From: an uncultured Acidobacteriota bacterium
GTDB lineage: Bacteria > Acidobacteriota > Thermoanaerobaculia > Multivoradales > SZUA-115
NCBI GenBank assembly: GCA_963805975.1
Contig: CAWDVR010000001.1
Span: 224,001-288,000, forward strand
Length of the DNA: 64,000 nt
Direction: 5' to 3'
Shown in pieces: positions 1 through 64,000 of this stretch. How positions within the stretch are numbered: position 1 is the stretch's first letter; each line of letters begins with the position of its first letter. The translations under genes and the position numbers were made by a program. A model generated the notes under the pieces. The model was given only the letters and a program-made list of their open reading frames with translations, was not told the origin of the DNA and ran no database searches.

Positions 1-669
1 GGCGCCGAGGGCCGCGAGGCGGGAGACGACGCCCTCGGTGCCGGCGGCGCGGACCATCAGCACCTTGATCGCTATGGGCCCGGCCGCGAGCGAGCGGAAG
101 CGCGGCTGGAGGCGGTAGGCGGGAGAGAAGGGCCCGGCCCAGCGCACGAAGCCGCCGTCCTCGGTCGCGGAGACCTCGGGGAGCCTCGCGCCCGCGAGGT
201 CGCCCCAGACGATGAAGGTGTAGGGATGCACGTACTGCAAGACGCGCAGGCCGGCACCTTCGAGGCGATCCAGCCACGACTGGCGCGCGGGGCCGATCAG
301 TTGCACGAGCTGGAGGTCGGCGCCGGCGGCGCGGGGCTCGAGGCCTGCCGGCGCGGCGGGCACGCCGGCCAGGGGATCGAAGGTCCGCTCACCGAGGCGA
401 AGCCGAAAGCTCTCGCCCTCCGGCTCGACCGGCACGCCCGCCGCCTTGACCCCCGCGAGATCGGCCGAGGTCATCTCCACCCACAGGAAGGTGCCGTAGT
501 CGAGCACTCGCCGGGCCGCGATTCCGGTCTCCCGGAAGGCCGCGGCGCTCTCGGCCGGCAGGCGAACGAAGCGGGTCCCGGGGTCGCCGCCGCTCGCGGC
601 GGCGAGAGACGGCCCCAGGGTGAGCGATATCGAAGCTGCGGCCAGGACCGGGAGGAGAAGCGAGCGCAT
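1..669 (-). CDS. N-terminal part of a secreted protein, probably an S8 (subtilisin-like) peptidase prodomain; runs off the window start
   Basis: Not in the ORF track; translated by hand from the ATG at 669 (GGAGG RBS at 675-679): MRSLLLPVLAAASISLTLGPSLAA signal peptide, then LVQLIGPARQSWLDRLEGAGLRVLQYVHPYTFIVW, which resembles prodomains of large S8 peptidases. No catalytic residues lie in the window. Confidence 0.55.
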   Translation of the reverse strand, partial: MRSLLLPVLAAASISLTLGPSLAAASGGDPGTRFVRLPAESAAAFRETGIAARRVLDYGTFLWVEMTSADLAGVKAAGVPVEPEGESFRLRLGERTFDPLAGVPAAPAGLEPRAAGADLQLVQLIGPARQSWLDRLEGAGLRVLQYVHPYTFIVWGDLAGARLPEVSATEDGGFVRWAGPFSPAYRLQPRFRSLAAGPIAIKVLMVRAAGTEGVVSRLAALGA

Positions 670-799
670 CAAGGCCTCCGAGGATTCGGGTCGTGTGGGT
701 TCGAGGTTCTAGGAAGGAGGCGGCCCGGCTCGATCGATTGCTGAGGCGACTCCTGATGATCGACTCATGGTAATGCATCGGTCCAGGATTCAGTGCTCG

Positions 800-1063
800 C
801 TATCGCACGCCATCCGCCTCGGGGTCGCGGGCATCCGGACCGGCAGATTCTGCATCGGGGTCCGGTTGCGGCGTGCCGATCTTCGTGGGCGAAAAGGAGG
901 GTGGGTCACTGGCCGGGAACGACTCGTACGAAGCCTCTTCCACCGGGTCCTCCGGGTCCACCCGCGGGCCCTTGGGTGGCTGCCTCTCGTTCAGGGTCTC
1001 CTCGTCGGCCAAAGGATCGAACCCTGCGGGTCCGGTGGGCGCGGTGCGGTCTCGATCACTCAT
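800..1063 (-). CDS. small acidic protein with a VEEASYESFPASDPP motif
   Basis: ATG at 1063 with an AGGAGG RBS. The EASxESFPASDPP motif recurs in small uncharacterised bacterial proteins. A sigma54 box lies upstream. Confidence 0.75.
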   Translation of the reverse strand: MSDRDRTAPTGPAGFDPLADEETLNERQPPKGPRVDPEDPVEEASYESFPASDPPSFSPTKIGTPQPDPDAESAGPDARDPEADGVR

Positions 1064-1119
1064 CAGCTTCGTCCTCCTGGAAATGGGCTTCGGTATCGAG
1101 CCAGCCGAGAGGTACTGAG

Positions 1120-1135
1120 CGCAAGGGGTGTGCCA
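1120..1135 (-). promoter_or_regulatory. sigma54 -24/-12 promoter
   Basis: Minus strand reads TGGCACA-CCCC-TTGCG, about 57 nt upstream of the ATG at 1063. Confidence 0.6.
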
Positions 1136-1164
1136 GGGCCCGAGCCTTTCGCGCCGGGGCGCGT

Positions 1165-2214
1165 TCAGTGCTCGCGGCTGACGACGTAGAGCGCCATCTG
1201 CAGGAGGAACCGCTTGTCTTCCGAGTCCGGCACGTCCGCGAAGGCCGCGAGGCCCTCGGCCAGGGCCGCGGCGGCGAGCTGGCGCGCCGCGCTCCGCGCG
1301 TGCTCGAGGCTGCCCGATGCCGCCATCCGTGCCAGCAGCCACCGCACCTCGTCACCGGTCCTCGCGGCGCGCGGCTTGGCGAGGAAGCTCTGCACCTTCT
1401 CGCGCTCGGCCGGGTCGAGGGTCTGGAGCAGGTGGATCAGCATCAGAGTCCGCTTGCCCTCCCAGAGGTCCCCGGCGATCTCCTTGCCGTAGCGCTCGAA
1501 GCTCCCCGAGAGGTTGAGCAGGTCGTCCTGCACCTGGAAGGCAGCGCCCAGGTACCAGCCGAAGCGGTGCAGCCGGTCGAGGTCGCCGTTCCAGCCGGCG
1601 ATCAGCGCACCGGCGCGGCACGGATAGATGCAGGTGTACCAGGAGGTCTTCTTGAGGCACATCCGGTAGTAGTCGTCGGCCGTGAGATCGCAGGCGTTGT
1701 CGCGGATCCAGGCCAGCTCGAGCGCCTGGCCCTCGAGCGTGTGGCGGAGCATCTGCTGGGTCTCGCGCACGATGGCCTGCGCGCGGCTGGGGCCCAGGAT
1801 CTCGTGGTTCTCGAGCAGGCGCGAGAGGGCCGCCAGGTTGAGCGCGTTGCCGACGTTGACCGCGATGCCCACGCCGTGCTCGGTGTGCAAGGTGGGGCCG
1901 CCGCGGCGCGACTCGCTGCCGTCCTGCACGTCGTCGTGCACCAGGAAGGCGTTGTGGAAGAGCTCGATGGCGACCGCGGTGTTGAGCGCCTGGTGGAGGC
2001 TGCCGCCCAGCGCCTTGCAGGTGGCGAGGCAGAGGGCCGCCCGCAGGCCCTTGCCGGACCTCTGCGGGTAGGATGGCAGGAGGTCGTAGAGGTAGGCCGG
2101 GCCTTCCCGGGGAAGCCCCGCAAGGAGCGCCTGGACCGCGAGGCCCCGGTAGCCGTCGAGCACCGCCTCGACCTCCCTCCGGACCTCGCGCTCCGGCACC
2201 GGCGCCGATCTCAT
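1165..2214 (-). CDS. polyprenyl synthetase (trans-isoprenyl diphosphate synthase, GGPP synthase-like)
   Basis: GKGLR, first aspartate-rich motif LVHDDVQDGSESRRG, GQALEL, KKT, second motif FQVQDDLLN. Confidence 0.92.
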   Translation of the reverse strand: MRSAPVPEREVRREVEAVLDGYRGLAVQALLAGLPREGPAYLYDLLPSYPQRSGKGLRAALCLATCKALGGSLHQALNTAVAIELFHNAFLVHDDVQDGSESRRGGPTLHTEHGVGIAVNVGNALNLAALSRLLENHEILGPSRAQAIVRETQQMLRHTLEGQALELAWIRDNACDLTADDYYRMCLKKTSWYTCIYPCRAGALIAGWNGDLDRLHRFGWYLGAAFQVQDDLLNLSGSFERYGKEIAGDLWEGKRTLMLIHLLQTLDPAEREKVQSFLAKPRAARTGDEVRWLLARMAASGSLEHARSAARQLAAAALAEGLAAFADVPDSEDKRFLLQMALYVVSREH

Positions 2215-2702
2215 GTGGGGCGGCTCGCCGCGGCCTTCGCGCGGGCCCGGGGGCGGGCCGCCGCCTTGCGCGCGCCGCTGGGGCGCCGGGGCTCGGCGGG
2301 CTGGAGCAGGCGGTTCACCAGCTCTGGCGCCAGGTTCACCAGGTTGAGAACGGTGTCGAGCACGCCGTGCGCGTCTTTGAGGAAGCGCTGGACCAGCTCG
2401 TCCGTCTCCTGGGACTTGAGCTCGTCGAAGCGGGCGCGGGTCATGTCGACGAGCTCGTGGCCGGTCGTCCGGAAGCGCGAGACCGTCTCTTCGAAGTCGG
2501 CGGGATCGAGCTTGCGCTCCTCCCGGAAGCGCTTCTCGGCCCTCTGCACGGCCGCGAGGCCGAAGGCGAGCTCGGTCTCGAGCACGGCCGCCGCTTGGCG
2601 GATCACGTCGGTTGCACCGGCTCCGAGCCGGGAGAGATCGGGTCGCCGGTCCGCCGCGGATCGGCTGGAGGCGCGGGTCTTGCGCTGGGTGCGGGTGGGC
2701 AT
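2211..2702 (-). CDS. hypothetical helical protein translationally coupled to the polyprenyl synthetase
   Basis: AAGGAG RBS; 4-nt ATGA overlap with the downstream gene; basic low-complexity termini flank an amphipathic core. Confidence 0.7.
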   Translation of the reverse strand: MPTRTQRKTRASSRSAADRRPDLSRLGAGATDVIRQAAAVLETELAFGLAAVQRAEKRFREERKLDPADFEETVSRFRTTGHELVDMTRARFDELKSQETDELVQRFLKDAHGVLDTVLNLVNLAPELVNRLLQPAEPRRPSGARKAAARPRARAKAAASRPT

Positions 2703-2824
2703 GGTGGTCTCCTTCTGAGGCCGAGCTGGTGATGGGCCGCTCCCGTGACAGGCGTGCGGCGAGGGGAGTTCGTTACGGGTTCGACTTCAATTCGAACACC
2801 ACCAGCCTGCCGGCACCGCACGCT

Positions 2825-3715
2825 TCAGGTGGGTCGCGGCTGGCCTCCGAGCTCCGCGATGGACTGGTCGATCCACTCCAGGTACTGGTCCAGGCGCACG
2901 CAGATGGTGCCGTCGCCGCACTTCGTCGCATCCGGATCGACGGCGCGCGAAATGATCCCTGCCGTGCGAAAGCCGTCGCCGGCCTTGAGCAGCACGGGGC
3001 CACCACTGTCCTTGAGGCAGGCGTCCCCATCGTCCGAGACCAGGGGGTCTCCGATCACGAACTCGAGGCCCGCGAAGCCGAGGGTTCCGTCACTGGGATT
3101 CAGCCTGATGGTCACCTCGGCGCTCCGCTTGACGCCGAAGTTGCCATTCTGATCGTGCCCGAAGCCGACGATCAGAAAACCCGGGGCCTGGTCGATCATC
3201 GGCTTGGGCGCGATGGGGAAGATCGGGACGTCCGACACCTCCTGGCCGAGCCTGATCATGCCGATGTCGTTGGCAAACGGCCCCCCTACATCGAACTGAC
3301 CATGGAGCTTGTGCTGGTTTGGCATCAGGGAATGGCGGCTTCCGCCGACGTCCTCGAAGAACATGCCACCGGTGAGGCCTTGCCTGATGCAGTGCGCAGC
3401 CGTCAGGGCAATGTCCGGGCTGATCAAGAACCCACCGCCCCCGAAGGTCGAGAGATTGTGGGTCAGCGTCAGGCCGAGGGTGCCGCCGAATCCCCGGGTC
3501 GGCAGGCCGTGGACCGTTGCGGTCCCTTCCGCGGCGCGCCTGATGATCTGGAGGAATTGCTGCTGGTCGGTGGAAGTCAACAGCTCTGGAAGGTTGACCC
3601 TGAACTTGGTGTGCGACATCGACTTGAAGTGCGATATGACGAGTGGGGCGTCCTCTCCGCCCTCCCGCAGAGCCTCGAGGGCAACGTCGGCAATCTCCTG
3701 GCGCAGATCGCTCAT
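2825..3715 (-). CDS. trypsin-like (S1) serine protease with an N-terminal pro-region and no signal peptide
   Basis: Catalytic triad motifs LTAAHC, NDIGMIRL and DACLKDSGGP; GGGAG RBS. Confidence 0.85.
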   Translation of the reverse strand: MSDLRQEIADVALEALREGGEDAPLVISHFKSMSHTKFRVNLPELLTSTDQQQFLQIIRRAAEGTATVHGLPTRGFGGTLGLTLTHNLSTFGGGGFLISPDIALTAAHCIRQGLTGGMFFEDVGGSRHSLMPNQHKLHGQFDVGGPFANDIGMIRLGQEVSDVPIFPIAPKPMIDQAPGFLIVGFGHDQNGNFGVKRSAEVTIRLNPSDGTLGFAGLEFVIGDPLVSDDGDACLKDSGGPVLLKAGDGFRTAGIISRAVDPDATKCGDGTICVRLDQYLEWIDQSIAELGGQPRPT

Positions 3716-3726
3716 CTCATGTCTCC

Positions 3727-4596
3727 CTAGAAAGTACCGGGTGGGCAGGCAGCACTGCTGCCGGTGAAGCCGCCGGTGCTGTTGAGGTAGACGGGGATCG
3801 GCAGGTCGAGACGCGAGGGCTGAGTCGTGGAGAGATCGAGCAGCTCATAGAGCCAGAGGAGGTCGTACGCCGCATCGAGAGGTGGAAAGGGCACCTCGTG
3901 ATAGTTCGATAGGCAGGTGACGACGGGCCTCAGGGCCGTGCCGTTCGCATCGCGGTCGGGGCGAAGCAGGATCGACGCTGCGGAGGCCGAGCGGATCTCG
4001 ACCGGTCGGGTGAGATCGTCGGCCCGCAGCACGAGCTGCTCGGCGATGAGGCTATGAGGGTTCCCCGAGCTCGTGCCCTTGGTATTGTGAGTGCGGAAGT
4101 CGATCTCCAGAGGTTCCAGCCCGGCGAAGCTCAGCCGCAACGTCTCGAGCGCGCCCTGTGTCACGCGCAGCCGTGTCGTGACCGCCGAGTTTGGAACCGC
4201 CGCGAAGCAGAGCGGACTGATGGGAGCTGGAACGAGAGAGGAGATCCGGGGAGCCTCGGCCAAAGCGCCGCGTTGAAACGACGCGGCGCCAGGAAGGTCG
4301 AGAGTCAGGTCCTCGCCTTCGAGGTTGCAGATGCCGACCTCCTCCCCCGAAACCCCGGGGAAGACACGTTTGGGGCTCCGCGGAACCACGCCTTGACGAA
4401 TCTGTTGGGACATCGAGTAGCTGAGGCGGGGAAAGTGTGGACGCGGCATGAGCGGCTCGAGGCCGTCCGCGAAATCGGCCTGGAAACGTGCGGGGTCGGT
4501 GGCGTTCACCAGCAGGACGGTTGCGCCCGTGTCGTCGAACGTGAACACGCACAGACCGGTGAAGACCATCTCGAAGTGATACGGCTCTAAATCCAT
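3727..4596 (-). CDS. hypothetical 289-aa protein between the CHAT and trypsin genes
   Basis: GAGAGG RBS; 19-nt gap to the CHAT stop and 11-nt gap to the trypsin start; protein-like composition (FEMVFTGLCVF...SSAACPPGTF). Confidence 0.75.
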   Translation of the reverse strand: MDLEPYHFEMVFTGLCVFTFDDTGATVLLVNATDPARFQADFADGLEPLMPRPHFPRLSYSMSQQIRQGVVPRSPKRVFPGVSGEEVGICNLEGEDLTLDLPGAASFQRGALAEAPRISSLVPAPISPLCFAAVPNSAVTTRLRVTQGALETLRLSFAGLEPLEIDFRTHNTKGTSSGNPHSLIAEQLVLRADDLTRPVEIRSASAASILLRPDRDANGTALRPVVTCLSNYHEVPFPPLDAAYDLLWLYELLDLSTTQPSRLDLPIPVYLNSTGGFTGSSAACPPGTF

Positions 4597-4615
4597 GGTT
4601 ACCTCTCTTGGTATC

Positions 4616-7600
4616 TCATTCTGCGCCGACCGTCACGAACCCTGCCCAGTACCTGGGCGAGGCGAACGGCGAGTCGGAGAAGAGCATTTCCAGTTGCGCC
4701 TGGCGCAGGGCTGCGCTCGGAGTGAGCCCGTGGCGGAGACGGTCGTGGAAGGCAGTCACCAACGTTTCCGTGGCACGGTCATCGATGTTCCATAGATTGG
4801 CAGCCACGGTGGGCACGCCGGCGGCGAGGAAGGCCCCTGCCAGCCCGGAGATGGTCTCGCGGCCGCGAGCGCCCGAGCTCAGAGACCGGCACGCCGCGAT
4901 CACGGCGAGGCGCGTCTCGGTGAAGCGAGCGGCTGCGATCTCCTGCCCCAGGAGGAGCCCTGAGTCCTCGGGCCCCGACGGCCGGAAGTAGAGCCGGGCG
5001 CGATGCGGTGCACGGGCGTCGTCCCTGCCATGCCCGGCGAAGTGGACCACTTCCGCACGCCGGCCGGCGTCGAGGAACGCGGTCCGCGTCGCCGCGTCCG
5101 CGACGAGGAGCCGGTTCAGCGGGTAGAGGGAGCTCACCGCAGCCGCTTCGCTCTCCACCCTCGGCAGCCATGGCTGATCGGGATGGTTGGCCCCCACGGC
5201 GAGGACCGAGGAGGGCGGTGTCGCGCCCATCGCACCGCGCCTGGCCCGCGCCGCAAGGTACGCCGAGGCGCTGGGGGCGATCGTGATCTGGTGGTCCTCG
5301 ACGAGGTAGCGCTCTCGTTCCGGGTCGAAGAGGGCGGCGAAGGGTACCCGGCCCAGGAATCGATCCGGGACGACGACCAGGGACTGGCCGGCCGGCAAGC
5401 GCTCGGCGATGGGCCCCAGGAGCAGGCTCCAGAGCGCGGCCGAGGCTGTCCGAACCGTCGGCTCGTCCGCCTCGACCTCGATGGCGCGGCGCAGCCGAGT
5501 CACCTGGCGCTCGAGGTCCTCCGCGGAGATCCTGGTCTCGAACCGCCGGCTCTGGCCCTGGCGCACCTGCCAGACGACCAGCCGGTCGGGCAGGGCGGCG
5601 AACTCGATCAGGTCGGTCCCCCTGTCCAGTTCGCGGGTCACCCGTTCGAGGCTGACCAGGTGCTCGACGCCGAGGCGGAGAGGGTCCGAGGCGGTCAGGA
5701 GGTCGAGGAGGACCCTGGCGCGCGACTGCTCGGCATATCCGAAGGCTCGTGCGTCCCCGCCGGGCGAGGTCAGCTCGAGCTCCAGCAAAGTATCGAAGGC
5801 CCGCTGCGCACCGTCGAACGCCGAGGCCCGCATCACTTCGTCGCGCACCTCCCGGCGGATGGCCTCCTCTTCGGCGATCGAGGATCGCAGCGCATGGATC
5901 GCCGCCTCCCGGTCACCGGCCGCGAGGCTGGCGAGCGCCCGTGCGGAGTCGAGCCGCGGGAGCTGGAAGCGGTAGCCGAGAGCGATCATCTCGGGCCGCG
6001 CCCGGGCGAGGTCTTGTTGCGCGGTCTCGGGAGCCTCGCGCAGCAGGCCCTCCGCTGCGTAGAGGTCGACGGTCGCCGTGGTGCGGCGTCGCAGCCAGGA
6101 CTCGCCGATCTCCCCTGCGCTCTGCCGGGCCCGCCGGAAGCTCTCCCGTGCGGCAGCGGTGTGATTGCTCTCGGCCAGCAGGTGGCCCTTCTGTAGCGCG
6201 GCCTCGGCGCTGCCCAGGGCAGTTTGCCACCGCACGGCGTTGGCCTCGAGCTCCTGCACCCACGGCTGCGCGGCGGCGAAACGCTTCTCGACGACCAGTT
6301 GCTCGACCGACGAATAGAGCGCGGCGTGCAGGCGCTGGTAGTCGCCGAGGGAGGCGAGGTCATCGAGGGCTCCGATGCGGACTGCCCAGGCCTCCTCCAC
6401 CTCGCCGAGCTTGCTCAGCGCTTCCGCTATCAACAGCTCGACGAAGGCCGCGGCCCGGGGCCCTTCGGAGGCCAGCAGATGCGCCCGGGCGCGCCGGAAG
6501 TGCTCCAGTGCCCGCTCGTAGCGGTTCTGGGTCTCCTCGGTGGTCCCCAGCATCCACTCGATGCGGGCCAGCAAGGCAGGCTGGCGATCCGCCAAGGTCA
6601 CGGACGCGAGCCAGGACAGCTCGCCGGTGGCGGTCCGGGGGTCGGACCGATGGAGGCAGACAGCGTGATAGAGGAGGGCCCAACCCGCCAGCGGCGAGCC
6701 GGCGCTCCTCAGGTCCTGGGCCGCCTTCCGCAAGAGCGCAGTCTTCTCCTCCTCGGGTCCGAAGGCTCGGTAGGCGACCATCCCTCGCCCGTAGAGCCGC
6801 AGGCCTTGCAGCAGGAGCCGACGGGTCTCTCGAGAGGTCTCATCGGCCCGGTCGAGGGTGTCCTGAACGGTCCCATCATGGGTGGCCGCAGCGAGGGCTC
6901 GGCCGAGAACGCGGAGCATGACCGTCTGCCGGGCGGCTTCTGCCGCCTCGCCTCGAAGCGCGGCCTCGGCCCACTCGGGCAGGAGCTCTTCCTCGATCCA
7001 CAAGCGGGCGAAGGTCGGGTAGGTCTCGACGATCCCGGTGGCGCTCGCCAGGTCGCCCTCCTCGGCGGCGTGCCGCAGGCGGGCTTTTCCCTCGCTCTCC
7101 CAGCGCTCGAAGAGCGTGGGTCGTCGCAGCTCTTGCAACTGATCCTGGGCGACGTCGGACCAGCGCGGTTCCGGCTCCACCTCCAGGTAGCGGTCCCACG
7201 CGAGCTGCGCCGAGGTGGTCAGCGACAGCCGGGTCAGGGCGAGGGCGTAGTTGAAGAGCACCTCGGGCCGATCCGGCGCGGCCTTCAGGGCCCACTGGAG
7301 ATGCTCGAGAGCCTCGAGAAGATCCACCGGCCGGGCTTGGAGGTGGGCTCGCTCGACGAGGAGGAACGCGAGGTTCGAGCGTGCGGCAGCGCTGCCGGGG
7401 CTTTCGAAGACGATCCTCTCGAGGCTCTCGATCGACCCGTCCAGAGCACGAGGCGAAGGCCGGCTCCCGAGGCGTCGCCGGTTGGGGCCAAGAGGGTCTG
7501 ACAGTGCCGCGCCGTCGAGATCCATCCAGCGTCCACTGGCAGCCTGCTCACCGACAGGCTGCACGGAGGTGCGTTGGAGCGGAGGCCGGAGCTGGAGGAA

Positions 7601-7738
7601 CAGGCAGGCACCCGTGGCGGCCAAGGTCAGCAGGACCGCCCTGGGCATCATCGAACCCAAATAGTTTCCGAGGATGGCCGGCAGGCTAGCATGGCCAGGG
7701 TGCGCTCGCACTGCGTCGGTAGGCGTTGGATGAATCAC
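4616..7738 (-). CDS. TPR-CHAT (caspase-HetF) domain protease; start uncertain (7738 or 7651)
   Basis: N-terminal hydrophobic segment, TPR-like repeats (PEVLFNYALAL), AEQSRARVLLDLL, VVVPD...PFAAL, catalytic His in HFAGHG, catalytic Cys in IAACRS, LWNIDD, C-terminal PRYWAGF. Confidence 0.9.
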   Translation of the reverse strand: MIHPTPTDAVRAHPGHASLPAILGNYLGSMMPRAVLLTLAATGACLFLQLRPPLQRTSVQPVGEQAASGRWMDLDGAALSDPLGPNRRRLGSRPSPRALDGSIESLERIVFESPGSAAARSNLAFLLVERAHLQARPVDLLEALEHLQWALKAAPDRPEVLFNYALALTRLSLTTSAQLAWDRYLEVEPEPRWSDVAQDQLQELRRPTLFERWESEGKARLRHAAEEGDLASATGIVETYPTFARLWIEEELLPEWAEAALRGEAAEAARQTVMLRVLGRALAAATHDGTVQDTLDRADETSRETRRLLLQGLRLYGRGMVAYRAFGPEEEKTALLRKAAQDLRSAGSPLAGWALLYHAVCLHRSDPRTATGELSWLASVTLADRQPALLARIEWMLGTTEETQNRYERALEHFRRARAHLLASEGPRAAAFVELLIAEALSKLGEVEEAWAVRIGALDDLASLGDYQRLHAALYSSVEQLVVEKRFAAAQPWVQELEANAVRWQTALGSAEAALQKGHLLAESNHTAAARESFRRARQSAGEIGESWLRRRTTATVDLYAAEGLLREAPETAQQDLARARPEMIALGYRFQLPRLDSARALASLAAGDREAAIHALRSSIAEEEAIRREVRDEVMRASAFDGAQRAFDTLLELELTSPGGDARAFGYAEQSRARVLLDLLTASDPLRLGVEHLVSLERVTRELDRGTDLIEFAALPDRLVVWQVRQGQSRRFETRISAEDLERQVTRLRRAIEVEADEPTVRTASAALWSLLLGPIAERLPAGQSLVVVPDRFLGRVPFAALFDPERERYLVEDHQITIAPSASAYLAARARRGAMGATPPSSVLAVGANHPDQPWLPRVESEAAAVSSLYPLNRLLVADAATRTAFLDAGRRAEVVHFAGHGRDDARAPHRARLYFRPSGPEDSGLLLGQEIAAARFTETRLAVIAACRSLSSGARGRETISGLAGAFLAAGVPTVAANLWNIDDRATETLVTAFHDRLRHGLTPSAALRQAQLEMLFSDSPFASPRYWAGFVTVGAE

Positions 7739-7836
7739 TCCCAGAGTTAGACGGACTTGACATGGACCGATGCCGCCGCTGGGTCCGGCACTCTTTTTTC
7801 CGTACGGATACAGGTTTGGCGAAAGGAGAACCTCCG

Positions 7837-10143
7837 ATGACGCAGGACGATGTTCGTGGCCCGCAGATTCCGCCAGGCCAACCCGGCCTGCTGCCCTTCC
7901 TCCCCCTGCTCTACGTCGCCTGGGCAGACGGTGACCTCGCGCCCGAGGAGCTGGAGCTGATCCGCTCGCGAGTGGCAGCGGAGGGCCTGGCGCCGGCCGT
8001 CTCCACCGGGCTCGCCCGATGGCTCGACCCGGAAGACCCGCCGTCCGCGACGGATCTCCAGGAGCTTCTCGCCGCGATCCGCCAGGGCTTTACCGGGAAG
8101 GCGGTGGGGGAGAGGCGGAGCCTCGCCGGCCTCGGCCTCGAGCTGGCGCGGGCCAGTGGGCAGCGGGTCGACCCCGCCGAGGAGCGGGCCCTGGCGGTGC
8201 TCGAACAGGCATTGGGGCTGGCGGGTGTCGAGGTCTCGGGGCCGCTCCTCGGCGAGCCGGCACCGGCCGTGTCCGAGCCGCCCGCGGAACCGCGGCCGTC
8301 CTTCGACCGCGAAGCGATGCGCCGGCTGCTCGACGGCGAGCACGCTCCGCTCCGCGACGAGGTCCGCGACCTCCTCGGCCGGCCGGAGATGCGCTTCGAG
8401 CCCGGCCTGCCGACCGAGATCTACCGCGAGCGGGTGCTGGCGGCGCTGCGCGAGCTCGCGGCCCGCGGTTACGGCGCGTTCGGCTTCCCGCAGAGCGCCG
8501 GCGGCGCCGGGGACTACGGCCGTTTCATCGCCGTCTTCGAAACGCTCGCCTGGGGCGACCTCTCGCTGCTGGTCAAGTTCGGCGTGCAGTTCGGCCTCTT
8601 CGGCGGCAGCATCGTGCAGCTCGGCACCGCCGGCCACCACGACCTCTACCTGCGCCGCGTCGCGAGCCTCGATCTGCCCGGCGGCTTCGCCATGACCGAG
8701 ACCGGGCACGGCTCCAACGTCTACGACCTCGAGACCGTGGCGACCTTCGACCCGGAGACCGACGAGCTCGTGATCGCGACGCCGCACGCCGGCGCGCGCA
8801 AGGACTACATCGGCAACGTGGCCCGCGACGGCCGCATGGCGGCGGTCTTCGCCCAGCTCGTGGTGGGTGGCGAGCGCCAGGGCGTACACGTCTTCCTGGT
8901 GCCGATCCGCGGCGAGGATGGAGGGCCTCTTCCCGGTGTCACCATCGAGGACTGCGGCGAGAAGCTGGGCTTGAACGGCGTCGACAACGGCCGGCTCTCT
9001 TTCGAAAGCGTGCGCGTGCCGCGCACGGCCTTGCTCGACCGCTTCGGCCAGGTGAGCGCCGGTGGCCGCTACACGAGCGCCATCGCCAGCCCCGCGAAGC
9101 GTTTCTTCACCATGCTGGGCACGCTCGTGGGTGGGCGTTTGAGCGTTTCCCTGGCCTCGGTCTCGGCGGCCAAGCTGGGGCTTGCGATCGCCGTCCGCTA
9201 CGGCGCCCGGCGCCGGCAGTTCGGCCCCGAGGGCGGGGCGGAGGTGCCGATCCTCGACTATCTCTCGCACCAGCTCCGGCTCCTGCCGCGGCTCGCGACC
9301 ACCTACGCGCTGCACTTCGCGGCGCGCCCGCTGGTGGCGCGCTTCCTCGCCACGGGCGAGGAGGATCGGCGGGAGCTCGAGGGCGAGATCGCCGGCTTCA
9401 AGGCCCTGGCCTCGTGGCACGCCACCAGCACGCTGCAGGAGTGCCGCGAGGCATGCGGCGGGCAGGGCTATCTGGCGATCAACCGGCTGCCCGCGCTCCG
9501 AGCGGACAGCGACATTTTCACCACTTTCGAGGGCGACAACACCGTGCTACTCCAGCTCCTCGCCAAGAGCCTCCTGACCGGCTACCGCAAGCAGTTCGGG
9601 GCGCTACGCTTCTCCGGCCTCGTGCGCTACCTGGCGGCCGAGGCAGGCACGGCGCTCTCCGAGCTCAACCCGGTGGTGACGCGGCTGACGGACGAGCGCC
9701 ATCTGCGCGATCCCGACTTCCTGCTCGGCGCTCTCGCCTGGCGTGCCGAGCACCAGCTCGCGACCGCGGCGCGCCGCATCAAGAAGCGGCTGGACGGCGG
9801 CGTGGACGCGTTCGTGGCGGTCAACGAGTGCCAGGACCACCTGATCGCGGCCGCCCGCGCGCACGTCGAGAGCCAGATCGGGAAACGCTTCGCGGCGGCC
9901 GTCGAGGCCATTCCCGATCGCGACCTCTCGGCCGTGCTGCGCAGGCTTTTCGAGCTCCACGCGCTGTCGCGCATCCACGCCGACCGCGGCTGGTTCCTGG
10001 AGCACGGCTACCTGGAGGCGGGCAAGGCCAAGGCGATCCGCAAGCTGGTCGCGAAGCTCTGCACCGAGCTGCGCCCGGACGCCGTGGCCCTGGTCGACGC
10101 CTTCGGCATCCCCGACGCCTGCCTGGCGCCGATTGCGAGATAG
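7837..10143 (+). CDS. acyl-CoA oxidase/dehydrogenase with an N-terminal TerB-like extension
   Basis: AAGGAG RBS before the ATG at 7837; FAMTETGHGSN, KLGLNGVDNG, CREACGGQGY, TFEGDNTVL; N-terminus LLYVAWADGDLAPEE. Confidence 0.88.
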   Translation: MTQDDVRGPQIPPGQPGLLPFLPLLYVAWADGDLAPEELELIRSRVAAEGLAPAVSTGLARWLDPEDPPSATDLQELLAAIRQGFTGKAVGERRSLAGLGLELARASGQRVDPAEERALAVLEQALGLAGVEVSGPLLGEPAPAVSEPPAEPRPSFDREAMRRLLDGEHAPLRDEVRDLLGRPEMRFEPGLPTEIYRERVLAALRELAARGYGAFGFPQSAGGAGDYGRFIAVFETLAWGDLSLLVKFGVQFGLFGGSIVQLGTAGHHDLYLRRVASLDLPGGFAMTETGHGSNVYDLETVATFDPETDELVIATPHAGARKDYIGNVARDGRMAAVFAQLVVGGERQGVHVFLVPIRGEDGGPLPGVTIEDCGEKLGLNGVDNGRLSFESVRVPRTALLDRFGQVSAGGRYTSAIASPAKRFFTMLGTLVGGRLSVSLASVSAAKLGLAIAVRYGARRRQFGPEGGAEVPILDYLSHQLRLLPRLATTYALHFAARPLVARFLATGEEDRRELEGEIAGFKALASWHATSTLQECREACGGQGYLAINRLPALRADSDIFTTFEGDNTVLLQLLAKSLLTGYRKQFGALRFSGLVRYLAAEAGTALSELNPVVTRLTDERHLRDPDFLLGALAWRAEHQLATAARRIKKRLDGGVDAFVAVNECQDHLIAAARAHVESQIGKRFAAAVEAIPDRDLSAVLRRLFELHALSRIHADRGWFLEHGYLEAGKAKAIRKLVAKLCTELRPDAVALVDAFGIPDACLAPIAR

Positions 10144-10208
10144 AAACGCAAGCCCATGTCCGTCCAATCCGAAGAGGCAGTCAGCTACGGCTGCCCAGGA
10201 GGACGACA

Positions 10209-11711
10209 TTGCGCCGCTACCCACTCGTGCTCGCCATGGTGCTCGGCCTGCCCATGGCCGCCTGTACCCCGTTCGTGCACTTCCGTACCGCTCCCGGCCA
10301 AGCCGAGCACCCGGTCTGCGAAGCGAGCTCGACGGCAGGCTGCGAGACCGACACTCTCATCCGCACGCCGAAATATCTCCTCGGTTTCGTGGAGTTCGAC
10401 GATCTCGGCTGGTTCTGGAACCGGAATCAGAAGGAGGCCGTGGTCCAGGCCGTGGAGGACGCCGCTCGCAGCCAGGACCTGGTGGTCGTAGTCTTCGCGC
10501 ACGGCTGGAACCACAACGCGAGCGTCAACGACAGCAATGTTCGGGAGTTCCGCGAGATCCTCGCCCGCCTGGCAGATCTGGAGCGGCTGGCAGCCACCAA
10601 GAAATGTCTGCCCGAACGGCAGATCGTTGGGGTCTACATGGCTTGGCGCGGGAAGGCTTTCCGGGGTGCTGGCCACCTGCCGGCAACCCTTTACAACTGG
10701 TCCAGCTTTCCCGCGGTGAAGGCCACCGGCCACCGGGTCGGCTCCGAGGACGCCGCCGAGCTGCTCTCCGACCTGGAGCGAGTCTGGAGGCAGGCGAACC
10801 GGACCCATGGCGGCGAGCGGCACGCGAACCGCCTCGTGGTCGTGGGCCACAGCTTCGGCAGCGCCGTGGTCCACGGGGCGGTATCGCGCATCCTGGCGGG
10901 GCGCCGCATCTTTCTGCGGGACGGCAATATCGACGCGGCCTCTTTCGGCGATCTGGTGGTGCTGGTCAATCCTGCGATCGAAGCCAGCCTCCTGTTTCCT
11001 TTCGAACAGGCGAGGGTCGAGCTCGGACGTTCCGAGACGCCCGACCAGTTCGAGTTCCATCCCATCCTCGCGGTGCTGGCCTCGCAAGGGGACAGGCCGA
11101 ACAAGACGCTCTTCCCCTTCGGCCGCAGGGTGACCACTTTTCTCGGAAACCATCGCGACGACGTGTTCAGCCAGTTCGACAGCAAGGATCATTTTCAGGG
11201 TCGGGCCCGGCGCACCGCCGTCGGCCAGTTCGAGCCGACGGTCTCGTTCCTGCTGTGCCCGGTCGGCGAGCAGCGGATGGCCGGCAGCCTCGACTGCACA
11301 TCGAGTCAGCCCACGAAGGAGGCGAAGCAAACGAGGCAGAGCGCAGAGACCGGCCCCGCTGCCGGGAGTGAGACGGAAGGGATCGATTGGAAGGACGCGC
11401 CCGCGGCCCAGCTCGTGAGCATTCAGGACGCCCAGGCCCTGGCGCAGGCCTTCTATCGCGGCGCAGGAGAACCCGGGGGCCGAGACGACCTGCCGCTGTC
11501 GACCGCGACGCTGTTTCGCCGCCGGCCGGGGCCGATGACCCCGTATCCCATCATCAGCGTGGATGCGCGGCTGATCCGCGATCACAACGACATCTTCTCG
11601 GACTTCTTCGCGCCCTTCCTGATCGATTTCATCACCGCGTGGGCGCATCCGAGGCCGGCGCAGTGCAACGCGGAGCTGCACTCGCCGCCGAGCCCCGCAC
11701 CGGGCGGCTGA
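10209..11711 (+). CDS. putative lipoprotein alpha/beta hydrolase
   Basis: TTG start after AGGAGG; lipobox-like MAAC; GFVEFDD, FAHGWNHNA, nucleophile elbow GHSFG, LVNPA. Confidence 0.75.
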   Translation: MRRYPLVLAMVLGLPMAACTPFVHFRTAPGQAEHPVCEASSTAGCETDTLIRTPKYLLGFVEFDDLGWFWNRNQKEAVVQAVEDAARSQDLVVVVFAHGWNHNASVNDSNVREFREILARLADLERLAATKKCLPERQIVGVYMAWRGKAFRGAGHLPATLYNWSSFPAVKATGHRVGSEDAAELLSDLERVWRQANRTHGGERHANRLVVVGHSFGSAVVHGAVSRILAGRRIFLRDGNIDAASFGDLVVLVNPAIEASLLFPFEQARVELGRSETPDQFEFHPILAVLASQGDRPNKTLFPFGRRVTTFLGNHRDDVFSQFDSKDHFQGRARRTAVGQFEPTVSFLLCPVGEQRMAGSLDCTSSQPTKEAKQTRQSAETGPAAGSETEGIDWKDAPAAQLVSIQDAQALAQAFYRGAGEPGGRDDLPLSTATLFRRRPGPMTPYPIISVDARLIRDHNDIFSDFFAPFLIDFITAWAHPRPAQCNAELHSPPSPAPGG

Positions 11712-11713
11712 CC

Positions 11714-14104
11714 TCACTCCGCCCGCAACGTCTCCTTCGGGTCGATCCTCCCGGCTGCGAGCGCCGGCAGGCAGCAGGCGATGACGCTCACCGCGGCCAG
11801 CAGGAAGGCCACGCCGGCATAGGTCGTCGGATCGAGGGGACGGATGCCGAAGAGCAGGCTCGAGAGGGTGCCGGAGAGGAGTGCCGCGGCGCCGAGGCCC
11901 AGGACGAGACCGGCCGCCGAGAGGCCCATGCCCCAGGCCACCACCATGCGCACCACCTCGCGGGTGCCGGCGCCCAGGGCCACGCGGATGCCGATCTCCC
12001 GCCGCCGGAACGCCACCGCGGAGGCCAGCATGCCGTAGAGCCCGCCCACGGCGAGCACCAGCGCCACCGCGGCGAACAGCGACAGCAGCAGCAAGTGGAA
12101 GCGCCGCGGCGCCAGGCTGTCCGCGAGCAGGCTCTCGAAGCTCCGCACCTCGGAAACCGGCAGATCGGGGTCGAGGGCCGCCAGGGCGGCGCGCACCTCG
12201 GGCAGCACCGTCTCCGCCGGCAAGGAGGTGTGGAGCACCAGTGGCATGTTCGACCACCGGGATTGGTAGAACGGGAAATAGATCATCGGTGCCGGATCGA
12301 TGGCGAGGCCGCGCTCGCGCACGTCACCCACCACGCCGACGATGGTCGACGAGCTGCCGATGCGCCGGCCCACCGGGTTCTCGCCGGGAAAGTGCAGGTC
12401 CGCCAGCCGCCGGCTGATGACCGCGACGTCGGCGGTGGTGGAGTCGTCCGCGTCGCTGAAGCCACGGCCGGCGAGGAGCGGGATGCCCAGCGTCGCGAAG
12501 TAGTCCGGCGTCACCAGGCGCCAGGCGGCGGAGCGCGGCGGCCCGGAGCCGTCGTCCGGCCGGTCCGGCAGCTCGAACTCCATCACCGTGTTGAAGAAGC
12601 CGAAGGGCAGCACGTTCACCGCGGCGGCGGACTCGACGCCCGGCAGGGTTCCCAGCCGCTCCAGCAAGCGGCGGTAGAGGTCCGCGGTGTCGGCCATGGT
12701 GGGGTAGCGCTTCTCGGGAAGATACAGGCCCACCGCCAGCCGGTTCTCGACCTCGAGGCCCACCTCCACGCGATGGAGCACGCCGTAGCTCCGGATCAAG
12801 AGGCCGGCGCCGACCAGGAGCACCAGCGAGAGCGCCACCTCGACCACCACCAGGCCACCCTGGAGCCGCCGCTCGAGGCGGCCCCCGAGCACGGTGGGGC
12901 CGCCTTCCTGCATCGCGTTGCGCGGCGAGGCGCCGGAGGCCTGGAAGGCGGGGACCAGCCCGGAGAGGAGGCCCGCCAGCACCGACAGGCCGAGCGCGAA
13001 GGCGAGCACCCCGCCGTCGACCTCGACCTGCTCGAGGCGCGGGATGCTGCCCCCGCCCAGGGCCTTCAGGAGATCGACGCCCCACACCGCGAGGAGCGCC
13101 CCGAGCACTCCTCCCAGGCCGCCGACCGCCAGCGATTCGGCCAGCAGATGGACGATCAGCCGCGACCGGCTGGCACCGAGAGCGGCGCGCACCGCGAGCT
13201 CCTGGGTGCGGTGCGCCGAGCGGCCGAGCAGCAGCCCCGCCAGGTTGGCGCAGGCCACGAGCAGTAGGCAGGCGACCCCGCCCGCGAGCACCATCAGCGC
13301 CCGGCGGAACGGTGCATCCACCAGGGAGTCGAAGAAGCTCGTCATCCGCACGCTCCAGCCGGCGTTGGTCTCCGGGTGCTCGGCGGCGAGCGTGGTGGCG
13401 ATCGACTCGAGGTCCGCCCGCGCCTGCGCCAGCGTCACCCCGGGCTCGAGCCGCGCCACCAGGTCGAGGTCGTGGTCCTCGCGGTCGGCGTCCGGGCTCG
13501 CCGCGAGCGGCAGGTAGAGATCGGCGGTGAGCTCCCGCATCGGCACCGAGACCACTCCCACCACCACGTGCGGCTCGCCGTCCACGGTGAGCGTGCGGCC
13601 CAGGGCCTCCGGGTCGGAGCCGAAGCGGCGCTGCCACAGTCCGCGAGAGAGGATGGCCACCCGCTCGCCGCTGCCGGGCCGGTCCTCCTCCTCACGGAAG
13701 TGTCGCCCGAGAACGGGTTCGACCCCCAGCAGTGGGAAGAAGCCGGCGGAGACCTGGTTCGCCTGCACGCGCTCCGGCTCGGCCCCGCCGGTGAGGTTCA
13801 CGCTCGTGCCGCGGATGGCGCCGATCTCCGCGAAGACCCGGTTGCGGCTCCGCCAGTCGAGGAAATTGGCCTCGGCCACCGAGAACTGTTCCCAGCCGCG
13901 CGCGGGGTTGCTCTCCCAGAGGCGGACGACCTCGTGCGGCCTGGAGATGGGCAGGGGCTCGAGCAGCGCGCCGTTGATGACACTGAAGATGGCGGTCGAG
14001 GCGCCGATTCCCACGCCCACCATCAGCACGGCGAGAGCGGTGAAGCCGGGGCTCGCGGCGAGCCGGCGAAAGGCGAGGGCGAGCGGCTGGGTGAAGGTCT
14101 TCAT
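11714..14104 (-). CDS. ABC transporter permease, ADOP/MacB-FtsX duplicated type
   Basis: PGFTALAVLMVGVGIGASTAIFSVINGALL, LLVACANLAGLLL, ELAVRAALGASR, RRREIGIRVALGA, C-terminal IDPKETLRAE. Confidence 0.93.
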   Translation of the reverse strand: MKTFTQPLALAFRRLAASPGFTALAVLMVGVGIGASTAIFSVINGALLEPLPISRPHEVVRLWESNPARGWEQFSVAEANFLDWRSRNRVFAEIGAIRGTSVNLTGGAEPERVQANQVSAGFFPLLGVEPVLGRHFREEEDRPGSGERVAILSRGLWQRRFGSDPEALGRTLTVDGEPHVVVGVVSVPMRELTADLYLPLAASPDADREDHDLDLVARLEPGVTLAQARADLESIATTLAAEHPETNAGWSVRMTSFFDSLVDAPFRRALMVLAGGVACLLLVACANLAGLLLGRSAHRTQELAVRAALGASRSRLIVHLLAESLAVGGLGGVLGALLAVWGVDLLKALGGGSIPRLEQVEVDGGVLAFALGLSVLAGLLSGLVPAFQASGASPRNAMQEGGPTVLGGRLERRLQGGLVVVEVALSLVLLVGAGLLIRSYGVLHRVEVGLEVENRLAVGLYLPEKRYPTMADTADLYRRLLERLGTLPGVESAAAVNVLPFGFFNTVMEFELPDRPDDGSGPPRSAAWRLVTPDYFATLGIPLLAGRGFSDADDSTTADVAVISRRLADLHFPGENPVGRRIGSSSTIVGVVGDVRERGLAIDPAPMIYFPFYQSRWSNMPLVLHTSLPAETVLPEVRAALAALDPDLPVSEVRSFESLLADSLAPRRFHLLLLSLFAAVALVLAVGGLYGMLASAVAFRRREIGIRVALGAGTREVVRMVVAWGMGLSAAGLVLGLGAAALLSGTLSSLLFGIRPLDPTTYAGVAFLLAAVSVIACCLPALAAGRIDPKETLRAE

Positions 14105-14301
14105 CGGTTGCCTCCGCCCGGGCGGAGGTGGCAAGAGGCGTGCCGGGAGAGGCGGCACGCGAGAACGCCGGGGCGAAAGGCCGGCCGTGGGCCGCCGGCC
14201 CCCGAGATCGGGAAGCGCCCGTCCCGGAAGCGGACACCCCACCGTGGCCTTGCGACCAACGACCGCGGCTTACTGGCCGAGTCGGTCGATCGTCCGCCGG
14301 A

Positions 14302-14379
14302 TGGATTCCCGCTTCCGCGGGAATGACCCCAGACGCCGCCCGCCCTCCCACCCGTCATTCCCGCGAAAGCGGGAATCCA
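14302..14379. repeat. inverted pair of REP-like palindromes (GTCATTCCCGCGnAAGCGGGAATCCA)
   Basis: 14302-14327 TGGATTCCCGCTTCCGCGGGAATGAC and 14354-14379 GTCATTCCCGCGAAAGCGGGAATCCA are near-exact reverse complements, and each is internally palindromic. Confidence 0.85.
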
Positions 14380-14416
14380 CTCTGAAGGTGGTTTCACTCA
14401 ACCTGGGCTCCGGAGC

Positions 14417-15697
14417 TCAGCGCGGCCGGCGATCGAGGGCTACCTGGCCTTCCTTCATGATCCACAGCGGGTGTTCGACCGTTCGCACGTCCGCCAGCGG
14501 GTCGCCGGCCACGGCGACCAGGTCGGCGAAGGCGCCGGGCGCCACCGTGCCGATGCGATCCTCCATCCGCAACAGGCGAGCGGCGACGACGGTGGCGGAC
14601 TGCAAGGCGGCGAGCGGCGTCATGCCGGCCTCGACGAAGAGCGCGAGCTGGCGGCCGTTGCTGCCGTGGCTCTGCACCCCGGAGTCGGTGCCGTAGGCGA
14701 TCGCCACCCCGGCGCGGATGGCCTTGCGCAGGCTCTCCATCTTGAGCTCGTAGATCACTCTCGACTTCTCGATCTGGTAGGGCTGGAAGCCGCCCGCTGC
14801 GCCGCGCTCGAGCATGGTGGAATTGGTGATCGGGTTGGGGACGATGAAAGTGCCGCGTTCTTTGATCAGGCGGATGGCCTCGTCGTCGAGCATCGAGGCG
14901 TGCTCGATCGACCGCACCCCGGCCCGCACCGCGCGCTTGATGCCGTCGGTGCCGTGCGCGTGCGCCGCCACGTCGCGGCCGCGATCGCGGGCCGCGGCCA
15001 CGGCGGCGGCGACCTCCTCTTCGGTGTAGTGCGCGGCGCGCGGATCGGTGCCGGCGGACATCACGCCGCCGGTCGCCAGCACCTTGATCCAGTCGGCGCC
15101 GTACTTGACGTTCTCGCGCACCTTGGCGCGGATCGCCTCGGCGCCGTCGGCGACGGCCGAGTAGCGGTCGAGATGGACGTCGGCCGGCAGGTCGTTGCGG
15201 TCGCCGTGGCCGCCGGTCGAGGAGAGCGATTTCACCGCCACCAGCATGCGCGGCCCCGGCACGCTGCCGGCGGCGATGGCGTCGCGCAGTGCGACGTCGG
15301 CGAAGTCCCGGCTGCCGAGGTCGCGCACGGTGGTGAAGCCGGCCTCGAGCGTCTTCCTGGCATTGGCCACGCCCTCGACGGCGGCCCGCGCGGCGGTCTC
15401 CTGGAGATCCTCGTAGGGTGTGCTCTCCTCGCTGCCGACGAGGTGGACGTGGGCGTCGATGAGGCCGGGCAGCAGAGTGAGATCGCCCAAGTCGTGGTCG
15501 ACGGACTCGCCGGGCCGGCGGTCCTCCACCGCCGTGATCCGCCCCTCCGCGATGCGCACCACGACGTTTCTGCGCACGGCGCCGGTGCCGGGCTCGAGCA
15601 GCCGGGCGGCGGCCACGGTGAGGGTCTTCGCCGGCGCCTCGGGAGTGGCCGCGACGGGCGCGACCAGCAGCAGGAGGGCAAGTGCGGAGGCGGTCAT
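14417..15697 (-). CDS. secreted metal-dependent amidohydrolase (Xaa-Pro dipeptidase-like subgroup)
   Basis: Signal peptide; LLPGLIDAHVH, GFTTVRDLG, GADWIKV, AAHAHG, SIEHAS, YGTDSG, ADLVAV. Confidence 0.9.
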   Translation of the reverse strand: MTASALALLLLVAPVAATPEAPAKTLTVAAARLLEPGTGAVRRNVVVRIAEGRITAVEDRRPGESVDHDLGDLTLLPGLIDAHVHLVGSEESTPYEDLQETAARAAVEGVANARKTLEAGFTTVRDLGSRDFADVALRDAIAAGSVPGPRMLVAVKSLSSTGGHGDRNDLPADVHLDRYSAVADGAEAIRAKVRENVKYGADWIKVLATGGVMSAGTDPRAAHYTEEEVAAAVAAARDRGRDVAAHAHGTDGIKRAVRAGVRSIEHASMLDDEAIRLIKERGTFIVPNPITNSTMLERGAAGGFQPYQIEKSRVIYELKMESLRKAIRAGVAIAYGTDSGVQSHGSNGRQLALFVEAGMTPLAALQSATVVAARLLRMEDRIGTVAPGAFADLVAVAGDPLADVRTVEHPLWIMKEGQVALDRRPR

Positions 15698-16095
15698 GGG
15701 CTGGCGCCGAGGGTCAGGGTGCCGGTGCGCTCCTCGCCGCCGCGCGAGACCTCGGCGTGGGTGCCGCGGAACCGGCCGTTCTCGAACGTGCCCCGGAAGG
15801 TGAAGACGCGCTGCCGGCCGTCGCTCGACACGCGCCCGGAGAGCACTCCCTCGTCGAGCCGGCCGTCCGCCGTCCCGGAGTAGGTGTGATCGGCGCCGTT
15901 GAAGGTGAAGTGGAAGTCGACGTTCCAGTGCCGGTCCCCGGCCGGGGTGAACACCGCCTCGAGATTGCCCCGGTCGCCGCCCTGCTCCCAGAGGTAGGTG
16001 CCGTTGAGGGTCCGCCGGGCCGCTTGGCCCTCGGCCAGGGTCGACGCGACGAGCAGCAGGAGCATGGTGAGGCACGAACGAGTGATGCGATGCAT
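15694..16095 (-). CDS. secreted beta-rich hypothetical protein
   Basis: Signal peptide; repeated Y/F-x-G-T strands; stop overlaps the amidohydrolase start; GGAG RBS. Confidence 0.7.
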   Translation of the reverse strand: MHRITRSCLTMLLLLVASTLAEGQAARRTLNGTYLWEQGGDRGNLEAVFTPAGDRHWNVDFHFTFNGADHTYSGTADGRLDEGVLSGRVSSDGRQRVFTFRGTFENGRFRGTHAEVSRGGEERTGTLTLGASP

Positions 16096-16259
16096 GAGGG
16101 GTCTCCTCCCGCCGCGAAGCTTCGCGGAAAAGGAGCCCGATGTCGAGCGCCCACCCTCGCTCCGCCGCGGGTGCCGCTGCGCTCCACTCGGTCACGTTGC
16201 GCTCCGCGGCACGCCGCGGGCGGGTCCGCGCTCCGACTGGATCGCGTAGGATCCCCGTC

Positions 16260-17172
16260 GTGCGAATCGTGGTCTTCGGCGCGGGTGCGGTCGGTGGGTA
16301 TTTCGGGGGACGGCTGGCCCTGGCGGGCGAGGACGTGGTGTGGTTCGCGCGCGGCGGAATGCTCGCAGCCTTGCGCGAGCGCGGCCTCACGGTCGAGAGC
16401 CTGAAGGGGGACTTCACGCTGCCGCCGCAGACCGCCACGGACCGGCCGGACGAGGTGGGGCGGGCCGACGTGGTGCTGCTCGGGGTCAAGGCCTGGCAGG
16501 TGCCGGAGGCCGCGGCCACGATGCGGCCCTGGCTCGCCGCCGAGAGCCTGGTCGTGCCGCTCCAGAACGGCGTCGAAGCGGCCGGCCAGATCGCCGCCGT
16601 GCTCGGCCCCGAGCCGGCGGCCGGTGGTGGCGCCCGGCCACCTGCGGCACTTCGGCGCCGAGCCGGGGGTCGATCTCGGCCCGCTTCCACCCTGGCCGGG
16701 AGAGGCCGATGCCGAGGACCGCCGCGTCCGCCAGCGGGAGCGCTGCGAGCGCCTGGCAGCGGCCTTCGCGGCGGCAGGGGTCTCGAGCGTGGTGCGCGAC
16801 GACATCCTGGTCGGGATCTGGGAGAAGTTCCTGTTCATCGCCTCGGTGTCCGGCGTGGGCGCTTTGACCGGCGGCACCCTGGGCGAGATCCGCTCGCACC
16901 CCGAGAGCCGCGACCTCCTGGTGCGGGCGATGGCCGAGATCGAGGCCCTGGCCCGCGCCCGGGGCGTGGCCCTGGCACCGGACGCCGTCGAGCGGGCCAT
17001 GGGCTTCGTGGACCGGCTGGCCGCCGAGAGCACGGCCTCCATGCAGCGCGACATCCTCGCCGGCCGGCCCTCGGAGCTCGAGTCCCAGAACGGCGCCGTG
17101 GTCCGCCTCGGGCGGGAGAGCGGCGTGCCGACGCCGGTGCACGAGCATCTGTACGACCGCCTGCGGCCTTGA
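16260..17172 (+). pseudogene. panE: 2-dehydropantoate 2-reductase, frameshifted near 16624
   Basis: The N-half (VRIVVFGAGAVGGYFG...PLQNG) and C-half (WEKFLF...SMQRDILAGRPSELESQNG) lie in different frames. Confidence 0.8.
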
Positions 17173-17199
17173 CGAAATCTGTAATGTAGATTACGTTAC
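17169..17199 (+). promoter_or_regulatory. sigma70-type promoter overlapped by a putative TetR operator
   Basis: TTGACG (17169) - 17 nt - TACGTT (17192), 8 nt before the tetR ATG; imperfect inverted repeat GTAATGTA-gat-TACGTTAC at 17181-17199. Confidence 0.7.
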
Positions 17200-17205
17200 G
17201 CGGCC

Positions 17206-17886
17206 ATGAGACGGCCGGACGTTTCTTCACAGCCTCTCGAGGCGCCCCTCCCTCTGCCTGCCACCGGCCGTGGCGAAGCGCGGCGGCGCGCCATGCTGGA
17301 CGCCGCTGCCGAGGTCTTCATGGAGCACGGTTTCGAGGGCGCGAGCGTCGCCGACGTGGTGCGGCGCTCCGGCGGCTCGCTCGCCACGCTCTATGCCCAG
17401 TTCGGTTCGAAAGAGGGTCTTTTCGAGGCCATCCTCCAGGAAGTCTCCGCCCAGATCCTCGCCCCGCTCGACGCGCCGGAGTTCGAGTCGCGGCCGCTCG
17501 CCGAGGCGCTCTGCCTCTTCGGCGAGCGCTTCCTCGGCCTGGTGCTGTGCCCGGACGCGCTGCGCTGGCAGCGCCTGTGCGTGGTCGAGGGCCCGAAGCA
17601 CCCCGAGCTCCGCCAGGCCCTGCTGCGCACCGGCCCCGGCCGGGTGCAAGAGCGCCTGGCCGCCTACCTCGCGTCGCAGGCGGAAGCGGGGCGGCTGGCC
17701 ATCGACGACCCGGTCACTGCCGCGCAGCACTACTTCTCGCTCATCAAGAGCGAGTATCATTTGGCCGCAGTCTGCGGCGAGCCGATGGAACGATCGGCCG
17801 CCGAGGTCGCACTCCAGGTGGAGCGCGCAGTCAACGTCTTTCTCCACGGCTACGCCGTCCCCGAGGCAGGCGGCCCGGTCCTCTAG
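17206..17886 (+). CDS. TetR/AcrR family transcriptional regulator
   Basis: HTH AAAEVFMEHGFEGASVADVVRRSGGSLATLYAQFGSKEGLF; upstream of the RND pump. Confidence 0.93.
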   Translation: MRRPDVSSQPLEAPLPLPATGRGEARRRAMLDAAAEVFMEHGFEGASVADVVRRSGGSLATLYAQFGSKEGLFEAILQEVSAQILAPLDAPEFESRPLAEALCLFGERFLGLVLCPDALRWQRLCVVEGPKHPELRQALLRTGPGRVQERLAAYLASQAEAGRLAIDDPVTAAQHYFSLIKSEYHLAAVCGEPMERSAAEVALQVERAVNVFLHGYAVPEAGGPVL

Positions 17887-17950
17887 ACCGCGGCCTACCA
17901 CCCGCGCCTCCCTACTTCTCCGTGAACTCTCGCTCTCCCAGGAGCCCGCA

Positions 17951-19174
17951 ATGAATCAGCCCAGAAACCCAGCGCCGCACGGCCCAGCTCTCGCCGCCTG
18001 CGGCCTTCTCGCCGCGGGCGCTCTGCTCGCGGCCTGCGGCGGCTCCGAGGCCGGCCCCGGTGGCGAGCACGGTGGGGGCCCCGGCGGCGGCTTTCCTCCG
18101 GCGCAGGTGACGGTGATGACCGTCGAGCCCCGCACCGTGGCCGTGCCCTACGAGTTCAACGGCCGCATGGAAGGCTCGCGCGAGGTCGAGGTCCGGGCCC
18201 GCGTCTCCGGCATCCTCCTGCAGCGCAACTACGAGGAGGGGCGGCCGGTGAAGAAGGGCCAGACGCTCTTCGTGATCGACCCGGCACCCTACCGCGCCGA
18301 GGTGCAGGCCGCCGAGGCCGAGCTCGCCGAGGAGCAGGCGCAGGTCTCGCGCACCGAGCGCGAGGTGGCCCGCCTCGAGCCGCTCCTCGCCGAGCGCGCC
18401 GCCAGCCGCAAGGACTACGACAACGCGGTCTCCGACGCCGAGCAGGCGCGCGCCACGCTGCTCTCCGCCAAGGCGCGGCTCGACCAGGCCAAGCTCGACC
18501 TCTCCTACACGCGGGTGACGGCGCCGATCTCCGGCCTGTCGAGCCGCGCCGAGCGCTCCGAGGGCAGCCTGGTGGGGCCCGGCGAGGCGAGCCTCTTGAC
18601 CCACATCTCGCAGGTGCAGCCGATCTGGGTGCGGTTCTCGGCCGCCGACCAGACGCTTCTCTCACTGCGCAAGGCGATCGCCGAAAAGCGGGTCGTGTCG
18701 CCCGCCACCAACCAGCTGGAGGTGGACGTGGTGCTGCCGGACGGCTCCATCCATCCGGAGCGCGGCCGGGTGAACTTCTCGGACTCGATGGTCGACACCG
18801 CCACCGGCTCGGTCGAGCTGCGGGCCGAGCTGCCGAACGCGGGCGGCGGCCTGATCCCCGGCCAGTTCGTGCGCGTGCGCCTGCTGGGCATCGAGCGCCC
18901 GCAGGCGATCCTGGTGCCGCAACGCTCGGTGCAGCAGGGCCAGCAGGGCAAATTCGTGTTCGTGGTCGGCGCCGACAGCAAGGCCGAGGCGAGAGACGTC
19001 GAGGTCGGCGACTGGCTGGGCCAGGACTGGGTGATCGAGTCCGGCCTCGCGGCCGGCGATCGCGTGATCGTCGACGGCACGGTGAAGGTGCAACCGGGCG
19101 GCCAGGTCGAGGTGGTGGACCCGGCGGCCCAAGGGGCCGCGCCGGGCGCTCCTCCTTCCGGGGCCGGGAGCTAG
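17951..19174 (+). CDS. RND efflux periplasmic adaptor (AcrA/MexA-like lipoprotein)
   Basis: Lipobox LAAC; EVRARVSGIL, LFVIDPAPY, YTRVTAPISG, LIPGQFVRV. Confidence 0.93.
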   Translation: MNQPRNPAPHGPALAACGLLAAGALLAACGGSEAGPGGEHGGGPGGGFPPAQVTVMTVEPRTVAVPYEFNGRMEGSREVEVRARVSGILLQRNYEEGRPVKKGQTLFVIDPAPYRAEVQAAEAELAEEQAQVSRTEREVARLEPLLAERAASRKDYDNAVSDAEQARATLLSAKARLDQAKLDLSYTRVTAPISGLSSRAERSEGSLVGPGEASLLTHISQVQPIWVRFSAADQTLLSLRKAIAEKRVVSPATNQLEVDVVLPDGSIHPERGRVNFSDSMVDTATGSVELRAELPNAGGGLIPGQFVRVRLLGIERPQAILVPQRSVQQGQQGKFVFVVGADSKAEARDVEVGDWLGQDWVIESGLAAGDRVIVDGTVKVQPGGQVEVVDPAAQGAAPGAPPSGAGS

Positions 19175-19182
19175 GGCGCAGC

Positions 19183-22100
19183 ATGTTCTCTCACTTCTTC
19201 ATCCGCCGCCCGATCTTCGCCAGCGTCGTCTCGATCATCATCGTGCTCGCCGGCCTGGCGGCGATCGTCACGCTGCCGATCGCCCAGTACCCGGACATCT
19301 CGCCGCCGCAGGTGTCGGTGACCGCCGTCTACCCGGGCGCCACCGCCGAAGCCTTGCAGCGCACCGTGGCGGCGCCCATCGAGGAGCAGATCAACGGCGT
19401 CGAGGGCATGCTCTACCTGTCCTCGATCTCGACCTCGAGCGGCCTGGTGACCACCAACGTCACCTTCGAGGTCGGCACCGACATCGACCTCGCGGCCAAC
19501 AACGTCGCCAACCGCGTGCGCCTGGCCGAGCCGCGCCTGCCCGAGGAGGTGCGCCGGAACGGCGTCACCGTCCAGAAGCAGAACCAGAACTTCATCCAGA
19601 TCATCACCTTCCGTTCGGCGGATGGCCGCCTCGACGCGGTCAACCTCTCGAACTACATCTCGCTCAACGTGGTCGAGCCGCTGAAGCGCGTGCCGGGTGT
19701 GGGCGAGGTGCAGGTCTTCGGCGCCCGCGACTTCTCGATGCGCATCTGGCTCAAGCCGGACCTGATGTCGGAGTACGGCCTCACCACTGCCGACGTGGCC
19801 CAGGCGGTGCGCGAGCAGAACGCACAATTTGCGGTCGGCAAGGTCGGCCAGCAGCCGGCCGACCCGGACCTCCAGCTCACCTACACCGTGACCGCCGAGG
19901 ACCGCCTGGCCACCGCCGAGCAGTTCGGCAACATCGTGTTGCGCTCCGACCCCTCCGGCAAGCAGGTGCGGCTCGCCGATATCGCCAGGATCGAGCTCGG
20001 CGCGCGCGACTACGACACCGAGACCCGGCTCGACGGCGAGGAGAACATCTTCTGCGGCGTCTTCCTGCAGCCGGGCGCCAATGCGCTCGCCACCGCCAAG
20101 GGCGTCGAGACGGAGCTCGAGGCGCTGTCGCAGCGCTTCCCGGCCGGCATCGAATACCAGATCCCGTTCGACACCACGCGCTTCGTCGAGGTGTCGATCG
20201 AAGAGGTGGTCAAGACGCTGGCGATCGCCCTGGTCCTGGTCTTCCTGGTGGTCTACATCTTCCTCCAGAGCTTCCGCGCCACGCTGATCCCGATGGCCGC
20301 CGTGCCGGTGTCGCTGATCGGCACCTTCGCCGGCATGTACGCGCTGGGGTTCTCGATCAACACACTGACGCTCTTCGGGCTGGTGCTCGCCATCGGCATC
20401 GTGGTGGACGACGCCATCGTGGTGCTCGAGAACACCGAGCGCATCATGCGCACCGAGGGCAAGAGCGCGCGCGAGGCGGCCTTCGAGTCCATGACCCAGG
20501 TCACCGGCCCGGTGGTGGCCATCGTGCTGGTGCTGTGCTCGGTGTTCGTTCCGGTCGCCTTCCTGGGCGGCCTCACCGGCCAGCTCTACCGCCAGTTCGC
20601 GATCACGGTGTCGATCTCGGTCGCCATCTCGGGGCTCGTGGCGCTCACCCTGTCGCCGGCCCTCTGCGCCCTGCTGCTGCGCGACCACCGCGAGCCGCGG
20701 GGCCTCTTCCGCGCCTTCAACCGCGGCTTCGACAAGACCACCAACGGCTTCGTGCGCGTGGTCGGCGGCCTGCTCCGGCGGCCGGTGGTGGGCGCTCTGC
20801 TCTTCCTGCTGGTGGTGCTCGCCGCTTTCGGCCTCTTCCGCGTGGTGCCGGGCGGCCTGGTGCCGGCGGAGGACCAGGGCTACTTCATCGCCGCCGCCCT
20901 GCTGCCGGACGGCGCCACGCTGACCCGCACCCGCAAGGTCACCGAGCGCATCGAGCAGACGCTTCTCGCCGACCCGGCCATCGAGCACGTGGCGGCGATC
21001 AACGGCGTCGACTTCGTGGGCGGCGGCTCGAACGGCGCCGTGTCCACCATGTTCGTGATGCTCAAGCGCTGGAACGAGCGCAAGGGCGAGGACCAGAGCC
21101 TGGATGCCACCATCGGCCGCTTCTTCGGTGCCACCGGGTCGATCCGCGAGGCTTTCGTCATCGGCTTCAACCCGCCGCCGATCCAGGGCCTGGGGTTGAC
21201 CGGTGGCTTCGAGGTCTACGTCCAGAACCGCGGCGAGATCGACACCCAGCGCCTGGCCGACGAGACCCAGAAGCTGGTCGGCAAGCTCAACCAGGACCCG
21301 CGGCTCTTCGGCGTGCAGACGCTCTTCCGCGCCAACTCGCCGCAGCTCAACGTGCGACTGAACCGCGAGAAGACGAAGGCGCTCGGGGTCTCGGTGGACG
21401 ACGTGTTTGCCACCCTCCAGACCGCGTTCTCCGCCCTCTACGTCAACGACTTCAACCGGAACGGCCGGGCGTTCCGCGTCCAGATGCAGGCCGACGCGCC
21501 GTTCCGCTCCCGGCCCGAGGACCTGGCGAAGCTCTACGTGCGCTCCTCGACCGGCGGCATGGTGCAGCTCGCCTCGCTGATCGAGACCGACTACGGCTCC
21601 GGCGCCGAGACCCTCGAGCGCTTCAACCTCTTCCCGTCGGTCAAGCTGCTGGGCGCGCCGGCGCCGGGCAGGAGCTCGGCCGAGGCGATCGCCGCGGTCG
21701 AGGAGATCGCCGCCCGCGAGCTGCCGCCGGACTTCGGCATCGCCTGGACCGGCACCGCCTACGAGGAGAAGAAGACCGGCGGCACCTCGGCCCAGGTGCT
21801 CCTCTTCGGCCTGGTCTTCGTGTTCCTGATCCTGGCCGCACAGTACGAGCGCTGGTCGCTGCCCATCGCGGTGCTGCTCTCCGTGCCGTTCGCCTTTTTG
21901 GGGGCTCTCGCCCTGGTCTGGGCGCGCGGCATGACCAACGATGTCTACTTCCAGATCGGCCTCGTCACCCTGATCGGCCTCTCGGCCAAGAACGCGATCC
22001 TGATCGTCGAGTTCGCGTCCCAGCAGCGCGAGCAGGGCAAGTCGGTCCTCGACTCGGCGATCGAAGCGGCCCGGTTGCGCTTCCGGCCGATTGTCATGAC

Positions 22101-22323
22101 CTCTCTAGCTTTCATCCTGGGCGTGCTGCCGCTCGCCCTCTCGACCGGCGCCGGCGCCGCGGCCCGGCGCTCGATGGGCACCGGCGTATTGGGCGGGATG
22201 CTGTTCGCGACCCTCGTCGGCGTGGCCTTCGTCCCGCTCTTCTTCCGCTGGGTCTCGGGCCGCGATCGCGAGGCCGTGGCAGAAGGTCCCGAGGCGGTCG
22301 AGGGAGAAAGGAGCCACGCGTGA
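19183..22323 (+). CDS. RND efflux permease (HAE1, AcrB/MexB-like)
   Basis: FFIRRPIFASV, QYPDISPP, IGIVVDDAIVV, GLSAKNAILIVEFA, RFRPIVMTS. Confidence 0.96.
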   Translation: MFSHFFIRRPIFASVVSIIIVLAGLAAIVTLPIAQYPDISPPQVSVTAVYPGATAEALQRTVAAPIEEQINGVEGMLYLSSISTSSGLVTTNVTFEVGTDIDLAANNVANRVRLAEPRLPEEVRRNGVTVQKQNQNFIQIITFRSADGRLDAVNLSNYISLNVVEPLKRVPGVGEVQVFGARDFSMRIWLKPDLMSEYGLTTADVAQAVREQNAQFAVGKVGQQPADPDLQLTYTVTAEDRLATAEQFGNIVLRSDPSGKQVRLADIARIELGARDYDTETRLDGEENIFCGVFLQPGANALATAKGVETELEALSQRFPAGIEYQIPFDTTRFVEVSIEEVVKTLAIALVLVFLVVYIFLQSFRATLIPMAAVPVSLIGTFAGMYALGFSINTLTLFGLVLAIGIVVDDAIVVLENTERIMRTEGKSAREAAFESMTQVTGPVVAIVLVLCSVFVPVAFLGGLTGQLYRQFAITVSISVAISGLVALTLSPALCALLLRDHREPRGLFRAFNRGFDKTTNGFVRVVGGLLRRPVVGALLFLLVVLAAFGLFRVVPGGLVPAEDQGYFIAAALLPDGATLTRTRKVTERIEQTLLADPAIEHVAAINGVDFVGGGSNGAVSTMFVMLKRWNERKGEDQSLDATIGRFFGATGSIREAFVIGFNPPPIQGLGLTGGFEVYVQNRGEIDTQRLADETQKLVGKLNQDPRLFGVQTLFRANSPQLNVRLNREKTKALGVSVDDVFATLQTAFSALYVNDFNRNGRAFRVQMQADAPFRSRPEDLAKLYVRSSTGGMVQLASLIETDYGSGAETLERFNLFPSVKLLGAPAPGRSSAEAIAAVEEIAARELPPDFGIAWTGTAYEEKKTGGTSAQVLLFGLVFVFLILAAQYERWSLPIAVLLSVPFAFLGALALVWARGMTNDVYFQIGLVTLIGLSAKNAILIVEFASQQREQGKSVLDSAIEAARLRFRPIVMTSLAFILGVLPLALSTGAGAAARRSMGTGVLGGMLFATLVGVAFVPLFFRWVSGRDREAVAEGPEAVEGERSHA

Positions 22324-23735
22324 AGACCTTCGTTCGTCTCGCCGCGACCCTGGCGCTGTTGCCGCTCGCGGCCTGCGTCACTCTCGGGCCGGACTACCAG
22401 CGGCCCGAGCCCAAGCTCCCGGCCGCGTTCTCCCAGGCCGGCGGCGATGCCGCCGTGCCCGGAGCCTGGTGGAAGCTGTTCGGCGACCCGGCGCTCGACC
22501 GCCTCGAGGAGGAGGCGCTCGCCGCCAACCAGGACCTGGCCGCCGCCGCGGCCCGCGTGGAGGAGGCGCGGGCGCTCTCCGGCCTGGCGCGTGCCGACCG
22601 CTTCCCCGAGGTCACCGGCCAGGGGGGCGGCTCGCGCACCAAGTTCTCGAACGACAACGGGCAGTTCCCCCCCGGCATCCCGCTCGAGTTCGATTCCTTC
22701 CGGGTGACGGCGGGCCTGTCCTACGAGCTCGATTTCTGGGGCCGCCTGCGCCGCCTGTCGGAAGCGGCTCGCGCCGAGCTGCTGGCGACCGAGGCGGGGC
22801 GCCGGAACGTCGCCCTGGGCCTCACCGCCGAGGTGGCGACCGCGTACTTCCAGCTCGTCGCCCTCGATCACCAGCTCGAAGTGGCGCGCGACACCCTGGG
22901 CACGCGAGGCGAGTCCGTACGGCTCCAGGGCCTGCGCTTCGACGCCGGCACCATCTCCGAGCTCGACCTCGCCCAGGCCCAGGCCGAGCGGGCGGTGACC
23001 GAGGCCACCATCCCGGCGCTCGAGCGCCTGATCCGCCAGACCGAGAACCGCCTCCAGGTGCTGCTCGGCCGCACCGGCGGTGGCGTGGAGCGGGGGGCGA
23101 CGCTCGACAACCTGGTGCTCCCGGCGGTGCCGGCAGGGCTTCCCTCGCGCCTCCTCGAACGGCGGCCGGACGTGATCGCCGCCGAGCAGCGGCTGATCGC
23201 CGCCAACGCGAGGATCGGCGCCGCCCGCGCGGCCTACTTCCCCTCGATCTCGCTCACCGGCTACGCCGGCACGGAGAGCCAGGAGCTGGCCGACCTCTTC
23301 GCCTCGGGCACCGGCATCTGGCAGGTGGCGCTCGGCCTGGTGCAGCCGATCTTCAACGCCGGCCGGACCCGGCGGCAGGTCGAGGCCGCGACGGCCCGTG
23401 AGGAGCAGGCCGTGGCCATCTACCTGAAAGCCGTCCAGAGCGCCTTCGCCGAGGTGGAGGACGCGCTGGTGGCGCTCTCGACCGGCGCCGCGGAGCGCGA
23501 GGCGCTCGCCCGCCAGGTCGAGGCCCTGGCCCGCGCCCGCCGCCTCTCCGACCTGCGGTACGAGGGTGGCGACTCCTCCTACCTCGACGTGCTCGACGCG
23601 GACCGCAACCTCTTCCGCGCCGAGCTCGACCTGGCCCGCGTCCGCGCCGCCGAGCTCACCGCCGCCGTGACGCTGTTCAAGGCGCTGGGGGGCGGGTGGG
23701 AGGAGGCGGCGCTGCCGGCCGAGGAGGCCGACTAG
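22320..23735 (+). CDS. efflux outer-membrane lipoprotein (NodT/OprM family)
   Basis: GTGA overlap with the permease; lipobox LAAC, GPDYQRP, YELDFWGR, LLERRPDVIAAE, LFKALGGGW. Confidence 0.93.
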   Translation: MKTFVRLAATLALLPLAACVTLGPDYQRPEPKLPAAFSQAGGDAAVPGAWWKLFGDPALDRLEEEALAANQDLAAAAARVEEARALSGLARADRFPEVTGQGGGSRTKFSNDNGQFPPGIPLEFDSFRVTAGLSYELDFWGRLRRLSEAARAELLATEAGRRNVALGLTAEVATAYFQLVALDHQLEVARDTLGTRGESVRLQGLRFDAGTISELDLAQAQAERAVTEATIPALERLIRQTENRLQVLLGRTGGGVERGATLDNLVLPAVPAGLPSRLLERRPDVIAAEQRLIAANARIGAARAAYFPSISLTGYAGTESQELADLFASGTGIWQVALGLVQPIFNAGRTRRQVEAATAREEQAVAIYLKAVQSAFAEVEDALVALSTGAAEREALARQVEALARARRLSDLRYEGGDSSYLDVLDADRNLFRAELDLARVRAAELTAAVTLFKALGGGWEEAALPAEEAD

Positions 23736-23785
23736 CACGGCCAGGCCCCGTCCCAGTTGCTTCTGTCCAGCCAGTGGGACTATTC

Positions 23786-23803
23786 TTGGTCAAGCTTGAC
23801 CAA
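23786..23803. promoter_or_regulatory. perfect 18-bp palindrome, putative TA autoregulatory operator
   Basis: TTGGTCAAG-CTTGACCAA, 12 nt upstream of the antitoxin ATG. Confidence 0.7.
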
Positions 23804-23815
23804 CGAGCGATCGCC

Positions 23816-24061
23816 ATGGCCAACATCCTCTACAACCTCTACCAGGCCAAGACCTTCCTCTCTCAGCTCGTCGACCGGGCTGCGGGCGGCGAAGAGATCG
23901 TGATCGCCAAGGCGGGAAAGCCGCTCGCGAAACTGGTGCCCTTCGCCAGGGTTGCCATACCTCGCGAGCCAGGAGGTTGGGAGGGGAAGGTGCGGATCGG
24001 CGAGGACTTCGACGATCCGCTGCCCGAGGATCTGCTGGCAGCCTTCGAGGGTCAGGGGTGA
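23816..24061 (+). CDS. Phd/YefM family antitoxin
   Basis: NLYQAKTFLSQLVDRAAGGEEIVIAKAGKPLAKLVP...DFDDPLPED. Confidence 0.9.
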   Translation: MANILYNLYQAKTFLSQLVDRAAGGEEIVIAKAGKPLAKLVPFARVAIPREPGGWEGKVRIGEDFDDPLPEDLLAAFEGQG

Positions 24062-24444
24062 GCCTGCACAATCGGCTGCTGCTCGATACCCATGTGTTCC
24101 TCTGGTGGAGGGCTGAGCCGCAGCGGCTGAAAGCGGCCGTGCGGGACCTCATCGCCAGCGCCGACCTGGTTTTCGTCAGCGCCGCCTCTGCCTGGGAGGT
24201 GGCGATCAAGGTGAGCCTGAAGAGGCTGGAGCTGCCGGCTTCGTTCGAGGACGGCGTGGTTGCGAGCGGCTTCGAGAAGCTGGCCATCAGCTTCGCACAC
24301 GCCGAAGCCGTGGGCCGCCTGCCCCTTCACCACCACGACCCCTTCGACCGCTTGCTGGTCGCCCAGGCCCAGGTCGAAAGCTTGACGCTCGTTACTCACG
24401 ACCGGCAGGTCGAGCGCTACGACGTGGACACCCTCCGGGCCTGA
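24058..24444 (+). CDS. vapC: VapC/PIN domain toxin
   Basis: LLLDTHVFLW, SAASAWEVAIK, HHDPFDRLLVAQA, LVTHD; GTGA overlap with the antitoxin. Confidence 0.92.
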   Translation: MSLHNRLLLDTHVFLWWRAEPQRLKAAVRDLIASADLVFVSAASAWEVAIKVSLKRLELPASFEDGVVASGFEKLAISFAHAEAVGRLPLHHHDPFDRLLVAQAQVESLTLVTHDRQVERYDVDTLRA

Positions 24445-24487
24445 GACTTCTTCCAGCCTGGTAGCATCAGGCCGGGAGGATTAGGGC

Positions 24488-25603
24488 ATGAGCGGAGTAC
24501 GGGTACTGGTGGGGACACGCAAGGGGGCGTTCGTGCTGACCGCGGACGCCAGGCGGGACCGGTGGGAGGTCGCCGGCCCCCACTTCGCGGGCTGGGAGAT
24601 CTACCACCTCAAGGGTTCGCCTGCGGACCCGAATCGGCTGTACGCGTCGCAGTCCACCGGCTGGTTCGGGCAGCTCATCCAGCGCTCCAACGACGGCGGC
24701 AAGACCTGGGAGCCGGTAGGGAACGAGTTCCTGTACGACGGCGTTCCCGGCACGCACCAGTGGTACGACGGCACGCCGCACCCCTGGGAGTTCAAGCGCG
24801 TCTGGCACCTCGAGCCGTCGCCGACCGATCCGGACACGGTCTATGCCGGGGTGGAGGACGCCGCCCTGTTCCGCTCGCGCGACGGCGGGCAGACCTGGCA
24901 GGAGCTCTCCGGCCTGCGGGGCCACGGCACGGGACCCGCCTGGCAGCCGGGCGCGGGCGGGCTGTGCCTGCACACGGTCCTGCTCGATCCCAGCCCTGCC
25001 GGGCGCATCTTCGTCGCCATCTCGGCCGCCGGCGCGTTCCGCAGCGACGATGGCGGCGAGACCTGGCGGCCGATCAACCGCGGCCTGAGGTCCGAAGGCA
25101 TCCCCGACCCGAATGCCGAGGTGGGCCACTGCGTGCACCGCATTGCGATGCACCGCTCGCGCCCGGAGGTGCTCTTCATGCAGAAGCACTGGGACGTGAT
25201 GCGCAGCGACGACGCCGGCGAGTCCTGGCACGAGATCAGCGGCAACCTGCCGAGTGACTTCGGGTTCCCGATCGGCGTGCACGCGCACGAGCCGGACACC
25301 GTCTACGTGGTGCCGATCAAGAGCGACTCGGAGCACTATCCGCCCGAGGGCAAGCTCCGCGTGTACCGCAGCCGGACGGGCGGCCACGAATGGGAGGCGC
25401 TCACCAACGGCCTGCCGCAGAAGGACTGCTACGTCGACGTGCTGCGCGGTGCGATGGCCATCGACGAGCTCGATTCGTGCGGCGTGTACTTCGGCACCAC
25501 CGGCGGGCAGGTCTACGGATCGGCGGACGCCGGGGACACCTGGGCCCCCATCGTCCGCGATCTTCCGGCCGTGCTCTCGGTCGAGGTCCAGACGCTGCCA
25601 TGA
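24488..25603 (+). CDS. BNR/Asp-box repeat beta-propeller protein
   Basis: Repeated Asp-boxes [44 protein letters not shown]; N-terminal LVGTRKGAF. Confidence 0.88.
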
Positions 25604-25932
25604 TCCCGGACGCCGCCACGGCCCCAGAAGCTCCCAGGATCAGAGTCGTGCTCCCGCCCCACTTGCAGACGCTGGCGCGGGTCGACGGCGAGGTCGCGCT
25701 CGCGGTCGAGCGCCCGGTCACCCAGCGCTCGGTCCTGGACGCCGTCGAGGCCAGGTATCCGGTGCTGCGCGGGACGATCCGCGACCACGTCACACGGCAG
25801 CGCCGGCCGTTCGTCCGCTTCTTCGCCTGCGAGCAGGATCTGTCTCACGAGGCGCCGGATGCTCCGCTTCCGGAGGCGGTCGCGACCGGTGCGGAGCCTC
25901 TTCTGGTGGTCGGCGCCATGGCCGGGGGCTGA
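25600..25932 (+). CDS. MoaD/ThiS ubiquitin-like protein
   Basis: ATGA overlap; [13 protein letters not shown]...[10 protein letters not shown]...; C-terminal GAMAGG. Confidence 0.88.
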
Positions 25933-25978
25933 GCAGCGGCGGCCTCCCGGCGGGCCGCGGAAAAAAAGTGGGCCGGCG

Positions 25979-26005
25979 TGTCGATCTCGCGGTCTCCCGT
26001 TCGAC
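25979..26005 (+). promoter_or_regulatory. ECF42-type promoter upstream of the YciI/DGPF gene
   Basis: TGTCGA - 17 nt - CGAC, preceded by an A7 tract; matches the TGTCGA / CG(A/T)C motif recalled for ECF42. Confidence 0.65.
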
Positions 26006-26086
26006 GTCCTGGTAGAGCGAGGGCGACAGCCGGTCGAGAGCACCCGGACGCCCAGCTCGGCAACCGAAACCTCAAGGAGAGAAACC

Positions 26087-26512
26087 ATGCGAGTGATGGT
26101 GATCGTGAAGGCGACCGAGGATTCCGAGAACGGCGTGATGCCGGACGAGAGGCTCCTGACCGAGATGGGGAACTTCAACGAGGAGCTGGTGAAGGCTGGC
26201 ATCATGCTCGCGGGCGAGGGGCTCCACCCGAGCTCGAAGGGCGCGCGCATCCGCTTCTCGGGTGACAAGCGGACCGTGATCGACGGGCCCTTTGCCGAGA
26301 CCAAGGAGCTGATCGCCGGCTTCTGGCTGTGGCAGGTGAAGTCCATGGACGAGGCGATCGAGTGGGTCAAGCGCTGCCCCAACCCCATGAACACGGACTC
26401 CGACATCGAGATCCGGCCGGTCTTCGAGGCGGAGGACTTCGGCGCCGAGCTCACCCCCGAGCTCCGGGAGCAAGAGGAGCGCCTGCGCTCTCAGATGACC
26501 GCCAAGCAGTAG
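26087..26512 (+). CDS. YciI/DGPF family protein
   Basis: AAGGAG RBS; GEGLHPSSKG, VIDGPFAETKELIAGFW, IEIRPVFE. Confidence 0.92.
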   Translation: MRVMVIVKATEDSENGVMPDERLLTEMGNFNEELVKAGIMLAGEGLHPSSKGARIRFSGDKRTVIDGPFAETKELIAGFWLWQVKSMDEAIEWVKRCPNPMNTDSDIEIRPVFEAEDFGAELTPELREQEERLRSQMTAKQ

Positions 26513-26517
26513 CCCAC

Positions 26518-26547
26518 GGCGCGCCCCGGCCGGTGCCGGGGCGCGCC
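26518..26547. terminator. GC-rich hairpin between the YciI and DoxX genes
   Basis: GGCGCGCCCCGGC-cggt-GCCGGGGCGCGCC perfect 13-bp stem; no U tract. Confidence 0.45.
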
Positions 26548-26583
26548 AGGAACTCAACTGTCGAATCATTCCAGGAGGCAACC

Positions 26584-26979
26584 TTGCAATCGGAACCTCA
26601 GACAGCTCCGGTCTCGACGAAAATGCTCTGGGCGGGCCGGATCCTCAGCGCCGTGCCCGTGCTGATGCTCGTCATGAGCGGCGTGATGAAGCTGGTGAAG
26701 CCGGCCGCCGTGGTGGAAGGGTTCGCCCACCTCGGCTATCCCGAGAGCCTCGCTCTCTGGCTCGGCCTGCTCGAGCTCGCCTGCGTGGTCGTCTACCTGG
26801 TCCCGCGGACCTCGGTCCTCGGTGCGATCCTGCTCACCGGCTACCTGGGCGGCGCCACCGCCACCCACGTGCGCCTCGGCGAGCCCTTCTTCGGCCCCGT
26901 CCTGCTCGGTGTGCTGGTCTGGGGAGGGCTCTACCTGCGCGACTCCCGGTTGCGCGCGCTGATCCCTTTCCGCAGCTAG
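26584..26979 (+). CDS. DoxX-like family membrane protein
   Basis: TTG start after AGGAGG; LELACVVVYLVPRTSVLGAILLTGYLGGATATHVR. Confidence 0.85.
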   Translation: MQSEPQTAPVSTKMLWAGRILSAVPVLMLVMSGVMKLVKPAAVVEGFAHLGYPESLALWLGLLELACVVVYLVPRTSVLGAILLTGYLGGATATHVRLGEPFFGPVLLGVLVWGGLYLRDSRLRALIPFRS

Positions 26980-27049
26980 CCCGACTCCGGACGGGGAGTG
27001 AGCAGCTCCCCGGATGCTCTGGCGGATGAAGATGCTCTAATCGGTCGCC

Positions 27050-28333
27050 GTGACGGCGACCGCTACCCATCGCGCCATCGATGCGGTCTGGAGGATCGAG
27101 TCCGCCAGGCTCATCGCCGGTCTCGCGCGGATCGTGCGCGACGTGGGCCTCGCCGAGGATCTTGCTCAGGACGCTCTCGTCGCGGCCCTCGAGCAATGGC
27201 CGGAGTCCGGCGTCCCACAGAAACCGGGCGCCTGGCTCATGGCTACCGCGAAGCACCGCGCCATCGACCGCTGGCGCCGGCACGAGCTCGCGGCGCGCAA
27301 GCACGAGGAGCTCGGGCGTGAGATCGAGGCCCGCCAGGAGGAGGCGCTGGCGGACCTGGACTCCGCGCTCGACGACGATGTCGGCGACGATCTCCTGCGG
27401 CTCATGTTCATCTGCTGCCATCCGGTGCTCTCCTCCGAGGCACGGGTGGCGCTCACCCTGCGCCTGCTCGGCGGTCTGACCACCGGGGAGATCGCGCGCG
27501 CCTTCCTGGTGCCGGAGCCGACCGTCGCGCAGCGCATCGTCCGCGCCAAGCGGACCCTGGCCGAGGCGCACGTGCCCTTCGAGGTCCCGGGCAAGGCCGA
27601 GCTCGCCGCCCGCCTCTCGTCCGTGCTCGAGGTCGTCTACCTGGTGTTCAACGAGGGCTACTCGGCGACCGCCGGCAGCGACTGGATGCGCCCCGGGCTC
27701 TGCGAGGACGCGCTCCGCCTCGGCCGCATCCTGGCCGGGCTCGCTCCGGAGGAACCCGAGGTCCATGGCCTCGTGGCGCTGATGGAGATCCAGGCCTCGC
27801 GCTCCCGCGCGCGAAACGGCCCGTCGGGGGAGCCGGTCCTGCTGCTCGACCAGGACCGTGGGCGCTGGGACCAGCTCCTCATCCGCCGAGGTCTCGCGGC
27901 TCTCTCGCGCGCCGAGAGGCTCGGCGGCGCCCGGGGTCCGTACGCGCTCCAGGCCGCGATCGCCGCCTGCCATGCTCGGGCGCGGACCGCGGCCGAGACC
28001 GACTGGGCACGCATCGCGGCGCTCTACCAGACGCTCGCCGGGCTCGCGCGGTCTCCCGTCGTGGAGCTGAACCGTGCGGTGGCCGTGGGCATGGCATTCG
28101 GCCCGGCGGCGGGCCTCGAGATCGTCGACGCGTTGACCTCGGAACCGCTGCTCGAGGGCTACCACCACCTGCCGAACGTGCGCGGCGATCTCCTCGCCAA
28201 GCTCGGCCGCCTCGACGAGGCCTGCGCGGAATTTGAGCGCGCGGCGGCGCTCACGCGCAACACTCGCGAGCGCGAGATCCTCCTCGCGCGTGCCGCCGCC
28301 TGCGCCGCGAAGAAACCGCGCTCGACGCACTGA
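27050..28333 (+). CDS. ECF42-type sigma factor with a C-terminal TPR/DUF6596 extension
   Basis: LAEDLAQDALVAALEQWP, DDLLRLMFICCHP, QRIVRAKRTL, YLVFNEGY, GPYALQAAIAACH, VVELNRAVA; DGPF gene nearby. Confidence 0.92.
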   Translation: MTATATHRAIDAVWRIESARLIAGLARIVRDVGLAEDLAQDALVAALEQWPESGVPQKPGAWLMATAKHRAIDRWRRHELAARKHEELGREIEARQEEALADLDSALDDDVGDDLLRLMFICCHPVLSSEARVALTLRLLGGLTTGEIARAFLVPEPTVAQRIVRAKRTLAEAHVPFEVPGKAELAARLSSVLEVVYLVFNEGYSATAGSDWMRPGLCEDALRLGRILAGLAPEEPEVHGLVALMEIQASRSRARNGPSGEPVLLLDQDRGRWDQLLIRRGLAALSRAERLGGARGPYALQAAIAACHARARTAAETDWARIAALYQTLAGLARSPVVELNRAVAVGMAFGPAAGLEIVDALTSEPLLEGYHHLPNVRGDLLAKLGRLDEACAEFERAAALTRNTREREILLARAAACAAKKPRSTH

Positions 28334-28380
28334 GATGGAAGCCTCTCCGGCCTGGTTCTCGGAGGTGTGTCTGCAGGAGC

Positions 28381-31203
28381 TCAGCCGGTCCCGAGCCGCG
28401 CCTCCCACTTCGCCGCCTCGGCCGCGCGGCCCCAGCGCCGGTAGAGAGTGACGAGGGCTTCGAGCGTGCGGCGGGAGCCGGGCTCCGCGGCCTCGGCGAG
28501 CGGCAGCAGCTCGGCCTCGGCCTCGCCGAAGCGGGAGAGGTCGGTGAGGCAGAGGCCGAGCTCGACCCGCACCATGGCGAGCCCGTGCTCGGCACCCGGC
28601 TCGTCGCGCGAGGCGTCGAGGATGCGGCGGAGCAGCGGCTCCGCGGTCTCCGGCCGGCCCAGCTCGCGGTGGATCTGCGCCTGCTCGTAGAGCGGCAGGG
28701 TGAGCGAGCCGTGGCGCGGCCCCAGGGCCCGCTCGCGCAGCTCGATCACCCGCTGATGGAGCGCCAGCGCTTCGCGGCGCCGCCCGGCCCGGCGCTCGAG
28801 CCGCGCCAACTGGTAGAGCGGGACGGCGAGGTCCACGTGCTCGGCGCCGAAGTGGGCCTCGAGGATCACCAGGGCGCGGCCGATCCCCTGGCGGGCCTCC
28901 TCGTCCCGTCCGGCCATCTGGTAGGCGCGGCCGAGGCCGAGCAGGCTGTCCGCCACCTGCGGGTGGCCGGGTCCCAGCGCCCGCTCGCGGATCGCGAGCC
29001 CCTGGCGGTAGTAGAGGATGGCGCGCTCCGGGTCCTTGTCGTCGGGCCCGGGCGCGGTGAGGATGTCCGCGAGCGCGGTGTAGGCATGGGCGAGGGCGGG
29101 GTGCTCCCGGCCGTAGACCCGCTCGAGCACCGGCAGCGCGGCCTCGTACTCTCGCCTCGCCGCCGCGCGCTCGCCCAGGCCGGAGAGGGTCTCGGCGAGC
29201 TCCAGGCGCGCGCCGGCGACGAAGGCGTGGTCTGCCCCCAGCCGCGCCGTGAGCACGCCCAGGGCGCGTTCGAGCTGGAGCTTCGCCTCCGCGGCGAGAT
29301 GCAGCCCGCGGAGCGCGTGCGCCAGGTGGCGGGCGGCGCGCCCGACCTCCTCGTGGTCCGGGCCGAGCGCACGCTCGAGCGCCGCCAGCGCCCGGCGCTC
29401 CAGATCCATGGCCTCGGCGAACCGCGAGCGCGCCGCGTGCACCCGCCCCAGCCCATCGAGCGAGAGGGCCGTCTCCGGGTGCTCCGCGCCCAGGGCCGCC
29501 TCGCGGATCGCCAGTGCTTCGGTGAAGAGCGCCTCGGCTTCGTCACGCGCGGCGAGCTCCAGCTTCACTTCCGCCAGCCCCTGGAGCGCCGTGGCGAGGT
29601 CGAGGCGCTCCGGACCCGGGTCGAGGCGCCGCAGGGCCACCGCCTCTTCGAGCCGCGCCCGTGCCTCCTCGTAGAGCGCCAGCTCGCGGTAGACGCCACC
29701 CACCTCGACCAGCAGGTCCGCGCGCAGCCCGGGCTCGCCGGTGAGCTCGTGCGCGAGCCGGGCCGCGCCGCGGTCGAGCAGCTCGCGGGCGGTGAGCTGC
29801 TCGCCGCTCGAACGCGACGGCGAGGCGACGCGGAACAGGCCGCGCAGGAAGCCCGCGGTGGCGGTGGCCCGGCGGGCGGCGAGCTCGGCCCGGTCCCGCT
29901 CGTGGGCCAGGCGCACGCCGTAGGCCACGGCCACCGCCACCAGCAGCACCGCCGCCGCCGTGGCGGTGGCGAGCGCGGCACGGTGGCGGCGGGCGAACTT
30001 GGCGGTGCGGTAGGCGAGCGTGTCCGGGCGGGCGGCCACCGGCCGGCCGTCGAGGTGGCGCTCGAGGTCGGCGATCAGCGCTCCCGCCGAGCCGTAGCGC
30101 CGCTCGGGCTCGGGGCGGAGCGCCATCAGCACGATGGTATCGAGGTCGCCGGCCAGCTCCCGCGCCAGGCGCGGCGGAGTGGAGGAGCGGGCCGCCGCCG
30201 CAGCCCGCGCTTCCTCCGGGTCGAGCGCGCGCACGAGGGTCGAGGGGCGGCGCGCCGGGCTCGCGGTGGGCGAAGTCGCGGTGGCAGGAGGTGAAGCTCC
30301 GGCCAGCAGACGAAGCAGCAGGAGGCCGAGCTGATAGACATCCGAGGCAGTGGTCACGGGCTCGCCCGCCAACTGCTCGGGGCTGGCGAAGGCGGGGGTC
30401 AGGAGCCGCGAGCGCGGGCCGGTGAGCACCGCTTCGGCCTCGCTGCCCAGGAGCTTGGCGATGCCGAAGTCCAGGAGCTTGGCGTGGCCGTCGGCGGTCA
30501 CCAGGACGTTCGAGGGCTTGATGTCGCGGTGGACCACCAGGCTGCGGTGCGCGGCCTCGACCGCCCGTGCCACTTGCAGGAAGAGCCGGACGCGCTTCGG
30601 CACCGAGAGGCGCTCGGCGTCGCAGTGCTCGTCGATCGGCCGTCCCAGGACGTGTTCCATGACCAGGAACGGCCTGCCGTCGCCGGCGATGCCGCCATCC
30701 AGGAGCCGCGCCAGGCCCGGGTGCCGGGCCGCCGCCAGGATCTGGCGCTCCTGCTCGAAGCGGCGCACGATCTCCTCGCTGTCGAGACCGCGCTTCAGAA
30801 GCTTGACGGCCACCTGCTGCCGGAAGTCATCGCCCAGGCGCTCGGCGAGGTAGACGACCGCCATGCCGCCGCGGCCGAGCTCGGAGAGCAGCCGGTAGCG
30901 GCCCACCGTGGAGCCCGGCACCGCGTCGGCCGGCTCTTCGTCCAGCAGCTCGCGGCGAAGGTCCTCTCCGAGAACGCCGCCCCACGCGCCGCCGGGCTCG
31001 AGGTCCGGGTCGTCGTCGCCGGCCGCCGCCAGCAGCCGCTCGATCTGCCGGCGGAGCTCGCGGTCCTCGCCGTTTCCGACATCGAGAAAGGGGGCGTCGA
31101 GAAAGGCGGCGTCGAGGAAGGCGGGGCGCTCGGCCGGCGGCAGGTCCAGAGCTTCCCCGAACAGGCGATCGGCGAGCTCGAAGCCATCGTCGGTCGTGCT
31201 CAC
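28381..31203 (-). CDS. membrane Ser/Thr protein kinase with C-terminal TPR repeats
   Basis: LGRGGMAVVY, VAVKLL, HRDIKPSN, LLDFGIAK, ASPEQ, SDVYQLG; TM segment; repeats such as LGAEHPETA and LGPGHPQVA. Confidence 0.95.
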   Translation of the reverse strand: MSTTDDGFELADRLFGEALDLPPAERPAFLDAAFLDAPFLDVGNGEDRELRRQIERLLAAAGDDDPDLEPGGAWGGVLGEDLRRELLDEEPADAVPGSTVGRYRLLSELGRGGMAVVYLAERLGDDFRQQVAVKLLKRGLDSEEIVRRFEQERQILAAARHPGLARLLDGGIAGDGRPFLVMEHVLGRPIDEHCDAERLSVPKRVRLFLQVARAVEAAHRSLVVHRDIKPSNVLVTADGHAKLLDFGIAKLLGSEAEAVLTGPRSRLLTPAFASPEQLAGEPVTTASDVYQLGLLLLRLLAGASPPATATSPTASPARRPSTLVRALDPEEARAAAAARSSTPPRLARELAGDLDTIVLMALRPEPERRYGSAGALIADLERHLDGRPVAARPDTLAYRTAKFARRHRAALATATAAAVLLVAVAVAYGVRLAHERDRAELAARRATATAGFLRGLFRVASPSRSSGEQLTARELLDRGAARLAHELTGEPGLRADLLVEVGGVYRELALYEEARARLEEAVALRRLDPGPERLDLATALQGLAEVKLELAARDEAEALFTEALAIREAALGAEHPETALSLDGLGRVHAARSRFAEAMDLERRALAALERALGPDHEEVGRAARHLAHALRGLHLAAEAKLQLERALGVLTARLGADHAFVAGARLELAETLSGLGERAAARREYEAALPVLERVYGREHPALAHAYTALADILTAPGPDDKDPERAILYYRQGLAIRERALGPGHPQVADSLLGLGRAYQMAGRDEEARQGIGRALVILEAHFGAEHVDLAVPLYQLARLERRAGRRREALALHQRVIELRERALGPRHGSLTLPLYEQAQIHRELGRPETAEPLLRRILDASRDEPGAEHGLAMVRVELGLCLTDLSRFGEAEAELLPLAEAAEPGSRRTLEALVTLYRRWGRAAEAAKWEARLGTG

Positions 31204-31225
31204 GGCCCGCTCTCCGGTCGAGGGC

Positions 31226-31801
31226 TCAGGCCGCCAGCTCTTCGCGCAGCCAGGCGCGGGCCCGCAGCCACTCGCGCTGCGCGGTGCGGAGCGAGACGCC
31301 CAGCGCCTCGGCCGTCTCCTCTTCCGACAGGCCGGCGAAGAAGCGGCACTCGACGACCCGGGCCAGGCGCTGGCTCTTCTCGGCCAGCCGGCCGAGGGCC
31401 TGGTCGATGTCCAGCAGGCGCTCGGCCTCGGCCTCGACCGCGAACAGGCCCTCGTCGAGGGTCACCGCGCGCGCACCGCCGCCCCGCTTCTCGGAGCCGC
31501 GCTTTCGGGCAAAGCCGATGATCACCTGGCGCATGGCGCGCGCGGCGACGTTCAAGAAATGCGCGCGGTCCTCGCCGGCGAGGCCCTCCTGCCCAGCCAG
31601 CTTCAGGTATACCTCGTGGACCAGGCCGGTGGCGTCGAGAACACCGTCCGGGATGCCGCGGGCGAGCTGGCGGCGGGCCAAGCGGCGGAGATCGTCGTAG
31701 AGCAAGGGGAGAAGGCGGTCGAGCGCTTCGGGGTCGCCCTGCCGCGAGGCGATCAACAGCGCCGTCACTTCCCCGACCGGGGCTCCCTCGCGCGTTGCCA
31801 C
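31226..31801 (-). CDS. ECF sigma factor, TIGR02999-like (kinase-associated)
   Basis: EVTALL...LLPLLYDDLRRLARRQL, LVHEVYLKL, KRGGG, VVECRFFAGLSEEETAEALGVS, ARAWL. Confidence 0.92.
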   Translation of the reverse strand: MATREGAPVGEVTALLIASRQGDPEALDRLLPLLYDDLRRLARRQLARGIPDGVLDATGLVHEVYLKLAGQEGLAGEDRAHFLNVAARAMRQVIIGFARKRGSEKRGGGARAVTLDEGLFAVEAEAERLLDIDQALGRLAEKSQRLARVVECRFFAGLSEEETAEALGVSLRTAQREWLRARAWLREELAA

Positions 31802-31850
31802 GACTTCAGGGTGTGAAACGGCGGCCGGGTGTGGACAAAGAGAGGTGGGC

Positions 31851-33482
31851 TCAGGAGGATCGGCCTCGATCGCGGTCTCGCACCTTCTTGCCCTGGCGGC
31901 GCTGGGCGGCTTCCACCTCGCGATCGAAACCGGGCAGGATGGCCTCGACGAAGGCGTTCGAGAGCAGGCGGGCCGCCACTTTCAGCAGGCTGGTGTTGGG
32001 GTCGTCGATCGAGCCCGAGAGGTCGACGACGGTCGCGACCTCGTCGCGCGGCTGGTTCTCGAGCAGATGGGAGAGCCCGCCGGCGATTTTCTCGTAGAGC
32101 CGCTTCAAGACCGGCTTCTTCTTGTCCTGCTGCGAGCTGTAGACATCGACGTCCTTGATCAGCGGCTTGACGTAGCCCGCGATCCGGCCGTCCTTCACCC
32201 GGACCTCGGAGTACACGGCGAAGGTGCCGGCGACGACGTCGAGCTTGCCGTAGGCGCGCAGCAGCTCGTTCATCGCCGGCAGCGAAGCGTCCTCGACCGT
32301 GAGGTCGAGATCGAAGCTCGGCCCGTGGTCCTGCTGGCGGAAGGTGGCGCTGGCGAGCGTAGAACCGCTCCCCATGAACCGGCCTCTGAGCTTCGCCTCG
32401 GCCGGCCGTTCCCGGAGGCCGCTCGACAGATGGGTCACCACCACCTCGGTGTGGTCGAGGTAGACACGGTAGGGCTTGGGTGCGGCGCGATTGACCAGGC
32501 CGAGGACGGAATCCGTGAGCTGCACCCGGTCGATGCGCATGGACAGGTCGGGCTCCGGGTCCTTGGCCAAGCGGGCAGCCTCGGTAGCTCGGACCTTCTC
32601 GGCGGCGGCAGTGGCCGCGGTGTGAACGTAATCGAGAGCCAGGCCGCGAATGGTCACGTCCTCGAGGTGGGCCGCACGGTGCCGCGGGCCGTACTCGATC
32701 TCCCCGCGGGAGCCGAGCACGCCGCCTTTGATCTCGAGGTTGGCGCGCGAGCTCAGGACGCCCAGCCGCTCGAGCGGCACCTCTTCCAGCCGATAGAGGG
32801 CATGGACGCCGGGGTAGGGCTGCGAGAGGAAGTCGGCATGTCCCTCGGCGAAGCCACGGCCGCTGCCGAAGAGCACTGCGTCGGTACGGACGGGCGAAGG
32901 ATAGGTGCCTTCCTCCGAGCGCACGTTGCGAATGTCCTCCGCCAGCAGGTTCCAGTGCGAGAGCTCGAGCGGGCGCTCGGGGTCCTGGTCGACGTAGACC
33001 ATCTCCCCCTCCCGCACCTCCACGCGGTTGAACTTCAACGGGTAGATGGCCTGGAAGGCGTCCTGCCAGCCGCGGTCCTCGAGGTCGACCTCGTCGCGGT
33101 CCTCCTCGCGCAGCTGCGGCAGGTTGACGTGCAGGCGCGGCCGATCGAAAACCGCGTCGGCCACCAGGCGGAGACGTAGCAACTGCCGCCACTCGACGCC
33201 CACCTCGACAGAGGGCAGGACGATCACCGGCGGCTCCGGGTGTGCCTGCTGGCGGACGACCGCTCCTTCGAGCGCCAGCCCCAGCTTCAAGGGCCGCAGG
33301 TCGGCGCCTGCCAGCGTGACGGTGTAGCCCTGGAGCCGCCGATTGATCTTCGATTCGAGAGTGCGGCGCAGGAGCTCGTCCGAATTCATCGCCCCCACCA
33401 GCCCGACCACGAGGAGCAGCGCGGCGATGCCTCCCCACCAGCGCAGGCGACGGGAAGAGCCCGGAGGGCGAGCGAGTCTCAT
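31851..33482 (-). CDS. DUF748/AsmA-like domain protein
   Basis: N-terminal TM anchor, long beta-rich region, NELLRAYGKLDV...GYVKPLIKD...ENQPRDEVAT...NAFVEAILPGFD. Confidence 0.78.
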   Translation of the reverse strand: MRLARPPGSSRRLRWWGGIAALLLVVGLVGAMNSDELLRRTLESKINRRLQGYTVTLAGADLRPLKLGLALEGAVVRQQAHPEPPVIVLPSVEVGVEWRQLLRLRLVADAVFDRPRLHVNLPQLREEDRDEVDLEDRGWQDAFQAIYPLKFNRVEVREGEMVYVDQDPERPLELSHWNLLAEDIRNVRSEEGTYPSPVRTDAVLFGSGRGFAEGHADFLSQPYPGVHALYRLEEVPLERLGVLSSRANLEIKGGVLGSRGEIEYGPRHRAAHLEDVTIRGLALDYVHTAATAAAEKVRATEAARLAKDPEPDLSMRIDRVQLTDSVLGLVNRAAPKPYRVYLDHTEVVVTHLSSGLRERPAEAKLRGRFMGSGSTLASATFRQQDHGPSFDLDLTVEDASLPAMNELLRAYGKLDVVAGTFAVYSEVRVKDGRIAGYVKPLIKDVDVYSSQQDKKKPVLKRLYEKIAGGLSHLLENQPRDEVATVVDLSGSIDDPNTSLLKVAARLLSNAFVEAILPGFDREVEAAQRRQGKKVRDRDRGRSS

Positions 33483-33521
33483 GGCGGTCGACGAGAGCAG
33501 TTTCCATGCCGGCGGTGGGCC

Positions 33522-33537
33522 CGGCACGTCGCTTGCT
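33522..33537 (+). promoter_or_regulatory. sigma54 -24/-12 promoter
   Basis: CGGCACG-TCGC-TTGCT, 26 nt upstream of the ATG at 33564. A weaker divergent box (CGGCATG-GAAA-CTGCT, minus strand, 33496-33511) faces the DUF748 gene. Confidence 0.65.
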
Positions 33538-33563
33538 CCTCGGGCGAGCAGGAGGATCCCGCC

Positions 33564-33821
33564 ATGGCTTCGAGCCGGAAATATGGAAAAAAGGCGAGTG
33601 AGAAAGTGGAGCAGACGATGCACGAGTTCAAGCGCGGTGAACTGCGTTCGAGCTCGGGCGACAAAGTGAAGAGCCGCAAGCAGGCGATCGCGATCGGCCT
33701 CTCGGAGGCGCGGAGCGAGGGCGCCAAGGTTCCCAAGAAGCCCGCTTCCAAGAGCTCCAAGAGCTCGAACAAGAAAAGTCCGGGCAAATCCACCCGCTCG
33801 CGAGCCAAATCGTCCAAGTAG
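33564..33821 (+). CDS. small basic DUF6496-like protein
   Basis: AGGAGG RBS; MHEFKRGELRS...VKSRKQAIAIGLSEARSEG. Confidence 0.85.
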   Translation: MASSRKYGKKASEKVEQTMHEFKRGELRSSSGDKVKSRKQAIAIGLSEARSEGAKVPKKPASKSSKSSNKKSPGKSTRSRAKSSK

Positions 33822-33830
33822 AAAGAGAAA

Positions 33831-33858
33831 CGGCGCCGCCGCGAGCGCGGCGGCGCCG
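33831..33858. terminator. hairpin between convergent genes, probably an intrinsic terminator
   Basis: CGGCGCCGCCGCG-ag-CGCGGCGGCGCCG; followed by TTTCTCTTTC on the minus strand. Confidence 0.7.
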
Positions 33859-33878
33859 GATAGCCGACGGCAAGCGCT

Positions 33879-34103
33879 CTAGGCGCTGCGTCGCCGGTCG
33901 GCGAGAAGCAATGCGGCACCGGCGCCTACCGCCAGGACTCCAGCCCAGAGCGGAATGTTGATGTGTTCCTTCTCCGTGACTTGGAGCTCCACAGGACCGA
34001 GATCCACGCCGTGTTTCTCCTCGGTGTAGGAGAAGCCGCCGTAGACCAAACCCAGGATGCCGGCGATGATGAGCAGAAGACCCACGAGCTGTCGGCCGTT
34101 CAT
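33879..34103 (-). CDS. small two-TM membrane protein
   Basis: VGLLLIIAGILGLVYGGFSYT...DLGPVEL...IPLWAGV; GAGGGAG RBS. Confidence 0.8.
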   Translation of the reverse strand: MNGRQLVGLLLIIAGILGLVYGGFSYTEEKHGVDLGPVELQVTEKEHINIPLWAGVLAVGAGAALLLADRRRSA

Positions 34104-34125
34104 GATCTCTCCCTCGAGTCGAAGC

Positions 34126-34443
34126 TCAGGAGCCCACTACCTTGATGCGGTTGATGACCTTGCAGACACCCTCGGTATCGCGGGCCAGCTTCTCGGCCTC
34201 GGACTTGGCCACCGCTTCCTTGACCTCGCCCGACAGCGTGACCTCGCAGCCCAGCGTGTCGACATCGATGTTGAAGGCGGAGACCTGCGGGTCGGCGATG
34301 AGCTTGGACTTGACCTTCGTGGTGATCCCAGCCTCGTCCACCTGCTCCGAGGGCGACGCCGTCGTGCGACAACCAGCGAGGCCCGGCGCCGTGAGCAACA
34401 GCAGAGCGAGGATCGAAAGCGAAACTATTCTCTTGCGGTTCAT
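34126..34443 (-). CDS. BON domain lipoprotein (OsmY-like)
   Basis: Lipobox LAGC; DEAGITTKVKSKLIAD, IDVDT, VTLSGEV, ARDTEGVCKVIN. Confidence 0.9.
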   Translation of the reverse strand: MNRKRIVSLSILALLLLTAPGLAGCRTTASPSEQVDEAGITTKVKSKLIADPQVSAFNIDVDTLGCEVTLSGEVKEAVAKSEAEKLARDTEGVCKVINRIKVVGS

Positions 34444-34469
34444 CTGTTTATCTCCTGTCGAAGTGAGCT

Positions 34470-34700
34470 TCAGGCCGGATTGGCGTGATCGGTCGGCTTG
34501 GGTTCGAACGAGTCCACCCAGCTGTGAAGGTTCTGCTCTGCCTGTTCCTTGGTATATCCGTAGCGCTCTTGCAGCAGACCGACGAGCTTCAATGAGTTGC
34601 CGCTCACCTGATCGACATCGTCGTCGGTGAGCTTGCCCCACTGCCGCCGTACCTCGCCGCGGAGCTGCTTCCACTTGCCTTCGAGTACGTCACTATTCAT
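34470..34700 (-). CDS. csbD: CsbD family general stress protein
   Basis: MNSDVLEGKWKQLRGEVRRQWGKLTDDD...GLLQERYGYTKEQAE. Confidence 0.93.
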   Translation of the reverse strand: MNSDVLEGKWKQLRGEVRRQWGKLTDDDVDQVSGNSLKLVGLLQERYGYTKEQAEQNLHSWVDSFEPKPTDHANPA

Positions 34701-34792
34701 GAAACCTCCTAGTTGTAACTGTTAGCTCCCCAGTCTGACGAAATGGGGCTTGGGAAGATCACGGCCGCGGTAGCGGCACGACAGTAGAGAGG

Positions 34793-34808
34793 AGCAACGG
34801 CCGTGCCA
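34793..34808 (-). promoter_or_regulatory. sigma54 -24/-12 promoter for csbD
   Basis: Minus strand reads TGGCACG-GCCG-TTGCT, a perfect consensus. Confidence 0.75.
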
Positions 34809-34837
34809 CGAGAGCTGCCCGCGGCCCAGGAGCCGCC

Positions 34838-34987
34838 TTACAACACGCGTCTGCCCTGGATCACCCGGATGAGCAGGACCACGATGGCGATGACCAGCAG
34901 GATGTGGATGAAGCCGCCCATGGTGTAGGAGCTGACCATGCCGAGCAGCCAGAGCACCAAGAGCACGATGAAGATCGTCCACAACAT
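34838..34987 (-). CDS. lmo0937-family (DUF5670) small membrane protein
   Basis: MLWTIFIVLLVLWLLGMVSSYTMGGFIHILLVIAIVVLLIRVIQGRR; GGAGG RBS. Confidence 0.9.
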   Translation of the reverse strand: MLWTIFIVLLVLWLLGMVSSYTMGGFIHILLVIAIVVLLIRVIQGRRVL

Positions 34988-35042
34988 TTTGCGCCTCCGT
35001 TTTCGAGGAAGAGTTTGAGTGTTCGGTTCTGCCGAGCCGAAG

Positions 35043-35058
35043 AGCAACGGGCGTGCCA
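35043..35058 (-). promoter_or_regulatory. sigma54 -24/-12 promoter
   Basis: Minus strand reads TGGCACG-CCCG-TTGCT. A weaker divergent box CGGCCCA-TGCC-TTGCA (plus strand, 35069-35084) faces the kinase gene. Confidence 0.75.
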
Positions 35059-35101
35059 GCTTGCCTGGCGGCCCATGCCTTGCATTCCGCCAAAGAATCC
35101 C

Positions 35102-36931
<1,830 letters not shown>

Positions 36932-37049
36932 GGAGCCGCGCGGCGGCGATCAGCAGTCTCTTCCTGCGCAGTGGAAATTCCTTCCCGGCAAGAACGCGGA
37001 AAGTGGTATCGCACTCCGTATCCTCAAGCACCCACGGGGCCTCGCAGCG

Positions 37050-37065
37050 TGGCACGCCGGTTGCT
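37050..37065 (+). promoter_or_regulatory. sigma54 -24/-12 promoter
   Basis: TGGCACG-CCGG-TTGCT, a perfect consensus, upstream of the ATG at 37153. Confidence 0.75.
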
Positions 37066-37152
37066 CCCTATCCTCGGCGTTGGCAAATAACCTGGCCGCG
37101 ACGCGTGCCAGTTTTGATAGAGCCGGTTTCAAGAAACCCAAAGGAGTCCACT

Positions 37153-37599
37153 ATGAAGAAATATCTGCTCTGCCTCGCAGCTCTGACGTTGATGGTCGCC
37201 GCCACGGCGAACGCCGAGAACCTGACCGCGACGGGTACGGTCGTCTCCCTCAGCGGCGACACGCTGGTGGTCAACACCGCAAACGGCGAGAAGACGTTCG
37301 TGCTTTCCCCGAGCATCAGCCGCACCAATCTCGCAGTGAACTCGCGCGTCAACGTGGCTTACACCGACAGCAACGGTCAGTGGGTGGTTTCTCAGATCAC
37401 GCCGGCCACCACCAGCTCTTCGCTGGCTTCCGCCGCGACGCAGCCGGAGCCGGCGGTCGAGAGCACCTCGCCGACGCTCACCGAGCGTACTGCGATGGAC
37501 AACGATCAGCTGCCTGCCACGGCCAGCAACCTGCCGGCAATCCTGCTTGCGGGCTTCGCAGCACTGGCCGCGGGCTTGGCCTTGCGGCGGGTCAGCTAG
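37153..37599 (+). CDS. secreted protein with a C-terminal LPxTA sortase-type sorting signal
   Basis: AAGGAG RBS; signal peptide ending ANA; small beta domain; LPATAS followed by a hydrophobic helix and RR. Confidence 0.8.
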   Translation: MKKYLLCLAALTLMVAATANAENLTATGTVVSLSGDTLVVNTANGEKTFVLSPSISRTNLAVNSRVNVAYTDSNGQWVVSQITPATTSSSLASAATQPEPAVESTSPTLTERTAMDNDQLPATASNLPAILLAGFAALAAGLALRRVS

Positions 37600-37625
37600 C
37601 AATCTCGGCTAGGCCTGCTGCATGA

Positions 37626-37682
37626 CGGCGGGTGTCCGGACGTGAGGCTCGAGGCCTCCCCGGCGCCCGCCGATTTGTTTTA
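37626..37682 (+). terminator. probable intrinsic terminator
   Basis: GGCGGGTG...CGCCCGCC stem followed by ATTTGTTTT. Confidence 0.5.
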
Positions 37683-37738
37683 GATCACGTTTCTTTTTCG
37701 ATCATTGGTGCAGATTCTCATCGCAGAGGGAGACCTCC

Positions 37739-38818
37739 ATGAGTCGCGTAGCGTCGATAGTGCTGGCGACACTCGCCACCATCCTGTTCCTGCGCCTTGC
37801 GCAGGAGGTGGTGATCCCGCTGCTCCTCGCCTGGTTCCTCTTCTTCGCGCTCAATCCCATAGTCCGCTGGCTGGTGGCGTGGAGGCTGCCGCGGCTCGTC
37901 GCCTCCGCCGTGGTGCTCGCCGTGGTCCTCGGCGGCCTTGGATACGGCCTCTTCAGCCTGCGTGACGAGGCGCTGGAAGTGATCGAGGAGATCCCGGTCG
38001 CGGCGGCCCGACTGCGCCAGACCCTGGAGCACGAGCGGCGCCAGTCCGCTCCGGGGCCGATCGACAAGGTCCAAGACGCCGCGGCGGAGCTGGAGGCCGC
38101 CGCCACCGCCGCGTTGGGGGAGCCGGAGGTGAGGCGGGGAACGGTGCGAGTGCAGGTGGAGGAAGCGCCATTGGACGTGACCCGCTCACTGGTCTGGGGA
38201 TCGATGACGCTCTTCGGCGCGGCCGGGCAGTGGGTGATGATCCTCTTCCTGACCTACTTCCTCCTGCTCTCCGACGATCTGCTCAAGGCCAAGCTCGTCC
38301 ACCTCGCCGGGCCGACGCTGACGCGGCAGCGGATCACGGTGCAGCTTCTCGACGAGATCGGCCGCCAGGTGGGCCGCTTTCTGGGTGTGACCGCCCTGGG
38401 CAGCGCTCTCGTGGGGCTGGCGAGCTGGGCGCTCCTCTGGTGGCTCGGCGTCGAGCGCGCCGCGCTCTGGGGCCTGGCGGCGGCGGTGTTCAACACCGTG
38501 CCCTACTTCGGGCCGGTGCTGGTCACCGCCGGGCTGACGGTCGTCGCCTACCTACAGTTCGGCGATCTGGGTCCGGCTGCGACGGCGGGCGCCGTGGCTC
38601 TCCTCGTCACCACGCTCGAGGGCTGGTTGCTGACGCCGTGGCTCTTGGGGCGCGCCGCCCGCATGAATCAGGTGGCGATCTTCTGTGGCCTGCTGTTCTG
38701 GAGCTGGATGTGGGGCCTGTGGGGCATGTTGCTCGCGGTGCCCATGATGATGGTGATGAAGGCGGTCTGTGACCGGGTGGAAGGGCTTCGCCCCCTGGGC
38801 GAGCTCGTGAGCGAGTAA
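37739..38818 (+). CDS. AI-2E family transporter
   Basis: Multi-TM; FNTVPYFGP, LEGWLLTPWL, FWSWMWGLWGMLLAVP. Confidence 0.9.
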   Translation: MSRVASIVLATLATILFLRLAQEVVIPLLLAWFLFFALNPIVRWLVAWRLPRLVASAVVLAVVLGGLGYGLFSLRDEALEVIEEIPVAAARLRQTLEHERRQSAPGPIDKVQDAAAELEAAATAALGEPEVRRGTVRVQVEEAPLDVTRSLVWGSMTLFGAAGQWVMILFLTYFLLLSDDLLKAKLVHLAGPTLTRQRITVQLLDEIGRQVGRFLGVTALGSALVGLASWALLWWLGVERAALWGLAAAVFNTVPYFGPVLVTAGLTVVAYLQFGDLGPAATAGAVALLVTTLEGWLLTPWLLGRAARMNQVAIFCGLLFWSWMWGLWGMLLAVPMMMVMKAVCDRVEGLRPLGELVSE

Positions 38819-38865
38819 GATTCCCGCCGTTTACTCGCTTCTGCACGAGCTCGAGAGGAAGACCG

Positions 38866-39654
38866 ATGCGCCGTCTGCCCGTTCTGATCGCCGCCGCTCT
38901 GATCGCGGCTTGCGTCACTCCGAAGCCGAAGCCGCCGGATACCAAGCCGGAGCCGCCCAAACCCGGGGAAACCAAGCCCGGAGAGGTCAAGCCGGGCACA
39001 CCCAAGCCCGGTACACCCAAACCGCCGACCGAGAAGCCGCCCCTCACGCCGGTCGAGCGGGTGGTCGCGGAGCTCGAAGACCAGGTGACGGCCCGGCTGG
39101 GTCGCTCGTTCGCACGCGCCGGCGTCCGGTTTCCGCCGAGCCGGCTGCACATCCTGGCCTTCAAGCAGGAGCGCCTCCTCGAGCTCTGGGCAGAGGACGG
39201 CGCCGGACCCCGGTTCATCCGTTCCTACGAGGTCCAGGCTGCCAGCGGCAAGGCGGGCCCCAAGCTGGCGGAAGGTGATCGCCAGGTGCCCGAGGGCGTC
39301 TATCGTGTGACCTGGCTCAACCCGAAGAGCAACTTCTACCTGTCGATGAAGCTCGACTATCCGAACGAGTTCGACCGCTCCAAGGCGGCGCTGGACTTCC
39401 GTACCGACCTGGGAGGCGACATCTTCATCCACGGGCGCGACCAGTCGATCGGTTGCCTCGCCCTGGGCGATGCGGGGATCGAGGATCTCTTCGTGCTCGC
39501 GGCGCGCGTCGGTGCGGAGAAGGTGAAGGTGATCATCGCCCCCAACGACTTGCGCAGCAAAGCCCCTCCCACCGAGCTGCGCTACTCCCCGGCCTGGCTG
39601 CCCGAGCTCTACCAGAAACTGCGCCGCGAGCTCGAGGCCTTCGCGCTCCGGTAG
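38866..39654 (+). CDS. L,D-transpeptidase family lipoprotein (YkuD domain, YafK/DpaA-like)
   Basis: Lipobox IAAC; Pro/Lys linker; GPKLAEGDRQVPEGVY, LDYPNEFD, catalytic IFIHG...SIGC. Confidence 0.88.
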   Translation: MRRLPVLIAAALIAACVTPKPKPPDTKPEPPKPGETKPGEVKPGTPKPGTPKPPTEKPPLTPVERVVAELEDQVTARLGRSFARAGVRFPPSRLHILAFKQERLLELWAEDGAGPRFIRSYEVQAASGKAGPKLAEGDRQVPEGVYRVTWLNPKSNFYLSMKLDYPNEFDRSKAALDFRTDLGGDIFIHGRDQSIGCLALGDAGIEDLFVLAARVGAEKVKVIIAPNDLRSKAPPTELRYSPAWLPELYQKLRRELEAFALR

Positions 39655-39665
39655 GCGGCCGCGCG

Positions 39666-41285
39666 ATGGCGAGCGAGGTGGAGATCCGCGATCTCGTGGC
39701 GCCGCTCGGCGCCGCGGACGCTCGCACGAGCCGCGCGGCCGGTGAAGCGCTGCTGCGCCACGGAGCCGCCGCGCTGCCGGCGCTGGTGGCCGCTCTCCGG
39801 GGCGGCAATCACGAAGCCCGCAAGGCCGCGGCGTTCCTCCTCGGCCGCCTGCCGGGTACCGCGGAGACCGCCACGGCGCTGGCCACGGCGCTGGCCGATG
39901 TCGAGCCCAAGGTGCGCAAGAACGCCGCCGTCTCGCTCGGGCGCAAGGGCGGTCCGGGAGAGGTGGCTGCCGCGGCGGCGGCGCTCGAGGGCGAGACGGT
40001 CGCCTGGGTGCGGCCCTCGCTGGTGCTGGCCCTCGGCAGCCTCGGCGGCGATGCCGCCCGTTCCGCGCTGGCCGGCCTCGCGCCCCAGTCGGCCGCCGAA
40101 GAGGAGGCGTTGGCCAAGGCCATGGACCATCTGAACCGGGGGGCCGGTACCCCGGCTGACCCCGGAGCAAGGCCGGCGGTCTCCTGGCGGGAGGCTTCCG
40201 AGCTCGCCTCGGCGGTGGTCTTTGCCTCCGCGCCCCCCGGGCTCGAAGACCTCGCGCAGGCCGAGGCCGTGGAGCGCGGCCTGGCAGCGCCCGAGGTCTC
40301 CGCACGGGGGTTGCTGCAGTTTTCTCCCGGGACAAGGCCTGCGGGCCTCCAGGCGAGGTTGCGCTGCGTCTCGGAAGTTCGCCTGCTTCTCGCCCAGGGG
40401 CCACCGCTGCCGCGCTCGGCCTCACGCGAGCTCGCAGGCGGCGTCATACGGCTCCTGGCACCGGCGGGGCCGCTCCAGTCTTGGCGCTCCTGGCTCGACA
40501 CCGGCGGCGAGCCGCTGCGCTACCGCTTCGCGGTCGAAGGCCTCCGCCTGCCGAAGTCAGCCTTCCGCGACCTTCTGGGAGCGGTGCGCCACACCCTCGC
40601 CCCGCTTGGCCTGGTGGACAGCCCGTCCAACTACGCGGTGCAGCTCGTCCTCGAAGCCGCGGCGGACGGTTCCCGGCTCTGGCTCCTGCCGAGCTTCGAG
40701 ACCGACCTGCGTTTCGCCTACCGGCGGCTGGACGTGGGCGCGGCGATCCATCCCGTGGTCGCGGCCTGCCTGGCGCGGCTGGTGCGCACGCCGGCCGGGG
40801 ACGATGCGCAGGGCTCCGTGCTCGATCCCACGTGCGGCAGCGGCACGCTCCTGATCGAGCGCGCCCTGCTCTCGGACGACGTTCTCCTGCGCGGCATTGA
40901 CGTGAGCCCCACCGCGGTCGCCGCCGCCCAGCAGAACGTGGAGGCCGCGGGGCTAGGGGGCCGGATCTCGATCGAACGCCGGGACGCCGCCGACCCCGCG
41001 AGCTGGCGACCGGTCCGCGAGGTGCTGGCCAACCTGCCCTTCGGCCTTCGCACGAGATCCCAGGATCGCGGCCTCGACGCGCTCTACGCTCGGCTCGTGG
41101 GGCACCTGGGCCGCTCCCTCGCGCCGGGCGGACGGGCGGTCCTCTACACCGCGAACGCCAGGGCGCTCGAGCCGGCCCTGGTGCGCGCCGCGCCCGCCCT
41201 GCGCGTCGTGGAGAAGCGGCGGGTCTCGGCCGGCGGCCTCGAGGTCGGCGTGTGGGTGATCGAGCGCGCCGAGAGCCTGCGATAG
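39666..41285 (+). CDS. HEAT-repeat protein fused to an RNA methyltransferase (UPF0020/Trm14/RlmL-like)
   Basis: N-terminal HEAT repeats (ARKAAAFLLGR, VRKNAAVSLG); THUMP-like PPGLEDLA; SAM motif LDPTCGSGTLLIE; NLPFG. Confidence 0.75.
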   Translation: MASEVEIRDLVAPLGAADARTSRAAGEALLRHGAAALPALVAALRGGNHEARKAAAFLLGRLPGTAETATALATALADVEPKVRKNAAVSLGRKGGPGEVAAAAAALEGETVAWVRPSLVLALGSLGGDAARSALAGLAPQSAAEEEALAKAMDHLNRGAGTPADPGARPAVSWREASELASAVVFASAPPGLEDLAQAEAVERGLAAPEVSARGLLQFSPGTRPAGLQARLRCVSEVRLLLAQGPPLPRSASRELAGGVIRLLAPAGPLQSWRSWLDTGGEPLRYRFAVEGLRLPKSAFRDLLGAVRHTLAPLGLVDSPSNYAVQLVLEAAADGSRLWLLPSFETDLRFAYRRLDVGAAIHPVVAACLARLVRTPAGDDAQGSVLDPTCGSGTLLIERALLSDDVLLRGIDVSPTAVAAAQQNVEAAGLGGRISIERRDAADPASWRPVREVLANLPFGLRTRSQDRGLDALYARLVGHLGRSLAPGGRAVLYTANARALEPALVRAAPALRVVEKRRVSAGGLEVGVWVIERAESLR

Positions 41286-41303
41286 GGGAAGCGCGCAGCC
41301 GAG

Positions 41304-42653
41304 CTACGAGCCGAGATCCATCTCCACCGCCGCGATCGATTCCTCGAGCGCGGCCAGGAAGCGGTCGAGCTGCGGATAGGTGATGACCAGCGGCGGCTCG
41401 ACCCGCAGCGTCTGCGCGTTGATGTAGGTGCCGGAGATCAGCATGTTGCGCGCGAAGAGGTTCTTCGCCACCGCATAGCCGAGATCGTGATCGGTGAACT
41501 CCATGCCCAGCATCAGCCCTCGGCCGCGGCCGCCCTGCATGACCTTGGGATGGCGCGCGGCGATCTCGTTCAGGCGCGGCAGCAGGTAGTCGCCCTTCTC
41601 GCCGGCCTGGCGTGGAAGGTCCTCCTCGAGGAGCACGTGGAAGGTGGCGATGGCGGCGGCGCAGGCGAGCGGGTTGCCGCCGAAGGTGGTGGTGTGGAGG
41701 AAGGGGTTGTCGATGTAGCGCTCCCAGGTCTTCGCCGTGCCCACGCAGCAGCCGATGGGCATCACGCCGCCGCCGAAGCCCTTGGCGAGCGCCATCAGGT
41801 CCGGCACCACGCCCTCGTGCTCGCAGCAGAACATCCTTCCCGTGCGCCCCATGCCGGACTGCACCTCGTCGAGCACCAGCAGCGCACCGTAGCGGTCGCA
41901 GATCTCGCGCGCCGCCGGCAGGTAGCCGGGCGGGGCGACGACGATGCCGCCCTCGCCCAGGATCGGCTCGAGCACCACGGCGGCCACGCGGTCGCCGGAG
42001 AAGTCGCAGGACTTGACGAAGGTATGGAGGGCGTCGATATCGCCGAACGGTACGTGCGACCAGTGGAGGAGCGGCAGGAAGGGCTCGCGGAACACCGCCT
42101 TGGAGGTGCCGCCCAGGGAGCCGAGCGTCTTGCCGTGGAAGGCGCCGACGGCACCGACGAAGTGGTGCCGGCCGGTGGTGAGCATGGCCATCTTGAGGCA
42201 GGCCTCGATCGACTCGGTGCCCGAGTTGGTGAAGAAGGAGTAGTTGAGGTCGCCGGGAGTGACGAGGGAGACGAGGTGCGCGAGGTAGGTGCGCAGCGGA
42301 TCGATCAGCTCCTGCGAGTGGATGGCCTGGCGCTCGAGCTGGTCCCGCACCGCCTGCATCACCGTGGGGTGGCGGTGGCCCACCACGTAGATCCCGAAGC
42401 CCCCCAAGAGGTCCAGGAACTCTTGGCCCTGAATGTCACGGAACACCGCGCCCTCGTCTTCCCACTCGACGGCGGTGTAATCGGTCGAGACCGACTTCCG
42501 GTAGTGCAGGAAGCCAGGATTGACGTGGTCCGCCCAGTAGCGGACCGACTCCTCGATCACCCGTGTCCGCTCATCGGCGGTGAGCGTGGGCTTGGAGATC
42601 AGGCCCAGGACGTAGGCGGAGCGCTCGGCGGCCTGCTTCAGGTCCTGGGGCAC
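41304..42653 (-). CDS. patA: putrescine aminotransferase
   Basis: HVNPGFLHYRKSV, DLLGGFGIY, HSQELIDPLR, FFTNSGTE, LDEVQSGMGRTG, AKGFGGG, LHTTTFGGNPLAC. Confidence 0.9.
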   Translation of the reverse strand: MPQDLKQAAERSAYVLGLISKPTLTADERTRVIEESVRYWADHVNPGFLHYRKSVSTDYTAVEWEDEGAVFRDIQGQEFLDLLGGFGIYVVGHRHPTVMQAVRDQLERQAIHSQELIDPLRTYLAHLVSLVTPGDLNYSFFTNSGTESIEACLKMAMLTTGRHHFVGAVGAFHGKTLGSLGGTSKAVFREPFLPLLHWSHVPFGDIDALHTFVKSCDFSGDRVAAVVLEPILGEGGIVVAPPGYLPAAREICDRYGALLVLDEVQSGMGRTGRMFCCEHEGVVPDLMALAKGFGGGVMPIGCCVGTAKTWERYIDNPFLHTTTFGGNPLACAAAIATFHVLLEEDLPRQAGEKGDYLLPRLNEIAARHPKVMQGGRGRGLMLGMEFTDHDLGYAVAKNLFARNMLISGTYINAQTLRVEPPLVITYPQLDRFLAALEESIAAVEMDLGS

Positions 42654-42665
42654 GGGTCTCTCCGC

Positions 42666-43346
42666 CTAATAGGTCTTCACGTCCGTTACCTCGCCCTGGG
42701 CGTTGGCGGTCAGGCCGCCCATCTTGCGGTCGCCGCGGACGGTGATCTGGATCCGCACCTGGCCGTTCTCGCGGATGGCCTGGTCCAGATCGTCGTCTTT
42801 CCACGTGCTCGCGCTGGCCCCGGCCTCTCGCATGTCACGCTCCATTTTCTCGCGCATCTGGTTGGCCTTCGCCCGTATCTCCAGGGTGGGGTCGAAGTGG
42901 CGCTGCACGTCGATGCCCACCACCTCGCCGCTCTCGAGGCTCAACCTCTCGAGCGCCGTCTTCGCGAGCTCGGGGATCTTGTCGAGGGCGACATCGCTCC
43001 AGGTGAAGAGGCTCGGCTCGAGCTCGCCGTCGCCGATGAGCTGCACCGGGATGGGGCCCACGAGCACGCCCTTCTCAAGCCTCCAGGCGTCCACGTTCTC
43101 GGGCTTCTTGGGGTCCTGCGCCCGGAAGGTCGCGGAGCGGTAGTCGGCCTCCACCCGCAGCAGCCGGGCGTTCTCGCCGATCTTGGCCCGCACGTCCGCC
43201 AGCAGCTTCGGCCACTGCTCTTCAGTCCACGCCGGGCCGGAAGGCTTCGCCGTGCGCATGGCCGTTAAGTCCCCGCAGCCGAGGGGAAGGAAGGAGGCCA
43301 GGGCAAAAAGGCCGAGTGCAGCGAGCAGGCGGGACTGACTCCTCAT
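42666..43346 (-). CDS. hypothetical lipoprotein
   Basis: Lipobox PLGC after a signal peptide; GGGAGGG RBS; 12-nt gap to patA. Confidence 0.7.
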   Translation of the reverse strand: MRSQSRLLAALGLFALASFLPLGCGDLTAMRTAKPSGPAWTEEQWPKLLADVRAKIGENARLLRVEADYRSATFRAQDPKKPENVDAWRLEKGVLVGPIPVQLIGDGELEPSLFTWSDVALDKIPELAKTALERLSLESGEVVGIDVQRHFDPTLEIRAKANQMREKMERDMREAGASASTWKDDDLDQAIRENGQVRIQITVRGDRKMGGLTANAQGEVTDVKTY

Positions 43347-43468
43347 CACACCCCTCCCATGTAGGGAAACGATCGCCGTTCAGGATGGCGGGCAGGATAG
43401 CAAAAGTACTGCGTGCTAGCATCCGCAAGGCCTCGTCGGCCGCTCCCTTTCCGAGAGGGTTTCGCCCG

Positions 43469-44800
43469 ATGCTCGACACCGCAACGCGCTCGATCGTCCT
43501 CAAGACCGCAGTGCCCGGCCCGCGCTCGCGAGCCCTCCTCGAACGGCGGCAGGCCGCGGTGCCGCGGGGCATCGCCATGACCACGCCGCTCTTCATCGAG
43601 CGCGCGGAGGGGGCTCTGCTCCACGACGTGGACGGCAACACCTTCCTCGACTTCGCCGGCGGCATCGGCACGATGAACGTGGGGCACACCAACCCGGCGG
43701 TGGTAGAGGCGGTGCGAGAGCAGGTGGCGAAGCTCACCCACGCCTGCTTCTCGGTCGCCATGTACGAGCCCTACGTGGCGCTCGCCGAGACTTTGAACCG
43801 CCTGACCCCCGGCAGCTTCCCCAAGAAGACGATGCTCTGCGGCAGCGGCGCCGAGGCGGTGGAGAACGCGGTCAAGGTCTCGCGCCACGCGACCGGCCGG
43901 CCGGCCGTGGTGGTCTTCGAGCACGGCTTCCACGGCCGCACCCTCCTCGCCCTCACCATGACCAGCAAGGTCAAGCCCTACAAGCTGGGCTTCGGGCCGT
44001 TCGCGACCGAGGTCTACCGGCTGCCGTTTCCCTACCCGTACCGGCGGCAAACGCCGATGACGCCCGCAGCGTACGAGCGCGAGATCGTGGGGTTCTTCTC
44101 CACCCACGTCGCACCGGAGCGGGTGGCCTGCGTGGTGATGGAGCTGGTGCTGGGTGAGGGTGGGTTCGTGCCGGCCCCGCCCGAGTACGTGGCGATCCTG
44201 GCTCGCGTCTGCAAGGAGCACGGCATCCTGTTCGTGGCCGACGAGGTGCAGACCGGCTGGGGCCGCACAGGGCGCCTGTTCGCGTCCGAGCACTACGGCC
44301 TCGAGCCCGACCTGGTGACGCTCGCCAAGTCCATGGGCGGCGGGCTGCCCATCGCCGCCCTCACCGGCCGCGCCGAGGTGATGGACTCGGCCCAGGTGGG
44401 CGGCCTCGGGGGCACCTACCTCGGTAACCCCGTGGCCTGCGCCGCGGCGCTGGCGGCCATCGAGTTCCTGGAGGGCCATGGCCTGGTCGAGAGGGCGGAG
44501 GTGATCGGCCGCCAGGTGGAGGCACGGTTCGCGGATTTCGTGCGGCGCTTTCCCAAGGTGGGGGAGGCGCGCGGCCTGGGCGCCATGCGGGCCCTCGAGC
44601 TGGTGGCCGACAAGGAGAGCCGCGAGCCGGACAAGGAGTACGCGCAACGGGTGATCCGGCGCGCCTACGAGCACGGCCTGGTGCTGGTCGGCGCCGGTAC
44701 CTTCGGCAACATCCTCCGCACCTTGATGCCGCTCACCCTTACCGACGAGCAGCTCGCCGAGGGCCTGGACGTGCTCGAGGACGCGCTGGCACCCGGCTAG
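43469..44800 (+). CDS. gabT: 4-aminobutyrate aminotransferase
   Basis: DFAGGIG, SGAEAVENAVK, FHGRTLL, KPYKLGFGPF, ADEVQTGWGRTG, GGLGGTYLGNP. Confidence 0.92.
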   Translation: MLDTATRSIVLKTAVPGPRSRALLERRQAAVPRGIAMTTPLFIERAEGALLHDVDGNTFLDFAGGIGTMNVGHTNPAVVEAVREQVAKLTHACFSVAMYEPYVALAETLNRLTPGSFPKKTMLCGSGAEAVENAVKVSRHATGRPAVVVFEHGFHGRTLLALTMTSKVKPYKLGFGPFATEVYRLPFPYPYRRQTPMTPAAYEREIVGFFSTHVAPERVACVVMELVLGEGGFVPAPPEYVAILARVCKEHGILFVADEVQTGWGRTGRLFASEHYGLEPDLVTLAKSMGGGLPIAALTGRAEVMDSAQVGGLGGTYLGNPVACAAALAAIEFLEGHGLVERAEVIGRQVEARFADFVRRFPKVGEARGLGAMRALELVADKESREPDKEYAQRVIRRAYEHGLVLVGAGTFGNILRTLMPLTLTDEQLAEGLDVLEDALAPG

Positions 44801-44820
44801 GGAGTGGGAAGCGCAGACCG

Positions 44821-46185
44821 ATGGCCATCGCAACCGTCAACCCCGCGACCGGCGAGACCCTCCGCACCTTCGAGCCGCATTCGGCCGCGGAGGTGGAGGA
44901 GCGGGTGGCGCAGGCAGCAGCCGCCTTCCGCGGCTGGCGCCGCACGGCGTTTGCCGAGCGCGCGACGCGGATGAGCGAGGCCGCGCAGGTGCTCGACCAC
45001 GACAAGCGGCGCCTGGGCGAGCTGATGACGATCGAGATGGGCAAGCCCATCGGCGCCGCCGTGGCCGAGGTCGAGAAATGCGCCTGGGTATGCCGCCACT
45101 ACGCCGAGAACGCCGCCCGCCTGCTGGCCGACGAGCCGGCGGAGACCGACGCCGCGCGGAGCTTCGTCCGCTATCAGCCGCTGGGTGTCGTGCTCGCGGT
45201 GATGCCCTGGAACTTTCCTTTCTGGCAGGTTTTCCGCTTTGCCGCACCGGCGCTGATGGCAGGCAACACGGGTCTCCTGAAGCACGCCTCGAACGTGCCG
45301 CAGTCGGCGCTCGCGATCGAGGAGGTCTTCCGGCGCGCCGGCTTTCCGGAGGGCTGCTTCACCACCATGCTCGTAGGCTCGGACGCAGTCGAGGCCTTGA
45401 TCCGCGACCCACGCATCGCGGCCGTGACGCTCACCGGCAGTGAGGGTGCCGGCGTCGCTGTCGGGCGCGCCGCGGGAGGAGCGCTCAAGAAAGCGGTCCT
45501 CGAGCTGGGCGGCAGCGACCCTTTCCTGGTGCTGCCCTCGGCCGACCTCGAAGCCGCGGTCACCACTGCCGTCAAGGCGCGTACCCTCAACAACGGCCAG
45601 TCCTGCATCGCGGCCAAACGCTTCATCGTGCACCGCGACGTGGCACCGGCTTTCACCGAGAGGTTCGTGGCCAGCATGGCGGCGCTGACGGTGGGAGATC
45701 CCATGGACCCGGCGACCGAGGTGGGGCCGCTCGCCACGCCGGCGATCCTCGACGAGCTGGACGAGCAGGTGCAGAAGTCGGTCGCCGCCGGTGCCCGGCT
45801 CCTCACCGGCGGCCGGCGCCTCGAACGGCCCGGCAACTTCTACCCCCCGACCGTGCTCGCCGACCCCGCACCCGGCTCGCCGGCCGACCGCGAAGAGCTG
45901 TTCGGGCCGGTGGCGACCGTGTTCACCGTCGCCAGCCTGGGCGAGGCGATCGCCAAGGCCAACGACTCCACCTTCGGCCTCGGTGCCGCCGCCTGGACCC
46001 GCGACCCCGCGGAGCAGGAGCGCCTGATCGACGAGCTCGAGGCCGGGTCCGTGTTCGTCAACGGCATGGTGAAGAGCGATCCCCGCCTGCCCTTCGGCGG
46101 GATCAAGCGCTCCGGCTTCGGCCGCGAGCTCTCGAGCCACGGCATCCGGGAGTTCGTCAACGTGAAGACGGTGTGGGTGGGGTAG
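44821..46185 (+). CDS. gabD: succinate-semialdehyde dehydrogenase (Sad/GabD1 type)
   Basis: VMPWNFPFWQVFRFA, LKHAS, LTGS, LELGGSDP, NNGQSCIAAKRF, EELFGP. Confidence 0.9.
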   Translation: MAIATVNPATGETLRTFEPHSAAEVEERVAQAAAAFRGWRRTAFAERATRMSEAAQVLDHDKRRLGELMTIEMGKPIGAAVAEVEKCAWVCRHYAENAARLLADEPAETDAARSFVRYQPLGVVLAVMPWNFPFWQVFRFAAPALMAGNTGLLKHASNVPQSALAIEEVFRRAGFPEGCFTTMLVGSDAVEALIRDPRIAAVTLTGSEGAGVAVGRAAGGALKKAVLELGGSDPFLVLPSADLEAAVTTAVKARTLNNGQSCIAAKRFIVHRDVAPAFTERFVASMAALTVGDPMDPATEVGPLATPAILDELDEQVQKSVAAGARLLTGGRRLERPGNFYPPTVLADPAPGSPADREELFGPVATVFTVASLGEAIAKANDSTFGLGAAAWTRDPAEQERLIDELEAGSVFVNGMVKSDPRLPFGGIKRSGFGRELSSHGIREFVNVKTVWVG

Positions 46186-46198
46186 GAGGCGGCCAGCC

Positions 46199-46585
46199 TC
46201 ACGCCGCCGTCACGTCCGTCTTCCCGAAGTCCTCTCCCACGAAGAGCAGCGGCCGGTCGGCGAGCTTGGCGGTTGCGTAGCTCATGCAATCGCCGAAGTT
46301 GAGGGCCGCCGGATGGCGGCCTTTGCCGAAGCGCGCGAAGGCATCGGCGGCCGCCCGCCAGTGGATGTCTCCGAAAGGGATCACCGAGACGTCAAACTGC
46401 CGTACCCAGCGGTCGACGATCCCGGGCGCCGCGAGGCCATATCGCCTGGCCAGAACCATGCTGCCCTCGAGCAGAGTGGGGGCCGCAACGCCCTTCCTCT
46501 CGACAGCCAGGATCTTGCGCAGGAGACCCTCATGGCCCGCCTCTTCAAACAGAATCGTAAGGATCGCGGAAGTATCGAGAATCAT
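46199..46585 (-). CDS. vapC: VapC/PIN toxin
   Basis: MILDTSAIL...FGKGRHPAALNFGDCMSYATAK...LLFVGEDF. Confidence 0.93.
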   Translation of the reverse strand: MILDTSAILTILFEEAGHEGLLRKILAVERKGVAAPTLLEGSMVLARRYGLAAPGIVDRWVRQFDVSVIPFGDIHWRAAADAFARFGKGRHPAALNFGDCMSYATAKLADRPLLFVGEDFGKTDVTAA

Positions 46586-46854
46586 ACGCCGTCCGGTCCA
46601 TAGCCCAGGATCTCGTCCTGCTCTTCCTGGCTGATCCCTTTGCCACGCTGCTCGGGCGGGAGCCTGGACCAGACTTCGGTCTCGAGCCAGTGGATGGCCT
46701 CGGCGTAGCGGTCCCGCCTCACGACGTGCATCGCCAGCCTCTCCTTTCGTTCCTCCAGCGCTTTGCGAACGGCCTCCGTCTTGCTCTCGCCGGTGAGCCG
46801 GGAGACCTCCGCGACCAGCCGTTCCACCTCGGGGTTCTTCAGATTGAGAGCCAT
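46582..46854 (-). CDS. vapB: VapB antitoxin (Rv0623-like)
   Basis: MALNLKNPEVERLVAEVSRLTGESKTEAVRKALEER...EILGYGPDGV; ATGA overlap with the toxin. Confidence 0.9.
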   Translation of the reverse strand: MALNLKNPEVERLVAEVSRLTGESKTEAVRKALEERKERLAMHVVRRDRYAEAIHWLETEVWSRLPPEQRGKGISQEEQDEILGYGPDGV

Positions 46855-46878
46855 GGCACGACCTCCGGCCACAGATCG

Positions 46879-46909
46879 TATGGTAGAAAGGTGCATAAAA
46901 TCAACCATA
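46879..46909. promoter_or_regulatory. inverted repeat, putative vapBC operator
   Basis: TATGGTAGA - 13 nt - TCAACCATA (8 of 9 match) in an AT-rich patch upstream of vapB. Confidence 0.55.
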
Positions 46910-47021
46910 GTTCCTCCCATATGCAGCGATCTTGGAGACGGGCGGAGCCGTCGCGGCCGATCATTGCTGTGCTGGGACTGAGACGGAAAGCCGAGGGCAG
47001 ACCTTACACGGCGCTTCGATC

Positions 47022-48455
47022 CTAGCGCCCGATCTTCACCATGCAGTGCTTGACCTGCGTGTAGTCCTCGAGCGCGTAGAGGGACATGTCCTTGCCGTAG
47101 CCGGACTGCTTGTAGCCGCCGTGGGGCATCTCGGAGACCAGCGGCACGTGGTCGTTCACCCACACCGTGCCGAAGCGGAGCTTGCGCATGGCGTTGAAGG
47201 CCCGGCTGACGTTCGAGGTCCACACCGAGGCCGCGAGGCCGTAGTCCACGTCATTGGCCCAGCGGATCGCCTCGTCGTCGTCTGCGAAGGGAGTGACGGT
47301 GACCACCGGCCCGAAGACCTCCCGCTGCACGATCTCGTCGCCCTGGCGTGCATCGGCCACCACCGTGGGACGAAAGTAGAAGCCCCGGCCGTCGGCCGGG
47401 CCGCCGCCGGTCAGCACCCGGGCGTGACCGCCGGCCCGCGCCCGCTCGACGAAGCCCGCCACCCGCTCGCGCTGCTCGGCGGAGACCACCGGCCCGAGCG
47501 CCGTGGACTCGTCCTCGATCGGCCCCATGGCGATCGACTCGACGGCCGGCACCAGCTCGGCGAGCAGGCGATCGTAGACCCGGCGGCTGGCGTAGAGCCG
47601 GCAGGCGGCCGTGCAGTCCTGGCCGCTGTTGACGAAGCCGGCGACCTTGACGCTCTCGACCACCGCCGCCAGGTCGGCGTCGTCGAAGATCAGCACCGGT
47701 GCCTTGCCACCCAGCTCGAGGTGCACTTTCTTGAGCGTGGCGGCGGCGGCGCGCGCCACCTCTTTGCCGGTAGCCACGTCGCCGGTCAACGAGACCATGC
47801 CGACCATGGGGTGCTCGACCAGCGGCGCGCCGACCGGCAGGCCGTGGCCGGTGATCACATTCAGCACCCCGGGTGGGAAGATCTCGGCCGCGAGCTCGGC
47901 CAGGCGGAGGGAGGTGAGCGGCGTCTGCTCGGCGGGTTTCAAGACCACCGTGTTGCCGGCGGCGAGCGCCGGGCCGATCTTCCACACCGCCATCATCAAC
48001 GGGTAGTTCCAGGGCGCGATCAAGCCCACCACGCCCACCGGCTCACGGCGGATGATGCTGGTGTAGCCCGCCAGGTACTCCCCGGCGGCCCGCCCCTCGA
48101 GGCAGCGGGCGGCGCCGGCGAAGAAGCGCAGGTTGTCGACGATGAACGGGATCTCCGAGCGCGCGAGCGCGATCGGCTTGCCCACGTTCGAGGCTTCGAG
48201 AGCGGCGAGCTCCTCGCCGTGCCGCTCGACGGCGTCGGCGAGCTTCAGGAGCACGCCGCTCCGCTCCATCGGCGTCGAGTCGTACCAGGTCTCGAAGGCC
48301 TTCGCGGCGGCCTCGACCGCAAGCTCGACATCGGCCGCCGAGCCGGTGGCAACGCGGGCGATCTCCTCCTCGGTGGCCGGGTCGAGGATCGCCTCGTCGC
48401 GGCCATCCGCGGCAGCGGTGAACCGGCCGCCGATGAACATCCCGTAGGTCTTCAT
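47022..48455 (-). CDS. patD: gamma-aminobutyraldehyde dehydrogenase
   Basis: RFFAGAARCLEGRAAGEY, APWNYPLMMAVWK, ELGGKAP, NSGQDCTAACR, EMPHGGYKQSGYGKDMSLYALEDYT. Confidence 0.92.
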   Translation of the reverse strand: MKTYGMFIGGRFTAAADGRDEAILDPATEEEIARVATGSAADVELAVEAAAKAFETWYDSTPMERSGVLLKLADAVERHGEELAALEASNVGKPIALARSEIPFIVDNLRFFAGAARCLEGRAAGEYLAGYTSIIRREPVGVVGLIAPWNYPLMMAVWKIGPALAAGNTVVLKPAEQTPLTSLRLAELAAEIFPPGVLNVITGHGLPVGAPLVEHPMVGMVSLTGDVATGKEVARAAAATLKKVHLELGGKAPVLIFDDADLAAVVESVKVAGFVNSGQDCTAACRLYASRRVYDRLLAELVPAVESIAMGPIEDESTALGPVVSAEQRERVAGFVERARAGGHARVLTGGGPADGRGFYFRPTVVADARQGDEIVQREVFGPVVTVTPFADDDEAIRWANDVDYGLAASVWTSNVSRAFNAMRKLRFGTVWVNDHVPLVSEMPHGGYKQSGYGKDMSLYALEDYTQVKHCMVKIGR

Positions 48456-48464
48456 CCCGAATCC

Positions 48465-49253
48465 CTAGAAGCTGATGGCACCGCCCACTGTGAACACCGT
48501 CTCGTCCTCGAACAGGCCCGCGAGAACCGGATCGTCCTCGGCCCGCGAGTCGATCGAATCGAGCGCGACCGAGCGTTGCACCTGTGCGTGGACGCTGATC
48601 CTATCCGTGATCTGGACCGGCACGTTGACGCCTACCAGGAAGTCGTTCAGGGCGCCGTTGCTCTTCGCCTTGTTGTTGTAGTGGAAGTCGAAGCCCAGCG
48701 AGGCCGCGAGATCGAGGCTCACCTTGCTGCCGAGCGGGAAGCTATGGGAGATTCCGAGCGAGGCATAGCCGCCGTCCAGCTCGTCGATGTCGCGGAAATA
48801 GGACAGCGTCGGTGCCAGCACTACGTCGAAGGCGAGGATGCCGTAGACCTCGTAGGTGTCGAGGAAGCCGAGGGCCTCTTCGACGTCGGAGCTGTACAGG
48901 TACGTGAGCCCGCCGACCGTCAGCGACGCCTTCTCGCCCAGCGCGAAAGTGTAGTCGAGGCCGAAATCGGCCTCCCGGTAGTCCAGGTCGGAACCCGGGA
49001 TGTCGGCCGAGAAGCCGTAAGCGTAGACCACGAGGCCACCCACGGTCAGCTTCGCGCTCCCCCAGGTGACCGGCTCGTCGTCCAGCAGGTCGACACCGCG
49101 GAACAGATAGATGCTGCTGTGGTCGGCAGTGAGATCGACCGCCCAGCTCTTCTCGGGCTCCTCGGCCGCCGGCTCCTCCTGCGCCAGGGCGGTGCCCGCC
49201 ATCCCCAGTGCAACGGCCAGCAGCAAGACAATCCATTTCATGTTTTTGATCAT
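48465..49253 (-). CDS. outer-membrane beta-barrel protein (TorF/TIGR02001-like putative porin)
   Basis: Signal peptide; SIYLFRG, EADFGLDY, alternating beta pattern; C-terminal Phe (GGAISF). Confidence 0.75.
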   Translation of the reverse strand: MIKNMKWIVLLLAVALGMAGTALAQEEPAAEEPEKSWAVDLTADHSSIYLFRGVDLLDDEPVTWGSAKLTVGGLVVYAYGFSADIPGSDLDYREADFGLDYTFALGEKASLTVGGLTYLYSSDVEEALGFLDTYEVYGILAFDVVLAPTLSYFRDIDELDGGYASLGISHSFPLGSKVSLDLAASLGFDFHYNNKAKSNGALNDFLVGVNVPVQITDRISVHAQVQRSVALDSIDSRAEDDPVLAGLFEDETVFTVGGAISF

Positions 49254-49515
49254 GACTCCCTCCGACATCCGTAGGGCGCAGCCTCGCGCCGCTCCTCCGA
49301 ATGGAGCAGGCACAGATCCGCGCTGTTTCATCTAGCTAAAGAACGTGCGCAGTTTACTACCACTCTCCTCCGCCCGGTTCGATTCTTCAGCAGTTGGCTA
49401 AAGGAGGAGGTGCCCGGCGGGCACCGGCCGGGACAACCCAACCCGGAGACCTAACCGGGGAACCTAAGGCGCAACGGCGAAAGAAGTTCGCAAGAACGCT
49501 AAGAGCGTCTAAGCC

Positions 49516-50334
49516 TTACCGCTCGCCATCGTCGTCGGCCCGCGTCAAGTAGTGAGCGAGGAGGATTGGCACCGTGGTCACGGCAATGACGAAGAACGCC
49601 GTGACGTGGGTGACCGGCCGATCGCGGGGCCGGGTGAGCTGGTCCACGATCCAGATCGGCAGCGTGCGCTGTTCCGGGCCGGCGGTGAAGGTGGTGACGA
49701 TCACCTCGTCGAAAGACAGCGAGAAGGCGAGCATGCCGCCGGCGAGAAGCGCCGTGGCGATGGCCGGCAGCACCACGTGGCGGAAGGTCTGGAAGGCGTC
49801 GGCGCCGAGGTCCATCGAGGCCTCGATCTGCGATCGGCCGGTGCGGCGTAGGCGCGCCGCCACGTTGTTGTACACGGTGACGATGCAGAAGGTGGCATGG
49901 CCCGCGACCAGGGTCCAGAAGGAGAACGGCAGGGAGGCGAGCGACAGGGCCGAGCGCAGGGCGATGCCGGTGACGATGCCCGGCAGCGCGATGGGCAGGA
50001 TGACGAGGAGCGTCACCGCCTCGCGGCCGAGGAACCGGCCGCGCACCACGGCCAGGGCGGCAAGGGTGCCGAGCACCAGGGCCAGGGCGGTCGAGGCGGC
50101 GGCCACCTGGAGCGACAGCGCGAGGGCCTGCCACATGTCCTGCCGCTCCCAGGCGGCGGCGAACCAGCGGAGGGTCAGGCCCGGCGGCGGGAAGCTGAGG
50201 GTGGCCTGGTCGGTGGTGAAGGCATAGAGAAACATCAGCTGCATCGGCAGGTGGAGGAAGGCGAGCACCCCCACGGCGGCCAGGGTCAGGCCCCACGGCG
50301 CTTTCTCCGGTCGCCGGCTGCCGCTAGAGCGCAT
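49516..50334 (-). CDS. ydcV: polyamine ABC transporter permease (YdcV/PotC-like)
   Basis: [39 protein letters not shown]. Confidence 0.88.
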
Positions 50335-51244
50335 CGAAAGCCTTCAGCCGGCGGGCGATACCGAGGTACACGGCCATGATCACCATCGGCCCCACGGTCA
50401 TCGCCGCGGCGAGCGGCATGTTGCCGGCCGTGCCCTGGTGGCGGAGCACGGCCTGGCCGATGAACAGGCTCGAGTTGCCGATCGTGCCCGGGATGATGAA
50501 GTCGCCCAGGGTCAGCGAGAAGGTGAAGATCGAGCCGGCCACGATGCCGGGGAAGGCGAGCGGCAGGGTGACGGAGAAGAAGGTGCGCCGCGGCCTGGCC
50601 CCGAGGTCCGCCGAGGCCTCGAGCAGCGTGCGCGGCACCCGCGAGAGCGCCGCCTCGACCGGCAGGATCATGTAGGGCAGCCAGACGTAGAGGAAGACCA
50701 GAAACATCCCCAGCGCCGAGAACGACAGCGACGGCCCGCCGATCCAGGGCAGCGCAAGCACCGCCTCGAGTACCGGTGTGGCTCCCAGCTTGGCGAACAG
50801 CCAGCCGAGGACGCCCTCCTTGGCCAGGATCAGCTTCCAGGAGTAGACCCGCACGATGTAGCTCGACCACAGCGGCAGCACCACCGCCAGGTAGAGGAGC
50901 GCCCGCCGCCGGCCGCGCGCGTAGCGGGCCATGTAGTAGGCGAGCGGCAGGGCGAGGGCCGCGGCGGCCACCGTCACCGCCGTCGCCATGGCGGCGGTGC
51001 GCAGGAAGATGTCGCGGTGGGCAGGCGTGAAGAGCTCTCCGTAGGTGGCGAGCGTCAGCTCTCGCCGCACCTGGCCGGTGTAGGGGTCGACCGAGAAGAA
51101 GCTCTGGACGACGAGCGCCAGGAGCGATCCCAGGTACACCACTCCCAGCCACAGGAGCGGCGGGCCCAGCAGCAGGGCCACGGCCCATCGCGGCCGGGAA
51201 TGGAGGAACGAGGACAGGCGCCGGAGCGCCCCTGCTGCGGGCAA
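50324..51244 (-). CDS. ydcU: polyamine ABC transporter permease (YdcU/PotB-like); start approximate
   Basis: [49 protein letters not shown]. Confidence 0.88.
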
Positions 51245-51246
51245 GC

Positions 51247-52311
51247 TCAGGGCTCCTCGAGCGGGCGGTTGTGGGCGCGGCTCCAGACCAGGCGGGTGCG
51301 CCGCCCCTTGGCGGCCAGCGCGTCGAGCGAGGTGTGATCGAGGTTCTGCTCGACCACCGTCATCTCCTGCCGGGGGCTTCCGTCCGCGCCGGGGCCCGGG
51401 TCGAGCTCCACCAGGTAGCGGGTGTGCATCCCCAGGTAGAAGACCTCGCGGATGGTGCCGTCGGCCACGCATTCGCCCACGGCGGGCTCGGCTTCCGGGG
51501 GGCGGAGGCGGATCTTCTCGGGCCGCACGGCGACGGTGGCGGGCGAGCCGGTCAGCCTTCGCGCCAGCTCGCCGGCGAGGAGGTTCGAGACCCCCACGAA
51601 GCCCGAGACGAAGGCGGTCTTCGGCCGCTCGTAGACCTCGGCCGGCGTCCCCACCTGTTCGATCCGGCCCTGGTTGAAGACTGCGAGCCGGTCGGAGAGG
51701 GTCAGCGCCTCTTCCTGGTCGTGGGTGACGTAGAGAAAGCTGATGCCCACCTGCTGCTGGATCGCCTTGAGCTCCACTTCCATCTGCTGGCGAAGCTTCA
51801 GATCGAGAGCGCCCAGGGGCTCGTCCAGGAGCAGCAGGCGCGGCCGGTTGACCAGCGCCCGCGCCAGGGCCACGCGCTGCCGCTGGCCGCCGGAGAGCTC
51901 GTTGGGCTTGCGCTTCCCGTAGCCGGGCAGGCGCACCAGGGCCAGCGCCTCGTCGACGCGCCGGCCGAGCTCCGGCTTCGCCACGCGCTTGATCCTGAGG
52001 CCGTAGCCGACGTTCTCCGCCACCGTCAGGTGGGGGAAGAGCGCGTAGTCCTGGAAGACGGTGTTGACGTCGCGGTCGTAGGGGGCGAGGTCGGTGACGT
52101 CGCGGCCGGCCAGGAAGACGCGGCCGGCCGAAGGCCGCTCGAAGCCGGCCACCATGCGCAGGCAGGTGGTCTTGCCGGAGCCCGAGGGGCCGAGCAGGGA
52201 GAAGAACTCCCCCTCCGCCACCTCGAGGGTGACGCCGTCCACCGCGCGGACTTCGCCGAAGGAGCGGCTGACACGGTCGAGCCGGACGGCGGGGGCGGTC
52301 AAGAGAGCCAC
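51247..52311 (-). CDS. ydcT: polyamine ABC transporter ATPase (YdcT/PotA-like)
   Basis: GPSGSGKT, VFQDYALFPH, LSGGQRQR, LLLDEP, VTHDQEEA; C-terminal TOBE-like region. Confidence 0.92.
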   Translation of the reverse strand: MALLTAPAVRLDRVSRSFGEVRAVDGVTLEVAEGEFFSLLGPSGSGKTTCLRMVAGFERPSAGRVFLAGRDVTDLAPYDRDVNTVFQDYALFPHLTVAENVGYGLRIKRVAKPELGRRVDEALALVRLPGYGKRKPNELSGGQRQRVALARALVNRPRLLLLDEPLGALDLKLRQQMEVELKAIQQQVGISFLYVTHDQEEALTLSDRLAVFNQGRIEQVGTPAEVYERPKTAFVSGFVGVSNLLAGELARRLTGSPATVAVRPEKIRLRPPEAEPAVGECVADGTIREVFYLGMHTRYLVELDPGPGADGSPRQEMTVVEQNLDHTSLDALAAKGRRTRLVWSRAHNRPLEEP

Positions 52312-52342
52312 GTCCTGCCGGGAGTGGCCGGGCCGCCCGCTC

Positions 52343-53548
52343 TCACCTCCCGCCGATCACCGCGATGTAGTCCGTCGCCCAGCGGTAGTAGGGCACGCAG
52401 CCCGAGCGGATCTTGTCGCAGGCCGTGGTCGGCGTCTTCCAGAAGTGGATCTTCGCGAAGTGGTCGTAGCCGTTGGTGGCACAGCCGCCGTCGCCCAGGA
52501 GCGCATTGCCGGTGCAGGCCGCGGCCACCACCGGCACCGAGCCGAACCAGGCCGCTAGGTCGCCCTGGAGCTTGGGGTCGAGCGAGTGCTCGAGCCACTG
52601 GTAGGCGCAGTTCGGGTGCGGCGCATCGACGTGCACCATGGTCGAGTCCGCCCAGCCCGTGCTGCCTTCCTTGGGGAAGACGCTCGCCACCGGCTGGTTC
52701 TCCGCCTTGAGCAGGTTGACCTGGAAGGGCCACGTGGAGGAGGCCACCACGCCCTCGTTCTTGAAGTCGTCCACCTGCACGTTGGGGTCGTGCCAGTACT
52801 TGCCGACCAGCTTGCGCTGCTGGCGCAACAGGTCGAGCGCGGCCTTGTACTGCTCCTCGGTGAGCGCGTAGGGGTCCTCGATGGCGAGCTCGGGCCGGGT
52901 GGCCTTCAGGTACAGGGCGGCGTCCGCGATGTAGATCGGCCCGTCGTAGGCTTGCACGCGGCCCTTGTTGGACTTGCCGTCCGGCAGGACGGTCTCCTCG
53001 AAGACCACCTTCCAGCTGTCCGGCGGCTGGCTGCCGAACGCCTTGGTGTTGTACAGCAGCACGTTCGGCCCCCACTGGTAGGGCACGCCGTAGTGCTTGC
53101 CGTCCACCGTGTGCCAGGGCGCGTTCTGCAGCCACCCCTCCACCTTGCTCCAGCTCGGCACCAGGCCGACGTTGATCTCCTGCACCTTGCCGCCGGTGAT
53201 CAGGCGGTTCGAGGCGTCGCCCGAGGCGGTCACCAGGTCGAACCCGCCGTCGTTCATCAGCGCCACCATCTCGTCGGAGGTGGCGGCGGTCTTCACCGTC
53301 ACCTTGCAGCCGCTCTGCTGCTCGAAAGCCGTCACCCAGTCGTAGGCCTTGTCGGTCTCGCCGCGCTCGATGTAGCCCGGCCAGGCGACGATCGACACCT
53401 GGCCCTCGCCGGCCCCGAGCGCGGTCATCGCCGGCTTGGCCGTCGGCCCGGGCGGTGGCGGCTCGGCCTGCTTCGAGGCCTGCCCGCCGCAGCCGGCGAG
53501 CGCGAGCATCAGGACCGGGGTCATCCACTGCGAGATTCGACGGTGCAT
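52343..53548 (-). CDS. ydcS: polyamine ABC transporter substrate-binding lipoprotein (YdcS-like)
   Basis: Lipobox LAGC; IVAWPGYIERGETDKAYDWVT, TASGDAS, PYQWGPN, TGWADS. Confidence 0.9.
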   Translation of the reverse strand: MHRRISQWMTPVLMLALAGCGGQASKQAEPPPPGPTAKPAMTALGAGEGQVSIVAWPGYIERGETDKAYDWVTAFEQQSGCKVTVKTAATSDEMVALMNDGGFDLVTASGDASNRLITGGKVQEINVGLVPSWSKVEGWLQNAPWHTVDGKHYGVPYQWGPNVLLYNTKAFGSQPPDSWKVVFEETVLPDGKSNKGRVQAYDGPIYIADAALYLKATRPELAIEDPYALTEEQYKAALDLLRQQRKLVGKYWHDPNVQVDDFKNEGVVASSTWPFQVNLLKAENQPVASVFPKEGSTGWADSTMVHVDAPHPNCAYQWLEHSLDPKLQGDLAAWFGSVPVVAAACTGNALLGDGGCATNGYDHFAKIHFWKTPTTACDKIRSGCVPYYRWATDYIAVIGGR

Positions 53549-53766
53549 GGTCTTGCTCCTTTCACCACGGCGCCAGCGGCGAATGCCGCGGGGGCGCAGC
53601 TCGCCGATCTCGAGAAGGGTCGAAAAATCTGACGCAAGCGTAGCATGGGGCCGGCGCCCCGGACGGGGTCGGCCCTGATCGGGAGCGACACAGATCCCGC
53701 GGTTCGCCCGATGGTATTCTTTCGCGTTCAAGCGCGGGACCAAGTTCCAAGTACGGAGGCTTTCCC

Positions 53767-54618
53767 ATGCCAGACGCCGTCGCCAAGGCCACTGGCGCCG
53801 ACATCATCCAGTTGATCGTCGAGCAGATGTACGATCAGCTCGAGCCTCTCGCCACCGAGGTCCTGGCTCCCAGCCTGTACCAGGTCTACCTCCACGAGGG
53901 TGACTACCGGCGCCTCCAGGGGATCGTCGCCCGGCTCGAGGCGGACGCGCGCCGCGCCCTGGACAACGAGATCGCACGCCTCAACCGCCAGGCCCAGCCG
54001 CTCTTCGTGCGCCTGCTGGGAAAGCTCCGCCAGCAGCCGTTCAGCAGGCCGCCGAAGCGCTACTGCTCGGCAGACGGCGAGTGGCACATCCAGATCCAGC
54101 CGGACCCAGACGAGTCTCTCGAGCCGGGGCGGGTGCGCGTGGTCTCCGACCTCGCGCTGGGCCCCGAGGAGGGCTACGGAAGCGGGAGCAAGACCCATCG
54201 CATCCACTCCGTCACCCGCAACCTCAAAGAGCTGACAGGACGCCCGCGCGCCGCCGAGAACCTCATCCCCACGCTGGCGCGTTTCTCCTATGTGGATGGC
54301 CAGGGGCCGCAGGTCTACGAGATGAAGAAGACCGAGATCGTGATCGGCCGTCAGGCGGTCAACGCGATGACCGACATCGCTCTCGACACCTTGCAGGACG
54401 TCTCGCGCGAGCACGCCTACGTCAAGTACTCGGACCACCGGTTCTTCATCAAGGACGTGGGCGACTACGGCACCAAGGTCAACGGCAGGAAGGTGCAGGC
54501 GAGCCGGCCCAACGCGGCCGGGGGAGGCCCCGACCTCGACCTCTGGGTGCCGCTCGGGGACGGCGACACGATCGAGCTGGCCGACGTGATCACCCTCGAT
54601 TTCGAGGTGGCGAAGTGA
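53767..54618 (+). CDS. FhaA-like protein (DUF3662-like N-terminus plus FHA domain)
   Basis: LAPSLYQVYLHEGDY (DUF3662-like); FHA motifs IVIGR, VSREHA, YGTKVNG, LGDGDTI. Confidence 0.82.
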   Translation: MPDAVAKATGADIIQLIVEQMYDQLEPLATEVLAPSLYQVYLHEGDYRRLQGIVARLEADARRALDNEIARLNRQAQPLFVRLLGKLRQQPFSRPPKRYCSADGEWHIQIQPDPDESLEPGRVRVVSDLALGPEEGYGSGSKTHRIHSVTRNLKELTGRPRAAENLIPTLARFSYVDGQGPQVYEMKKTEIVIGRQAVNAMTDIALDTLQDVSREHAYVKYSDHRFFIKDVGDYGTKVNGRKVQASRPNAAGGGPDLDLWVPLGDGDTIELADVITLDFEVAK

Positions 54619-54707
54619 CCTTGCTCTTTCTCGCCCGGCTTGGCTTTCTCTTGGCCCTGCTCCTCGTTTCGGCCCTGTTCTTCTGGGCGGCCTCCCGCCG
54701 GCGGTAG
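54615..54707 (+). CDS. 30-aa single-TM small protein
   Basis: GTG overlaps the stop of the FHA gene (GTGA); GAGG upstream; MTLLFLARLGFLLALLLVSALFFWAASRRR; ends 14 nt before the next start. Confidence 0.55.
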   Translation: MTLLFLARLGFLLALLLVSALFFWAASRRR

Positions 54708-54721
54708 GAGGAAGGCGCGCG

Positions 54722-56434
54722 ATGCTCACCTCGAGCCCCGGGTTCGCGGCCCGCTCCGACGTCGGCCGGACGCGGGACAACAACGAAGACCGGGTGGTGT
54801 GCGACCGTCGCCGATCGGTGTTCGCGGTCATCGACGGCGTTGGGGGAGAGGCGGGGGGCGAGGAAGCGGCGCGCATCGCCGAGGAGTACCTCCTGGACCG
54901 GCTGTCGCGCCGCACCGGCACCCCCGAGCAGATCCTCGAGCAGGCCATCACCCTCGCCAACACCAGGATCCTGGACGAGGCGCGCTCGAATCCTCGGCTC
55001 GAGGGCATGTCCTGCGTGATCACCGCGCTGGTGCTCGAGGCGCGGGACCAACGGATGGAGGCCATCTACGGCCATGTGGGAGACACCCGGCTCTACCGGC
55101 TGTCTCCCGGCCAGATCGAGAAGATCACCCGCGACCACTCCTTCGTCGGCAAGCTGGAGGACAGTGGTCAGCTCTCCGAGGAAGACGCCATGCGCCATCC
55201 GCGGCGCAGCGAGATCCTGCGTGACCTCGGCAGCGAGGAACACGACCTGGGCGACGCCGGGTTCATCGACATCGGCCGGCTGCCGTTTCCGCCCGACAGT
55301 GCCTTCCTGCTGTGCAGCGATGGACTGTCGGACCAGGTGAGCTCGCACCAGATCCGGAAGATCGTCGAAGGCTCTGCCGACGACCCCCGGCGAGTGGTAG
55401 AGCGGCTGGTCGTCGCCGCCAACGAGGCCGGGGGCAAGGACAACGTGTCGGTCGTGCTGCTCACCGGCGCCGAGTACGCGGCGGCAGTCCGGCGGGCAGA
55501 GCACCGGGCCAGGAATGACCTGCGCTCTGTTCCCGAGCGCGTGCCGGCTCGGGGCATCGTTGTCTCGGAGGAGCCCGGGCGTGCCCCGGCGAAGCGGGCC
55601 GCTCCAGGCGCGTCCCGGCGCGAGCCCTCGGCCGGCCCCTGGCGCCGGCTGGCCGTGGGCGCCGGCGTCAGCCTGCTGCTCCTGCTCGCGCTCGCGATGT
55701 CCTGGGACCGGCTCCTCCCCTGGCTCGAGGCCCGGGTCGGCGGGCTGGGCACCATCGCTCCGAGGGGCGAGAGCCTCGTCGTGCCCGAGAGCGGTTTCGC
55801 TACCTTGCAGGAGGCGATCGATGCCGCCCGGCCGGGCACGACCCTCCTCGTCGAGCCCGGCCGGTACTCCGAGGCCCTGCGCTTGCGAAGCGGGGTCTCG
55901 CTGGTGAGCGCCCAGCCGGGTGGCGCCGTGCTCGCGCCCATCTCCGGAGAGGCGGTGGTGCGGGCCGAGGGGGTGCGCGAGGTGCGCTTCGAGGGCTTCC
56001 GTCTCGAAGCCGCGGCCTCCGTGACGATCGGCCTCGAGCTGATCGAGTCCGAGCTCCAGGCGGTCGACCTCGAGATCTCCGGCGCGTCGCTGGCCGCCGT
56101 GCGCACCCGAGGCGCCGACCGCTCGCGCATCGAGCGGTCGGTGCTGCGCAACAACGCGGGCGCCGCCCTGCGATCCGACTCCGGCACTGCCCTCTGGTTT
56201 CTCGACAACCTGGTGCAGGCGAGCGGCACCGCCGCCGGCCGCTCGGCCGTCGAAGTGGCAGAGGGCGCCCACCCGCGGATCTCGGGCAATCGCTTCACGG
56301 GCGGCGCTGTGCCGGTGGTCTGCGGGCCGGCTACCCTCGATGAAGAGAAGCTCTTCGCCTGGAACCAGTTCGGGGAGCTCCGGCGGGACCAGGCCGTCCG
56401 CCTCGGCACGCCGGGCTGCGGAGCGGGCCGCTGA
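54722..56434 (+). CDS. PP2C/PPM Ser/Thr phosphatase with a TM segment and an extracytoplasmic parallel beta-helix
   Basis: SDVGRTRDNNED, AVIDGVGG, HVGDTRLY, TRDHS, LCSDGL, GGKDNVSV; TM; TLQEAIDAARPGTTLLVEPGRYSE beta-helix cap. Confidence 0.9.
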   Translation: MLTSSPGFAARSDVGRTRDNNEDRVVCDRRRSVFAVIDGVGGEAGGEEAARIAEEYLLDRLSRRTGTPEQILEQAITLANTRILDEARSNPRLEGMSCVITALVLEARDQRMEAIYGHVGDTRLYRLSPGQIEKITRDHSFVGKLEDSGQLSEEDAMRHPRRSEILRDLGSEEHDLGDAGFIDIGRLPFPPDSAFLLCSDGLSDQVSSHQIRKIVEGSADDPRRVVERLVVAANEAGGKDNVSVVLLTGAEYAAAVRRAEHRARNDLRSVPERVPARGIVVSEEPGRAPAKRAAPGASRREPSAGPWRRLAVGAGVSLLLLLALAMSWDRLLPWLEARVGGLGTIAPRGESLVVPESGFATLQEAIDAARPGTTLLVEPGRYSEALRLRSGVSLVSAQPGGAVLAPISGEAVVRAEGVREVRFEGFRLEAAASVTIGLELIESELQAVDLEISGASLAAVRTRGADRSRIERSVLRNNAGAALRSDSGTALWFLDNLVQASGTAAGRSAVEVAEGAHPRISGNRFTGGAVPVVCGPATLDEEKLFAWNQFGELRRDQAVRLGTPGCGAGR

Positions 56435-56451
56435 AAGGCGAAGAGACGCCC

Positions 56452-58320
56452 ATGCCGGCTCAGCAGAGCTTCGGCCGGTTCGAGAACCTCCGCGAGCTGC
56501 GCAAAGGAGGCATGGGAGAGGTGTACCTGGCCTTCGACCCCCGCCGCGGCGAGGACGTGGTCCTGAAGCGGGTGCCTCTCGACGGCGAGGACCCCGGCGT
56601 CCTTCCCGCCCAGCGACTGGGTGCCACCCTGCAGGAGAAGCTTGCGGCCCATAGCGCGCGCGTGCCGGCAGTCTTCGAGACGGGCGATCTCGATGGATAC
56701 TTCTACGTCGCGATGCAGTACGTCGCCGGCAACGACCTGTCCTCGCTCCTCGTCAAGGAGCGTCACATCCCGCCGGACCGAGCGCTCGCCTGGGTGCGAG
56801 AGCTGTGCGAGATCCTGGGCTCCAGTCACAACCTGAACGAGACCGTCGAGGGCGAGCTCGTGCAGGCAGTCGTGCATGCGGACATCAAGCTCGAGAACCT
56901 GCGGCTCACCGACCAGGGCGAGCTCTTCCTCATCGACTTCAGTACCGCCAAGGCGCTGACCGAGGCGCAACCGCTCGTCCAGAATGACTTCGCGACGCCC
57001 TCGTACATGCCTCCCGAGTACGCGGAGTCGGGCCGCCAGGTGAACTGTGCAACCGACTTGTGGTCCGCGGGGGTGGTGCTCTACAAGCTGCTCTGCGGGA
57101 GGTTCCCGTTTCGCGGAGCGACCGACGAGGAGATCTTCGAGAACATCCGCCTGGCGAGGCTCCGGCCACCCCCCGAGGGCCTGCCCGTCAAGCTCGAGAG
57201 CATCCTGGCCCGCTCGCTCGCCCACCGGCCGGAGCGCCGCTATCCCACCGCGGCCGCGTTCTGTGCCGACCTCGACGCGTTTCTCCTCGACCGCCCCCTG
57301 GCGCCGGAGACCCTGGCGCTCGAGGAGGCGGGTGACGACCGGACGCGCCGCACGGTGGCCTCTGCCGACGACGACGGGCGAACGCGGCGCACCCGGACAC
57401 CGGCGGCCTCCGATACCGCGGCGGGCAGTGCCGAGGCCAAGGCGCCCGCCCACGCGGCCTGGCGCAGCCGGCCGCTGCTCTGGGCCCTCGGGGTCGTGAC
57501 CACCCTGTTCTTCGGAGCCCAGGTCTATGCCCAGATCGTGGCGCGACAGGTGGTCCGTGAGCTCACGGTGCAGGTCGACCCGGACCTCGAACGCGCCTGG
57601 GACCGCTACTTGCGGGCCAGGAGGCTGAGCATCGTGCCGCTCACCAAGGCGAAGGGCCGTCTCCATGCCGCCTTCCTCGACCAGGCCGAGTCGCTGTTTC
57701 TCGCCTATCGCGAGAACCCCCGGACCGTTGCCTGCTCGGACTGGCTGCGGGCGCAGCCGTGGGTCGAGCACGCGACGCGACTGCGCCCCGATGCCCCCAC
57801 CAAGGCGCGGCAGCTCTACGTCCATGGACAGGTCCGGCGGCTGATGGCAGAGCGCAAGTGCGACCTCCCGACCCGCTCGACCTACGCCGAGGCGACCGAG
57901 CTGCTCGGGAAGGCTGCCGCCCTCGATGCCCAATGGGCCGACCCCCTGGTCGCCCTGGTGGTGATCCACGCCTGGCGGCACTTCGACTTCGACCGGCTGA
58001 TCGCCGCTCTCGACGAGATGGAGAACCGAGGGCAAGCTCAGACCGTGCTGGCGAAGTCCGCCTACGCCGACGGCTACAGGGAGCAGTGCGGACGCCTGGC
58101 AGCGAGCGTGAAGCAGCTCCAGGATCCCGCCCGGCAGGTGGAGCTGCTGGAGCAGGCCGACCAGCACTGCGCGCTCGCGGAGAGCTGGTACGGGCAGATC
58201 CCGCAGCAGCAAGGTACGCGCGACGGCCTGAGGACGGTGGGCAGGCGCCGGCGCGACATCGCCGCGCAACTGACGAGGTTGCGGCCTGACATCGACAGCC
58301 TGGAGGGCTGGGGCGAATGA
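56452..58320 (+). CDS. membrane Ser/Thr protein kinase (non-RD, DFS) with a helical extracytoplasmic domain
   Basis: KGGMGEVY, VVLKR, VHADIKLEN, LIDFSTAK, YMPPE, DLWSAGV; TM LLWALGVVTTLFFG. Confidence 0.88.
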   Translation: MPAQQSFGRFENLRELRKGGMGEVYLAFDPRRGEDVVLKRVPLDGEDPGVLPAQRLGATLQEKLAAHSARVPAVFETGDLDGYFYVAMQYVAGNDLSSLLVKERHIPPDRALAWVRELCEILGSSHNLNETVEGELVQAVVHADIKLENLRLTDQGELFLIDFSTAKALTEAQPLVQNDFATPSYMPPEYAESGRQVNCATDLWSAGVVLYKLLCGRFPFRGATDEEIFENIRLARLRPPPEGLPVKLESILARSLAHRPERRYPTAAAFCADLDAFLLDRPLAPETLALEEAGDDRTRRTVASADDDGRTRRTRTPAASDTAAGSAEAKAPAHAAWRSRPLLWALGVVTTLFFGAQVYAQIVARQVVRELTVQVDPDLERAWDRYLRARRLSIVPLTKAKGRLHAAFLDQAESLFLAYRENPRTVACSDWLRAQPWVEHATRLRPDAPTKARQLYVHGQVRRLMAERKCDLPTRSTYAEATELLGKAAALDAQWADPLVALVVIHAWRHFDFDRLIAALDEMENRGQAQTVLAKSAYADGYREQCGRLAASVKQLQDPARQVELLEQADQHCALAESWYGQIPQQQGTRDGLRTVGRRRRDIAAQLTRLRPDIDSLEGWGE

Positions 58321-61300
58321 ATCCACTCCCGAGCAGACCGCCCCGCCGGCCGCGCTGGAAGCCGCCCGAGCCGCCGCACCTCAGGCCCCGGCGCGACCAG
58401 GAAGCGCTGCTCCTCGCGGCCGCGTTGCTCACCCTCGTGGCTGGCTTGGTGCTGGTCTACCTGGCGGTCGCCGCACCGTTCTCGGAGGTCGAGGCCGGGC
58501 TCGAGCGAGGCGAGATCCTCGACCTCAATGCGTTGTCCCAGCCGGAGAGACTGGCGCCGCACCTCACCTTTTCGAGCGACCGCGGCGAGCGCGCCTTCCT
58601 CGCCGGCCGGATCTTCCAGCACCTCACCCGCCCCGGCGCCGAACCGGCGGCGAACGTGGGAGAGCTGGGCAAGCTGCGCGTCGGCGCCGCCGACCTCGCC
58701 AAGGCTGGGGCACCCCGGCTCGCCCAGCGGCTCGCCGCGCGGCAGGCCGCGCTGCCCGGGCCCGAGCGGGCGGCGGCGACCGTCCGCCTGCTCACGGACG
58801 AAGAGCTGCAGGAGGTGAAACCCCGGCTCATCGTCCGCCGCCCGGCGCAGTTCCGCGGCGCCTTCTGGCGCTGGAGCGCGCTCCAGCTCGTCGCCTTCGC
58901 GGCCGTGCACCTGGCCTGGCGGCGCCTGCGCTTCCGCGGGGATCAGGTGCTCCTCCCCCTGGTCGCCCTGCTCACCGGGCTGGGCCTCCTGGTGATGCTC
59001 GCCGTGCGAGACCCCCTGCGCGACCTGCTGCTCTTCCGGTCCTTCAGTGGTGGCGTCGCCTTGGGTTGCCTGGCGCTCGCGGCGGCGAGCTTCCTCCGGG
59101 TGGAGGGCTCGCGCCTGCGCAAGGCAAGCTTCCTGGCTCTCGTCGCCGCCCTGCTGCTCTCGGCGCTGCTGATCGCCTTCGGCAGCGGGCCGGGCGCGAG
59201 CGACGCCAAGGTCAACCTCCTAGGCTTCCAGCCGGTGGAGGCGATCAAGCTGCTGCTGGTGCTCTTCTTCGCCGGCTACTTCGCGGAGCGCTGGGAGTTC
59301 CTGCGCGAGATCAAGGAGCGCCGTCGCGTCTTCGCGCGCCTGCCGCGCTGGCTGCGCCCGCCGAAGCTCGAGTATGCGCTGCCGCCCCTCCTGGCCATCG
59401 CCGCTGTCCTGGTCTTCTTCTTCCTGCAGCGAGACCTCGGTCCCGCCCTGGTGTTCGCCTTCCTCTTCCTGCTGCTCTACGCGGTGGCACGGGGCCGCGC
59501 CCTCCTCGCCCTGGTGGGGACGGCGCTCGTCATCGGCGGCTTCTTCGCCGGCTATGCGCTGCGCTTTCCCCGCACCGTGGCCGGCCGCATCGAGATGTGG
59601 CTCTCGCCCTGGGACAATCTGTGGAAAGGCGGCGATCACCTGGCCCACTCGCTGTGGGCCTTCGCCTCCGGCGGCCTCGCGGGCACGGGGTTGGGGCTCG
59701 GAGCGCCGGGCTCGGTGCCGGAGGCGCACACCGACCTGGTGCTCGCCGTGGTCGGCGAGGAGCTCGGCTTCGCCGGCCTGGTGCTCGTGCTCGGTCTCTA
59801 CGCGATCCTGATCTGGCGCGGCTTCAAGATCTCGCTCGAGGCGAGCGGGCTCTATTCTTTCTTCCTGGGGCTGGGCCTGACCCTGCTGACCGCGCTGCAA
59901 CTGGTGCTCATCGCCGGCGGCGTGCTGGGCGTCATCCCGCTTTCCGGCGTCGTCACCCCGTTCCTGAGCTATGGCCGCTCCTCGATGCTGGCCAACCTGC
60001 TGCTGGTCGGCCTGCTGCTCGCCATCTCCAACCAGCGCTCTCCGGGCTCGGCCGGCGAACGCTTCCGTCCCGCCCTGCGCTGGGCCTGGCTTCCTCTCGG
60101 CCTGCTGCTCGCAGCCATCGTCGGGAAGGCCGGCTACGTCCAGGCCCTGAGGGCGGACCAGGTCTTGACCACGGGCGTACTCTCCGTCCAGGGCGACGAC
60201 GTGCGGCGCTTCCGCTACAACCCGCGCCTGGTGGAGATCGCGCGGCTGATCCCGCGGGGCTCGATCCTCGACCGCAACGCGGTCCCCCTCGCCACCGGGG
60301 ACCCGGCGCTCCTCGCTCCCCATCGCGAGACCTACGAGGCCCTCCGCGTGCCCGTCGCCGAGCTCGAGGGTGGCGCCGGCAGCCGCTTCTATCCGCTGGC
60401 CGGCCGTGCCTTCCACCTGCTGGGAGATGTCCGCAATCAGCTCAACTGGCCGGCCGGCAACAGCTCCTACATCGAGCGCGACCTGCGGGTGCGCCTGCAG
60501 GGGTACGACGACCACGCGCGAGTCGTCCAGGTACGCCAGAAGGACGGCAGCGTGCAGGGAGTGTTCGAGCGCGACTATCGCGAGCTGGTGCCGCTGCTGC
60601 GCTACCGGGCCCTGCCGCAGCATCCCGCGGTCCGGCGTCTTCTGGAGCGCGAGCGCGACGTCAAGCTCACGGTCGACGCGCGCTTGCAGGCCGGCGTGGC
60701 GGACGCGCTCGTCGAGGTGGTGCACGAAGCCGGCAGCCGGCATGGCGCCGCCGTGGTGCTCGACGCCCTGAGCGGAGAGGTTCTGGCGAGCGTCAGCTAC
60801 CCATGGCCGGAGGCGCTGCCGCTTTTCGATCGCCAGCGAGAAGAGGAGTCCCTGCTCGACCGGGCGCGCTACGGGGCCTACCCGCCGGGCTCCACCTTCA
60901 AGATCGTGACCGCCATGGCGGCCCTGCGCCACGACCCCGCGGCGGGACAGCAGACGTTCCAGTGCGTGGCGCTAGAGGACGGGCGGGCCGGGCACTCGGT
61001 GCGTGGCTGGGGGCGGCCGATCCGCGACGACCGCACCGTGCACCAGCCGCATGGCACGGTGGACCTCGCGCGCGGCATCGCCTTCTCCTGCAACGCGTAC
61101 TTCGCGCAGCTCGCGGTCTACGAGGTCGGCGGCGCGGCGCTGCTCGACACGGCGAGCCTGCTCGACATCGAGGTGGCGCGGCCGAACAACGTCCAGGCGC
61201 TCCGCGACGCCCTGCCGCAGGCCTCCTACGGCCAGGGCCAGGTCCTCGCCTCACCGTTCCAGATGGCGCGGGTGGCCGCCACCGTGGCGAGCGGCGGCAG

Positions 61301-61673
61301 CATGCCCCAGGGCCGCTGGGTGGCCGACGAGAGCAACACCCGAGGCGAGCCTCCGCGCCTGATCCTCGGCCGCGCGCACGCCGCGGAGCTGGGCGCGGCG
61401 ATGCGGCAGGTGGTCACTGTCGGCTCGGCCGCCGCGACGCTGGGCGACGTGCAACCGCCGATCGCCGGCAAGACCGGCACTGCGGAGGTGCCGCGCGGCG
61501 CTTCGCACTCCTGGTTCATCGGCTACGCTCCCTATGACGAAGCCGGCGCCGGAAGGACGATCGCCTGGAGCGTCCTGGTCGAGAACGGCGGCTACGGCAG
61601 CCGGGTGGCGGCCAAGGTGGCGGCGGCCATCGTGCGGCAGCTCGACGAGCTGGGATACTTCGGGGAGAGGTGA
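58317..61673 (+). CDS. fused SEDS glycosyltransferase (RodA/FtsW) and class B PBP transpeptidase (PbpA-like)
   Basis: SEDS motifs FQPVEAIK, QRDLGPAL, PEAHTDLV, PLSGVVTPFLSYGRSS; PBP motifs RGSILDRN, PGSTFK (SxxK), SCN (SxN), KTGT. Confidence 0.93.
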   Translation: MNPLPSRPPRRPRWKPPEPPHLRPRRDQEALLLAAALLTLVAGLVLVYLAVAAPFSEVEAGLERGEILDLNALSQPERLAPHLTFSSDRGERAFLAGRIFQHLTRPGAEPAANVGELGKLRVGAADLAKAGAPRLAQRLAARQAALPGPERAAATVRLLTDEELQEVKPRLIVRRPAQFRGAFWRWSALQLVAFAAVHLAWRRLRFRGDQVLLPLVALLTGLGLLVMLAVRDPLRDLLLFRSFSGGVALGCLALAAASFLRVEGSRLRKASFLALVAALLLSALLIAFGSGPGASDAKVNLLGFQPVEAIKLLLVLFFAGYFAERWEFLREIKERRRVFARLPRWLRPPKLEYALPPLLAIAAVLVFFFLQRDLGPALVFAFLFLLLYAVARGRALLALVGTALVIGGFFAGYALRFPRTVAGRIEMWLSPWDNLWKGGDHLAHSLWAFASGGLAGTGLGLGAPGSVPEAHTDLVLAVVGEELGFAGLVLVLGLYAILIWRGFKISLEASGLYSFFLGLGLTLLTALQLVLIAGGVLGVIPLSGVVTPFLSYGRSSMLANLLLVGLLLAISNQRSPGSAGERFRPALRWAWLPLGLLLAAIVGKAGYVQALRADQVLTTGVLSVQGDDVRRFRYNPRLVEIARLIPRGSILDRNAVPLATGDPALLAPHRETYEALRVPVAELEGGAGSRFYPLAGRAFHLLGDVRNQLNWPAGNSSYIERDLRVRLQGYDDHARVVQVRQKDGSVQGVFERDYRELVPLLRYRALPQHPAVRRLLERERDVKLTVDARLQAGVADALVEVVHEAGSRHGAAVVLDALSGEVLASVSYPWPEALPLFDRQREEESLLDRARYGAYPPGSTFKIVTAMAALRHDPAAGQQTFQCVALEDGRAGHSVRGWGRPIRDDRTVHQPHGTVDLARGIAFSCNAYFAQLAVYEVGGAALLDTASLLDIEVARPNNVQALRDALPQASYGQGQVLASPFQMARVAATVASGGSMPQGRWVADESNTRGEPPRLILGRAHAAELGAAMRQVVTVGSAAATLGDVQPPIAGKTGTAEVPRGASHSWFIGYAPYDEAGAGRTIAWSVLVENGGYGSRVAAKVAAAIVRQLDELGYFGER

Positions 61674-62485
61674 AAAAGATGGCCAAGGAGGAGATGGGCT
61701 TGCGACAGAAGCTGGCGGCGCTCCGCCAGACGGTCACCGCCCCCTGGGCCGAGGGCCGGGAGCTGATCGAGATCCGCCAGGCGATCCTCGACGAGGTGGG
61801 CGAGAGAGTCGTCGGCATCGGCGACGGCAAGCGCATCTTTCCCTACAACCACCTCCGGCTCCACCTGTTCGCGAAGACCGCGGACGAGCAGATCGTCACC
61901 GCGGCGGCGGTCGCGGCCTGGGACCTCGCGGAGCGGGTCCGCGAGCGGCTGGCCGAGGCGCGGTGCCCGGTGACCGACCTCACCGTCGAGCCGCTGATCG
62001 TGGGCAGGAGGACGGCCGAGCTGCGCGAGCGGCCTTACTTCGTCGAGTACCAGCGGGTCGACCGTCCGGAGCCCGGCACCGAGCTCCCCTGGCTCGAGCT
62101 GATCGTGCAGAAGGGCAAGACGCCGCATCGGGTCAACCGCTTCCGCAAGAAGAGGGTGCTCCTCGGCCGCTTGGAGGTGGTGCTCGACGAGAACGGGTCA
62201 CCCAAGCGGCGCAACGACCTCGCCTTCGACGACGAAGGGGAGGTGAATCAGACCGTCGGCCGCGCGCATGCCCGCATCGAGTATCGGCCCGAGAGCCGCA
62301 GCTACTACCTCGTCGACGAGCGGAGCTCGTCCGGCACCAACCTGTTCCGCGACAGCCGCACCATCAAAGTGCCCAGCCGCGACAAGCAGGGCATCCGTCT
62401 CCAGCCGGGAGACCTCATCTCGCTGGGCCGGGCCGAGGTGAGCTGCAACATCCGGTTCGAGAAGGCCACCGAGACCGAGCCGTAG
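61670..62485 (+). CDS. second FhaA-like protein with a C-terminal FHA domain
   Basis: GTGA overlap; RIFPYNHLRL; FHA-like LLGR, VGRAHARI, SSSGT, LQPGDLISLG. Confidence 0.82.
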   Translation: MKKMAKEEMGLRQKLAALRQTVTAPWAEGRELIEIRQAILDEVGERVVGIGDGKRIFPYNHLRLHLFAKTADEQIVTAAAVAAWDLAERVRERLAEARCPVTDLTVEPLIVGRRTAELRERPYFVEYQRVDRPEPGTELPWLELIVQKGKTPHRVNRFRKKRVLLGRLEVVLDENGSPKRRNDLAFDDEGEVNQTVGRAHARIEYRPESRSYYLVDERSSSGTNLFRDSRTIKVPSRDKQGIRLQPGDLISLGRAEVSCNIRFEKATETEP

Positions 62486-62545
62486 CGGCGCGACAGAAAC
62501 GCGACGCCTATGAAGCCCGATGCTGGGCCAGAGCCAGGAGCGTTG

Positions 62546-62899
62546 CTAGATACCCAGGAAGTCGATGAGGTAGGGCACTGCCGGCTCGGTGCCGTGCCGC
62601 TCGAACCACCTCGCGATCGCCGCCGCGATCCGCTCGGGCTGCCGGTTGGGGAGGCTGCGCGGAACGATCAGCACATCCGGATGGGGCTCGGAGGCGTGGA
62701 AGCAGGCGACCGTGAGACGGATGAAGTCGTCTCGGTTGCGTGTGACGAGGAGGCGGGCCTCGCGAGCGGCGAAACGTAGCTGCTCTTCGTCTGTGAGGCC
62801 GCGACGGTCGATCTCGTGGACGCTCACAATGTCGAGGCCTTGACCTCGCCCGATCTCGGCCACGGCAGGGGTGAGGTCCTCGTCGAGAAGAAACCTCAC
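62546..62899 (-). CDS. DUF5615 PIN-like toxin
   Basis: MRFLLDEDL...GLTDEEQLRFAAREARLLVTRNRDDF. Confidence 0.88.
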   Translation of the reverse strand: MRFLLDEDLTPAVAEIGRGQGLDIVSVHEIDRRGLTDEEQLRFAAREARLLVTRNRDDFIRLTVACFHASEPHPDVLIVPRSLPNRQPERIAAAIARWFERHGTEPAVPYLIDFLGI

Positions 62900-63327
62900 G
62901 TCCGGCTGGCGCCTTGGATGCGCCGGGCAAACGGCAGCTCACGTCCCACCCGTTCGGCGGTCCACCGGTCTTCGCGCTCGAGCCGTGTGTCGATCTCGTC
63001 GGGATAGAGCTCGTAATAGGCCAGCGCCGCTCGGAGCTGAAGCTCGGTCAGCCAGGGGTAGCTCGCCTGGAGCCGTGTGTAGTCACCCTCCTCCCCCTTG
63101 AAGGTAGCGACGATCTCCCAGGCGTCCAGACCGGTTCCCGCTACCACCGCGCGGCGACCGCCCGGCCCCTCGGCGAACACGATCCCCGGGGCACGGCGTA
63201 GCTTGAGCGCCTCGGCAAGCAGCTCCTGGGTCATCGCCGACCAGGACTTGCCTCGGCTCTCGGCCTCCCGGCTGATGGCCTGCTCGAGCTCGTCGGAGAT
63301 CCTCAGGCCACGCGCTGTGCTTCCCAT
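62896..63327 (-). CDS. RHH plus DUF433 antitoxin
   Basis: AGGAGGT RBS; GLRISDELEQAI (RHH-like); PGIVFAEGPGGRRAVVAGTGLDAWEIV...LRAALAYYELYPDEID. Confidence 0.88.
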   Translation of the reverse strand: MGSTARGLRISDELEQAISREAESRGKSWSAMTQELLAEALKLRRAPGIVFAEGPGGRRAVVAGTGLDAWEIVATFKGEEGDYTRLQASYPWLTELQLRAALAYYELYPDEIDTRLEREDRWTAERVGRELPFARRIQGASRT

Positions 63328-63338
63328 GAGCCACCTCC

Positions 63339-63364
63339 TGTGCACAGCGTGCACATTGTGCACA
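63339..63364. promoter_or_regulatory. three GTGCAC palindromes at 9-bp period, putative antitoxin operator
   Basis: TGTGCACA-G-CGTGCACA-T-TGTGCACA immediately upstream of the antitoxin RBS. Confidence 0.65.
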
Positions 63365-63371
63365 ACTCAGT

Positions 63372-64000
63372 CTACAGCACCCCCAGCTTCGCCAGCAGGG
63401 CGCGGCCGAGGGGGATCCTCTTCGCCGTGTCGGCGTCGGTCGCCATGTCGATGTTGAGCGCGAAGGCATAGATCCGGCCACCACGCTCTACCCAGCCCAC
63501 CCACCAGCCGAGCTGCGGCTTGGGCTCGGAGATCCATCCCGTCTTGCCGTAGAGCCTGGCGCCGCCGGTTTCCTCGATGAACAGGATGTCGCGCACGATG
63601 GCCTGGCTGCGCGCCGAGATCGGCAGCTTCTGCCGCGCCAGCCGCGCGAGGAAGGCGGCCTGCTCCAGGGCGCAGATGAGGAGCGGCCCGTCGAGCCAGA
63701 AGCGGTCGATCACGGTGCCGATGTTGCGGTTGCCGTAGCCCAGGTTCTTGACGCCCGCGCTCATGCGCGCCAGGCCGATGCGCCGCGCCACCTCCTGGTA
63801 GACCGGCACGTTCGAGGCGCGGATTGCGTCGCGCAGGCCCATGTCCTTCTCCCACGCCTTGAAGGGCTGCGGCTTGCCGCCGTAGGGGATGACCTCGGTC
63901 TCGTCCTTCACCGCCCCGGTCTCGAGCGCGATCAGGCTGTTGGCGATCTTGAAGGTGGAGGCCGGCCGGTAGCGGCGCTCGGCACGCCGGCGGTCGTAGA
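63372..64000 (-). CDS. class D beta-lactamase-like protein (5' end outside the window)
   Basis: Hand translation upstream of the listed ORF gives RYRPASTFKIANSLIALETG (SxxK); SNV (SxV), YGN, FWLDGPL, KTGW, WWVGWVE, FALNID. Confidence 0.88.
   Translation of the reverse strand, partial: YDRRRAERRYRPASTFKIANSLIALETGAVKDETEVIPYGGKPQPFKAWEKDMGLRDAIRASNVPVYQEVARRIGLARMSAGVKNLGYGNRNIGTVIDRFWLDGPLLICALEQAAFLARLARQKLPISARSQAIVRDILFIEETGGARLYGKTGWISEPKPQLGWWVGWVERGGRIYAFALNIDMATDADTAKRIPLGRALLAKLGVL

What the first reader, a model, noticed from the sequence alone, without database searches (positions are those of the whole stretch)
2825..7738. TPR-CHAT protease, unknown 289-aa protein and trypsin-like zymogen: candidate proteolytic cascade
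Seen: three co-oriented genes separated by only 19 and 11 nt, each downstream gene with its own RBS; the two downstream genes look more AT-rich by eye than the flanks. The CHAT domain keeps its His (HFAGHG) and Cys (IAACRS). The S1 protease keeps H/D/S, lacks a signal peptide, and has about 60 extra residues before TVHG, which sits where the mature IVGG N-terminus would be. Established: bacterial CHAT/caspase-like proteases often cleave products of adjacent genes (gasdermin loci, Csx29-Csx30), and S1 proteases are activated by N-terminal cleavage. Inference: a TPR-sensed CHAT cleaves the unknown protein and/or activates the trypsin, forming a defence, cell-death or signalling module. The middle protein matches no family I recognise.
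Basis: partly seen in the sequence, partly recalled or inferred. Interest (0 to 1): 0.8.

Follow-up and report, generated by a model that had tools for sequence, protein, structure and literature searches.

The report
Exported caspase-like protease, partner, swappable protease
A likely exported caspase-like protease gene sits directly before the gene for an undescribed partner protein in many uncultured Acidobacteria, often followed by (or fused to) a second protease, so the three probably form a protease relay at the cell envelope, though no cutting or binding has been shown.

Summary
Observation confirmed: three tightly packed minus-strand genes with intact catalytic motifs. The middle protein (X) is a real, undescribed family (236 clusters; 76 of 201 genomes of the order). 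Its confident model (pLDDT 94.6) matched no solved fold, so nothing supports a gasdermin. X keeps four near-invariant polar residues (His54, Asn231, Asp/His245, Cys284). The core is the CHAT-X pair: CHAT lay directly upstream in 29 of 30 and, out of sample, 23 of 24 loci. In this genome only the 5 CHAT loci of one subtype have X. The third gene is a swappable protease (S1, S8, C14, C39/C70, M23), and seven X-trypsin fusions exist. The CHAT is related to periplasmic DdvA of Myxococcus and looks exported, while X and the trypsin lack signal peptides (one relative's X has a Tat-type signal). This compartment mismatch is the main objection. Best reading (0.35): an envelope protease relay in which CHAT cuts X and frees the second protease. 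No defence link was found. DdvA's operon has a similar layout; homology of its unknown gene to X is untested.

The parts
4616..7738 (-). TPR-CHAT protease of the DdvA-related subtype (P0001); start may be ATG 7651
   Evidence: Pfam CHAT E 4.6e-63; profile of 27 relatives hits PDB 8rot, E 1e-27
7589..7639 (-). Hydrophobic segment, residues 34-50: predicted signal peptide or membrane anchor
   Evidence: Hydropathy 2.0 over 17 residues; similar N-proximal segment in 21 of 28 X-linked CHAT loci
5030..5032 (-). CHAT catalytic His903
   Evidence: Invariant in alignment A6; coordinates
4889..4891 (-). CHAT catalytic Cys950
   Evidence: Invariant in alignment A6; coordinates
3727..4596 (-). Partner protein X (P0002), undescribed mostly-beta family, no signal peptide
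   Evidence: No Pfam, NCBIfam or PADLOC hit; model pLDDT 94.6; 236 clusters
4435..4437 (-). X His54, near-invariant
   Evidence: 153 of 154 homologs
3904..3906 (-). X Asn231, near-invariant
   Evidence: 150 of 154 homologs
3862..3864 (-). X Asp245 (His in most homologs)
   Evidence: His 127, Asp 26 of 154
3757..3786 (-). X loop 271-280, least confident part of the model; candidate cleavage loop (inferred)
   Evidence: Block pLDDT 74 against 86-99 elsewhere
3745..3747 (-). X Cys284 in the C-terminal CPP motif
   Evidence: 153 of 154 homologs
2825..3715 (-). S1 trypsin-like protease (P0003): predicted three-helix pro-region 4-62, triad His108/Asp150/Ser237, Asp231 at the Asp189 pocket position, Lys235 in place of Gly193, no signal peptide
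   Evidence: best structural match Z 18.4, rmsd 2.8, 183 aligned

Best explanation
The three genes form a recurring cassette whose fixed core is a likely exported DdvA-type TPR-CHAT protease and its dedicated partner X, with a swappable second protease in third place; it most likely works as a protease relay at the cell envelope. Shown by sequence: the linkage, the intact dyad and triad, the X-trypsin fusions, the pro-region on the trypsin, and X's conserved His/Asn/His-Asp/Cys set. Inferred steps: (1) the TPR region senses a signal outside the cytoplasm and switches on CHAT, as proposed for DdvA; (2) CHAT cuts X, most plausibly in the loop before the C-terminal Cys segment or, in fusions, between X and the pro-protease; (3) this frees or unmasks the second protease, here predicted to cut after Arg/Lys, which amplifies the signal; (4) X and the trypsin reach CHAT by an export route not visible in their sequences. 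The biological output is unknown.
For: CHAT directly upstream of X in 29 of 30 loci (the 30th has CHAT, a first X, a secreted gene, then this X), 6 of 7 new phylum-search loci and 23 of 24 out-of-sample loci. In G000 the 5 CHAT loci with the subtype N-terminal domain all have X next; the other 16 CHAT-hitting frames have none. CHAT and X distances correlate over 33 pairs (Spearman 0.53; kinship contributes). Seven X-trypsin fusions (P0024, P0028, P0029, P0031, P0033, P0037, L008). Same triplet in L006 and L007. Out of sample, 10 of the 19 downstream ORFs scanned (from 24 loci) are peptidases: S1 x3, S8 x4, C14, C70, M23; more. Three X-linked CHATs carry zf-HC2 before the membrane segment, which fixes a periplasmic CHAT by analogy with DdvA. 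One X has a Tat-type signal (L092:3393-4421); 119 of 120 of the largest subfamily have a CxxxC loop. Precedents: CHAT activating a second protease (10.1101/2023.06.23.546230, abstract); CHAT cutting a loop before a C-terminal peptide (10.1101/2021.06.07.447441, passages).
Against: None of 154 X proteins has an N-terminal extension of 8 or more residues, and P0003 has no hydrophobic leader, so the compartments do not obviously match. No P1 residue is conserved in X's loop or before the trypsin's predicted mature start. Residue 16 of the trypsin is Thr here and Ile/Leu/Val in 10 of 16 relatives. Gly193 is Lys here and Gly in only 3 of 9 standalone relatives. X also occurs without a CHAT gene in the stretch fetched (L095, L126, L129, L130). 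Four of the five G000 cassettes have no recognised protease after X. X's conserved residues look like an active or metal site, which a plain adaptor would not need.
Confidence: 0.35

Rival explanations
1. X is a keeper: an inhibitor, chaperone or maturation factor that binds the CHAT and/or the second protease (securin-like, recalled analogy) and holds them inactive, possibly in the cytoplasm before export. No relay.
For: Near one-to-one pairing with one CHAT subtype. No signal peptide fits a cytoplasmic guard. N-terminal fusion to trypsin resembles a pro-domain. The frameshifted CHAT copy on C6 has the one X that lacks His54 and Cys284 in alignment.
Against: One fold would have to guard unrelated protease clans (S1, S8, C14, C39). 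The Tat-type X and CxxxC loops point outside the cytoplasm. Orphan and tandem X genes exist.
Confidence: 0.25
2. X is itself the enzyme or effector: a new Cys/His/Asn hydrolase or a His/His(Asp)/Cys metal protein, perhaps held shut by its C-terminal Cys segment until a protease clips it. The third gene is accessory.
For: His54, Asn231, His/Asp245 and Cys284 are conserved at 0.99, 0.97, 0.99 and 0.93 over 212 sequences, independent of any partner Cys (Cys16 in 26 of 57). Weak covariation links the segments around 13, 232, 245-251 and 281-283. X occurs alone and in tandem.
Against: No known enzyme fold matched. It does not explain the protease enrichment in third place.
Confidence: 0.2
3. The CHAT acts as in the DdvA model, as a site-1 protease that releases an ECF sigma factor (in trans where the anti-sigma domain is missing). 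X and the trypsin are co-transcribed cargo, not substrates.
For: Homology to DdvA over linker and CHAT. L094, L096 and L097 are zf-HC2-TM-TPR-CHAT, and L096 has a sigma-70 gene upstream. The ddvA operon also holds an unknown gene and a putative C25 peptidase (PMC11506125, Fig. 1 legend).
Against: P0001 has no zinc anti-sigma domain, and no sigma gene appeared among the filtered long ORFs from 20 kb before the window to position 26000. Cargo would not be expected to stay immediately behind one CHAT subtype across a class.
Confidence: 0.12
4. One reading: X is a gasdermin-like pore former or death effector in an anti-phage module.
For: Similar size, mostly beta, flanked by the same protease families as bacterial gasdermins, with a loop before a short C-terminal segment (10.1101/2021.06.07.447441 passages). 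The cassette sits in a variable genomic slot.
Against: No conserved N-terminal Cys. No PADLOC hit for CHAT or X. The CHAT appears exported. No defence genes were recognised next to the cassette.
Confidence: 0.05

Closest known systems
DdvA-DdvS of Myxococcus xanthus (PMC11506125, PMC6061681; PDB 8rot/8rw5)
   Same: Membrane segment followed by a linker, TPR region and CHAT with His-Cys dyad. Best natural PDB match of the CHAT profile (E 1e-27, linker and CHAT; the 991-aa chain is labelled only 'CHAT domain-containing protein' and I identify it as DdvA by length and His862/Cys907). The operon is ddvS, ddvA, unknown protein, putative C25 peptidase.
   Different: The window's CHAT has no zinc anti-sigma domain and no adjacent sigma, CBASS or CRISPR genes were seen. 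The paper reports DdvA-like anti-sigmas only in Myxococcota and one Comamonas. Whether the unknown ddv gene is an X homolog could not be tested.
SAVED-CHAT / PCaspase cascade of Haliangium ochraceum (10.1101/2023.06.23.546230, abstract read)
   Same: A CHAT protease that cleaves and activates a second protease encoded nearby.
   Different: Cytoplasmic, triggered by cyclic oligoadenylate through SAVED, CRISPR-linked; no SAVED here, and the second protease varies.
Craspase Csx29-Csx30 (type III-E CRISPR; listing and passages in PMC11506125)
   Same: TPR-CHAT with a dedicated neighbouring partner; non-polar P1 residues reported.
   Different: Csx29 model scores 13 bits against a cut-off of 300; cytoplasmic and RNA-triggered; no Cas7-11 seen here.
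Bacterial gasdermin-protease loci (10.1101/2021.06.07.447441, passages read)
   Same: A mostly-beta protein of similar size next to CHAT, C14 or subtilase proteases; cleavage in a loop before a C-terminal peptide.
   Different: X has no conserved N-terminal Cys, and its conserved Cys is C-terminal; no structural match was returned.
S1A trypsin-family zymogens
   Same: His/Asp/Ser triad, Asp194 and Asp189 equivalents, Cys191-Cys220 equivalents, N-terminal extension ending near Gly19.
   Different: No signal peptide, Thr at 16, Lys at 193, no Cys42, helical pro-region of about 60 residues, invariant C-terminal GxxPRP tail.

Membership tests
DdvA-type TPR-CHAT anti-sigma factor | TPR-CHAT with His-Cys dyad, homologous to DdvA | tested here: met
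DdvA-type TPR-CHAT anti-sigma factor | Single membrane segment placing TPR-CHAT outside the cytoplasm | tested here: inconclusive
   One hydrophobic segment at 34-50; hydropathy and motif inspection only, no signal-peptide predictor available
DdvA-type TPR-CHAT anti-sigma factor | N-terminal zinc anti-sigma domain | tested here: not met
   No zf-HC2 in P0001; present in relatives L094, L096, L097
DdvA-type TPR-CHAT anti-sigma factor | Cognate ECF sigma gene adjacent | tested here: not met
   Neighbours are an acyl-CoA oxidase-like gene and a polyprenyl synthetase operon
DdvA-type TPR-CHAT anti-sigma factor | Dimer; CHAT lacking the three-helix motif | not tested
   P0001 was not modelled alone
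Craspase Csx29-Csx30 | Csx29 family score | tested here: not met
   NF041237 13.1 bits against cut-off 300
Craspase Csx29-Csx30 | Type III-E CRISPR context | tested here: inconclusive
   No cas gene recognised among flanking ORFs; no dedicated cas search was run
SAVED-CHAT/PCaspase cascade | SAVED sensor fused to CHAT | tested here: not met
   Pfam scan of P0001 shows TPR and CHAT only
SAVED-CHAT/PCaspase cascade | [quoted passage not shown] | not testable with these tools
   Needs biochemistry
Bacterial gasdermin | Gasdermin fold | tested here: inconclusive
   No structural match of any kind was returned for X; absence does not exclude a family
Bacterial gasdermin | Conserved N-terminal palmitoylated Cys | tested here: not met
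   Only Cys16, in 26 of 57 and 30 of 154
Bacterial gasdermin | Protease gene adjacent | tested here: met
S1A trypsin-like zymogen | Catalytic triad and trypsin fold | tested here: met
   (Z 18.4, rmsd 2.8, 183 aligned)
S1A trypsin-like zymogen | Pro-region ending at an Ile/Val16-type N-terminus that pairs with Asp194 | tested here: inconclusive
   Asp236 invariant; Thr at 16 here, Ile/Leu/Val in 10 of 16 relatives
S1A trypsin-like zymogen | Gly193 in the oxyanion hole | tested here: not met
   Lys235 here; Gly in 3 of 9 standalone relatives; activity may be altered, untested

The most novel reading that the evidence does not exclude
X is a new protein fold with its own His/Asn/His-Asp/Cys active site that acts as the plug-in hub of a caspase-triggered protease cascade outside the cytoplasm: exported CHAT clips X, and X unleashes whichever protease (trypsin, subtilase, papain-like, caspase) is attached or adjacent. 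It would be a bacterial envelope counterpart of animal extracellular cascades, and the unknown gene behind ddvA could be its first culturable example and the missing DdvA substrate.
Probability: 0.2. Interest if true: 0.85.

Novelty: new variant of a known kind. Interest (0 to 1): 0.62.

Why it matters
Periplasmic TPR-CHAT proteases have one characterised member, DdvA, whose trigger and substrate are unknown. This cassette gives a whole subtype a dedicated partner, so substrate and activation become directly testable with three small genes. X is also a confidently modelled protein with no structural match and a candidate active site, a good target for structure work. If the unknown gene in the ddvA operon is an X homolog, the test moves into a genetically tractable organism.

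Tried and rejected
Complex prediction of CHAT residues 340-1040 with X and zinc: no verdict (score 0.01, mark 0.32, controls not folded); it says nothing either way, and residues 1-339 were left out. Fold searches for X: Foldseek PDB best E 0.014 with TM about 0.12, BFVD none at E<=0.001, VIA-align 0 of 48161 and 0 of 997 chains at Z>=2. The same wide search gave the trypsin model 116 chains at Z>=8, so the tool worked, but a missing match does not prove a new fold. PDB sequence search with the X profile: two hits at E 0.29 and 0.51. ESM Atlas: no usable hit for two X proteins. X not found in plasmids or viral contigs (close-subfamily patterns only). P0035 (986 aa, repetitive) was dropped from the 28 representatives as spurious, and P0044 (fragment) from alignments. 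The trypsin pro-region matched no effector-associated domain in Pfam (one sub-cut-off PrmC_N hit) and does not detectably match the fusion linkers (E>=0.16); it was not folded alone. PADLOC LmuA hit on the trypsin (E 5e-4) read as a generic protease match. No sigma-70 promoter or terminator pattern in 2600-8000. Covariation analysis was noisy (Neff 144). The M. xanthus ddv locus could not be obtained; the main supplement PDF of PMC11506125 was too large to read and may describe the unknown gene. Expression data were not examined. Literature searches with no hit: 'CHAT domain'+'Thermoanaerobaculia', 'Thermoanaerobaculia'+'caspase', 'CHAT domain'+'Acidobacteriota'+'peptidase'. The listings showed no paper on this cassette. 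The library lacks most subscription papers.
Full report
Observation. The three ORFs, their spacing (19 and 11 nt) and catalytic motifs are as described. The two downstream genes have GC near 0.645 against 0.70; 5.5% of 6085 genomic windows are as low. The host is probably a Thermoanaerobaculia acidobacterium: the record holding the closest genomic relative is titled so, and the named X proteins are Thermoanaerobaculia or Acidobacteriota. In the same-genus genome G001 the matching interval holds other genes and no CHAT, X or trypsin hit, so the cassette occupies a variable slot.

Protein X is a family. A single-sequence search found 7 close relatives at 47-59% identity and 28 representatives at E<=0.001, one of them spurious. 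A 57-sequence profile found 236 clusters, with only 7999 candidates scored. It hit 76 of 201 genomes of the order and 9 of 301 of the phylum; an earlier 28-sequence profile hit 23 of 151 of the class. These are samples of related genomes, not independent counts. No Pfam, NCBIfam or PADLOC model matches X. The AlphaFold2 model is confident (pLDDT 94.6, pTM 0.92), mostly beta, with its weakest block at 271-280. Structural searches returned nothing usable (see Tried and rejected). Besides structural Gly and Pro, four polar residues stand out: His54 (153 of 154), Asn231 (150), His/Asp245 (153) and Cys284 (153). Cys284 has no conserved partner Cys. Weak covariation suggests that the segments around 13, 232, 245-251 and 281-283 touch. 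I infer an active or metal site; geometry could not be measured.

The fixed core is CHAT-X. CHAT lies directly upstream on the same strand in 29 of 30 loci examined from the class search, two of them from G000, in 6 of 7 new loci from the phylum search, and in 23 of 24 loci not used to build the locus-derived part of the profile (these were the best-scoring hits). In G000, 5 CHAT loci have the subtype's N-terminal domain and all 5 are followed by X; the 16 other CHAT-hitting frames are not (the domain profile included four of those five CHATs). Pairwise identities of CHAT and X correlate over 33 pairs (0.53, permutation maximum 0.37), which shared ancestry partly explains. Exceptions exist: no CHAT in the stretch fetched for L095, L126, L129 and L130, and tandem X genes in L054, L127-L130 (L127-L130 were hand-picked for tandem hits).

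The third gene is a swappable protease. The closest relatives keep CHAT-X-trypsin (L006, L007). Three further X/trypsin pairs share a contig length, which only suggests co-location. Six representatives and one locus protein are X-trypsin fusions. Elsewhere the gene after X encodes S1, S8, C14, C39/C70 or M23 peptidases: 10 of 19 downstream ORFs scanned from the 24 out-of-sample loci, and several more. In one family a small lipoprotein follows X, with a C14 protease behind it in the two cases checked. Four of five G000 cassettes have no recognised protease after X. I ran no formal background for peptidase frequency; a few percent of genes is recalled.

The trypsin has a trypsin fold, an invariant triad, Asp at the 189 position (Arg/Lys preference, from established S1 knowledge), a predicted three-helix pro-region and an invariant C-terminal tail. 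Zymogen activation is plausible but not textbook: Thr at position 16, Lys at 193, and no conserved residue before the predicted cut.

Compartment. P0001 has one hydrophobic segment near its N-terminus. So do 21 of 28 X-linked CHAT loci at a 1.7 threshold, many ending in a lipobox-like Cys by eye. Three relatives carry zf-HC2 before the segment. The CHAT profile's best natural PDB match is 8rot (E 1e-27, both the linker and the CHAT domain), far above Csx29-type chains (about 7e-6); 8rot fits DdvA, a periplasmic TPR-CHAT (PMC11506125). In contrast, none of 154 X proteins has a leader, nor does P0003. One X from another class has a Tat-type signal behind a good RBS (L092), and CxxxC loops are present in 119 of 120 members of the largest subfamily. 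These hint that X works outside the cytoplasm, but no export route is shown. This is the main open problem.

Mechanism. I commit to an envelope protease relay (0.35): signal at the TPRs, CHAT cuts X, the second protease is freed. Rivals: X as keeper (0.25), X as the enzyme (0.2), sigma-regulon cargo (0.12), gasdermin-like death effector (0.05). Only the genetic linkage, fusions and conserved residues are shown; every biochemical step is inferred.

Comparison with what is known. It works most like DdvA in architecture and like SAVED-CHAT/PCaspase in logic, but the window's CHAT fails DdvA membership on the anti-sigma domain and the adjacent sigma. The ddvA operon is described as ddvS, ddvA, an unknown protein and a putative C25 peptidase, the same layout; homology is untested. 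Papers seen: PMC11506125 (abstract, Introduction, passages, table S7 part 1 of 5 and searched rows; main supplement PDF not readable); PMC6061681 (passages, supplement rows); PMC8195603 (passages); 10.1101/2021.06.07.447441 (passages); 10.1101/2023.06.23.546230 (abstract and outline). No paper on this cassette turned up in nine searches. Earlier AI notes of this scan describe similar cassettes in other genomes; they are not independent support, and they mean the module has been flagged before within the scan.

Verdict. Real, undescribed in the literature searched, a new variant of periplasmic TPR-CHAT systems with a partner of no recognised fold. Interest 0.62.

Noticed in passing
G000:C6:54439-58635 (L023): A paralogous cassette whose CHAT is split over two frames, and whose X is the most divergent and lacks His54 and Cys284 in alignment; possibly decaying together.
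   Followed up: partly
G000:C2:105279-109763, C3:2913-7276, C2:359359-363545 (L020-L022): Three more intact CHAT-X cassettes in the same genome, none followed by a recognised protease.
   Followed up: partly
G000:C2:96056-125318: [quoted passage not shown] The genome has 22 CHAT matches in all.
   Followed up: no
L092:3393-4421 (G255): The only X seen with a Tat-type signal peptide, directly behind a lipoprotein-like CHAT.
   Followed up: partly
L094, L096, L097: DdvA-like zf-HC2-TM-TPR-CHAT proteins followed by X in this phylum; PMC11506125 reported such anti-sigmas only in Myxococcota and one Comamonas.
   Followed up: partly
L095:5594-6556 (G269): Orphan X with very low third-position GC (0.35) and no CHAT within the 12 kb fetched.
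   Followed up: no
L055:6894-7316, L062:7362-7760 and similar loci: A family of about 130-aa predicted lipoproteins with no Pfam match follows X in one host family.
   Followed up: no
window 803-2702 (-): A 163-aa ORF with no Pfam match overlaps the start of a polyprenyl synthetase gene, followed by a 93-aa ORF with no match; no homolog of these three was found in the matching G001 stretch.
   Followed up: partly
window 7837-10143 (+): Acyl-CoA oxidase-like protein with an N-terminal TerB-like domain (Pfam E 3e-5).
   Followed up: no
L009:2060-3205: Gene after X with a papain-like Cys/His pattern by eye but no Pfam hit.
   Followed up: no
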